Part shown: one piece after another, positions 1 to 39,945 of the stretch
How positions within the stretch are numbered: the first letter of the stretch is position 1
How the letters are laid out: each line of letters opens with the position of its first letter
NCBI GenBank assembly: GCA_002753335.1
Contig: PEAD01000027.1
Location: forward strand, 1 to 39,945
DNA: 39,945 nucleotides
DNA from: Nitrospirae bacterium MYbin3
GTDB lineage: Bacteria > Nitrospirota > Thermodesulfovibrionia > Thermodesulfovibrionales > Dissulfurispiraceae
Reading direction: 5' to 3'
Made by a program: the position numbers and the translations under genes
Notes under the pieces: model-generated
Seen by the model: only the letters and a program-made list of their open reading frames with translations
What the model was told of the DNA's origin: nothing
The model's database searches: none

Positions 1-114
1 CTGAAATCAGGGGGAGGCAAGTTTATTTAAAGCAATGCATTACTGGACAAGGGTTTGAAAGCTTTTAGCCTTAGAACTTTTGACAATACGTAAAAACCAA
101 AAAGGAGAATCAAC

Positions 115-705
115 ATGAAAAAACTTGTACTGTTTGCCTTATTGCTTTTTGTTTTTGCGCTTCCTTCGCTCGGCCTCGCTTCAACATGGCAGATAGATGG
201 GGACCACTCGACAGTAGGGTTTTCTGTAAAACATATGATGATTACAAATGTTAAAGGTGTGTTCGAACGCTTTTCTGGCAAGATTGTGATAGATGAAACT
301 AATATCGCCAAATCAAGCGTCAAGGCGGTGATAGAAACAGGCTCTATAAACACGCGCATTCAAAAAAGGGATGATCATCTGAGGAGCTCAGATTTTCTTG
401 ATACTGCGGTGTTTCCAACCATGACTTTTGTATCGAAAAAAATAACGGCGTCAGGAAAAGAGCGCCTGAAAATTACGGGAGACCTTACACTTCACGGCAT
501 AACCCGCGAAGTTGTCCTTGATGTCGAAAACCTTACCGAACCTGTCAAAGACCCGTGGGGCAAAATTCGGCGCGGAGCTTCGGCCACTACAAAAATCAAC
601 AGACGCGACTATGGCCTGACATGGAACAAGGCGATAGAAACAGGCGGGGTCTTGGTGGGCGATGAGGTTGCTATAACTATAGAAATCGAAATGATAAAGG
701 AGTAG
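115..705 (+). CDS. yceI: YceI family periplasmic polyisoprenoid-binding protein
   Basis: Signal peptide, WQIDGDHSTVGFSVKH, RDDHLRSSDFLD, GDLTLHGITREV, DPWG motifs; AGGAG RBS upstream. Confidence 0.92.
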   Translation: MKKLVLFALLLFVFALPSLGLASTWQIDGDHSTVGFSVKHMMITNVKGVFERFSGKIVIDETNIAKSSVKAVIETGSINTRIQKRDDHLRSSDFLDTAVFPTMTFVSKKITASGKERLKITGDLTLHGITREVVLDVENLTEPVKDPWGKIRRGASATTKINRRDYGLTWNKAIETGGVLVGDEVAITIEIEMIKE

Positions 706-725
706 CCTTCAACAAAAAAATATTC

Positions 726-787
726 ACCACAGAGAACACAGAGAGCTTAACCAAAAATAAAATTAAAAACTCTGTGCGCTCTGTGGT
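726..787. repeat. REP-like inverted repeat between convergent genes (possible bidirectional terminator)
   Basis: ACCACAGAGAACACAGAG (726-743) is complementary to CTCTGTGCGCTCTGTGGT (770-787) at 16/18, with an AT-rich spacer. Confidence 0.7.
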
Positions 788-806
788 TTAACTGCCGTTT
801 ATTTTA

Positions 807-1634
807 TTAGCGGCTGAGGGTTTCCCCTACAGCAAGACTTTTCATCTCGGTCTTAAGGCCAAGCGCTTTAATCTCTTTTTCAAGTGCAGCAGCTGTGCCT
901 GTGAGTGCAGGGAAAGTGCCATAATGCATAGGCACTACTACTTGAGGGTTTACAAGCTGCACCGCTTTTGCTGCGAGTTTAGGCCCCATAGTGAACTTGT
1001 CACCAATGCATGCGAGCATTACATCAATTTTGCCCGAACTATTTATCAAGGCCATATCACCAAAAACGTCTGTGTCACCGGTGTGGTATATAGTAGGCCC
1101 GTTCTTAACATAAATTACAAATCCGCCCGGATTGCCTCCGTAAGCGTTCAGGTTCGGCAGTTTGCTGTCTGTAGCGCCTTCAAGGGCAGAGCTGTGAACA
1201 GCAGAAACAAATAGAATTCGTACTTCTCCGTTCAGAAGCGATATCTGGCCGCCAAAGTTCCCCATATTTTCTTTAGGATAATATTTTTCGGGCAGGCCGC
1301 CGAACTGAACCATTGCCCGGCCGAGGTCTGCCGTAGCCACAATCGTCGCACCTGTCTTTTTTGCGATCTCTACAGTGTTGCCCACATGGTCGCCATGGCC
1401 ATGCGTAAGCAATATGAGATCGACCTTGTCGAGCGCAGCAAGCTGCTCTTTGCCTTTAGGATTTGCTGGGTTTGTTATCCAAGGATCGATGAGAAGAACC
1501 TTCCCCGAGCCGGTCGTGACTTTAAATGTGGAATGGCCTAACCATGTAATTCCTGTTTTGTCAGCGGCACAGACTGCTGTGGCATAGACCAACAAGCAGA
1601 ATAAGACCAAACTTAAAAATAATTTGCGTGACAT
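807..1634 (-). CDS. Metallo-beta-lactamase-fold metal-dependent hydrolase (UPF0173-like) with signal peptide
   Basis: ITWLGHS, IDPW, THGHGDH, YHTGDT, PMHYGTFP motifs; hydrophobic N-terminus; GGAGG RBS. Confidence 0.88.
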   Translation of the reverse strand: MSRKLFLSLVLFCLLVYATAVCAADKTGITWLGHSTFKVTTGSGKVLLIDPWITNPANPKGKEQLAALDKVDLILLTHGHGDHVGNTVEIAKKTGATIVATADLGRAMVQFGGLPEKYYPKENMGNFGGQISLLNGEVRILFVSAVHSSALEGATDSKLPNLNAYGGNPGGFVIYVKNGPTIYHTGDTDVFGDMALINSSGKIDVMLACIGDKFTMGPKLAAKAVQLVNPQVVVPMHYGTFPALTGTAAALEKEIKALGLKTEMKSLAVGETLSR

Positions 1635-1758
1635 TGTCCCCTCCGGAATAAGTTTTTAGAAGCTGCCTTAATTTTGCAACTGTTTTAAGTTAAGAATCAA
1701 GACAGTAAAGCAAACTATTTTGGTTAAAGTATTGCAGAACTGTATTTCTAAAATTTTG

Positions 1759-1767
1759 TGCTATAAT
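1759..1767 (+). promoter_or_regulatory. Extended -10 promoter element for the rhodanese gene
   Basis: TG-C-TATAAT about 60 nt upstream of ATG 1829. Confidence 0.5.
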
Positions 1768-1828
1768 TGACATATAAATTATAATTTTAGCTAGGTGTGG
1801 TCTAGAAATAAAAAACAGGAGGAAAAAA

Positions 1829-3184
1829 ATGACAAAAAACATCTTTTTTAAAAAGGCGTTTGCGGTTGCAGCCGTAACACTGTATTGCAGTGGCGGGTTG
1901 TTCGCAGCCGAGAAGCCGCAGATTCTTAAACCCTGTACGCAGTGTCATCAGGCAGAAGCAAACAAGCTTAGGGGCACAGTAGGCAGCGTGTCCGGCAAGG
2001 CAGAAACTATTCAGGTTGAGACGGGCGCAACATGGATAGTAAAGTTTGATGAAAAAACAAAAATCAACAATTGGCAGCAACCTGTAAACAAGATACCAAA
2101 AGAAAAAGAAATCGCGGTTGTTTTTGCTGAGAAAGAGGGCAAATTATATGCTGAATCAATAACTGTAAAGCCGCCGGCAAAGGTAAGAGATGAACAGCTG
2201 ATTAAAGCGGAAGCGCTTTCAAAACTTATTGCGCTCGGAGCTGACAAGGGGAACTATATCATTATAGATTCAAGGCCTGCGCCGCGTTTTGGTGAAGCGC
2301 ATATTCCGGGAGCTATAAACATCTACGATGCTGATTTTGACAAAAATATAGAAAAGCTCCCTAAAGAAAAAGATAAAATCTTAGTTTTTTATTGTGCAGG
2401 CCCCACCTGAAGGCTGAGCCCATCCTCTGCCAGTAAGGCGGAGAAACTTGGATACAAAAACGTAAAAGTGTTTATTGATGGGCTGCCGGCATGGAAAAAG
2501 GCGGGCAGTCTTATTGCATCTACCGGTGCGAATCTCAAAGGCGTGATAGACAAGGATATACCGCATGTGCTGATAGATGTAAGACCGGCGGATTATGCAA
2601 AAAAAGAACATATAAAAGGCGCAGTCAACATACCGCTTAAAGAGCTTGCAGGAATGAAGCCTAAATTCCCGGAAAACAAAAAAGCCCCGATTGTTATTTA
2701 CTGTGCTTCCCAGCAGGCTATGGAAGAGGCGTTTAAAGCTGTCAGGGGATGGGGTTATGTAAATGCGTCATACCTTGCCGGAGGAATGGAGGGGTGGAAG
2801 AAAGCGGGCAACCCGGTAGAAAATGACAAGCTAAAAACAGAAATAGTATATGTGCCTAAACCAAGACCGGGCGAGATTATGCCCGAAGAGTTTAAAACAA
2901 TTGCGGCGTCAACTCCATCCGGCAAGTTCATTCTTGATGTGCGCGATGCTGATGAAGCTGCGGAAGGCATGATTAAAGGCGCGAAGAATATTCCAACTCA
3001 GGATGTTGGCGATAGAATTGCCGAGATACCGAAAGACAAAGAGATTATTATCCATTGTTCGACAGGAGCGAGAGCAGAGATAGCCTACAACACGCTTAAA
3101 GAAAAAGGGTTCAAAGCGCGTTTCTTAAATGCAACTGTGAAGATAGCCAAAGATGGAAAGCTTGAAATAACCAAAGAAGATTAG
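1829..3184 (+). CDS. Exported c-type heme / triple-rhodanese selenoprotein (451 aa; UGA at 2408-2410 read as Sec)
   Basis: ORFs 1829-2410 and 2468-3184 share a frame; read-through gives FYCAGPT-U-RLSPSSASKAEKLGYKNVKVF, completing a rhodanese domain. CTQCH heme motif, signal peptide, SECIS-like hairpin, selC in window. Confidence 0.88.
2411..2443 (+). promoter_or_regulatory. Putative bacterial SECIS element
   Basis: Stem CTCTGCC (2425-2431) / GGCGGAG (2437-2443), loop AGTAA beginning 21 nt after the UGA, G in second loop position. Confidence 0.72.
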
Positions 3185-3189
3185 TTTTT

Positions 3190-3225
3190 ACAGAAGCGCC
3201 TGAGGTTTGCCTCAGGCGCTTCTGT
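3190..3225 (+). terminator. Strong hairpin after the rhodanese gene, likely terminator
   Basis: Perfect 16-bp inverted repeat ACAGAAGCGCCTGAGG-TTTG-CCTCAGGCGCTTCTGT; weak U tract. Confidence 0.65.
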
Positions 3226-3229
3226 TGCC

Positions 3230-3259
3230 TTGACGGAGCAGAAAAATCTTTAGTACACT
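3230..3259 (+). promoter_or_regulatory. Sigma70-type promoter of gmhA (probably leaderless)
   Basis: TTGACG-N18-TACACT-N7-ATG; no SD before the ATG. Confidence 0.55.
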
Positions 3260-3266
3260 TAACCCC

Positions 3267-3851
3267 ATGGAAAGAAAAATAATAAAGGCATTTGAAGACA
3301 GCATAGAAGTCAAAAAGCGTTTTGCAAAAGATAATACCGCATTGATCGCAGAAGTTTCGAAACTTATTGCCGATGCTTTCAGCGAAGGCAGAAAACTGCT
3401 TCTTTTCGGCAATGGAGGCAGCGCTTGCGATGCATCTCATATTGCTGCAGAGTTCGTAAACCGCTTTAAAAAAGACAGACCCGGATTGCCGGCCATAGCA
3501 CTCAATACCGATACCGCTGTGCTTACATCCATTTCAAACGATTACGACTATTCAGAAATATTTGCAAGGCAGGTAAAGACTCTTGGCCAGGCCGGAGACC
3601 TTGTGCTAGCTATAAGCACGAGCGGGGGATCTAAAAATATTCTCAAGGCTGTTGATGCAGCTAAGAAAAAGGGAATAAAAACGATAGCTTTTACCGGACA
3701 AAAAGGCGACAAGTTTGCGGCAAAATGCGATTATGCCTTTGTGGTGGCCTCTGAAGACACGCCGCGCATTCAGGAAACACATATTACACTTGCACACATA
3801 ATCTGCCAAATGGTGGAAGAGATTTTATTTGAAGCCCCAAGAAAAAGATAG
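3267..3851 (+). CDS. gmhA: Phosphoheptose (D-sedoheptulose 7-phosphate) isomerase
   Basis: GNGGSACDASHIAAEF, NDYDY, ISTSGGS, TPRIQETH motifs. Confidence 0.95.
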   Translation: MERKIIKAFEDSIEVKKRFAKDNTALIAEVSKLIADAFSEGRKLLLFGNGGSACDASHIAAEFVNRFKKDRPGLPAIALNTDTAVLTSISNDYDYSEIFARQVKTLGQAGDLVLAISTSGGSKNILKAVDAAKKKGIKTIAFTGQKGDKFAAKCDYAFVVASEDTPRIQETHITLAHIICQMVEEILFEAPRKR

Positions 3852-3853
3852 TC

Positions 3854-4333
3854 TTGAAAATTTTAGGCATTGATCCGGGCAGTATTTATTGCGGCTACAG
3901 CCTCATAAACGTTTCACCAAATCCGTATTCAAAAAAAATCGATTATATGTCTTCAGGCAGGATTGCAATGTCTGCAAAAAATCCTCTTCATGAAAGGCTT
4001 AAAACACTTTTTACCACACTAAACGAGATCTTTGCCGAATACAAGCCTGATGAGATAGCCATAGAAAAGATGTTTTTTGCTAAAGGCACAAAAGCGGCTA
4101 TAAGCATGGGGCACACTAGAGGAGTTGTTCTTGTTGCAGCGGCACTTACCGGGATGCCTATTTTTGAGTACAGCGCACTTCAGGTAAAAAAAGCGGTTGT
4201 AGGCTACGGCAAGGCCGACAAAAATCAGGTGCAGAGCATGGTCGCGCAAATACTTAATATACGCCACAAACTGTCATCTGACAGTGCGGATGCCATAGCT
4301 TTAGCCATTTGCCACGCCCACACCAGACGATAA
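3854..4333 (+). CDS. ruvC: Holliday junction resolvase RuvC
   Basis: ILGIDPG, AIE, VKKAVVGYGKADKNQV, DSADAIALAICH. Confidence 0.95.
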   Translation: MKILGIDPGSIYCGYSLINVSPNPYSKKIDYMSSGRIAMSAKNPLHERLKTLFTTLNEIFAEYKPDEIAIEKMFFAKGTKAAISMGHTRGVVLVAAALTGMPIFEYSALQVKKAVVGYGKADKNQVQSMVAQILNIRHKLSSDSADAIALAICHAHTRR

Positions 4334-4406
4334 TCAACCATACCGGTGTGTTATAATTTTAGTCGTTTATAAATTGTTTCTGAGCAAATAAATCGGAGGT
4401 TTTAGA

Positions 4407-5621
4407 GTGGAGAAATATAAAGTAAATTCTATAGAGGAAGCCCTTGAAGACATTGTCAATGGGAGAATGGTGATACTTGTTGATGATGAGGACCGCGAAA
4501 ATGAGGGTGATTTGTGCATGGCGGCCGAGAAGGTTACGCCGGATGCCATTAACTTTATGGCCAAACACGGGCGCGGACTTATATGTCTTTCACTTACTCC
4601 GCAAAGAGTTGAGGAGATTAATCTGCCGATGATGACCGAGGACAACACCTCGTCTTTCGGCACCGCATTCACTGTTTCGATCGAGGCAAAAAAAGGCGTT
4701 ACCACCGGAATATCCGCAAAGGATAGAGCTACTACGATACTCACCGCTATTAACCCCAAAACAAAACCTGAAGATATAGCAAGACCGGGACACATTTTCC
4801 CGCTTAGGGCAAAACCGGGCGGGGTGCTTCAGCGTGCCGGACAAACAGAAGGGTCTGTTGATCTTGCGCGCCTTGCAGGACTTAATCCCTCTGGAGTCAT
4901 CTGCGAGATTATGGACGATGACGGCACGATGGCGCGGATGCCTCAGCTTGTGGAATTCGCAAAAAAACATCATCTAAAAATAATTACGGTAAAAGACCTA
5001 ATCAAATATAGAATGCGTAATGAGCGGCTTGTAAAACGTATTGCTACGGTAAAGATGCCTACTAAATACGGAGGCGATTTTACCTCTATAGCCTACGCTA
5101 ATGACGTTGATAAAAATGTGCACATAGCACTCGTGAAGGGAACAATTAAAAGCGGCGATACGGTTTTGGTAAGAGTGCATTCTGAATGCCTTACCGGTGA
5201 CGTATTTGGTTCAAAAAGATGCGATTGCGGGGACCAGCTTCACAAGGCGATGGAGATGATAAGCAAAGAAGGCAAAGGCATTGTGTTATACATGCGACAG
5301 GAAGGCCGTGGCATCGGGCTTGCAAATAAACTGAGGGCGTATGAGTTGCAAGACAAGGGCCTCGATACTGTAGAGGCCAACCTCCAACTCGGGTTTCAGC
5401 CCGATCTTCGGGATTACGGCATAGGCGCGCAAATACTGGTTGAGCTTGGTGTGAAAAAGATGCGCATAATAACAAACAATCCTAAAAAAATAGTTGGTCT
5501 TGAAGGCTATGGCCTGAAAATTGTTGAAAGAGTTCCGGCAGAAGTCACTCCTCATGACAAAAACATTGTTTATCTAAAGACAAAAAAGAAGAAAATGGGC
5601 CACATGATCGAAAATGTTTAA
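4407..5621 (+). CDS. ribBA: Bifunctional DHBP synthase / GTP cyclohydrolase II
   Basis: [47 protein letters not shown]. Confidence 0.97.
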
Positions 5622-5623
5622 AA

Positions 5624-5658
5624 CACGCCTCAGAGGATTCGAACCTCCGCTCCTCGGC
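5624..5658 (-). mobile_element. Degenerate duplicate of the tRNA-Arg 3' half (att-site scar)
   Basis: CACGCCTCAGAGGATTCGAACCTCCGCTCCTCGGC matches 6352-6386 at 31/35, same orientation. Confidence 0.8.
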
Positions 5659-5686
5659 ATGAAGAGTTTAGGTTAAACAGGATTCT

Positions 5687-6277
5687 ATGCCGACAAGTCC
5701 TTATTGTCATATAGAAACATTAGCTGCATTCCTAATCTTTATAAGACCGACTTCTGTGCTTGATATAGGACTTGGCAATGGGAAAATAGGCTTTATAGTC
5801 CGCGACTGCCTTGATGTCACCATGGGGGAGCGTTATAAACGGTCAGACTGGAAGGTTATTCTTGATGGTATAGAAATCTTTCCAGATTATATACAGGATC
5901 ATCAAAAAGCCATCTATAACAAAATTTTTATCGGCAATGCCTTTGAATATATCGATGTCATAGGAGTCTATGATCTGATCATTGCCGGTGATGTGCTCGA
6001 ACATTTCGAAAAGAATAAAGCATGGAGTTTTTTAGACAAATGCGCTGCTCATTGCAACAAGTATCTTATACTTAATCTGCCTCTAGGCGAAAAGTGGGAA
6101 CAGCCAACTATTTATGGGAATCCACACGAAAAGCACCTTTCCTCATGGACACAGGAGGAGCTCGCGCCTTTTACCTCTATGAAACAAATTTATTCTTGTA
6201 AAGAAGCGGGCGATTATGGATGCTTTCTTATAAAAAAAGAAGATTATCTCTCCTACCGGCAACAACAAACAGGTTGA
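5687..6277 (+). CDS. Class I SAM-dependent methyltransferase (islet cargo)
   Basis: VLDIGLGNG motif I, GIE, YDLIIAGDVLEHF. Confidence 0.8.
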   Translation: MPTSPYCHIETLAAFLIFIRPTSVLDIGLGNGKIGFIVRDCLDVTMGERYKRSDWKVILDGIEIFPDYIQDHQKAIYNKIFIGNAFEYIDVIGVYDLIIAGDVLEHFEKNKAWSFLDKCAAHCNKYLILNLPLGEKWEQPTIYGNPHEKHLSSWTQEELAPFTSMKQIYSCKEAGDYGCFLIKKEDYLSYRQQQTG

Positions 6278-6351
6278 GCTTTTGGAATTCGTCCGTTAGA
6301 AAAAACGGGAGAGTTGCGACATGCTGCTTTGTAACTCGTTGTTTTTAAAAG

Positions 6352-6425
6352 CGCGCCTGAGAGGATTCGAACCTCCGACCCTCGGCTTCGGAGGCCGATG
6401 CTCTAATCCCCTGAGCTACAGGCGC
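6352..6425 (-). tRNA. tRNA-Arg(CCG)
   Basis: GCGCCTGTAGCTCAG...TCGGC-CTCCGAA-GCCGA...GGTTCGAATCC...CAGGCGCG cloverleaf; full CCA not encoded. Confidence 0.96.
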
Positions 6426-6497
6426 ATCTGAGGTCTATTCGTATTCTAACATCCGCATTGTAAGTAGTGCTACTTTTGAATTGTTTATGCAGCATTT

Positions 6498-8378
6498 TTA
6501 TGAGCGCTTTTCGTTCCTGAATCTTTCAACAGCCACATGCAGTATCGAGATGGCTGCAGGAGTAATACCGGGTATCCTAGCCGCCTGCCCTAAAGTCTCG
6601 GGCTGAATCTCTGTCAGCTTTTGCACCACTTCCCGCGAAAGCCCCGGCACAATTTTATAGTCGAATCCGGCAGGAATTTTATAGGCCTCAATTTTATGAA
6701 ATTTGCAGGCCATTTCGGACTGCTTTTGGATATATCCTTCATATTTAACATTAATCTCGATAAGCTGCGCTATCTGCTCAGATATTTGGATTGGCGCAGG
6801 AGCATAATTTTTTATGAACGCATATTTAATTTCGGGACGCTTGAGTATTTTTTCTAATGATATGCTTTCTGTGATAGACGATGTTCCTAAAGAATCCAGA
6901 GCGCTGTTAATTTGATCAGAAGGTTTAAGTCTAACCGTTTTTAATCTGGACAACTCTTCTTCTAAAATACTTTTTTTCTGTTCAAACCGGGTATACGCAT
7001 CATCAGACAACAGCCCTATTTTATGACCTTTTTCGGCAAGCCGAAAATCAGCATTGTCATGTCTAAGGAGCAGTCTGTACTCTGCACGAGAGGTAAACAT
7101 TCGGTAAGGCTCTGTAGTTCCTTTTGTCACAAGATCATCTATCAGCACTCCTATGTATGCCTCATCCCTGCCGAGAACGAGCGGTTCGAGCCCTTTTATC
7201 TTGCGTGCTGCGTTTATGCCTGCGATAAGCCCCTGAGCAGCAGCCTCCTCATAGCCTGAGGTGCCGTTGATCTGGCCGCCAAGAAAAAGACCGTCTATAT
7301 TTTTTGTTTCCAAGCTGTGACGCAGCTGTGTAGGGAATACAAAATCATACTCTATCGCATACGCAGGCCGCATTATTTCGGCATTCTCCAGGCCTTCTAT
7401 GCTTTTTACAAGCTGCACCTGCACATCGTAGGGAAGGCTTGTAGAGATGCCGTTTGCATAATACTCTTTTGTTTCCAGTCCCTCCGGCTCAAGGAATATT
7501 TGATGCCGTTCTCTATCTGCAAAACGCACTATTTTATCTTCTATCGAAGGACAATATCTCGGACCGATGCCTTTAATGCGCCCACTATAAAGCGGTGATC
7601 TATCGAGTCCTCCGCGTATGATTTCATGCGTGATTTTATTGGTATAGGTCATATAACATGGAAGCTGTGGAGTTGTTATCTTTTCTGTTGTGTAAGAAAA
7701 CGGGACAGGCGGATCATCACCCATTTGCGGAACAGTTTTCGAAAAGTTGATGGTTTTGGCATCAAGTCTCGGCGGGGTTCCTGTTTTTAATCGCCCCATT
7801 TTAAACCCGAGATTTTGCAGCGAATCCGAAAGCCCGATAGAAGCGAACTCGCCTGCCCGGCCGGACTGAAAACTGTCAAGGCCTATATGTATCAGCCCTT
7901 TCAGGAAAGTTCCGGTAGTAACAACTACAGCCCGAGCACCATACATCACCCCGAGAGCTGTAACAACACCGCAAATTTTTTGATCCTTTACGGCAAGCCT
8001 CTCCACCATGCCCTGCTTTATGGCAAGATTTTTCTGGCTTTCGAGAACCATGCGCATTGTGTTTTTATACAACGATCTATCTGCTTGTGCACGCAGCGAC
8101 CATACAGCAGGACCTTTCGACAAGTTAAGCATCCGAAACTGGATGCCTGTTTTATCGGTCACCTTTGCCATCTCACCGCCAAGCGCATCTATTTCTCGAA
8201 CAAGATGGCCCTTGGCAAGCCCTCCAATAGCCGGGTTACACGAAAGATGCGCAATTGTATCAAGGTTTATGGAGAACAGACAGGTTTGGAGTCCTATTCG
8301 CGCTGCTGCTAAAGCCGCTTCGCAGCCGGCATGTCCTGCGCCGACCACAATAATATCGTAGTCTTGCTCTTTGTACAT
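6498..8378 (-). CDS. mnmG: tRNA uridine-34 5-carboxymethylaminomethyl modification enzyme MnmG (GidA)
   Basis: VVGAGHAG, SCNPAIGG, RLKTGTPPR, GPRYCPSIEDK, GQINGTSGYEEAAAQG; start trimmed to MYKEQDYD. Confidence 0.97.
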   Translation of the reverse strand: MYKEQDYDIIVVGAGHAGCEAALAAARIGLQTCLFSINLDTIAHLSCNPAIGGLAKGHLVREIDALGGEMAKVTDKTGIQFRMLNLSKGPAVWSLRAQADRSLYKNTMRMVLESQKNLAIKQGMVERLAVKDQKICGVVTALGVMYGARAVVVTTGTFLKGLIHIGLDSFQSGRAGEFASIGLSDSLQNLGFKMGRLKTGTPPRLDAKTINFSKTVPQMGDDPPVPFSYTTEKITTPQLPCYMTYTNKITHEIIRGGLDRSPLYSGRIKGIGPRYCPSIEDKIVRFADRERHQIFLEPEGLETKEYYANGISTSLPYDVQVQLVKSIEGLENAEIMRPAYAIEYDFVFPTQLRHSLETKNIDGLFLGGQINGTSGYEEAAAQGLIAGINAARKIKGLEPLVLGRDEAYIGVLIDDLVTKGTTEPYRMFTSRAEYRLLLRHDNADFRLAEKGHKIGLLSDDAYTRFEQKKSILEEELSRLKTVRLKPSDQINSALDSLGTSSITESISLEKILKRPEIKYAFIKNYAPAPIQISEQIAQLIEINVKYEGYIQKQSEMACKFHKIEAYKIPAGFDYKIVPGLSREVVQKLTEIQPETLGQAARIPGITPAAISILHVAVERFRNEKRS

Positions 8379-8397
8379 AAATCGCATTATTATAGCA
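8364..8397. promoter_or_regulatory. Bidirectional promoter with overlapping -10 elements
   Basis: Plus strand TTGCTC-N18-TATTAT (8388-8393); minus strand TG-C-TATAAT (8397-8389). Confidence 0.6.
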
Positions 8398-8400
8398 TTT

Positions 8401-9981
8401 ATGCAGATACCCTTCTTTGAACATACCGTAAAGTCGCTTCGTGGCTTGATTAGCGACGAGCGCGTTCCACTTAGTTCCATTGCCGGCATGATACGACATG
8501 ATCCGGGGCTCTATCTTAGTATGATTAATGGGCTTTGTCTCGCCTCCAACAAATGCGAAGTAAAAACAGCTTTGCAAGCCATATCCCTTGTTGGTGCCCA
8601 AGGTGTTGAACGGAATATAATCCAGCATGACATGCTTTTAGATCGAGAATATATGCCTCTATGGTGTTATTCGGTGCTTGCAGGAGAAATTGCAGTGCTG
8701 ATAAACAATAAGGCCAATATCGAAGAAGAGGAGGAGATCGTTTATTTTTCTGCATCGCTTCCGATTATAGGCATGCTTTTTATGCTGATAGAAAAGGCTC
8801 AATATAAGAGGGTCTATGAGTTTCTCTTAATGCTTCCCGTAGAAGACAGGGTCTTTATTGAACAAAGACTTTTTAAGACAACCAATATAGAACTGCTTGC
8901 TAAAAACTTTTCGGCGGCTGCAGTTTATAAGGATATTATCAGCCTCATTACCGCAGTTATAGCTGATGATGGCTCAAGAAGGCCTTTGATAGATCAGCCG
9001 GCAAAGCTTTCGCTTGCATACGAGACGTTTCAACTGTTTTATCTCATGGAGACGGCCGGCGCAGGGGCGAGGGCTATTCTTTTCCCTTCTGTCGTGGAAG
9101 CGCAGGAAAAATTCAGGGAGTTGTGCAAGAGGTATTTTACAATAGCCGAAAGCGAAGTTGAGGAACTTCTTGCGGAAGCACTGGAAAGACTTAATGCTGT
9201 GAGCAAGCTTTACAATGTCGAAGATGCTGCGATCTACTGCACCTCTTCTGCCGAAGAAATCAAACAAACTGCCATGCAGTTTTTGACCAGAACTCCCGAA
9301 TTAAGCACAGAGCTTGAAAGAATAAGCGCTGCTGTTCGTGAAGAAAAAAACATTCTTATATGTGGTGAGCGCGGCACCGGCAAAAGACTCCTTGCCGCAG
9401 CGCTTTACTATCAGGCCGACAACCCTAGAAGACTTAAACCGTATGTTACTTTCCATTGTGATACCTCTGAAGATTTGCTCGAAAGAGATTTGTTTGGAAG
9501 CAGGAGCGGTTACCATAATCTTCAAAAGCATAAAGGCGCTTTGGAATTCGCAAACGGCGGCACGATACTTTTGAAGGATGTAGATAGAATGCCGGAATAC
9601 CTTCAAGAGAGAATCATCGAAATTTATTCGTCCGGGAAGTTTTTCAAATCCGGTGATAAACACCCACAAGACCTCGACATACGTTTCATTCTCACATCCA
9701 AAAACAATCTGCCGGAGGCTGCAAACGAAGAAAGCTCGTTAGCCAAGCTGCTGGCATGCCTGTCGCCTGAAGCTATAAAAATTCCTGCATTGAGAGAACG
9801 CAGGCAGGACATCGAATTTATTGCTGACAGCATTATATCAAAATACGGCCTAAATCTAAAAGATGATGTTTTGGTTCTGGGGCTTAAAGAACTTTACGAA
9901 AAAGAAGAGTTTCCGGGCAACCTTAAGGATCTGAAAAAGTTGTTATTCTATATCGCTGCCAAGCACAGCCTTAAATCTTAG
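8401..9981 (+). CDS. HDOD-like domain fused to a degenerate sigma54-activator-type AAA+ domain
   Basis: IAGMIRHDPGL...AISLVG (HDOD-like); GERGTGK Walker A, ANGGTILL, IPALRERRQDI, FPGNLKDL; GAFTGA absent and no C-terminal HTH. Confidence 0.78.
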   Translation: MQIPFFEHTVKSLRGLISDERVPLSSIAGMIRHDPGLYLSMINGLCLASNKCEVKTALQAISLVGAQGVERNIIQHDMLLDREYMPLWCYSVLAGEIAVLINNKANIEEEEEIVYFSASLPIIGMLFMLIEKAQYKRVYEFLLMLPVEDRVFIEQRLFKTTNIELLAKNFSAAAVYKDIISLITAVIADDGSRRPLIDQPAKLSLAYETFQLFYLMETAGAGARAILFPSVVEAQEKFRELCKRYFTIAESEVEELLAEALERLNAVSKLYNVEDAAIYCTSSAEEIKQTAMQFLTRTPELSTELERISAAVREEKNILICGERGTGKRLLAAALYYQADNPRRLKPYVTFHCDTSEDLLERDLFGSRSGYHNLQKHKGALEFANGGTILLKDVDRMPEYLQERIIEIYSSGKFFKSGDKHPQDLDIRFILTSKNNLPEAANEESSLAKLLACLSPEAIKIPALRERRQDIEFIADSIISKYGLNLKDDVLVLGLKELYEKEEFPGNLKDLKKLLFYIAAKHSLKS

Positions 9982-10905
9982 ATATTCAACAAGCCCCCAC
10001 GAACTGGCCGCAATTATCGAGAAAAACCATATAAGAGAGAGTGTCATAGCCATATCTTCAGCAATCCCTGTAAGACCGAAAAGGAACACAAAAGCGCCTT
10101 CTCGCAGACCAATACCCGAAATCGAAAGGGGCAGGAACGAAATCACAATTATAATAGGCAAAAATATGAACACCGACAGAAAAGAAATTTTCATAGAAAG
10201 CCCGAGCGCTAGTATGTAAACGCCCAGAACACTGAGGACCTGGATCATCAAAGAATATGCAAAACAGCGGCCAAGCACAGACCGCTGATTTTTGTATAAG
10301 CTGAAATTGTCATAAACATTACTGATAAAATTTATATGTCCGCCTATTCTGAATCTGAATACAAAAAAACTGCCTATTACAAATGTTGCTACAACAAATG
10401 GGATTAGCCACTTAACCGGGGTGTTTTGCAGATATCCGAAACCGAAAGGAAACGTTATCAGGGCGATCGTCATAAGCGCTGCAAAACCTATATATCTGTC
10501 CATAAATACCGAAGCCACCGCAAGCGCGTTCTCGCCGGTCTGCAGTTTTCGGCATTCTACCTTGCCGTTTTTATTTTTTATCTCTCTGCCCAGATAAAAA
10601 ATCTTTACCGCGTCTCCACCTATAAGCCCCGGCATGCAGATATTGAAAAAAGCTCCAATCATATACATATCGAACATGCGTTTGGTCTCTGTTTTGTGCG
10701 GAATAAGCATTTTCCACCGCAGGGTTGAGATATATGATGCCAATATATATATCGCTACTGCCGCAATAAAAGCTGCTGGATTCATAAGCTTTATGTTGGA
10801 TATCAGCGTTTGGGTTCCAACCCTTGACAGCAGTATGTACAAGAATGCTGAGCTTACCGACAGCTTCAGACAAAACAGCAGGATTTTTTTAATCGAACTT
10901 TTGAT
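9943..10905 (-). CDS. Lysylphosphatidylglycerol synthase TM / UPF0104 flippase-like membrane protein (start uncertain)
   Basis: LRW, FFNICMPGLIGGDAVK, DRYIG, LPLSISGIGLREG; frame is open upstream of TTG 10842 and encodes a first TM helix. Confidence 0.82.
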   Translation of the reverse strand: MKSSIKKILLFCLKLSVSSAFLYILLSRVGTQTLISNIKLMNPAAFIAAVAIYILASYISTLRWKMLIPHKTETKRMFDMYMIGAFFNICMPGLIGGDAVKIFYLGREIKNKNGKVECRKLQTGENALAVASVFMDRYIGFAALMTIALITFPFGFGYLQNTPVKWLIPFVVATFVIGSFFVFRFRIGGHINFISNVYDNFSLYKNQRSVLGRCFAYSLMIQVLSVLGVYILALGLSMKISFLSVFIFLPIIIVISFLPLSISGIGLREGAFVFLFGLTGIAEDMAMTLSLIWFFSIIAASSWGLVEYLRFKAVLGSDIE

Positions 10906-10930
10906 CTTATCGTCCGGAGCCTAAGATTTT

Positions 10931-11854
10931 TTATCTAGCGTATATCGGTTTCTTCTGGCTTTCATGATAAACCCTTACGATCATCTCTCCAAGCAGTCCC
11001 ATACCGATAAACTGAACGCCTACAATTATAAGCAGCACCCCGAGTAGAAGCAGCGGCCTGCCTGCGAGCATCGCTCCCCAAAAAAGTTTTTCTATAGTGA
11101 GATAAAAGGATATGCCTAAGCCGCCCAATGCAAAAAGAACTCCCACCGGCCCGAAAAACTGAATAGGTTTTGTAGAGAAACTCTGCAGGAATTTTACGGT
11201 TATAAGATCCAAAATCACTTTTATGGTTCTGGAAATGCCGTATTTTGATTTGCCGCGAAGCCGTGGGTGGTGCGTTGTTTCTATCTCTGCTATCTTGACG
11301 CCGTACCAGCTTGCCATAGCAGGAATAAAGCGGTGCATTTCACCGTAGAGCCTAAGGTTTTTTACTACATCACGTTTATATGCCTTGAGCGAACAGCCGT
11401 AGTCGTGCAGATTAACGCCCGTAACTTTGCTTATGAGCCAGTTTGCAATGATTGAAGGCAGTCTTCGGGTAAAAAATGTGTCCTGACGGTGTTTGCGCCA
11501 TCCGCTCACAAGGTCAAAATCTTTTAATTTTTCTATCAGCCTTGGTATGTCTTTCGGGTCATTTTGCAAATCTCCGTCCATCGTCACAACTACATCTCCC
11601 CGAGCAAAATCAAAGCCTGCGGCAAATGCAGCGGTCTGTCCGAAATTTCTTCTTAGGCTGAGCACAATGACATGCTCGTTTTTTTTCTGGAAAGATTCCA
11701 GAATAGCCAGTGTTTTGTCTGTACTCCCATCGTCAACAAAAATAATCTCGTACCCGGAAGAAAACGTATCAAGAACTTCATGCAGCCGCTCATAAAGCGG
11801 TTCAACATTTTCTTCTTCATTGTACAAAGGAATTACTATGGATACTGTCATCAT
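10931..11854 (-). CDS. Family 2 glycosyltransferase (polyprenol-phosphate glycosyltransferase, ArnC/GtrB-like)
   Basis: SIVIPLYNEE, VDDGSTD, RNFGQTAA, MDGDLQNDP, two C-terminal TM helices. Confidence 0.92.
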   Translation of the reverse strand: MMTVSIVIPLYNEEENVEPLYERLHEVLDTFSSGYEIIFVDDGSTDKTLAILESFQKKNEHVIVLSLRRNFGQTAAFAAGFDFARGDVVVTMDGDLQNDPKDIPRLIEKLKDFDLVSGWRKHRQDTFFTRRLPSIIANWLISKVTGVNLHDYGCSLKAYKRDVVKNLRLYGEMHRFIPAMASWYGVKIAEIETTHHPRLRGKSKYGISRTIKVILDLITVKFLQSFSTKPIQFFGPVGVLFALGGLGISFYLTIEKLFWGAMLAGRPLLLLGVLLIIVGVQFIGMGLLGEMIVRVYHESQKKPIYAR

Positions 11855-11886
11855 ATCTCCTTAATCGGTTAATAGATTATAACAGA

Positions 11887-12471
11887 TTACCGCTTGGCGT
11901 ATCGTTGCAAAAAGCAAAGGTAGCTGAGTATCAAAAGAGATGCGATGAATGCTCCCCACAGGCTGCCCGCAATAACGTCCGTCGGATAATGCACCCCCAG
12001 ATAAACCCGGGATATAGCTACAAGGGTTGCAAGCGCCAATGGGAAAATGCGCCATCCTAAAGGAAGAAAATTACGGGTCAGGTAAAAAAGCGGAACCGTA
12101 TATGCAAACGAATTGGCGGAATGATTCGACGGCATAGATCCTGATTGAGTGCATCCGACTAAAATCCGTACATTATCGAGCGCCCTGCAGGGCCTGACTC
12201 TGGCGAAAATATGTTTCAAATTCCCGCCGCTCCAGTCGGCAAGAGCAAAAGCAAGCACCGAAATGCAAATGGTCCATAACGCTAGGATTTTGTAGCTCTT
12301 CCCCTCAGCATCTTTTGTTTTTGATGCATTTAGCAGCATAAATACGACAAAAGGAAAAATAAGCAGATACCCTTTTGTTGTAAGCGATTTCATCAATGCA
12401 TCAAGTACAGGGTTGTTGATGCCCTTGTTTATCAGGAAAAAAAGATTTATGTCAGCAGATGACAGATCCAT
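11887..12471 (-). CDS. PAP2 family phosphatase (undecaprenyl-PP / lipid phosphatase)
   Basis: KHIFARVRP, SMPSNH, SRVYLGVHYPTDV. Confidence 0.92.
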   Translation of the reverse strand: MDLSSADINLFFLINKGINNPVLDALMKSLTTKGYLLIFPFVVFMLLNASKTKDAEGKSYKILALWTICISVLAFALADWSGGNLKHIFARVRPCRALDNVRILVGCTQSGSMPSNHSANSFAYTVPLFYLTRNFLPLGWRIFPLALATLVAISRVYLGVHYPTDVIAGSLWGAFIASLLILSYLCFLQRYAKR

Positions 12472-12493
12472 TTAGAATGCCCATAATGCATAA

Positions 12494-12522
12494 GAGGGCA
12501 GACGGATTTGCCGTCTGCCCTC
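12494..12522. terminator. GC-rich hairpin between DHH gene and PAP2 gene
   Basis: GAGGGCAGACGG-ATTTG-CCGTCTGCCCTC 12-bp stem. Confidence 0.55.
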
Positions 12523-12542
12523 CTGCAAAAAAATATCAACTA

Positions 12543-13478
12543 TTATCCCTGCTCTGTTATGGTAGCTATTAACTCTTTTAAAGCTTTTTCTGCATTCTCG
12601 ATGCTTATCTGACAGGTGCCTGCATTCATATGTCCGCCGCCGCCATACTTGAGCATAAGTTCACCGATATTGGTTTTGCAGTCTCTTTTGAATATAGATT
12701 TTCCTACCGCAAATACAATGTTTTGCTTCTTAAGCCCCCAAAGCACATGTATCGAAATATTGCAGTCAGGATTGACAGCGTAAATCATAAAGCGGTTGCC
12801 GGGATATATTGTTTCTTCTTCTCTGAGATCCAGCACAACGAGATTTTTATAAGTCGTAGAGCATTTGTGTATCTGGTATTTAAAGCGTTCTTCATAGCTG
12901 AAAAAAAGATCAACACGCTCCTTAACATCCGGCAGGCTCAGGATTTCTTCGATCGTGTGATTTTTACAATAGTCGATGAGATCCATCATCAACTGGTAGT
13001 TCGATACTCTGAATTCTTTAAACCGGCCCAGGCCTGTCCTTGCATCCATTAAAAAACTTAACAGTTCCCAGCCTTTGGGTTTGAGCACGTCGTCGAGGCT
13101 GAACTGTGCTGCATCCGCTTTATCCACAGCAGCCATCATATCATCCGGGATGTCAGGGAATTTGCTCTTTCCTCCTGAATAGTCATATACAACGCGTGCT
13201 GCAGAAGGGGCGTCCGGATGGATAATGTGGTTTGATCTGCCTTCCTTGTTTCTTAGGGTTTCGCTCAGGTGATGATCAAAGGCCAGATGCACTCCGGGGA
13301 CGTAGGGGAGGTTTGTTGTTATGTCGTTTTCGGTTATATCGATTTTCATGTCCTGCATGTCTTTGGGATGTACAAATTTGAAATCATTGATAAGATCCAG
13401 ATCTTTCAGCAGAACGGCACAGACAAGACCATCCATATCACTCCTTGTTACAAGTCTATACTTTTTCTGCTCGGCCAT
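12543..13478 (-). CDS. DHH-family phosphoesterase (often annotated exopolyphosphatase-like / nanoRNase-like)
   Basis: RLVTRSDMDG, FDHH, GGGGH motifs. Confidence 0.85.
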   Translation of the reverse strand: MAEQKKYRLVTRSDMDGLVCAVLLKDLDLINDFKFVHPKDMQDMKIDITENDITTNLPYVPGVHLAFDHHLSETLRNKEGRSNHIIHPDAPSAARVVYDYSGGKSKFPDIPDDMMAAVDKADAAQFSLDDVLKPKGWELLSFLMDARTGLGRFKEFRVSNYQLMMDLIDYCKNHTIEEILSLPDVKERVDLFFSYEERFKYQIHKCSTTYKNLVVLDLREEETIYPGNRFMIYAVNPDCNISIHVLWGLKKQNIVFAVGKSIFKRDCKTNIGELMLKYGGGGHMNAGTCQISIENAEKALKELIATITEQG

Positions 13479-13638
13479 AGCAACACCTCGAAATTATTTG
13501 ATTTAATGACTATAATAAAATAAAATCCCTATAGATGCAAGGTTTTTGTTGCCATTAATCAGAAACAGAAGCGGTGCAATGCATTGTTTTTCTTTGCCTT
13601 GAAAAATCATAATACAAAAAAATGTGTTAAGGAATGTT

Positions 13639-14433
13639 ATGAACCAGATAGAGCTTTATAAAAACCTGCCGAAAAAAAACTGCGGCAAATGCAAACAGAA
13701 AACCTGCATGCCGTTTGCGCTTGCGGTGATAAAAGGCGATGCTGAACTTTCGGAATGCCAGCTTTTGGAGCCGGCCGAAGCAGAACGGCTCAAAGCGATG
13801 ATAACCGTGACCGACTGGCGCGAAGGGTTGATATTGAAGCTCAGAGATGAAATTAAGAAGATAGATTTAGGCTCGATTGCTGAGCTTCTTGGCGGACAGA
13901 TGCAGAACGGAAGTCTTGTTGTAAACTGCATGGGCAGACCGTTTACGGTATCAGCGGACGGCGATGTAACTACACATGGACACATTACGCCGTGGGTAAA
14001 AATTCTGCTGCTTCACTACATAAGAAATTCCTTCAACAACTCCATCGCAATAAAAGGCATGCCGAAACAGACGGATGAAAAATGGGTATCTTATGCCGAA
14101 CTTAAAAATGGCATGGTCAAAGCCGCATCATTTGAGCGCGAAGGCGAAGAACCCCTAAAAGAAATGCTTGACCAGAACCTGACAGCGGTCGAAACTATTC
14201 TTAAAAGATTAGGGGCCGTAACAAAAGAGGGCTTTTCAACTCCTTGCGCATGGGCGCTTCACCTGCTTCCCAAAGTTCCTGTTCTTATACTCTATTGGCC
14301 CGAAGAAAGCGAGTTTCCATCAAAGGTCAAGGTTCTATTTAATACTTATGCCGATAAATATCTTGATGTGGAAGCGATTGTGTTTTTGATTGAAGGGCTT
14401 GTAAAGAATATCGAGGCGATGAGCAGGCGCTAA
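13639..14433 (+). CDS. Fe-S cluster domain plus DUF3786 protein
   Basis: LPKKNCGKCKQKTCMPFA...C Fe-S motif; LPKVPVLILYW...EFPS...YLDVE. Confidence 0.82.
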   Translation: MNQIELYKNLPKKNCGKCKQKTCMPFALAVIKGDAELSECQLLEPAEAERLKAMITVTDWREGLILKLRDEIKKIDLGSIAELLGGQMQNGSLVVNCMGRPFTVSADGDVTTHGHITPWVKILLLHYIRNSFNNSIAIKGMPKQTDEKWVSYAELKNGMVKAASFEREGEEPLKEMLDQNLTAVETILKRLGAVTKEGFSTPCAWALHLLPKVPVLILYWPEESEFPSKVKVLFNTYADKYLDVEAIVFLIEGLVKNIEAMSRR

Positions 14434-14792
14434 ATCTGACTTAGCAGCGTCAGAACAACAGCCATCAGCAAAAGACCGAAAAATACAATCGATGCTTTTC
14501 GCCTTCCATTTGCTCCCTTGTCAATATAAGGTATTGCAAGCAGTAAAAATGCGAATACAGCAGGAACAATTACTGCTCCCACAAAAATAGCATTGCCCGG
14601 GAAGTAGCGTATAAGCTGATATATCCAGAGAAAATACCATTCAGGCAAGGGCTGAAAAGATTTTGTGAAATCTATCTGCCTGCCGACCGGAGGCGGACAA
14701 GTAAGCGCAATGACCAATAACAGCTCAAATGCGATCAGCACGACAAATATTATTTCAGACAAGTAGTCGGGATAAAACTTTTTTTCTTTCAC
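14430..14792 (-). CDS. Cytochrome b C-terminal subunit (subunit IV / PetD-like)
   Basis: KFYPDY, PEWYFLW, PYID; three TM helices. Confidence 0.85.
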   Translation of the reverse strand: MKEKKFYPDYLSEIIFVVLIAFELLLVIALTCPPPVGRQIDFTKSFQPLPEWYFLWIYQLIRYFPGNAIFVGAVIVPAVFAFLLLAIPYIDKGANGRRKASIVFFGLLLMAVVLTLLSQI

Positions 14793-15436
14793 AGATTTTT
14801 TGCAATCCCCCGTCTTTTTACCATGTGAAAGTGGCCCCAGAGCAACAGCGAAATAAACACCGGCATATAAATCACATGTATGCTGTAAAATCTGATCAGC
14901 GTAGAGCCCCCAACATCAGCGCCTCCACGCAGTAAGTTTTTAATATGTCCTCCGAAAAACGGCAGGGTGCCCAGCATCGAGGTTCCGACTTCGGTGGCCC
15001 AATACGCCTTCTGGTCCCACGGCAAAAGATAACCGGTAAATCCTGAACCAAGTGCAAATATAAGGCCGACCACACCCGCCATCCAGTTAAGCTCTCTCGG
15101 CGGTCTGTATGCCTTGGAAACAAAAACTCTAACAGTATGCAGCAGTATAAAAACTATAAATAAAGTGGCGGACCATTTGTGCAGCCCGCGTATAAGCCAA
15201 CCGAAACTAATCTCTTCGGTGATCATCAAAATGCTTTTATATGCCTCTTTTTCGGAAGGCACGTAATAAAGCGTCAAAAGCATTCCGCTGAATCCGAGCA
15301 GCAAAAAATAAACAAAAGCGATGCCCCCAAAACAGTACGAATAGCCGATATTATCCGGCACAGGCCTCTTCATGAAGTTTTTATGCGGTGCCTTTATGCC
15401 GAACTTCCTGTCCAGCCAATCAAATATTTTTCTCAT
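14789..15436 (-). CDS. Cytochrome b6-like N-terminal subunit (PetB/QcrB-like)
   Basis: YCFGG, YYVPS, GWLIRGLHKW, LH, GYLLPWDQKAYWA, RFYSIH, HF heme ligands. Confidence 0.92.
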   Translation of the reverse strand: MRKIFDWLDRKFGIKAPHKNFMKRPVPDNIGYSYCFGGIAFVYFLLLGFSGMLLTLYYVPSEKEAYKSILMITEEISFGWLIRGLHKWSATLFIVFILLHTVRVFVSKAYRPPRELNWMAGVVGLIFALGSGFTGYLLPWDQKAYWATEVGTSMLGTLPFFGGHIKNLLRGGADVGGSTLIRFYSIHVIYMPVFISLLLWGHFHMVKRRGIAKNL

Positions 15437-15879
15437 CAGATCTTCATGCCTATATAAACTTTTCCGTCCTTTATTTCTAAAGGCAGCCTTGCAAGAGGCG
15501 CCGGTGGTGGTCCGGCCGTTACATTTCCGTCAATGCCGTATCTGCCGCCGTGGCAGGGACAGATAAATTCTTTTTTATTGTGATCCCAGTTAATAAAGCA
15601 GCCGAGGTGTGTGCAGACAGAAGAAAATGCTGTCAGCTCTTTATCAGAGGCCGAAATGTAAACTCTGCTTCCCATCGTGCGGTCTTCCCCGTTGTATTCA
15701 AAATCTACTTTGCGCACGCCTTTACGAGGAAGACTGTCTTCATCCATAAGATAGAAATAGCGGATATTTTGGGTGCGTTCCCTTGACGGAAAAATATAAA
15801 ATACAACCGAACAAACAGCGGCAAAAAGCCCTGCGAAGAAAAGCTTTACAAAACTAACCAGAAAGTTTCTTCGGTCCAT
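15436..15879 (-). CDS. Rieske 2Fe-2S subunit with Tat signal
   Basis: MDRRNFL, CTHLGC, CPCHG, GPPPAPL. Confidence 0.93.
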   Translation of the reverse strand: MDRRNFLVSFVKLFFAGLFAAVCSVVFYIFPSRERTQNIRYFYLMDEDSLPRKGVRKVDFEYNGEDRTMGSRVYISASDKELTAFSSVCTHLGCFINWDHNKKEFICPCHGGRYGIDGNVTAGPPPAPLARLPLEIKDGKVYIGMKI

Positions 15880-15946
15880 AACTGCAACATCTTACATTCC
15901 ACAAGCCAACAGTTAACAATGACTTGCGTAATGCAAGCGATCTGTT

Positions 15947-16225
15947 TTAGGAATTCAATGCGATATGAAAAGGCTTGCCGGTCTTGAAATGAACGACCTT
16001 TTTGGGGGCCACCTGCACCTGTTCACCGGTTCGCGGATTTCTGGCGGTCTTTTCTTTTCTCTGCTTCAGCCTGAAGTTTCCGAAGCCGCGAATCTCGATC
16101 TTGCCGCCTGTTGCAAGGGCATCCTTCATCCCGTCAAATATCGTGTTTACTATCGCTTCTACCTGTTTTTTGGTAAGGCCTTCCACCTTTTCGGTAACTT
16201 TTTCTATCAGCTCGGATTTTGTCAT
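15947..16225 (-). CDS. ihfB: Integration host factor beta / HU family DNA-binding protein
   Basis: MTKSELI, IEIRGFGNF, RNPRTGE, FKTGK; follows rpsA-sppA. Confidence 0.85.
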   Translation of the reverse strand: MTKSELIEKVTEKVEGLTKKQVEAIVNTIFDGMKDALATGGKIEIRGFGNFRLKQRKEKTARNPRTGEQVQVAPKKVVHFKTGKPFHIALNS

Positions 16226-16263
16226 TTTACTGCCTCCTGTTTTTTCTTTTGTTTATTTTGTCC

Positions 16264-17118
16264 TTAAAACTGGTAAAGGTATTTCATCTCAGTCCTCGGC
16301 ATACGCTTCCATACGACATCAGCGATGCTGCCATTGAGCAGTTCATGAAAAATTGATTTCTCTTTTTTGCTTACAACCTCAGGCTCCCCTTCTATGCCGG
16401 CAAGCAGCGCAGCTTTTTTAATTGCGGCTTCAAGGTCTCCAAGCTCATCAACAAGCCCAAGCTTCAATGCCTGCCTGCCCGAAAAAACCCGTCCATCCGC
16501 AAAGTCCTTTACTTTTGAAACCGGTATTTTCCTGCCTTCGGATACTGCATTGATGAACTGTTCATGCACATCGTCCATAACACCCTGAAGTATGGCGCGC
16601 TCTTCGATTCCTATGCCGCGAAAAACAGAAGCAAGGTCCTTATGCTTGCCGCTCTTTATAACCTCGGACTTTATGCCCAGTTTATCCATGAGTCCTTTGA
16701 TATTAGGCACCTCCATTATAACGCCGATCGAACCTGTTATGGTTCCGGGGTTCGCTAAGATTTGGGTTGCCGGCGCCGAAATATAGTAGCCGCCCGATGC
16801 TGCAAGCGCACCCATAGAAATCACAACTTTTTTCTCGGCAGAGGCCCTGCGAACTTCGGTGAATATTTCCTGAGCAGCGACCACCCCTCCTCCTGGACTG
16901 TCAACACGAATAACGATCGCCTTGATCGACTTATCTTTCAAATAACCCTTTATCTCATTTACAGCAGTTTTAGATTCAAATATTGGTCCTTCAATCCTTA
17001 CCAGTGCTACTTTTGAGCCGAGAGGAACCTGTTTTTGAAAAATAGTTATTACAATGCTAAGGGAAAATATCACAGCCAAAAATATGCTCCCGAATATGAA
17101 AATTTTTCTAGTTCGCAT
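16264..17118 (-). CDS. sppA: Signal peptide peptidase SppA (S49)
   Basis: VDSPGGGV, AASGGYYI, TGSIGV, KSGKHKD, DGRVFSGRQA. Confidence 0.95.
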   Translation of the reverse strand: MRTRKIFIFGSIFLAVIFSLSIVITIFQKQVPLGSKVALVRIEGPIFESKTAVNEIKGYLKDKSIKAIVIRVDSPGGGVVAAQEIFTEVRRASAEKKVVISMGALAASGGYYISAPATQILANPGTITGSIGVIMEVPNIKGLMDKLGIKSEVIKSGKHKDLASVFRGIGIEERAILQGVMDDVHEQFINAVSEGRKIPVSKVKDFADGRVFSGRQALKLGLVDELGDLEAAIKKAALLAGIEGEPEVVSKKEKSIFHELLNGSIADVVWKRMPRTEMKYLYQF

Positions 17119-18709
17119 GTGCTTTTAAAATTTTAGTGCTCAACCCGATTTTGCGTTCGTCTAAATTTAGCTTTATAATTTTTACGCGAATTTCATCACT
17201 TTCCTTCAATTCCAGCAGGTGGTCGATTTCAGAAGAATACACCAACCCTTCAACCCCGCACTCAAGCTCTACAAAAACGCCGAAGTCTGCGATTTTTAGC
17301 ACCTTGCCCCTCATCTCTTCTCCGAGTTTGAGCTTTGCAGGAATTTCATTAACCCATGGGTCAGGAGTCAGTTGTTTAATGCCGAGAGCCATGCGTTCAC
17401 GCACAGCATCAAGGCTCAAAACTACCGCCTCGATTTTCTGTCCTTTTCTCAGTGCTTCGGACGGATGCTTGATGTGTTTGGTCCACGAAATGTCCGAAAT
17501 GTGAACAAGTCCGTCAACGCCCTCCTCAAGCCTTACAAAAGCTCCAAAATCTGTTATTGTCTTCACTTTTCCACTTATCTTTTGTCCAATAGAATAATGC
17601 GCTGCAACAATTTCCCATGGCTTTTGCTTAAGTTGTTTAATGCTTAGTGAAAGCCTGCGTTCGTTTTTGTTGACATTAAGAACTACAGCCTCAATCTCGT
17701 CACCCGCTGAAACATATTTAGACGGGTGCTTGGGACGGGCCGCCCAATCAAGCTCTGAAATATGAATCAATCCCTCAAGCCCATCTTCTACTTCTATGAA
17801 CACACCATAGTCAACAATGTTCACAACCATGCCGGTGATTCTCATTCCTGAACGGTATCTTTCATCAACCGTCAACCATGGGTCAGGCTTTTTTTGCTTA
17901 TATCCGAGTGTTACTTTTTCGTTGGTCTGATCATATTTAAGTATCAGGAAATCTTTTTTTTCTCCGACTTTAAAAAATTCTGACGGATGGTTTACGCGCC
18001 GCCAAGACATATCAGAGATATGCAGAAGCCCGTCTATCCCGCCTAAATCAACAAATACACCATAGTCGGTGATATTTTTTATTACACCCGACAGCACCGC
18101 ATTTTCTTTGAGAACTTTCAGGGTATTTTCTTTTTGCTTGCTGCGCTCCTCCTCAATAACAACACGCCGGGACAGTATCATGGAAGTGCCCTGAGATCCT
18201 GCTCCCTGCTTCTGCGGGAGCATTTTAAGAATCTTTACTTCAAAAGTTTTTCCTATGTACGAATCAACATCCTTTACAAGCCTAACATCTATTTGTGAAG
18301 CAGGCAGGAATCCTTTTACGCCTCCGCAGTCAACTATCAGGCCGCCCTTTGTCTTGCCTTCTACTACGCATTCTATTGTTGAACTGTTTTGTTGAGCTTT
18401 TGTTAGGGCTTCCCATATTCGAAGCTTTGCGGCCCTGTCTTTTGAAAGATATACCACGCCTTCATGATCATTTATGCGTTCAACAAAAACATCAACCGTA
18501 TCGCCTTCCTTAAGCGAGGCCAGCTCTTTTTCGGTAAACTCGGTGGCAGGAATTATGCCTTCAGATTTATATCCGACATCAACCACAACCACGTCTGACT
18601 TGACGCTTATCACCCTGCCTTTTGTTACAACTCCTCTCTCTACCCTTTGCAGGGTTTCGGCATAAAGCGATTCAATGTCGGCTGTTTCTTCTTTTGGTTG
18701 ACCGTCCAT
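17108..18709 (-). CDS. rpsA: 30S ribosomal protein S1
   Basis: Repeated S1 domains (DYGVFVDLGGIDGLLHISD, DFGAFV...GLVHISD). Confidence 0.96.
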   Translation of the reverse strand: MDGQPKEETADIESLYAETLQRVERGVVTKGRVISVKSDVVVVDVGYKSEGIIPATEFTEKELASLKEGDTVDVFVERINDHEGVVYLSKDRAAKLRIWEALTKAQQNSSTIECVVEGKTKGGLIVDCGGVKGFLPASQIDVRLVKDVDSYIGKTFEVKILKMLPQKQGAGSQGTSMILSRRVVIEEERSKQKENTLKVLKENAVLSGVIKNITDYGVFVDLGGIDGLLHISDMSWRRVNHPSEFFKVGEKKDFLILKYDQTNEKVTLGYKQKKPDPWLTVDERYRSGMRITGMVVNIVDYGVFIEVEDGLEGLIHISELDWAARPKHPSKYVSAGDEIEAVVLNVNKNERRLSLSIKQLKQKPWEIVAAHYSIGQKISGKVKTITDFGAFVRLEEGVDGLVHISDISWTKHIKHPSEALRKGQKIEAVVLSLDAVRERMALGIKQLTPDPWVNEIPAKLKLGEEMRGKVLKIADFGVFVELECGVEGLVYSSEIDHLLELKESDEIRVKIIKLNLDERKIGLSTKILKAHAN

Positions 18710-19559
18710 CCTGGCCCATTCCTCCTATTTCCCTGATTCTATCCTGTACTTCTTTTATAATCCAGTCAGGGGTTGAAGCACCTGCGGTAATGCCGACATT
18801 ATTCTTGCCTTTAAACCATACGGCCTTAAGCTCCGAAGCGGTTTCTATATGATAACACTGCACCTCTTTGTCGGCACATAAATGTGCAAGTTGTGTTGTG
18901 TTGGCGCTGTTCCTGCCGCCCACAACAACCATCACATCAACTTTTTTTGCAAGCTCCTCCGTCTCTTTAAGTCTCAGGGCGGTAGAGTTGCATATAGTAT
19001 TGAAAACCTTTATTTCATTGACCTGCCCCATAGCTTCACATACAAATTTCTTCAGGATGCCTATAGGCTGAGTGGTTTGAACCACCACTCCCACCCTGCT
19101 TTTCAGCTTAGGCAAATCATCATCCCGTCCCAAGACAACAACTTCGGCGCCGGCATAGCTCATAAGGCTTTTTACCTCAGGATGCTCTCTGTCACCGATA
19201 ATAAGAACTTGATAACCGTCCTCTTTGAGAAGCTTCGCGTACTGCTGAGCTTTTTTTACAAACGGGCATGTAGCATCTATAACTCTATATTTTTTATTTG
19301 CAAGCCTTTCCGAAACCTCTACAGGAACCCCATGAGTTCTGATTATCAATGTCTTTATCCTGCGGTTATCTATGCTGTCAGAGGGGGCAACGCCTTGAAG
19401 CTTTAGGTTTTCAATAACTTGCGGGTTATGGATTATAGGGCCGAGCGTGAATACATCATCACCTTTTTTCGCCTCGTCAAAGGTCATATCAACCGCCCGT
19501 TTCACACCGAAGCAAAACCCTGCCCGTTTAGCAGTTGTTATGTTCAGTTTATTCCTCAT
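18672..19559 (-). CDS. ispH: 4-hydroxy-3-methylbut-2-enyl diphosphate reductase
   Basis: AGFCFGVKRA, IIHNP, DATCPFV, NTICNST, SANT, GITAGASTPDW; start trimmed to MRNKL. Confidence 0.96.
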   Translation of the reverse strand: MRNKLNITTAKRAGFCFGVKRAVDMTFDEAKKGDDVFTLGPIIHNPQVIENLKLQGVAPSDSIDNRRIKTLIIRTHGVPVEVSERLANKKYRVIDATCPFVKKAQQYAKLLKEDGYQVLIIGDREHPEVKSLMSYAGAEVVVLGRDDDLPKLKSRVGVVVQTTQPIGILKKFVCEAMGQVNEIKVFNTICNSTALRLKETEELAKKVDVMVVVGGRNSANTTQLAHLCADKEVQCYHIETASELKAVWFKGKNNVGITAGASTPDWIIKEVQDRIREIGGMGQDGRSTKRRNSRH

Positions 19560-19769
19560 AAAACAGAGATATAGGATACAGGATTGGGGCGCGAATAGGC
19601 AATAGTTTGTTTCGGGCGAAAATGTATGCATTTTAAAGAGGAACCACTATAGGGCCGATTGGCACAGCCGGCCTGATAATCTTTTTACTTTTAGTCCGCT
19701 TTTGGAGTAAAATAACATTCTTTTCTTCAAGATGTTACATTAAATCTTTTAGCTGTGCGAGGAGGTAAA

Positions 19770-21008
19770 ATGGGATATGTCGATGGGCTTAAATGCAGGG
19801 AATGCGGCAGGGAATACCCTGTTGACCCTATATATGTTTGCGAATTCTGTTTTGGACCGCTTGAAGTAATTTACGACTATAAAGCCATAAAAAAAGTCCT
19901 GAAAAGAAAAACCATAGAGAAACGGGACAAAAGCCTTTGGCGGTATAAAGAGCTGCTGCCCATAGACGGAGAGCCGCAGGTGGGCTTGAAATCAGGCTTT
20001 ACCCCGCTCATAAAGGCTGACAATCTAGCAAAAGAGCTGGGAGTAAAAGAACTTTATGTTAAAGACGACACCGTAGCTCATCCAACCCTCTCTTTTAAAG
20101 ACAGGGTTGTGGCTGTTGCCCTTACAAAGGCAAAAGAGTTCGGCTTTGATACGGTTGCGTGTGCATCTACCGGAAACCTTGCCCATTCGGTTTCTGCGCA
20201 GGGAGCTAAGGCAGGGTTCAAAAGATTTGTGTTTATCCCGGCAACTCTGGAACAGAGCAAGATAGTAGCCTCTTTAGTGTACGAGCCTAACCTTGTAGCG
20301 GTGGACGGCAACTATGACGAGGTAAACATAAATTGCAGCGAGATCGCCAACAAATACAAATGGGCCTTTGTGAACATAAACATCAGGCCATTTTATGCAG
20401 AAGGTTCTAAAACACAGGGTTTTGAGATAATCGAACAGCTCGGATGGAAAGCTCCGGACAATGTGGTTGTTCCCTGCGCAAGCGGTTCGCTTCTAACAAA
20501 AGTATGGAAGTCGTTCAAAGAATTTAAAGAGATAGGCATAATTAAAGAGCTTGAAACTAAAGTTTTTGCGGCACAGGCAACAGGCTGTTCGCCGATTTCG
20601 GTCGCTATAAAAAACGGAACTGATGTGATAAGGCCTGTGAAGCCCAATACTGTAGCCAAATCTCTTGCTATAGGCAATCCTGCCGACGGGTTTTATGCGT
20701 CTCAGGTGGTAAAAGAAACCGGAGGCTATGGAGAGGATGTTTCGGATGAAGAAATTATAGCCGGCATTAAACTGCTTGCAAGAACAGAGGGGATATTTGC
20801 AGAAACAGCCGGTGGAGTTACTGTTGCGTCCGCAAAAAAGCTTATCGAACAGGGCAAAATCGGCAGAGACGATACAACGGTTATATGCATTACAGGCAAC
20901 GGGCTTAAAACACAGGAAGCGCTTGCGGGCCACACCTCACAAATGCACCATATATCGCCCAAGCTTGATGCTTTTGAAGAAGTTCTGAAAAAGATACGTG
21001 GGAAGTAA
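19770..21008 (+). CDS. thrC: Threonine synthase-like PLP enzyme with N-terminal CxxC...CxxC zinc ribbon (sulfur-carrier-associated paralog)
   Basis: PTLSFKDR, ASTGN, GNPADG, ETAGG, TGNGLK; GGAGG RBS before ATG 19770. Confidence 0.85.
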   Translation: MGYVDGLKCRECGREYPVDPIYVCEFCFGPLEVIYDYKAIKKVLKRKTIEKRDKSLWRYKELLPIDGEPQVGLKSGFTPLIKADNLAKELGVKELYVKDDTVAHPTLSFKDRVVAVALTKAKEFGFDTVACASTGNLAHSVSAQGAKAGFKRFVFIPATLEQSKIVASLVYEPNLVAVDGNYDEVNINCSEIANKYKWAFVNINIRPFYAEGSKTQGFEIIEQLGWKAPDNVVVPCASGSLLTKVWKSFKEFKEIGIIKELETKVFAAQATGCSPISVAIKNGTDVIRPVKPNTVAKSLAIGNPADGFYASQVVKETGGYGEDVSDEEIIAGIKLLARTEGIFAETAGGVTVASAKKLIEQGKIGRDDTTVICITGNGLKTQEALAGHTSQMHHISPKLDAFEEVLKKIRGK

Positions 21009-21045
21009 CGATTAGTTTCTTTTAATTTAATTTGGAGGTGACCGT

Positions 21046-21324
21046 ATGGCAGTAAAAGTTAGAATCCCGACCCCGCTTCAAAAGCTGACACAGGGCAGCG
21101 AAGAGGTCGAAGGCAAACCCGGTACAGTGATTGAGCTCATAAACGACCTCGAAAAAAGGTATCCGGGCATAGCCGAAAGGCTTTCGGAAGGCGGAAAAGT
21201 AAGGAGATTTGTAAACCTGTATGTAAACGAAGAGGATATAAGATTTGCACAGGCGGAGCAGACGCTTGTAAAAGACGGTGATGAAGTTTCGATAGTGCCG
21301 GCAATAGCCGGGGGAAGCTGCTGA
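21046..21324 (+). CDS. MoaD/ThiS/CysO-family ubiquitin-like sulfur carrier
   Basis: VRIPTPL, FVNLYVNEEDIRF, DGDEVSIVPAIAGG-SC. Confidence 0.92.
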   Translation: MAVKVRIPTPLQKLTQGSEEVEGKPGTVIELINDLEKRYPGIAERLSEGGKVRRFVNLYVNEEDIRFAQAEQTLVKDGDEVSIVPAIAGGSC

Positions 21325-21370
21325 TTACAGGTTTAATCTAAACAGTCAAAAGAATACTTAGGAGGACGCA

Positions 21371-21607
21371 ATGAAAAGGCGTGTGAAGCTGACTTTTCCG
21401 CAAAACCTCATAAAAGAGCCGGTAATTTTTACTATGGCGAAAACATATGACGTTATGCCGAATATCAGAAGGGCTCGGATAACAGACAGCGTTGGAGAAA
21501 TGATACTTGAGCTCGACGGGGCCGAAGACAATGTGGAAAAAGGAATAAAATCGCTCGTAACTCAGGGGATTGATGTGGAGCTGATAGAGGGCGACATAAT
21601 CGAATAA
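21371..21607 (+). CDS. Stand-alone NIL-domain protein
   Basis: LTFP...EPVI...PNIRRA...GEMILELDG pattern. Confidence 0.85.
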   Translation: MKRRVKLTFPQNLIKEPVIFTMAKTYDVMPNIRRARITDSVGEMILELDGAEDNVEKGIKSLVTQGIDVELIEGDIIE

Positions 21608-21624
21608 ACGGAGATATTTAATTT

Positions 21625-22716
21625 ATGGTGACTGACCGATGCAGCCGTTCTAAAATTTTATGGGGCGGCATAATAGAAGAATACAGAAAGTTTTTCCCGG
21701 TAACAGAAAAGACGCCTGTAATAACCCTGCAGGAAGGCAACACGCCCTTACTGAAAGCGGTTAATTTAACAAAACGACTCAACATAGAGCTGGATCTGTT
21801 TTTAAAATTTGACGGTGCAAATCCGACCGGATCCTTCAAAGACAGGGGCATGACCCTTGCTCTATCCAAGGCCGCAGAGGACAATGCAAAGGCTGTTATA
21901 TGCGCTTCAACAGGCAATACTTCAGCTGCTGCCTCAGCTTATGCTGCCCGCGCAGGCATAAAAGCGATAGTTGTAATTCCGGAAGGCAAGATAGCGCTCG
22001 GCAAACTGGCCCAGGCTTTGATGCACGGGGCTCATGTTCTTCAGCTTAATGGCAACTTTGACGAAGCCCTGAACATGGTAAAAGAGGTGGTATCCAATTA
22101 TCCTATTACACTTGTAAACTCTATTAATCCTTACAGAATCGAAGGCCAGAAATCTGCCGCTTTCGAGATATGTGACCAGCTCGGCTTTGCACCCCGCTAC
22201 CATGCCATGCCGGTCGGGAACGCCGGAAACATAACCGCCTATTGGAAAGGCTACAAGGAGTATAAAACCGAAGGCATTGTTTCTAAAACTCCTGTCATGC
22301 TTGGTTTTCAGGCTGCCGGGGCAGCGCCTTTGGTAAACGGCAAGCCTATCGAAAAACCAGAAACGGTAGCGACAGCAATAAGAATTGGCAACCCTGCAAG
22401 CTGGAAAGGCGCAATCTCGGCGAGAGACGAATCTGGCGGGAAAATAGATGCTGTTACGGACGAAGAAATTTTATCGGCATACAAGCTTATAGCCGCAAAC
22501 GAAGGTATTTTCTGCGAGCCGGCATCCGCGGCATCTCTTGCCGGAGTGCTTAAGCTGTATAAACAAAACTATTTCGAAAAAGGCGAGACTGTTGTGTGCA
22601 CCCTAACCGGCCACGGCCTGAAAGACCCGGACAATGCTATCAAGGTTTCGGGGGAGACTATTAAAGTCAGAGCCGAATTCAATGAGGTAAAAAAAGTGAT
22701 CGAGAGAATTCTTTGA
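21625..22716 (+). CDS. thrC: Threonine synthase
   Basis: EGNTPL, NPTGSFKDRG, ASTGNTS, PVGNAGN, AIRIGNP, EPASAA, TGHGLKD. Confidence 0.93.
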   Translation: MVTDRCSRSKILWGGIIEEYRKFFPVTEKTPVITLQEGNTPLLKAVNLTKRLNIELDLFLKFDGANPTGSFKDRGMTLALSKAAEDNAKAVICASTGNTSAAASAYAARAGIKAIVVIPEGKIALGKLAQALMHGAHVLQLNGNFDEALNMVKEVVSNYPITLVNSINPYRIEGQKSAAFEICDQLGFAPRYHAMPVGNAGNITAYWKGYKEYKTEGIVSKTPVMLGFQAAGAAPLVNGKPIEKPETVATAIRIGNPASWKGAISARDESGGKIDAVTDEEILSAYKLIAANEGIFCEPASAASLAGVLKLYKQNYFEKGETVVCTLTGHGLKDPDNAIKVSGETIKVRAEFNEVKKVIERIL

Positions 22717-23927
22717 AATTCGTAGTTCTTTTAGGCGACGGAATGGCCGATGTTCCGATCGAAGAACTTGGCGGGCTTACGCCACTGCAAAAAGCATCAA
22801 CACCCAATATGGACAAGCTCGCGCAGGAAGGAATTATAGGCATGGCCCGAACAGTGCCGAAGGGCTTTCCTCCGGGGTCGGATGTGGCCAACCTGAGCAT
22901 ACTCGGATACAATCCTGCGGACTGCTACACAGGCAGAGCGCCTCTTGAGGCCGCAAGCATAGGGGTTGAGCTTGAAGAAGGCGACATCGCTTACCGCTGC
23001 AATCTTGTAACCTTGAAAAATGACGACAGCAAAGTTTCGATGGATGATTACAGCAGTGGCCATATTACAACACCCGAAGCAACAGAACTTATACTTGCGC
23101 TGAAAACAGAACTCGAATCCGAAAACATAAAATTTTATCCGGGCGTGAGCTATAGGCATTTGATGGTCTGGAAAGGCGGAGCGGATGATGTTGAATGCAC
23201 GCCGCCCCACGATATAATCGGCCAGGGAGTTGATAAACACCTGCCCTCAGGCAATAAAGCCGCGTTCTTGATAGACCTTATGAGACGTTCAGAAAAAATC
23301 TTAGCGAATCATCCGGTCAACAAAGAGAGAATAAAAAACAGCAAGAAACCGGCAACCAGCATATGGCTCTGGGGGCAGGGCAGAAAGCCGCAGCTGTCAA
23401 CTTACAAAGAGAAATACGGGCTTAAAGGAGCGCTCATATCTGCCGTGGATTTAACAAAGGGCCTCGGCATTTATGCGGGTTTTGAGATACCCGAGGTTCC
23501 GGGGGTCACAGGCTGGCTCGACACGAACTATTCAGGCAAGGCCGATTATGCGCTCAATACGCTTAAAAAAAATGATTTTGTTTACATACATGTCGAATCG
23601 CCGGACGAGGCAGGACATTCGGGCGATTACAAAAATAAGCTTCAGGCGATAGAGGATTTCGACCGCCTTGTGGTTGGCCCGGTTATGAAAGGTCTTGAAG
23701 AAAGATTCGGAGAGTACAGGATACTCTTGATGCCTGACCATGCAACCCCGATAAAAATCAGAACACATACGGCCGAACCTGTGCCATTTGTTGTTTATGA
23801 CAGCCGCAAAAAACAGAACAATGAAGGGGTTTCATACAGCGAAGCTATTGCAGAAAGAAAAGACATAATGGTTGTTGAGGCCGGATACAGGCTGATGGAT
23901 TATTTAATCAAGGAGGTTTTGATTTAA
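22713..23927 (+). CDS. apgM: Cofactor-independent phosphoglycerate mutase, ApgM type (also proposed as alternative homoserine kinase)
   Basis: [39 protein letters not shown]...PVPF. Confidence 0.9.
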
Positions 23928-25153
23928 TGCTGATAGTACAAAAATACGGCGGCACCTCGGTCGCCAATGTTGAAAGAATAAAGGCAGTTGCCCAACGCGT
24001 CGCAGATACCGCAAAGCAAGGCCACAGCGTAGCGGTTGTGGTTTCGGCTATGTCAGGTGAAACTGACAAAATGATAGCGCTCGCGAATCAGGTATCGTCA
24101 AATCCGAGTGAGAGGGAGATGGATTTGCTTCTGTCATCCGGAGAGCGCGTTACGAGCGCGTTGACCGCAATGGCTATAGAGGCGCTCGGACACAAGGCGA
24201 TGGCGCTGACCGGCAGACAGATGGGCATCATCACCGACACGGTTCACACAAAGGCAAAGATAGAAAAGATACATGCTGACAGGGCTCAGAAGGCTTTGGA
24301 GGATGGCTTTGTTCTTGTGGTTGCGGGATTTCAGGGGATAACCGGTGATGACAATGTTACCACGCTCGGCAGAGGCGGTTCAGATCTATCTGCAGTCGCT
24401 ATCGCGGCAGCGCTAAAAGCGGACCTCTGCGAAATATATACCGATGTTGACGGTGTTTATACTACAGACCCCAATATCGTCCCAGAAGCAAGAAAGCTCG
24501 ACAAAATTTCTTACGAAGAAATGCTTGAGCTGGCAAGCTTGGGCGCAAAGGTTCTCCAGACAAGATCTGTAGAGTTTGCGATGAAGTACAATGTGCCTGT
24601 CGTGGTCAAATCGAGCTTTAACAATAATCCCGGAACACTGGTCACAACGGAGGAGAAGGAAATGGAAGAAGTCGTAGTATCAGGCGTAGCTTATGATAAA
24701 AATCAGGCAAAGATAACGGTCATGGGGCTTCCCGATCGGCCCGGCCTTGCGGCAGGTCTGTTCAAGGCGATTGCGGATGCAAGCATAATCGTGGACATGA
24801 TTGTTCAAAACATCAGCAGTGACGGCAATTCTGCCGATATTTCGTTTACTGTTCCAAAAACCGACAGTAAAAAGGCTTTTCAGCTTGCCGAAAGCATAAC
24901 GAAGGAGCTTGGAGCAGAGAGGGTTGCCACAAGAGAAGATATAGCCAAAATATCTATTGTGGGCGTTGGCATGAGAACGCACTCGGGCGTTGCTGCGCAG
25001 ATGTTTGAGGCTATGTCCAAACACGGTATCAACATAATGATGATAAGCACATCCGAGATAAAAGTCTCCTGCATCATTGATGCAAAATTCACGGAACTTG
25101 CGGTGCGTGTTCTGCACGATACATTCGGGCTTGCGCAGGGAGCAAAACCGTAA
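23927..25153 (+). CDS. lysC: Aspartate kinase
   Basis: [24 protein letters not shown], two ACT domains, TSEIKVS. Confidence 0.96.
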
Positions 25154-26722
25154 GTGAGAAATATAGAGATATACGACACAACCCTGAGGGATGGCGCTCA
25201 GGCCGAGGATGTAGCTTTTTCGGTTGAGGACAAACTTCGCATTACAGAAAAGCTCGATGATTTAGGTGTTCATTACATAGAAGGCGGATGGCCGGGATCG
25301 AACCCGAAAGATGTCGAATATTTCAAAAGAGCAAAAAAACTGAAGTTAAAAAATGCGCTTGTGGTTGCATTCGGAAGCACACACAGGCCAAAGATCAAGG
25401 TTGAAAACGATCCGAACATGAAAGCACTGGTTGAGTCTCAAGCCACAATCATCACGATATTCGGCAAGACATGGGATTTTCATGTTAAAGAAGCTTTGAA
25501 AATCACACGTGAAGCAAATCTTGTCATAATACACAATTCTATTGCGTATCTGAAAAAACATTCTGAAAAGGTTTTTTTCGATGCAGAGCATTTTTTTGAT
25601 GGCTACAAAGGCAATCCGGGATTTGCGATTAAATGTCTGCTTGCGGCGCAGAAAGCTGGCGCAGACAGGCTTGTGCTTTGCGACACTAACGGAGGCACCC
25701 TGCCGGACGACCTCAGGAAAATAGTTCACGAAGTTCTGAAAAAGGTGAAAACCCCTATCGGTATTCATGCGCACAATGATTCTGATTGCGCTGTCGCTAA
25801 TTCTTTATCTGCTGTCGAGCTAGGTGCTGTGCAGGTACAAGGTACCATTAATGGCCTCGGTGAGAGATGCGGAAACGCTAATCTGTGCTCTGTAATTCCA
25901 AATCTTCAGACCAAAAGCGGATTCAAATGCATCTCTACCGAAAACCTGAAAAAACTAAGAGATGCCTCACGCTTCGTTAATGAGATAGCCAACATGAGTC
26001 ATTTCAAAAGGCAGCCTTTTGTGGGCGACAGTGCCTTTGCGCATAAAGGTGGCATCCATGTCAGCGCGATAAGAAAGCATCCCGAAACTTATGAGCATAT
26101 GCGGCCTGAGCTTGTTGGCAATTCGCAGCGGGTTTTAATATCGGACATGGCAGGCAGAAGCAATATCCTTAGAAAGGCCGAGGAGTTCAAGATACGACTC
26201 GATGCCGACTCTCCGGAAGTGCAGGGAATACTCGACAGGATGAAAGGCCTTGAGCACCAAGGCTTTCAGTTCGAAGGCGCCGAAGCCTCTTTTGAACTGC
26301 TTTTGAAAAAAGCGCTCGGCCTGCATAGGAGATTTTTTGATTTGATAGGGTTCAGAGTAATAGATGAAAAGCGGCATGAAAACGAAGAGCCTATCAGCGA
26401 AGCGACCATTATGCTGAGAGTGGGTAAAAACATAGAACATACTGCAGCAACAGGAAACGGGCCGGTCAACGCACTCGACAACGCAATAAGAAAAGCGCTC
26501 GAAAAATTTTATCCCGAGTTGAAGTCTGTAAGATTATTGGACTACAAGGTCCGCGTGCTAACTACAGGCAAGGGTACCTCTGCAAAAGTCCGCGTCCTGA
26601 TAGAATCTGGCGATGAGCTCCACAAATGGGGAACCGTCGGGGTTTCTGAAAACATCATCGAGGCCTCATGGCAGGCGCTTGTTGACAGCATCGAATACAA
26701 ACTGCTCAAAGAAAAAGAGTAG
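25154..26722 (+). CDS. cimA: Citramalate synthase
   Basis: [47 protein letters not shown]. Confidence 0.93.
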
Positions 26723-26764
26723 AAAATCCCCTTACTATTTGGCGTATTGATATATAAAATTTTA

Positions 26765-26862
26765 TGGCGGGAGCGTATGGGAATCGAACCCATCCTGCCG
26801 GTTTGTGGCCGGCAACACCGGATTTGAAGTCCGGGAGGGACACCAGAACCCTATGCGCTCCC
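26765..26862 (-). tRNA. selC: tRNA-Sec (anticodon UCA)
   Basis: 98 nt: CCGGA-CTTCAAA-TCCGG anticodon arm, long variable arm TTGCCGG/CCGGCAG, ATGGG-TTCGATT-CCCAT T arm, 8-nt acceptor strands, GCCA end. Confidence 0.95.
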
Positions 26863-26870
26863 AAACATAC

Positions 26871-26900
26871 ATAATACTCGTTTTCCAGAGTTCTAGGCAA
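26871..26900 (-). promoter_or_regulatory. Sigma70-type promoter of selC
   Basis: TTGCCT-N18-TATTAT ending 8 nt before the tRNA 5' end. Confidence 0.55.
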
Positions 26901-27102
26901 CTGTCATAATTACCCAGAGTGACAAAATCGTGATCCAATTTCGTACTATGATACTCCTCAAATGCTTTTACTGTATGCCTTAACCCGAAAAATGCGGTTA
27001 GATTGTTTTCGATCAGCCGTATTGAAATAGGCAGAAAATATTGAAGATATGCTCTAAACCTGATAGCATATACGAAATGCTTTGGAGCAAAACACATAAA
27101 AA

Positions 27103-28542
27103 ATGAATGAACTGATTTCGGTTTTTTTTGAGCTGGATCGTTGGGTTTACGGATTAAAGGGCGCGCTACTAGGTGCCCTAGGCGCGTTTGTGGTTATTTT
27201 GTTGATATATCTTGTAGCCGAATTAGGGCGGCACAAAATCCGTTGGCAAAAAATATTAAGCCGCCTCGATACCGCAGAAATGCTTCAACAAGGAAACATG
27301 TCGGATGACGCCCTGCAGATCTACGCAGACCTTCTTAGAATGAGCGCAGTAAAAGAAAGACCCGAAATATATTCTCGTGTGAAAACAGGTGAGGGGAACT
27401 GCTATTTAAGTATTTCTCAGCATAGAAACAAGTCCGAAAATATTATCAAAGCAATAGAAGCATACACGTCAGCCTGCAAGTATGCTTCTCCGGATAAACA
27501 CCCCGATAGTTTTGGAATGCTTTATTACAATATTGCAAAAGCATACATGTTTCTGTCCGAGTTTCATGACAAAGGAGAATGCATTTCTAAAGCTATCCGG
27601 GCGTTAAGAGAAACCTTGCGTGTATATAAAATCGCCACACATCCAGCAAATTATGGCATTACACAGATGAAGTTGAGTGATGCGCACTCGGTTCTTGCCG
27701 AAATATATGAGTCTGAGGACCATCTTGTAAAGGCGATAGAAGCACTCGAGGAAGCATTAAGAATTTATGACCTTGAAACCTACCCTGCTGAGCATGCCGA
27801 TATTCATTTCAAAGCAGGACATCTGCATCTGGTACTCGCCGGTTTCTCAAAAAAACATGAAAACCTTACAAAGGCCATAAACAACTACAAAACAGCTATT
27901 ACGCTATTTACACCCGAAAAATATCCGGCCGCATTCGGCAAGGCAATGCTAGATTCGGGAACCGCCTACCGTTTGCTTTCCGAAATAGACGACAAAGATA
28001 CAAACCTCAAGCTTGCAGTAGCAGTTTTAAATGAGTCTCTTGCTGTGTATTCTATCGACAAATTCCCAATGGAGTTCGCTATTGCGCATAAAAAACTTGC
28101 GGAAGCCTATCTGGCAGGATTCAGCGGAAACAAAGATTATCTGGAAAAAGCGATATTGTCGTTCAAAGAATCTCTTAGAGCACACACTGCCGAATCATCT
28201 CCGGAAGAATATGCGTCTTTAAAACAGGGGATGGGAAAAGTTTACAGACTGCTTTCGGAACTTGACCACAAAGAAGAGTTTATTTATGAGGCAGTTACAG
28301 CTAACCTTGAGGCGTTGCGCTTTAAAAGCCCTGAAAAAGATCCCTTGGATTATGCGCTGATCCAGAACGAACTCGGAGACCTTTATGTGAGAACCGCAAA
28401 GATAAAAGAATGGGACAAAAACATGAAGTTGGCAGAGTCAGCCTACAATGAAGCCTTGAAGATATACCACAGTGATAAATTTCCTGCTGAACATGCCGCG
28501 CTTACCGAGGCGGTCGAAAAAATAAGAAGAGTCTATTCATAA
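27103..28542 (+). CDS. Membrane-anchored TPR-like repeat protein
   Basis: N-terminal TM helix; about eight 47-aa repeats of type AIxAYxEAL...(K/T)(Y/F)PxxxA. Confidence 0.8.
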   Translation: MNELISVFFELDRWVYGLKGALLGALGAFVVILLIYLVAELGRHKIRWQKILSRLDTAEMLQQGNMSDDALQIYADLLRMSAVKERPEIYSRVKTGEGNCYLSISQHRNKSENIIKAIEAYTSACKYASPDKHPDSFGMLYYNIAKAYMFLSEFHDKGECISKAIRALRETLRVYKIATHPANYGITQMKLSDAHSVLAEIYESEDHLVKAIEALEEALRIYDLETYPAEHADIHFKAGHLHLVLAGFSKKHENLTKAINNYKTAITLFTPEKYPAAFGKAMLDSGTAYRLLSEIDDKDTNLKLAVAVLNESLAVYSIDKFPMEFAIAHKKLAEAYLAGFSGNKDYLEKAILSFKESLRAHTAESSPEEYASLKQGMGKVYRLLSELDHKEEFIYEAVTANLEALRFKSPEKDPLDYALIQNELGDLYVRTAKIKEWDKNMKLAESAYNEALKIYHSDKFPAEHAALTEAVEKIRRVYS

Positions 28543-28547
28543 TTTTT

Positions 28548-30005
28548 TTACCTGCGTATGCGCGGTGCTTCCATCAAAAACCGGAGGGCAGAAATTCTAG
28601 CAGCAGCATGCCTGCCCAATTCGTTGTCTGGAGCCACTTTTAACTGCATGGAATATTCGTTGTAAGCTGCATTTATATTGTTTGTGTTCTCATAACAAAT
28701 ACCGAGTGAGCCATGCACCTCAGGATGTTTTGGTTGGGCTTGTGCCGAAGCGCGCAGGTGAGGGATGGCCTCTCTGTACATGCGCATTTTGTAGTAGCTC
28801 ATTCCGAGAAAATGATGCGCCGATATATCCTGAGGAAAAAATGCTATGCTGTTTTTTAGATGTCTTATGCTTTCTTGGTAATCCCCCCTGAAATACCCTA
28901 CCGTGCCTTTGCCCCTCAATGCCGGTTCGTATTTGTCATCTATTTTCAGGGCCGTATCAAAATGTTTTTCTGCCTCAACATGCTCCTTCTTTTTGAGAAA
29001 GATAAAACCTTTAAGTGTATAAAACGGTGCCTGATTAGATTCCAGAGCGATAGCCTTTGAAAGCTGACTATCAGCTTCATCGAGTTTATTCTTTTGTAGA
29101 GCGCGAACAGCCGGATCGTAATGATCAATATAAATTTTATTTATCCGCCTGATATTTGCAATGTTGTTCTGGTATGTTTCTCTGCTGGTCCTGTCCTGCC
29201 GTATACTGTATCTGTCTGCGTCGGCCGTCATGCTCTGTATCTCATCTATCCTTACGGACATTCTAGGATGAGTGGCAAGCAGCTCATCAAAAACGCTTTT
29301 CTCATGCGGCTCTTTGCCTAAAGAGCGAGCGAAGTCGTCCGCAATTTTTTCGAGGGTCTGATGGGCGCTTACCGCATGCTTGGGGTTATAGCCGAGCCTA
29401 GACATATATTCGATTCCTAGCCTGTCAGCCTCCAGTTCATGTTCTCTGCTGTACTTAAGCATAAGAAGCTGGCCGCCTATAGCGCCAACGTTCAACGCAA
29501 GATCAGAATACGCCCTGCCGCCCATAGCAACCCCAAGCCCAGAAAGCCCAACCTGCATCAGCATTCCTGAGGTCATCTGTCGTGCAGAATGTTTAGCCGA
29601 AACATGGCCCATCTCATGTCCGAGCACAAAAGCGAACTGTGCATCGTTTTCAAAGACAGAAAGCAGCCCTCTTGTTATGACCACATGCCCCGGAATAGCC
29701 CAAGCATTTGGAACAGAACTGTTCTGCACCGTAAATTCCACAGGCAGGTTTGGCCTGTGAGAAGCTTCATGTATTTTAAGCACAATACCTTTAAGGTAGC
29801 CCTTCAACTGTTCGTCTCGGTACTCGCCGCCGCCGCCCATGTCCCCCCACATTGCGTTTGGATACACGTCCGATCCCATTTTTAGTTCATCTTTTTCGGA
29901 AACGAGCATTAACTCTTTCTGGCCGGTAACAGGGTTTACGGCGCAGGCTGCAAGGAAAAGACAGATAATAAAAAACAGCAATGAATTTATAACCTTTTCA
30001 GCCAT
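28548..30005 (-). CDS. M48 zinc metalloprotease lipoprotein with TPR domain (BepA-like)
   Basis: Lipobox FLAAC, VNPVTG, PNAWAIPG, HEMGH, YSREHELEAD, THP, C-terminal TPRs. Confidence 0.9.
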   Translation of the reverse strand: MAEKVINSLLFFIICLFLAACAVNPVTGQKELMLVSEKDELKMGSDVYPNAMWGDMGGGGEYRDEQLKGYLKGIVLKIHEASHRPNLPVEFTVQNSSVPNAWAIPGHVVITRGLLSVFENDAQFAFVLGHEMGHVSAKHSARQMTSGMLMQVGLSGLGVAMGGRAYSDLALNVGAIGGQLLMLKYSREHELEADRLGIEYMSRLGYNPKHAVSAHQTLEKIADDFARSLGKEPHEKSVFDELLATHPRMSVRIDEIQSMTADADRYSIRQDRTSRETYQNNIANIRRINKIYIDHYDPAVRALQKNKLDEADSQLSKAIALESNQAPFYTLKGFIFLKKKEHVEAEKHFDTALKIDDKYEPALRGKGTVGYFRGDYQESIRHLKNSIAFFPQDISAHHFLGMSYYKMRMYREAIPHLRASAQAQPKHPEVHGSLGICYENTNNINAAYNEYSMQLKVAPDNELGRHAAARISALRFLMEAPRIRR

Positions 30006-30084
30006 GATGCAGACACCTCTCAAACCAAGGATTCATGCGCTTTTATATTATATACTACAGCATTTAACAGAGCAATTATTTTTA

Positions 30085-30114
30085 TTGACAAAAAAATAAA
30101 AATTGCTGTAGAAT
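30085..30114 (+). promoter_or_regulatory. Sigma70 promoter of speD
   Basis: TTGACA-N18-TAGAAT. Confidence 0.6.
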
Positions 30115-30169
30115 TTCTGTTTAAGAAGACGGGGAATCTTCGATTCTGGTACTGAAGGAGGGTAGAGAA

Positions 30170-30574
30170 TTGTATGCTTTAGGTACTCATCTTTTAATAG
30201 AGTTAAAGGACTGCAATCCGGAAATTCTCAAAAATTTAAGCATGGTGAAAGAAGTGTTGGTTTCTGCAGCAAAGGAAGCCAAAGCAACTATAGTAGATGT
30301 ATCCTTCCACGAATTCAATCCATTTGGAATCAGCGGCATGGTGGTAATAGCTGAATCTCATCTGTCAATTCACACGTGGCCCGAATACGCTTATGCCGCC
30401 ATAGATATATTTACATGCGGAGATATTATTAAGCCCGAAACCGCTGCTCAATATCTTATTGAGCGGTTTGAAAGCAGAAACCCATCTATAGTCGAAGTTA
30501 AGCGTGGTATAATTTCGTGCGCTAACGAAAGACTGCCGCATAAAATATGTGAACCTGAACTTCAGATGGTTTAG
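30170..30574 (+). CDS. speD: S-adenosylmethionine decarboxylase proenzyme
   Basis: GTHL, HEFNPFGISG, IAESHLSIHTWPE, DIFTCG. Confidence 0.94.
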   Translation: MYALGTHLLIELKDCNPEILKNLSMVKEVLVSAAKEAKATIVDVSFHEFNPFGISGMVVIAESHLSIHTWPEYAYAAIDIFTCGDIIKPETAAQYLIERFESRNPSIVEVKRGIISCANERLPHKICEPELQMV

Positions 30575-30584
30575 CAGATAAAAC

Positions 30585-30622
30585 AAAAAAGGGGACAGCT
30601 ATTTTAGCTGTCCCCTTTTTTT
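30585..30622. terminator. Bidirectional intrinsic terminator between speD and pgk
   Basis: AAAAAA-GGGGACAGCTA-TTT-TAGCTGTCCCC-TTTTTTT. Confidence 0.88.
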
Positions 30623-30634
30623 ATGAAACTTTTG

Positions 30635-31867
30635 CTAGGCTTTTTTGTCTGTAAGTGCCGATATCCCCGGCAAATCCTTGCCTTCCAATAACTGCAACGA
30701 CGCGCCGCCGCCGGTTGATATAAAACTTATAGAATCGCTTACGCCCGCACGGTGTATCGCGTAATCCGTATCTCCTCCACCGACTATGGTCATGGCATAT
30801 GCATCACCGACCGAATTGGCTATAGCGTAAGTCCCCCGCGAATAGGCATCAACTTCAAAAACTCCCATGGGTCCATTCCATATTATGGTCTTGGCATCCT
30901 GAAGAGCCTCGTTGAATAGCTTTACCGATGCAGGACCTATATCAAACGCCTTCCATCCTTTCGGTATCTCCTGATTAGTGACTATCTTTGTGTCGGAACT
31001 TGATTCAAGGCTCTGCCCGATTACGCTGTCAACAGGCAGGTAAAACTTAACATTGTTGTTCCTGAGCTTCTCCATTATCTTTTTTGCGAGGTCAAGCATA
31101 TCAGGCTCAACAAGCGAATCGCCTATCTCGTAGCCCATAGCCTTGATAAATGTGTAAGCCATGCCTCCGCCAACGATGACCTTGTCCACCTTGTTGGCCA
31201 AGTTCTCCAGAACGCCTATCTTCCCCGAAACCTTTGCCCCGCCCAAGATAGCCACAAAGGGCCTCACCGGATTATCCACGACACCCTTCAGGTATTCTAT
31301 TACACTTTTGAGCAGGAAGCCCGCAGCCGAAGGTATGAACTTGGTTATTCCGGCTGTCGAGGCATGCGCTCTGTGCGCAGCCCCAAATGCATCATTTACA
31401 AAAAAATCCGCAAGCTTTGAAAGAGATCTCGAGAAGCCCTCCTCGTTTTTCTCCTCCTCAGGATGGAAACGGAGGTTTTCGAGAAGAAGAACATCGCCTT
31501 CTTTCATCTTTGCAACCATATTCTCAACCTGAGAACCGATGCAGTCGGGCGCGAACATGACCTCTTTATTCAAAAGCCTCTGGAGTCTTTTTGCCACAGG
31601 CGCAAGGCTGTATTTAGGGTCAATCTTACCCTTGGGCCTTCCCAAATGTGACGCAAGTATAACCTTTGCGCCTTCATCAATAGCATAATTTATGGTAGGG
31701 AGACTGGAACGAATCCTTCTGTCATCTGTGATAACAAGATTGTCATCAAGCGGCACATTAAAATCGGCCCTTATAAAAACAGCCTTGCCTTTTATCTGGA
31801 GATCCTCTATCGTGAGCTTGCCGAAGATGTCTTTTATCTCAACGACAATATCATTCTTTTTTGCCAT
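30635..31867 (-). CDS. pgk: Phosphoglycerate kinase
   Basis: RADFNVP, SHLGRP, LLENLRF, NDAFGAAHRAH, GGAKVS, WNGPMGVFE, STGGGASL. Confidence 0.97.
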   Translation of the reverse strand: MAKKNDIVVEIKDIFGKLTIEDLQIKGKAVFIRADFNVPLDDNLVITDDRRIRSSLPTINYAIDEGAKVILASHLGRPKGKIDPKYSLAPVAKRLQRLLNKEVMFAPDCIGSQVENMVAKMKEGDVLLLENLRFHPEEEKNEEGFSRSLSKLADFFVNDAFGAAHRAHASTAGITKFIPSAAGFLLKSVIEYLKGVVDNPVRPFVAILGGAKVSGKIGVLENLANKVDKVIVGGGMAYTFIKAMGYEIGDSLVEPDMLDLAKKIMEKLRNNNVKFYLPVDSVIGQSLESSSDTKIVTNQEIPKGWKAFDIGPASVKLFNEALQDAKTIIWNGPMGVFEVDAYSRGTYAIANSVGDAYAMTIVGGGDTDYAIHRAGVSDSISFISTGGGASLQLLEGKDLPGISALTDKKA

Positions 31868-31878
31868 GGCATCTCCCT

Positions 31879-34156
<2,278 letters not shown>

Positions 34157-34257
34157 TTTTGTGCTCTGTTAAACCGAGGTTTTATATTAGCATTAAATAT
34201 CCCGAATTTCAATCGTTTTTCGCGCTTACCGTCCGCTCTTTTATGCTACAATTTAAA

Positions 34258-34770
34258 ATGATACGTCTATTGACCGCCCTTGCTATATTACTGTTCATCT
34301 CCGAGGCCTCTTGCCTTACAACATACGCTTCTGCTGCCGTTGCGCCAGACTTCACGCTGACAAGCCTCGACAACAAAACCGTAAGCCTTAGAGATTTCAG
34401 AGGGAAGGTTGTTGTTCTTAACTTCTGGGCCACCACCTGCGGAATATGCCGCGAAGAAATGCCCTCGTTCAACAAGCTATACCTTGATTATAAAGACCGG
34501 GGCCTTGTAGTCCTCGGTGTTTCGATAGACACTGCAGAAAAGGCCTTAAGATTTTTCTCTGCCAAGAGCGGCATAGCGTTTCCTGTGCTAATGGACAAAG
34601 AACGGGCTGTTTATTCGGACAAATACAAATTATTCGGAATTCCTGTTACTTTGCTTATAGACAAAAAAGGTATAATAATCGAGAGAATTATCGGCGAAAT
34701 AAATTGGAACGAGCCCGAGATGAAACAAAAAATTCTTAGACTACTCGAAGCTAAACAGACTAAACAATAA
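34258..34770 (+). CDS. TlpA/ResA-like thiol-disulfide oxidoreductase
   Basis: APDFTL, LNFWATTCGICREEMP, GIP; signal/TM N-terminus; start trimmed to ATG 34258. Confidence 0.88.
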   Translation: MIRLLTALAILLFISEASCLTTYASAAVAPDFTLTSLDNKTVSLRDFRGKVVVLNFWATTCGICREEMPSFNKLYLDYKDRGLVVLGVSIDTAEKALRFFSAKSGIAFPVLMDKERAVYSDKYKLFGIPVTLLIDKKGIIIERIIGEINWNEPEMKQKILRLLEAKQTKQ

Positions 34771-34783
34771 TTTGGAGGAAACT

Positions 34784-35995
34784 ATGAACCGTCGTGATTT
34801 TTTAAAAACCACAGCACTGGCAGCGGCAGCAGTAGCTGCAGCCCCCTTAAAGGCCGACGCAGCGCCTGAAACCGCAACAGCTTCGCCCTCGGTAAAGAGC
34901 TATCGCGAAATAGGCAAAACAGGTTTGAAGATGAGCGACATATCTTTCGGCGCAGGCAGGCTTGCATCCCCTTCAATGATTCTCCGTGCTGTGGACAGCG
35001 GAATAAATTATTTCGACACAGCACCTGATTATGGTGCGTCAGAAAAACTTATAGGCGAAGCTATGCCTAAGATAAAAAGAGACAAGATTATCATCGCCAC
35101 CAAGTTCTGCAGCCTCACGCCTTATCCGGGGCATCTGCCGTTAGGCACTAAAAAAAGAGAATATGTTGCGGCGGTTGAAGACAGCCTGGGAAGACTTAAA
35201 ACAAACTATATTGATTTCATGCTGGTTCATGCAATAGGTGGAGAAAGGGGCAAGAATAAAGATCTTGAAGATGAGAAAAAAAGGCTTCTTGACAACGAAA
35301 TGCTATCAGCCTTTGATACGCTTAAAAAAGCGGGCAAGGTGAAATTTTTAGGTGTCTCGTCGCATGGGCCTGCAAATCTTGAAGAGCTTTTGATGACGGC
35401 GGTCAAGTCCGGCCACTACGATATGATCATGCCTTCTTTCAACTTTATGAACTTCCCAAAGCTGCCCGAGGTGCTGAAAGAGGCGCACAAGCGCAAAGTG
35501 GGCGTTGTTGCGATGAAAACCCTTGCAGGCGCAAAAGACACGAATATAGAGGCAAAGAACGAAGAGTTCGCGCATGCTGCGTTCAAGTGGGTGTTGAAGC
35601 ATCCCGAGGTTAGCGGATTGATAGTAACTATGAAAACCGTGTCTGATATAGAAACATATTTGGCCGCATCAGGAAAAAAGTTTACGCAGAACGACAGGCG
35701 GGCGCTCAACGAATACGCTATGATGTTCGGCAAAGAATACTGCCGCACAGGCTGCAACGAGTGCGAAAGCTTATGCAATCGCGGTGTAGAGATAGCAACG
35801 ATAATGCGCTACCAGATGTATTTCAACGACTATGGCATGGAAAAAAGGGCCATTGAATCTTACGCTTCGGTCAAAGGAAAATCCGCGGCCTGCAGCGACT
35901 GCGATAATCCGGCCTGCATTTCAGGATGCCCTTACGGGTTGTCCGTAAAAAACATGTTGGCCGATGCGCATGATACACTGACAATATCGGTTTAA
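34784..35995 (+). CDS. Tat-signal aldo/keto reductase with C-terminal Fe-S domain
   Basis: MNRRDFLK, YREIGKTG, GINYFDTAPDYG, IATK, AMKT, CRTGCNECESLC...CSDC...C...CP; GGAGG RBS at 34774. Confidence 0.88.
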   Translation: MNRRDFLKTTALAAAAVAAAPLKADAAPETATASPSVKSYREIGKTGLKMSDISFGAGRLASPSMILRAVDSGINYFDTAPDYGASEKLIGEAMPKIKRDKIIIATKFCSLTPYPGHLPLGTKKREYVAAVEDSLGRLKTNYIDFMLVHAIGGERGKNKDLEDEKKRLLDNEMLSAFDTLKKAGKVKFLGVSSHGPANLEELLMTAVKSGHYDMIMPSFNFMNFPKLPEVLKEAHKRKVGVVAMKTLAGAKDTNIEAKNEEFAHAAFKWVLKHPEVSGLIVTMKTVSDIETYLAASGKKFTQNDRRALNEYAMMFGKEYCRTGCNECESLCNRGVEIATIMRYQMYFNDYGMEKRAIESYASVKGKSAACSDCDNPACISGCPYGLSVKNMLADAHDTLTISV

Positions 35996-36960
35996 TGGGA
36001 GTGTCTTTTTTCTTAAGGACGATTCTTATTCTCGTCCTGCCTTGCATTGCGGCCGTGATTTATCTGAAAGGGCAGAAGTACGATCCTGCGCTGCTAGACT
36101 TTAAAGCTTCAGCCAAATCAACGGCCGAAAGCATACAGAAGGATGAAACAGCAACCGGTCAGAAGGAATCCTCATCTGCTTTGCCATCAGATATTGAAGG
36201 CTTTAAACAGTTCGGAAAAACACGGGAGTTCAATAAAGACAACCTTTTTGAGCATGTGAACGGCCATGCCGAATACTTCATCTCTGCCGGATTTAAGAAA
36301 CTATCGGTAATTGAATATGTCTCCTCAACCTCAAAACCATCCCAACCAGAACTACAGGCCGAGGTTTACGAAATGGGGAGCGGGCTTCAGGCCTTTGGCG
36401 TGCTTATTGATGAAAGCGGGGCCAAGGCTGAAGCGGTTAATATCGGCACTATGGGATTCAAGACATCTGCCGGAATATCTTTTTTCAAAGGCAGATATTA
36501 TGTGAAAATCGCACCCTACAGCGGCAAGCCTCCTTTAATGCTCTTTGCCTCGAAATTCGAAAAAAAGCTGCCTGCTGCCGGTGGAGAATTTTCGGCCTTC
36601 TCAAAACTTCCGGCATTAGGCAAGACAGTTGCAACTCGATTTATAAAAGAAGGCTATCGTGGGCTTGATTTCTTCAAAAATGTGATCGAAAGGGAATATG
36701 CTGTTGACGGCAAGACCTTGCAGATCGCCTTGATATCAGGCAAGGACAAAGAGATAAAAGATTTTGCCACAGCGCTGAACTCATATCTTCAAAAGTCTGC
36801 GATAAGCTTTGAAAAAGAGAGCAAACAGAACAAAGAAATTTACAAAATATCGGACAAATATGAAGGCAACTGGTATGTAGTTTTAGAAAAGACCGCAGCC
36901 TTCGGGATTTTCGGCGCTTCCGACGGTTCTATTTTGCGCCATTTTATTAAGGAAAACTGA
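35995..36960 (+). CDS. Membrane-anchored DUF6599-like protein
   Basis: N-terminal TM; DNLFEHVNGHAEYF...GF, EVYEMGS...AFG, FFKGRYYVKI. Confidence 0.7.
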   Translation: MGVSFFLRTILILVLPCIAAVIYLKGQKYDPALLDFKASAKSTAESIQKDETATGQKESSSALPSDIEGFKQFGKTREFNKDNLFEHVNGHAEYFISAGFKKLSVIEYVSSTSKPSQPELQAEVYEMGSGLQAFGVLIDESGAKAEAVNIGTMGFKTSAGISFFKGRYYVKIAPYSGKPPLMLFASKFEKKLPAAGGEFSAFSKLPALGKTVATRFIKEGYRGLDFFKNVIEREYAVDGKTLQIALISGKDKEIKDFATALNSYLQKSAISFEKESKQNKEIYKISDKYEGNWYVVLEKTAAFGIFGASDGSILRHFIKEN

Positions 36961-37952
36961 TGCCTTCAAAACACAATAAAACAGAACCCCAGCTTACTCG
37001 CAGAGATTTTATTATAAAAACAGCAACCGTCTGCAGCGCGTCTGCGGTCGTGGGTTTGTGGGGATACGCCTTTTACAGTAACGACCCTGTAAGGCGGCAG
37101 GACACAAAAATATTCACCTTCAAAGATTACCGGGTCGAGGATGTTAAAACTTATCCTAATCTTGCCGTAAGTCGGGGCACAGACGCAGAGAAAATGGTAC
37201 GCGCCGCTGTTGACAGGATTGGTGGCATAACTCGTTTCATAAAACCGGGCGAACGAGTACTCATAAAACCTAATGTGTCTTGGGATAGACAGCCTGAACA
37301 GGCGGCCAACACCAATCCTGAAGTGGTGGCCGCGGTAGTAAAAATGTGCGTTGAGGCCAAGGCATCGGTCATCTGGGTCACCGATGTTTCGGTGAACGAC
37401 CCATATAGATGCTTTGCCCGTTCAGGAGTTGAAGATGCCGCAAAGAAAAACGGTGGGGTTTTAAAATTCGCAACAGAAAACGATTTTGTTCAGACCGACC
37501 TGAAAGGCAAGGCGCTCAAAGTCTGGCCGGTCAGCGCATTTTTTCATCAGGTGGACAAATTGATAAACATACCGATGGTCAAACATCACTCGTTAAGCAA
37601 ATGCACAATGGCGATGAAGAATCTTTATGGCGTGCTGGGCGGTCAGCGCAACCGCCTGCATCAGGACATCAATACATCGATTGCGGATCTTGCGGCTGCT
37701 ATTAAGCCGACATTGACGATTATGGATGCCACCAGAATACTTATGAGGAACGGCCCAACCGGAGGAAATCTTGCGGATGTTGCAAGAGGAGATACAATAA
37801 TAGCCGGAACTGACATTGTGGCGATTGAAACTTATGGTCTGTCATTCCTTGATCTTAAGCCCGAAAATATTCCGTATATACTCATGGCCGAACAGCGCGG
37901 CGCAGGGACCACTGACATAAAATCTCTTAACATAGCAGAGATCAGCGTATGA
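36960..37952 (+). CDS. DUF362 family protein with twin-arginine N-terminus
   Basis: TRRDFII, VLIKPNVSWD, ANTNP, INIPMVKHH, TMAMKNLYG, GPTGG. Confidence 0.87.
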   Translation: MPSKHNKTEPQLTRRDFIIKTATVCSASAVVGLWGYAFYSNDPVRRQDTKIFTFKDYRVEDVKTYPNLAVSRGTDAEKMVRAAVDRIGGITRFIKPGERVLIKPNVSWDRQPEQAANTNPEVVAAVVKMCVEAKASVIWVTDVSVNDPYRCFARSGVEDAAKKNGGVLKFATENDFVQTDLKGKALKVWPVSAFFHQVDKLINIPMVKHHSLSKCTMAMKNLYGVLGGQRNRLHQDINTSIADLAAAIKPTLTIMDATRILMRNGPTGGNLADVARGDTIIAGTDIVAIETYGLSFLDLKPENIPYILMAEQRGAGTTDIKSLNIAEISV

Positions 37953-39466
37953 TAAAAAAACTGCTTTCGCTCAAAAACATCCGGCTGCTGTATGCGGCCT
38001 TTTTTCTGGTTCTCTTTATCGTTCTGGTAGGAATCACAAGCTTCAGAAGCATGAAAGGCTATCAAGTAGCACTGTTCCTTGAGCTTGATCCCCTTGTGGC
38101 TTTGTCGTCATTCCTTACAAGTTGGACCGTATATAAGGGGCTTTCACTTTCTCTCATCATAATTGTCGGGACGATGATATTCGGAAGATTTTTCTGTTCA
38201 TGGATCTGCCCTATGGGAATAATCAACCAGATAGCCGGAAATATTTTTAACAAGCTGCGTGCCGTGGATTTGATAAAGATGAATGCGTACAGAGTCCTTT
38301 ACCGTTTCAAATATTATGTTCTGGCTTTGCTCCTTGTGCTTGCAGCGTTTGGAACTATTCAAACAGGATTGCTCGATCCTATTCCGTTTATAACAAAGGC
38401 CTTTGCTGTATCTGTTTATCCTGCGGTCAATTATTGGAGCGGTGGCTTTTATCTCAAGCAGCCTGTTTTTCAGGGTGGGTTTCTGCTTGCCGTTATCTTT
38501 ATCGCTGTACTTTTCGCCAATAGATTTATAAATCGGTTCTGGTGCCGCTCGCTCTGCCCTCTTGGTGCCCTGCTCGGCCTGCTTTCATTTAAACCTCTCC
38601 TACAGATATGGCGCGATACGACTAAATGCAACGACTGCATGAAATGTGTTCAGAACTGCCACGGCGCCTGTGACCCTCATGCGTCATTAAGAACAAGTGA
38701 GTGTATGGTCTGCATGAACTGCATATCGGATTGTCCAGAAAACGCGATGCATTATGGATTGCCAAAAGACACAAGCTCTGTTCACGCGCCACTTGATGTC
38801 AACCGCCGCAGGCTTATAGAAACAGCTGTGTTCGGGACGATAATGTTTCCGATGATGCGGAGTGTCATAACCTCAAAAACCGTCTCCCAGCACAGCGTGA
38901 TAAGACCGCCAGGATCTATTGCAGAAGGAGACTTTCTGCGCAGATGTATCAAGTGCGGGGAGTGCATGAAGGTATGTCCTACAAATGTTATCCAGCCAGC
39001 TTTGCTTGAAGCAGGTTTTGAAGGCATCTGGACGCCTATTCTGCTTAATAAAATCGGCTACTGCGAGTACAACTGCGTGCTCTGCAGCAGGGTCTGCCCA
39101 ACAGGAGCCATTGTGCCGCTCACCGTAGAAAAAAAGATAGGAAAACCACCGGCACAAAAGCCTGTAAAAATAGGTATCGCTTTTTATGACAGGGGACGCT
39201 GCCTGCCGTGGTCCATGCACACCGAATGCATCGTGTGCGAAGAAGTCTGCCCCACATCTCCCAAAGCTATCTGGTTTCAGGATGTCGAGATGCAGATGAG
39301 AGACGGCACAACAAAGGTATTTAAAAGGCCTTACATGGATCCTGAATTGTGCATAGGATGCGGTATATGCGAGAACAAATGCCCGGTGCGCGACAAGCCC
39401 GCAGTGCGTGTAACATCAATAGGCGAGACGAGATCGCTTGTCAACCAGATGAGCCTGAAAAGCTGA
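37949..39466 (+). CDS. Membrane 4Fe-4S polyferredoxin (NapH/MauN-like fused to NapG/MauM-like)
   Basis: GRFFCSWICPMG, RFWCRSLCPLG, multiple CxxCxxCxxxCP motifs, IRPPG. Confidence 0.88.
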   Translation: MIKKLLSLKNIRLLYAAFFLVLFIVLVGITSFRSMKGYQVALFLELDPLVALSSFLTSWTVYKGLSLSLIIIVGTMIFGRFFCSWICPMGIINQIAGNIFNKLRAVDLIKMNAYRVLYRFKYYVLALLLVLAAFGTIQTGLLDPIPFITKAFAVSVYPAVNYWSGGFYLKQPVFQGGFLLAVIFIAVLFANRFINRFWCRSLCPLGALLGLLSFKPLLQIWRDTTKCNDCMKCVQNCHGACDPHASLRTSECMVCMNCISDCPENAMHYGLPKDTSSVHAPLDVNRRRLIETAVFGTIMFPMMRSVITSKTVSQHSVIRPPGSIAEGDFLRRCIKCGECMKVCPTNVIQPALLEAGFEGIWTPILLNKIGYCEYNCVLCSRVCPTGAIVPLTVEKKIGKPPAQKPVKIGIAFYDRGRCLPWSMHTECIVCEEVCPTSPKAIWFQDVEMQMRDGTTKVFKRPYMDPELCIGCGICENKCPVRDKPAVRVTSIGETRSLVNQMSLKS

Positions 39467-39477
39467 TATTTCGGTTT

Positions 39478-39507
39478 TTGACATTTAATATTAGAGCATG
39501 GTATAAA
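39478..39507 (+). promoter_or_regulatory. Sigma70 promoter of the cold-shock gene
   Basis: TTGACA-N18-TATAAA with TG extended -10. Confidence 0.6.
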
Positions 39508-39578
39508 TTGTCACCGATGCTTTGTTTCGGGACCCAAAGGAACATCTGTTCCGGGAAATTTAAGGAGGACTTAGCAGT

Positions 39579-39782
39579 ATGGCTTTTGAAGGGAAAGTAA
39601 AGTGGTTCAACGAATCCAAGGGCTTTGGTTTCATCCAACAGGACAATGGGCCGGATGTATTTGTTCATTACTCTTCGCTCAAACAGGAGGGCTTTAAGAC
39701 CCTTGCTGAAGGCCAGAGGGTCAGGTTTGACGTTGCCGAAGGCGACCGCGGACCAAAGGCCACAAACGTAGAAAGAATCTAA
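39579..39782 (+). CDS. cspA: Cold-shock protein, CspA family
   Basis: [41 protein letters not shown]. Confidence 0.95.
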
Positions 39783-39789
39783 CCAATCC

Positions 39790-39820
39790 GGGGCCCGCAA
39801 AGGGCCCCTTTTATTTTTTT
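39790..39820 (+). terminator. Intrinsic terminator of csp
   Basis: GGGGCCC-GCAAA-GGGCCCC followed by TTTTATTTTTTT. Confidence 0.9.
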
Positions 39821-39832
39821 CTTATTCCTACT

Positions 39833-39945
39833 GTAAAGTAGAGGGCTGGCGCGGTAGTATAGCACCCCGTTTCCAGTCCCCCCTCATCAATTCCGTACGT
39901 TCGGTTTTCCCGAATACGGCTTTCCGATTATCTTCTTCCAGAAGT
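39833..39945 (-). mobile_element. 3' end of a group II intron (domains V and VI), running off the window edge
   Basis: Minus strand reads GGAAAGCCGTATTCGGGAAAACCGAACGTACGGAATTGATGAGGGGGGACTGG...CCAGCCCTCT-A-CTTTAC: AGC triad, GAAA loop, bulged A 7 nt from an AC terminus. Confidence 0.88.

Follow-up and report, generated by a model that had tools for sequence, protein, structure and literature searches.

Positions 1829 to 3184 (+) appear to hold a single gene in which one in-frame UGA is decoded as selenocysteine (Sec), and whose 451-aa product would act as a periplasmic sulfane-sulfur transferase with a Cys189/Sec194 pair that is reduced or oxidised through a haem. To this reading as a whole we assign a probability of about one half. 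Three parts that are usually found apart would be joined in this protein: a haem motif, a rhodanese loop with a Cys/Sec pair, and a rhodanese of the canonical kind that forms a persulfide. All coordinates refer to the window, by which we mean the whole stretch of DNA analysed, 39,945 nt of contig PEAD01000027.1 of Nitrospirae bacterium MYbin3.

Gene structure and reading frame

Two ORFs lie in the same frame of the forward strand, the first at 1829..2410 (193 aa) and the second at 2468..3184 (238 aa, GTG start), and the sole interruption between them is one in-frame TGA at 2408-2410. Reading through this codon gives a product of 451 aa (...VFYCAGPT-U-RLSPSSASKAEKLGY...). The elements of the gene, with the basis on which each was assigned, are the following:

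1817..1822, + strand, Shine-Dalgarno-like AGGAGG, 6 nt 5' of the ATG (read from the sequence)
1829..3184, + strand, one gene, 451 codons and a TAG stop, in which a single TGA is read as Sec (homologous frame kept across the TGA in 64 distinct loci)
1829..1909, + strand, predicted Sec-type signal peptide, residues 1-27, with KK, a hydrophobic core and ..LFAA before E (sequence inspection)
2408..2410, + strand, UGA predicted to encode selenocysteine 194 (TGA/Cys codon comparison of homologous loci)
2425..2443, + strand, predicted bacterial SECIS hairpin with a 7-bp stem of the CCUCUGC/GCGGAGG type and a 5-nt loop, AGUAA (folding and comparison)
3192..3223, + strand, 14-bp perfect inverted repeat with a 4-nt loop, 8 nt past the stop codon, likely a transcription terminator (read from the sequence)
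26765..26862, - strand, tRNA-Sec with anticodon UCA (ARAGORN; Rfam RF01852)

The frame and the read-through translation agree with the original prediction, in which the two ORFs were parted only by this TGA and the second one had no evident ribosome-binding site; in fact, direct reading of the sequence gave no AGGAGG-like motif 5' of the GTG at 2468. By sequence comparison, the two ORFs are confirmed as one gene and not two. The promoter scan returned no promoter-like site upstream of 1829, and the inverted repeat at 3192..3223 is absent from the output of the consensus terminator scan because its T-run is weak. Residues 1-27 have a pLDDT below 50 in the structure model; they probably form a signal peptide, so that the 451-aa protein would be exported.

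Predicted selenocysteine decoding

We compared codon 194 across 89 distinct homologous loci and found TGA in 64 of them and TGC or TGT in 25. Two sets were pooled in this count: one, in which 72 loci were parsed out of 79, gave 48 TGA, 23 TGC and 1 TGT, and in the other, of relatives' loci, the aligned codon was TGA in 19 of 20 and TGC in the remaining one. The search of relatives returned exactly one TGA in 25 of 32 matches. At the protein level, residue 194 is Cys in 104 of the 108 full-length database homologues (105 of 109 when the query, written as C, is counted). Precisely, the TGA falls at the second position of the C-x4-C loop that forms the active site of rhodanese domain 1, and U194 aligns with either Cys or a conserved TGA, as it should for a selenoprotein according to the original prediction.

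The stem of the hairpin begins 14 nt past the UGA, and the same hairpin is present in both the MFE and the centroid folds. Bacterial SECIS elements follow a rule for the spacing between stem and UGA, against which these 14 nt were judged. The whole 71-nt stretch folds no better than its shuffles (z -0.89), so that the single sequence by itself lends the hairpin no significance. Its significance comes from the comparison, by which it is specific to the TGA forms: paired cells amount to 87.2% in 49 TGA-bearing sequences versus 53.6% in 24 Cys-codon homologues, slid stem partners in the TGA-bearing sequences are paired in 33-50% of cells versus 87.2% for the true partners, and the core pair 22-32 is formed in 49/49 TGA forms versus 3/24 Cys forms. 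The G of the apical loop (alignment column 26) is conserved in at least 90% of sequences. Covariation in the stem is modest, since the same bases also code for a conserved peptide, S-S-A-x-K-A-E, and one Cys form (L020) retains the hairpin.

The tRNA-Sec scores 71.3 bits against Rfam RF01852, for which the gathering score is 47. We also found matches to selA, selB and selD in the genome, all above their cut-offs (617.5, 368.8 and 361 bits, respectively). The selD gene of this genome itself carries a TGA.

The exchange of Cys and TGA among homologues, the hairpin of the TGA forms and the presence of tRNA-Sec, selA, selB and selD make selenocysteine at UGA 194 near certain. The SECIS-like hairpin, the tRNA-Sec at 26765-26862 and the selenocysteine itself had all been proposed beforehand, with selA, selB and selD named as genes to be looked for, and all of these points held. 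A scan of the window for TGA codons that can be read through, with 70 or more codons on either side, gave seven frames; only that at 2408-2410 lies within a real gene, hence the remaining frames were dropped as selenoprotein candidates.

Domain architecture

The Pfam model PF00581 matched the 451-aa protein in three rhodanese stretches (E 1.8e-52, 176.4 bits versus a cut-off of 22.2), which follow an N-terminal head:

1934..1948, + strand, CTQCH, predicted covalent haem c attachment site, C36, C39 and H40 (motif conservation)
1949..2182, + strand, small OB-fold beta-barrel domain, residues ~41-118 (AF2 model, Foldseek, VIA-align)
2195..2518, + strand, rhodanese domain 1 with loop C189-x4-U194 (PF00581, best stretch 138-225)
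2393..2395, + strand, codon of Cys189, first residue of the C-x4-U pair (sequence and alignment)
2534..2833, + strand, rhodanese domain 2 (PF00581)
2873..3136, + strand, rhodanese domain 3 with the canonical loop H-C410-S-T-G-A-R415 (PF00581), Cys410 codon at 3056-3058

Three rhodanese loops had been counted in the original prediction. The three domains stand, but only domains 1 and 3 keep a conserved Cys. In domain 1, C189 is conserved in 107 of 109 proteins, and the last residue of the motif U194-R-L-S197 in 104 of 109. Domain 3 keeps C410 in 107 of the 109 proteins and R415 in 102 of them. In domain 2 the loop residue C292 (CASQQA) is Asp in 83 of 109 proteins and Cys in 7, the 451-aa protein included, and this domain is probably catalytically inactive.

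The same genome encodes two small exported rhodaneses with C-x4-U and U-x4-C, respectively, at the same loop. The small single-domain C-x4-U rhodanese has the motif U-G-L-T, and similar motifs occur in other architectures. These paralogues, together with the U-x4-U of TsoB, imply that Sec can occupy either position, the behaviour expected of a dichalcogenide couple.

The head had been called a cytochrome c followed by a small beta-rich linker. For the first term, the CXXCH motif is invariant in 109/109 full-length proteins, and CXXCH or CX4CH is present in 68/68 locus translations with an open frame, CX4CH being the form of some relatives. A c-type haem at this site is thus likely, as judged from the motif. 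However, the head is confidently predicted to be an OB fold and not a cytochrome c fold. The Pfam search of the 451-aa protein gave no cytochrome family match, and the sole cytochrome match in NCBIfam was Cyt554 (E 0.098). The supposed linker is this same predicted domain: the AF2 model of residues 28-122 has a pLDDT of 94.9, and VIA-align likewise matched the head best to OB folds, with Z values reaching 7.6 and likeness at the fold level only. In the homologue alignment, residues 28-122 hold no conserved His or Met as a sixth haem ligand; the conserved candidate ligands are K57, K114 (invariant in A5), C189, U/C194, M381 and H409. Four relatives of 372-373 aa are devoid of the CXXCH/OB domain and still hold C-x4-C, so a fused haem is not needed for the pair to work.

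Proposed function and alternative explanations

From the architecture we infer that the 451-aa protein couples periplasmic sulfane-sulfur transfer to a Cys/Sec pair fed by a haem. In such a scheme, domain 3, with its canonical C-x4-R loop, would accept sulfane sulfur on Cys410, as a persulfide, with polysulfide or thiosulfate as the donor, and the C-x4-U pair of domain 1 would resolve this persulfide with release of sulfide and formation of a selenenylsulfide; in the oxidative direction, the pair would build sulfane sulfur from sulfide. The single haem would move electrons one at a time between the C-x4-U pair and periplasmic cytochromes, or a respiratory enzyme of the Psr/Phs or MccSep type. 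Domain 2 would be a structural, inactive rhodanese.

The strongest competitor, which we consider possible and clearly less probable than haem-coupled transfer, is that the selenoprotein is a pure sulfur carrier like Sud or SbdP, handing sulfur bound on Cys410 and Cys189/Sec194 to a separate reductase (Psr/Phs-type or MccSep), with the haem serving only for docking, sensing or stability. The genomic context of the Cys forms agrees with it: in 14 of 24 Cys-form loci the gene lies directly 3' of a PhsA-like (515 bits)/FeS/NrfD-like operon on the same strand. These loci belong to Burkholderiales, and the gene ends the operon, the place expected of a substrate carrier. Domain 3 also resembles Sud (PDB 1qxn), the relatives without the haem motif keep C-x4-C, and ExtH and periplasmic rhodaneses of sulfur respirers are described as carriers in the literature. 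On the other hand, the invariance of CXXCH suggests that the cofactor is needed, redox cycling more than mere carriage is indicated by the paralogues with Sec at one or the other position of the pair and by the fusion of TsoB to a DsbD-like module, and the genome-wide search for PhsA gave nothing above the cut-off (best 124.7 bits versus 694). Among the TGA forms, a PhsA-like neighbour was found in 1 of 48 loci, and in the window there is none beside 1829-3184. The operon beside the Burkholderiales Cys forms is also the sole evidence from context for a coupling of sulfur and haem.

The genome also encodes an MccSep homologue with a TGA (538 bits), with no rhodanese within 1.5 kb of its gene. 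Among 40 relatives, 19 have both the rhodanese family and MccSep, 6 the rhodanese family only, 8 MccSep only and 7 neither; these are related genomes and hence not independent. Since co-occurrence among them is weak, MccSep was ruled out as an obligate partner. A conserved neighbourhood was likewise dropped as a functional clue, because we found no conserved neighbour across the family. The neighbouring genes in the window encode an exported MBL-fold hydrolase, YceI, a SIS protein, RuvC and RibBA, and no relation to the rhodanese gene is obvious for any of them.

A closer coupling, with the c-haem on the OB head ligated by, or stacked on, the Cys189/Sec194 loop, would give a haem-coupled selenenylsulfide/perselenide centre, a one-haem analogue of MccSep, TsdA and SoxAX. 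We regard this arrangement as rather improbable. If it were true, the family would be a new and very widespread class of periplasmic polysulfide/thiosulfate oxidoreductases, found in organisms that reduce sulfate or disproportionate sulfur and, in its Cys form, in sulfur-oxidising Burkholderiales.

It is unlikely that the CXXCH carries no haem and is instead either a metal site with a CusF-like OB domain or a redox dithiol relaying electrons to C-x4-U by thiol-disulfide exchange. What speaks for it, besides the lack of a cytochrome family match and of a conserved distal ligand, is that Foldseek matched the structure of the head best to CusF and SilF, two metallochaperones of the periplasm (E 2e-4 to 2e-2, the best being CusF 3e6z at 2e-4), and that the partner module of TsoB is of the thiol-disulfide, DsbD-like kind (PMC13188914). 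Against it, the CusF match is at the fold level only, with 13-15% identity, and the His right after the second Cys is invariant, so that the variation between CX2CH and CX4CH preserves the ...CH end. Such a retained end despite a change of spacing is the pattern of a c-haem site and is not expected of a CXXC dithiol. CusF's own ligands are not known to lie at the CXXCH position of the head. Moreover, the protein is predicted to be exported and the organism has cytochrome c maturation genes, with 4 genome matches to the cytochrome c assembly family (PF01578) above the cut-off.

We give still less credit to a role in selenium rather than sulfur chemistry, i.e. periplasmic reduction of selenite or selenotrisulfide, or perselenide delivery. 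That rhodaneses are able to carry selenium is stated in titles from the reference list of PMC5877670, and the Geobacter ext cluster, with the rhodanese ExtH, is linked to selenite reduction. Yet the Cys forms sit in PhsA-like operons, of the thiosulfate/polysulfide type, the family is spread over sulfur-cycling lineages, and nothing selenium-specific is encoded near 1829-3184 in the window.

Finally, the TGA might end translation, mark a pseudogene or stem from an error of sequencing, leaving two proteins or none. Gene callers treat it in this way, databases store the halves, and the single-sequence fold is not significant. This is nevertheless very hard to reconcile with the comparison, in which 64 distinct loci from several phyla have TGA at the same codon and all others Cys, with a stop inside a rhodanese active-site loop, a second ORF without a ribosome-binding site, a hairpin specific to the TGA forms and complete Sec machinery in the genome.

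Comparison with known systems

As already stated in the original prediction, Sec-containing rhodanese families exist: in PMC13188914 they are catalogued in five 'forms', of which form 1 is UxxS. The form 1 rhodanese selenoprotein has, like the 451-aa protein, a rhodanese domain, one Sec and U-x-x-S (here U-R-L-S), and the comparison is by motif only, as the table in this source gives no architecture for the type sequence WP_010941598.1, an accession that the literature search met only in two review tables. The 451-aa protein may therefore belong to the 'form 1, UxxS' family, and, this class being already catalogued and its form 1 motif present here, the Sec-rhodanese class is not new. The original prediction, that no characterised protein has such an architecture, holds only for the fusion with the haem motif and OB domain: we found no CXXCH-/cytochrome-rhodanese-Sec fusion in the literature searched, and an earlier description may exist in Zhang & Gladyshev 2005 or Haft & Tolstoy 2025.

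TsoB, in the same source, is a U-x4-U rhodanese fused to a DsbD-like electron importer. It shares with the 451-aa protein a rhodanese domain with a dichalcogenide x4 loop and a fused electron-supplying module, and it differs in having two Sec and a DsbD-like membrane module instead of Cys plus Sec and a CXXCH/OB head. Domain 1 matched the TsoB model (NF045694, UxxxxU) with E 6.3e-21 and 74.1 bits versus a cut-off of 805, hence it is not a member.

MccSep/ExtKL (GSU2937-2936) is described in PMC13510729 as a five-haem selenoprotein polysulfide reductase of the same phyla, and it offers a precedent for the haem-coupled reading. Shared features are the periplasmic location, haem c with a catalytic Sec and a Cys, and polysulfide as substrate, where for the 451-aa protein haem and function are only inferred. 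It differs in an unrelated fold, in its five haems and in having Sec in the cytochrome instead of a rhodanese loop, and we saw no sequence similarity between the two. Taken with this recent work on MccSep, the 451-aa protein offers a small soluble test case for which the natural Cys variants serve as controls.

The P. aeruginosa thiosulfate sulfurtransferase (PDB 1yt8) is both the best sequence match (E 2.8e-30) and the best fold match (E 1.6e-15). It also has tandem rhodanese domains, some of them inactive, but neither a CXXCH/OB head nor Sec; with a global TM of only 0.2, its domains are either arranged differently or not comparable in their arrangement.

Domain 3 matched Sud of Wolinella succinogenes (PDB 1qxn) with E 1e-5. 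Sud, a Cys protein of one domain that is not known to carry a haem motif or Sec, is an exported rhodanese serving a Psr-type molybdoenzyme, a likeness shared by the Cys forms that end the PhsA-like operon, whereas the gene at 1829-3184 has no Psr/Phs neighbour.

Family distribution and annotation

Out of 7995 candidates scored, the family search returned 1927 proteins at E <= 0.001, and 524 genome loci of the family were confirmed. They span Nitrospirota, Thermodesulfobacteriota and Pseudomonadota, in sulfur-cycling lineages. TGA-form homologues are also present in Geobacteraceae (L093, L108), the family from which WP_010941598.1 comes. Longer fused forms were considered as possible hints to partners, a weak kind of evidence, and set aside: only two such proteins, in the range 791-2255 aa, reached E <= 1e-40, and both have rhodanese domains only.

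None of the curated NCBIfam models reached its cut-off on the 451-aa protein; the model NF041203, rhodanese_LYCAU (seleno)protein, gave 95.3 bits versus a cut-off of 115. The Sec forms are stored almost only as halves, including those of the isolates Citrifermentans bremense and Geomonas oryzisoli, therefore surveys of rhodaneses, cytochromes or selenoproteins in sulfur-cycling anaerobes would miss or miscount the family. That annotation pipelines would split the gene had been foreseen: with the C-terminal half of a Sec-form relative as query, 118 of the 120 best database matches start 2-53 residues past the Sec codon.

Reading frame and identity of codon 194

The original prediction had joined two ORFs, 1829..2410 (193 aa) and 2468..3184 (238 aa, GTG start), into one gene, and both the sequence and its translation bear this out: they lie in a common frame whose sole interruption is the TGA at 2408-2410, inside the active-site loop of the first PF00581 stretch. 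The read-through product has 451 residues (...KILVFYCAGPT-U-RLSPSSASKAEKLGYKNVKVF...). On reading the sequence, we found AGGAGG upstream of the ATG at 1829 and, as had been claimed, no motif comparable to it upstream of the GTG at 2468. A read-through scan gave seven TGA read-through frames in the window, of which only that at 2408-2410 lies within a real gene. The elements that bear on decoding, and a repeat at the end of the gene, are:

26765-26862 (-): tRNA-Sec (ARAGORN; Rfam RF01852, 71.3 bits against a cut-off of 47)
2425-2443 (+): hairpin starting 14 nt after the UGA, with a 7-bp stem and the loop AGUAA (MFE and centroid fold)
after the stop codon of the window gene: 14-bp inverted repeat (sequence reading)

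The tRNA was thus where it had been predicted, and selA (617.5 bits), selB (368.8 bits) and selD (361 bits) are present in the same genome, all above their curated cut-offs; judging from these four genes, the genome can decode UGA as selenocysteine. The reading frame of selD (contig 46 of this genome, 39158-40081; locus L010) is in turn interrupted by a single TGA, which makes SelD a probable selenoprotein too.

The decisive evidence was the comparison of codon 194 across homologues. A six-frame search (E <= 1e-20) of 41 genomes, namely the window's own and 40 relatives, found the family in 26; among the 32 matches listed, 25 contained one TGA, one contained two, one contained TAA and five contained none. 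Of 20 loci retrieved, the window's own among them, 19 have TGA at the aligned position and one has TGC. A species scan (one genome per species; 524 confirmed loci, 79 kept, of which 72 were parsed and 7 were not) gave TGA in 48, TGC in 23 and TGT in one. The two sets share three sequences, and in the 89 distinct sequences of the merged set codon 194 is TGA in 64 and a Cys codon in 25, the alternation expected by the original prediction. Residue 194 is Cys in 104, Ser in 3 and Gly in 1 of 108 full-length protein-database homologues, counts that exclude Sec forms because the database cannot show these as full-length proteins. We put the probability that the UGA is read as selenocysteine at about 0.97; against a codon so often either TGA or Cys, a true stop or a sequencing error is scarcely credible.

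Hairpin downstream of the UGA

The 71-nt stretch is no more stable than its shuffles (z -0.89), so the single sequence alone proves nothing about the predicted SECIS-like hairpin, and it was the comparison of homologues that substantiated it. In its register, 87.2% of cells are paired in 49 TGA-bearing sequences (33-50% with slid partners), with both-sided changes at 4 of the 7 pairs and a loop G conserved in at least 90%, whereas in 24 Cys-codon homologues the figure is 53.6%, and a slide of -1 gives 56.0%. The central G-C pair occurs in 49/49 TGA forms and in 3/24 Cys forms. Covariation is limited because the stem overlaps the coding sequence of the conserved peptide S-S-A-x-K-A-E.

Among the close relatives only L020 (contig 48 of genome G006; codon L020:2269-2271, -) has a Cys codon, TGC; it belongs to the window's own family and has kept the hairpin, as if Cys had replaced Sec there recently. 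Genome G006 has no MccSep match.

Domain architecture and the haem motif

Pfam finds three rhodanese stretches in the read-through product (PF00581, E 1.8e-52). The full AF2 model has pLDDT 90.1 and pTM 0.79, and its best match is 1yt8, among the multidomain rhodaneses (E 1.6e-15 by fold, 2.8e-30 by sequence). Domain 1 carries the C189-x4-U194 loop (C189 in 107/109 homologues) and domain 3 the canonical loop H-C410-x-T-G-x-R415 (C410 in 107/109, R415 in 102/109). The claim of three rhodanese loops therefore stands for these two; at the loop position of domain 2, Asp is found in 83/109 and Cys in just 7, the window's C292 included, so this domain is probably inactive.

The supposed small beta-rich linker is indeed beta-rich but is predicted to be a separate domain: residues 28-122, modelled by themselves, give an OB-fold barrel with pLDDT 94.9. 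Foldseek ranks CusF/SilF, which are periplasmic metallochaperones, first (E 2e-4, 13-15% identity), and VIA-align returns generic OB folds only (Z up to 7.6). This head does not have a known cytochrome fold, and the protein matches no cytochrome family in Pfam or NCBIfam. Hence, from the description as a monoheme cytochrome c, only the motif is retained. CTQCH (residues 36-40) follows a segment that, as predicted, resembles a Sec-type signal peptide on inspection (pLDDT < 50 for residues 1-27), and the protein looks exported. C-x2-C-H is invariant in 109/109 full-length proteins, and each of the 68 locus translations examined has either this motif or C-x4-C-H; in four loci (L015, L024, L037, L060) C-x4-CH (CSLPGCH, CGLAGCH) replaces CXXCH, the CH end being kept and the spacing changed. 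The genome encodes other c-type cytochromes and has four genes for cytochrome c assembly. The homologue alignment shows no conserved His or Met in the head; the conserved residues that could supply a sixth ligand are K57 and K114 there (K114 invariant in 56/56) and C189, U194, M381 and H409 from the rhodanese domains. On this evidence the protein likely binds haem.

Annotation and relation to known families

The window gene is a real, widespread and systematically mis-annotated selenoprotein gene. Databases hold its halves, as had been foreseen: five 256-aa clusters begin right after the TGA, and of the best 120 matches to a Geobacter Sec form's C-terminal half, 118 start 2-53 residues past the Sec position. 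Some of these entries come from isolates (Citrifermentans bremense, Geomonas oryzisoli).

Sec-containing rhodaneses are known, as the original prediction said, with five forms catalogued in the parts seen of PMC13188914 (table) and PMC9312934; form 1 (PF00581, UxxS, WP_010941598.1) is credited in that table to Zhang & Gladyshev 2005. Form 1 and the window protein, compared by motif only, have UxxS in common. MAGs of Geobacter and Geomonas contain TGA-form homologues, and we take WP_010941598.1 to be from Geobacter sulfurreducens; the family is possibly identical with form 1. No NCBIfam model reaches its cut-off on the window protein. What would be new is a haem-motif OB head on a Sec-rhodanese: the literature searched, which did not extend to Zhang & Gladyshev 2005, holds no description of this fusion, and the portions seen of papers dealing with ExtH or with the periplasmic rhodaneses found in Desulfobulbales do not mention it.

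Sec and Cys forms in the family

Of the 72 parsed proteins, 68 went into a quick maximum-likelihood tree, midpoint-rooted; the other four had no CXXCH in the open frame upstream and were left out. The 23 Cys forms (20 Pseudomonadota, 3 Geobacteraceae/Desulfuromonadales) all lie in one part of it and Sec forms are on every deep branch, so Sec looks old and Cys derived, a direction that this tree does not prove. A single change may be enough to account for the Sec/Cys label, where shuffled labels need 19, but the branch on which exactly one change depends has a support of only 23.

A second paralogue (34-43% identical, mostly with one TGA) was seen in L070, a locus of a Nitrospiraceae MAG where two homologues adjoin, and in the relatives' genomes G001, G009, G014, G017 and G021; one G017 match has TAA in place of TGA.

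Proposed function

In two small exported single-domain rhodaneses of the window's genome the active-site loop includes a TGA in frame:

contig 57 (L123:1393-1782) (+): C-x4-U (IYCRGYGUGLT)
contig 50 (L124, about 1351-1860) (+): U-x4-C (FYUNGIKCWRS)

Sec thus occupies either position of the loop pair in these paralogues, and both positions in TsoB, a U-x4-U rhodanese fused to a DsbD-like module (table, PMC13188914, seen in part); domain 1 matches the TsoB model with E 6e-21, far below its cut-off.

We propose a plausible function. As an exported haem protein, a starting point that rests on sequence features, the product would form a persulfide on Cys410 of domain 3 out of polysulfide or thiosulfate; the C189/U194 pair would attack it, releasing sulfide and leaving a selenenylsulfide; and the haem, supplied with electrons by periplasmic cytochromes or by a quinol-linked complex, would re-reduce the pair. 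All of these steps may be reversible. The precedent is MccSep, in which a Sec together with a haem-ligating Cys reduces polysulfide (PMC13510729, seen in part). We give the scheme as a whole roughly even odds.

A pure Sud-like carrier is unlikely, although four relatives (372-373 aa) without the CXXCH/OB head keep C-x4-C, so that the couple does not strictly depend on a fused haem; Sec at either or both loop positions, together with fusion to electron-supplying modules, would be easier to explain by a redox-active dichalcogenide couple than by a protein that only carries persulfide. That CXXCH is a metal or dithiol site, as the metallochaperone matches of the head could suggest, is improbable beside the invariant motif and the cytochrome c assembly genes, and a role specific to selenium is more doubtful still.

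Gene neighbourhood and other redox genes

No neighbour is conserved across the family loci compared. The window gene stands by itself, with a divergent hydrolase on one side and a SIS/RuvC/RibBA stretch on the other; the features on its hydrolase side, and two redox loci elsewhere in the genome, are:

807-1634 (-): exported MBL-fold hydrolase, divergent from the window gene
115-705 (+): YceI-like protein, beyond the hydrolase
contig 11 of the window's genome, 71223-72422 (L112:1441-2724) (-): free-standing gene for a five-CXXCH cytochrome of the MccSep/ExtKL family, 538 bits (cut-off 250), its frame containing a single TGA (HRIPDGUPSPN)
14433-15879 (-): Rieske protein, cytochrome b (215 aa) and a distinct ORF (120 aa) resembling the C-terminal part of cytochrome b or subunit IV

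At locus L034 a 275-aa ORF occupies the position that the hydrolase has here, but such a pairing is not kept throughout the family.

Among the 24 Cys-form loci are 14, all Burkholderiales-type (12 complete and 2 truncated at a contig end), where the gene comes immediately after three others on its strand, encoding a PhsA-like molybdopterin oxidoreductase, an NrfC/PsrB-like FeS protein and an NrfD/PsrC-like membrane protein. Because it scores 515.5 bits against the PhsA cut-off of 694, the first is related to PhsA, by sequence, and not an equivalog. One Desulfuromonadales locus has a PhsA-like gene just downstream, and among 48 TGA-form loci such a gene is within reach in only one, 5.8 kb off; the window's genome has no PhsA match above cut-off. 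Burkholderiales-type loci (L062-L109, e.g. L092:805-1845, -) also encode, divergently from this operon, a rhodanese-domain protein of ~340 aa, a distant relative of the window protein.

No rhodanese gene lies within 1.5 kb of the MccSep/ExtKL homologue. Across 40 relatives, 19 have both the window family and MccSep, 6 the former alone, 8 the latter alone and 7 neither, a weak co-occurrence among related genomes that are not independent. At L024 (genome G033) an ORF of ~484 aa for a multihaem cytochrome with many CXXCH lies directly upstream of the orthologue (+, frame 0), and none like it was seen at the other loci. The three genes at 14433-15879 make up an operon for a b6f-like split bc complex.
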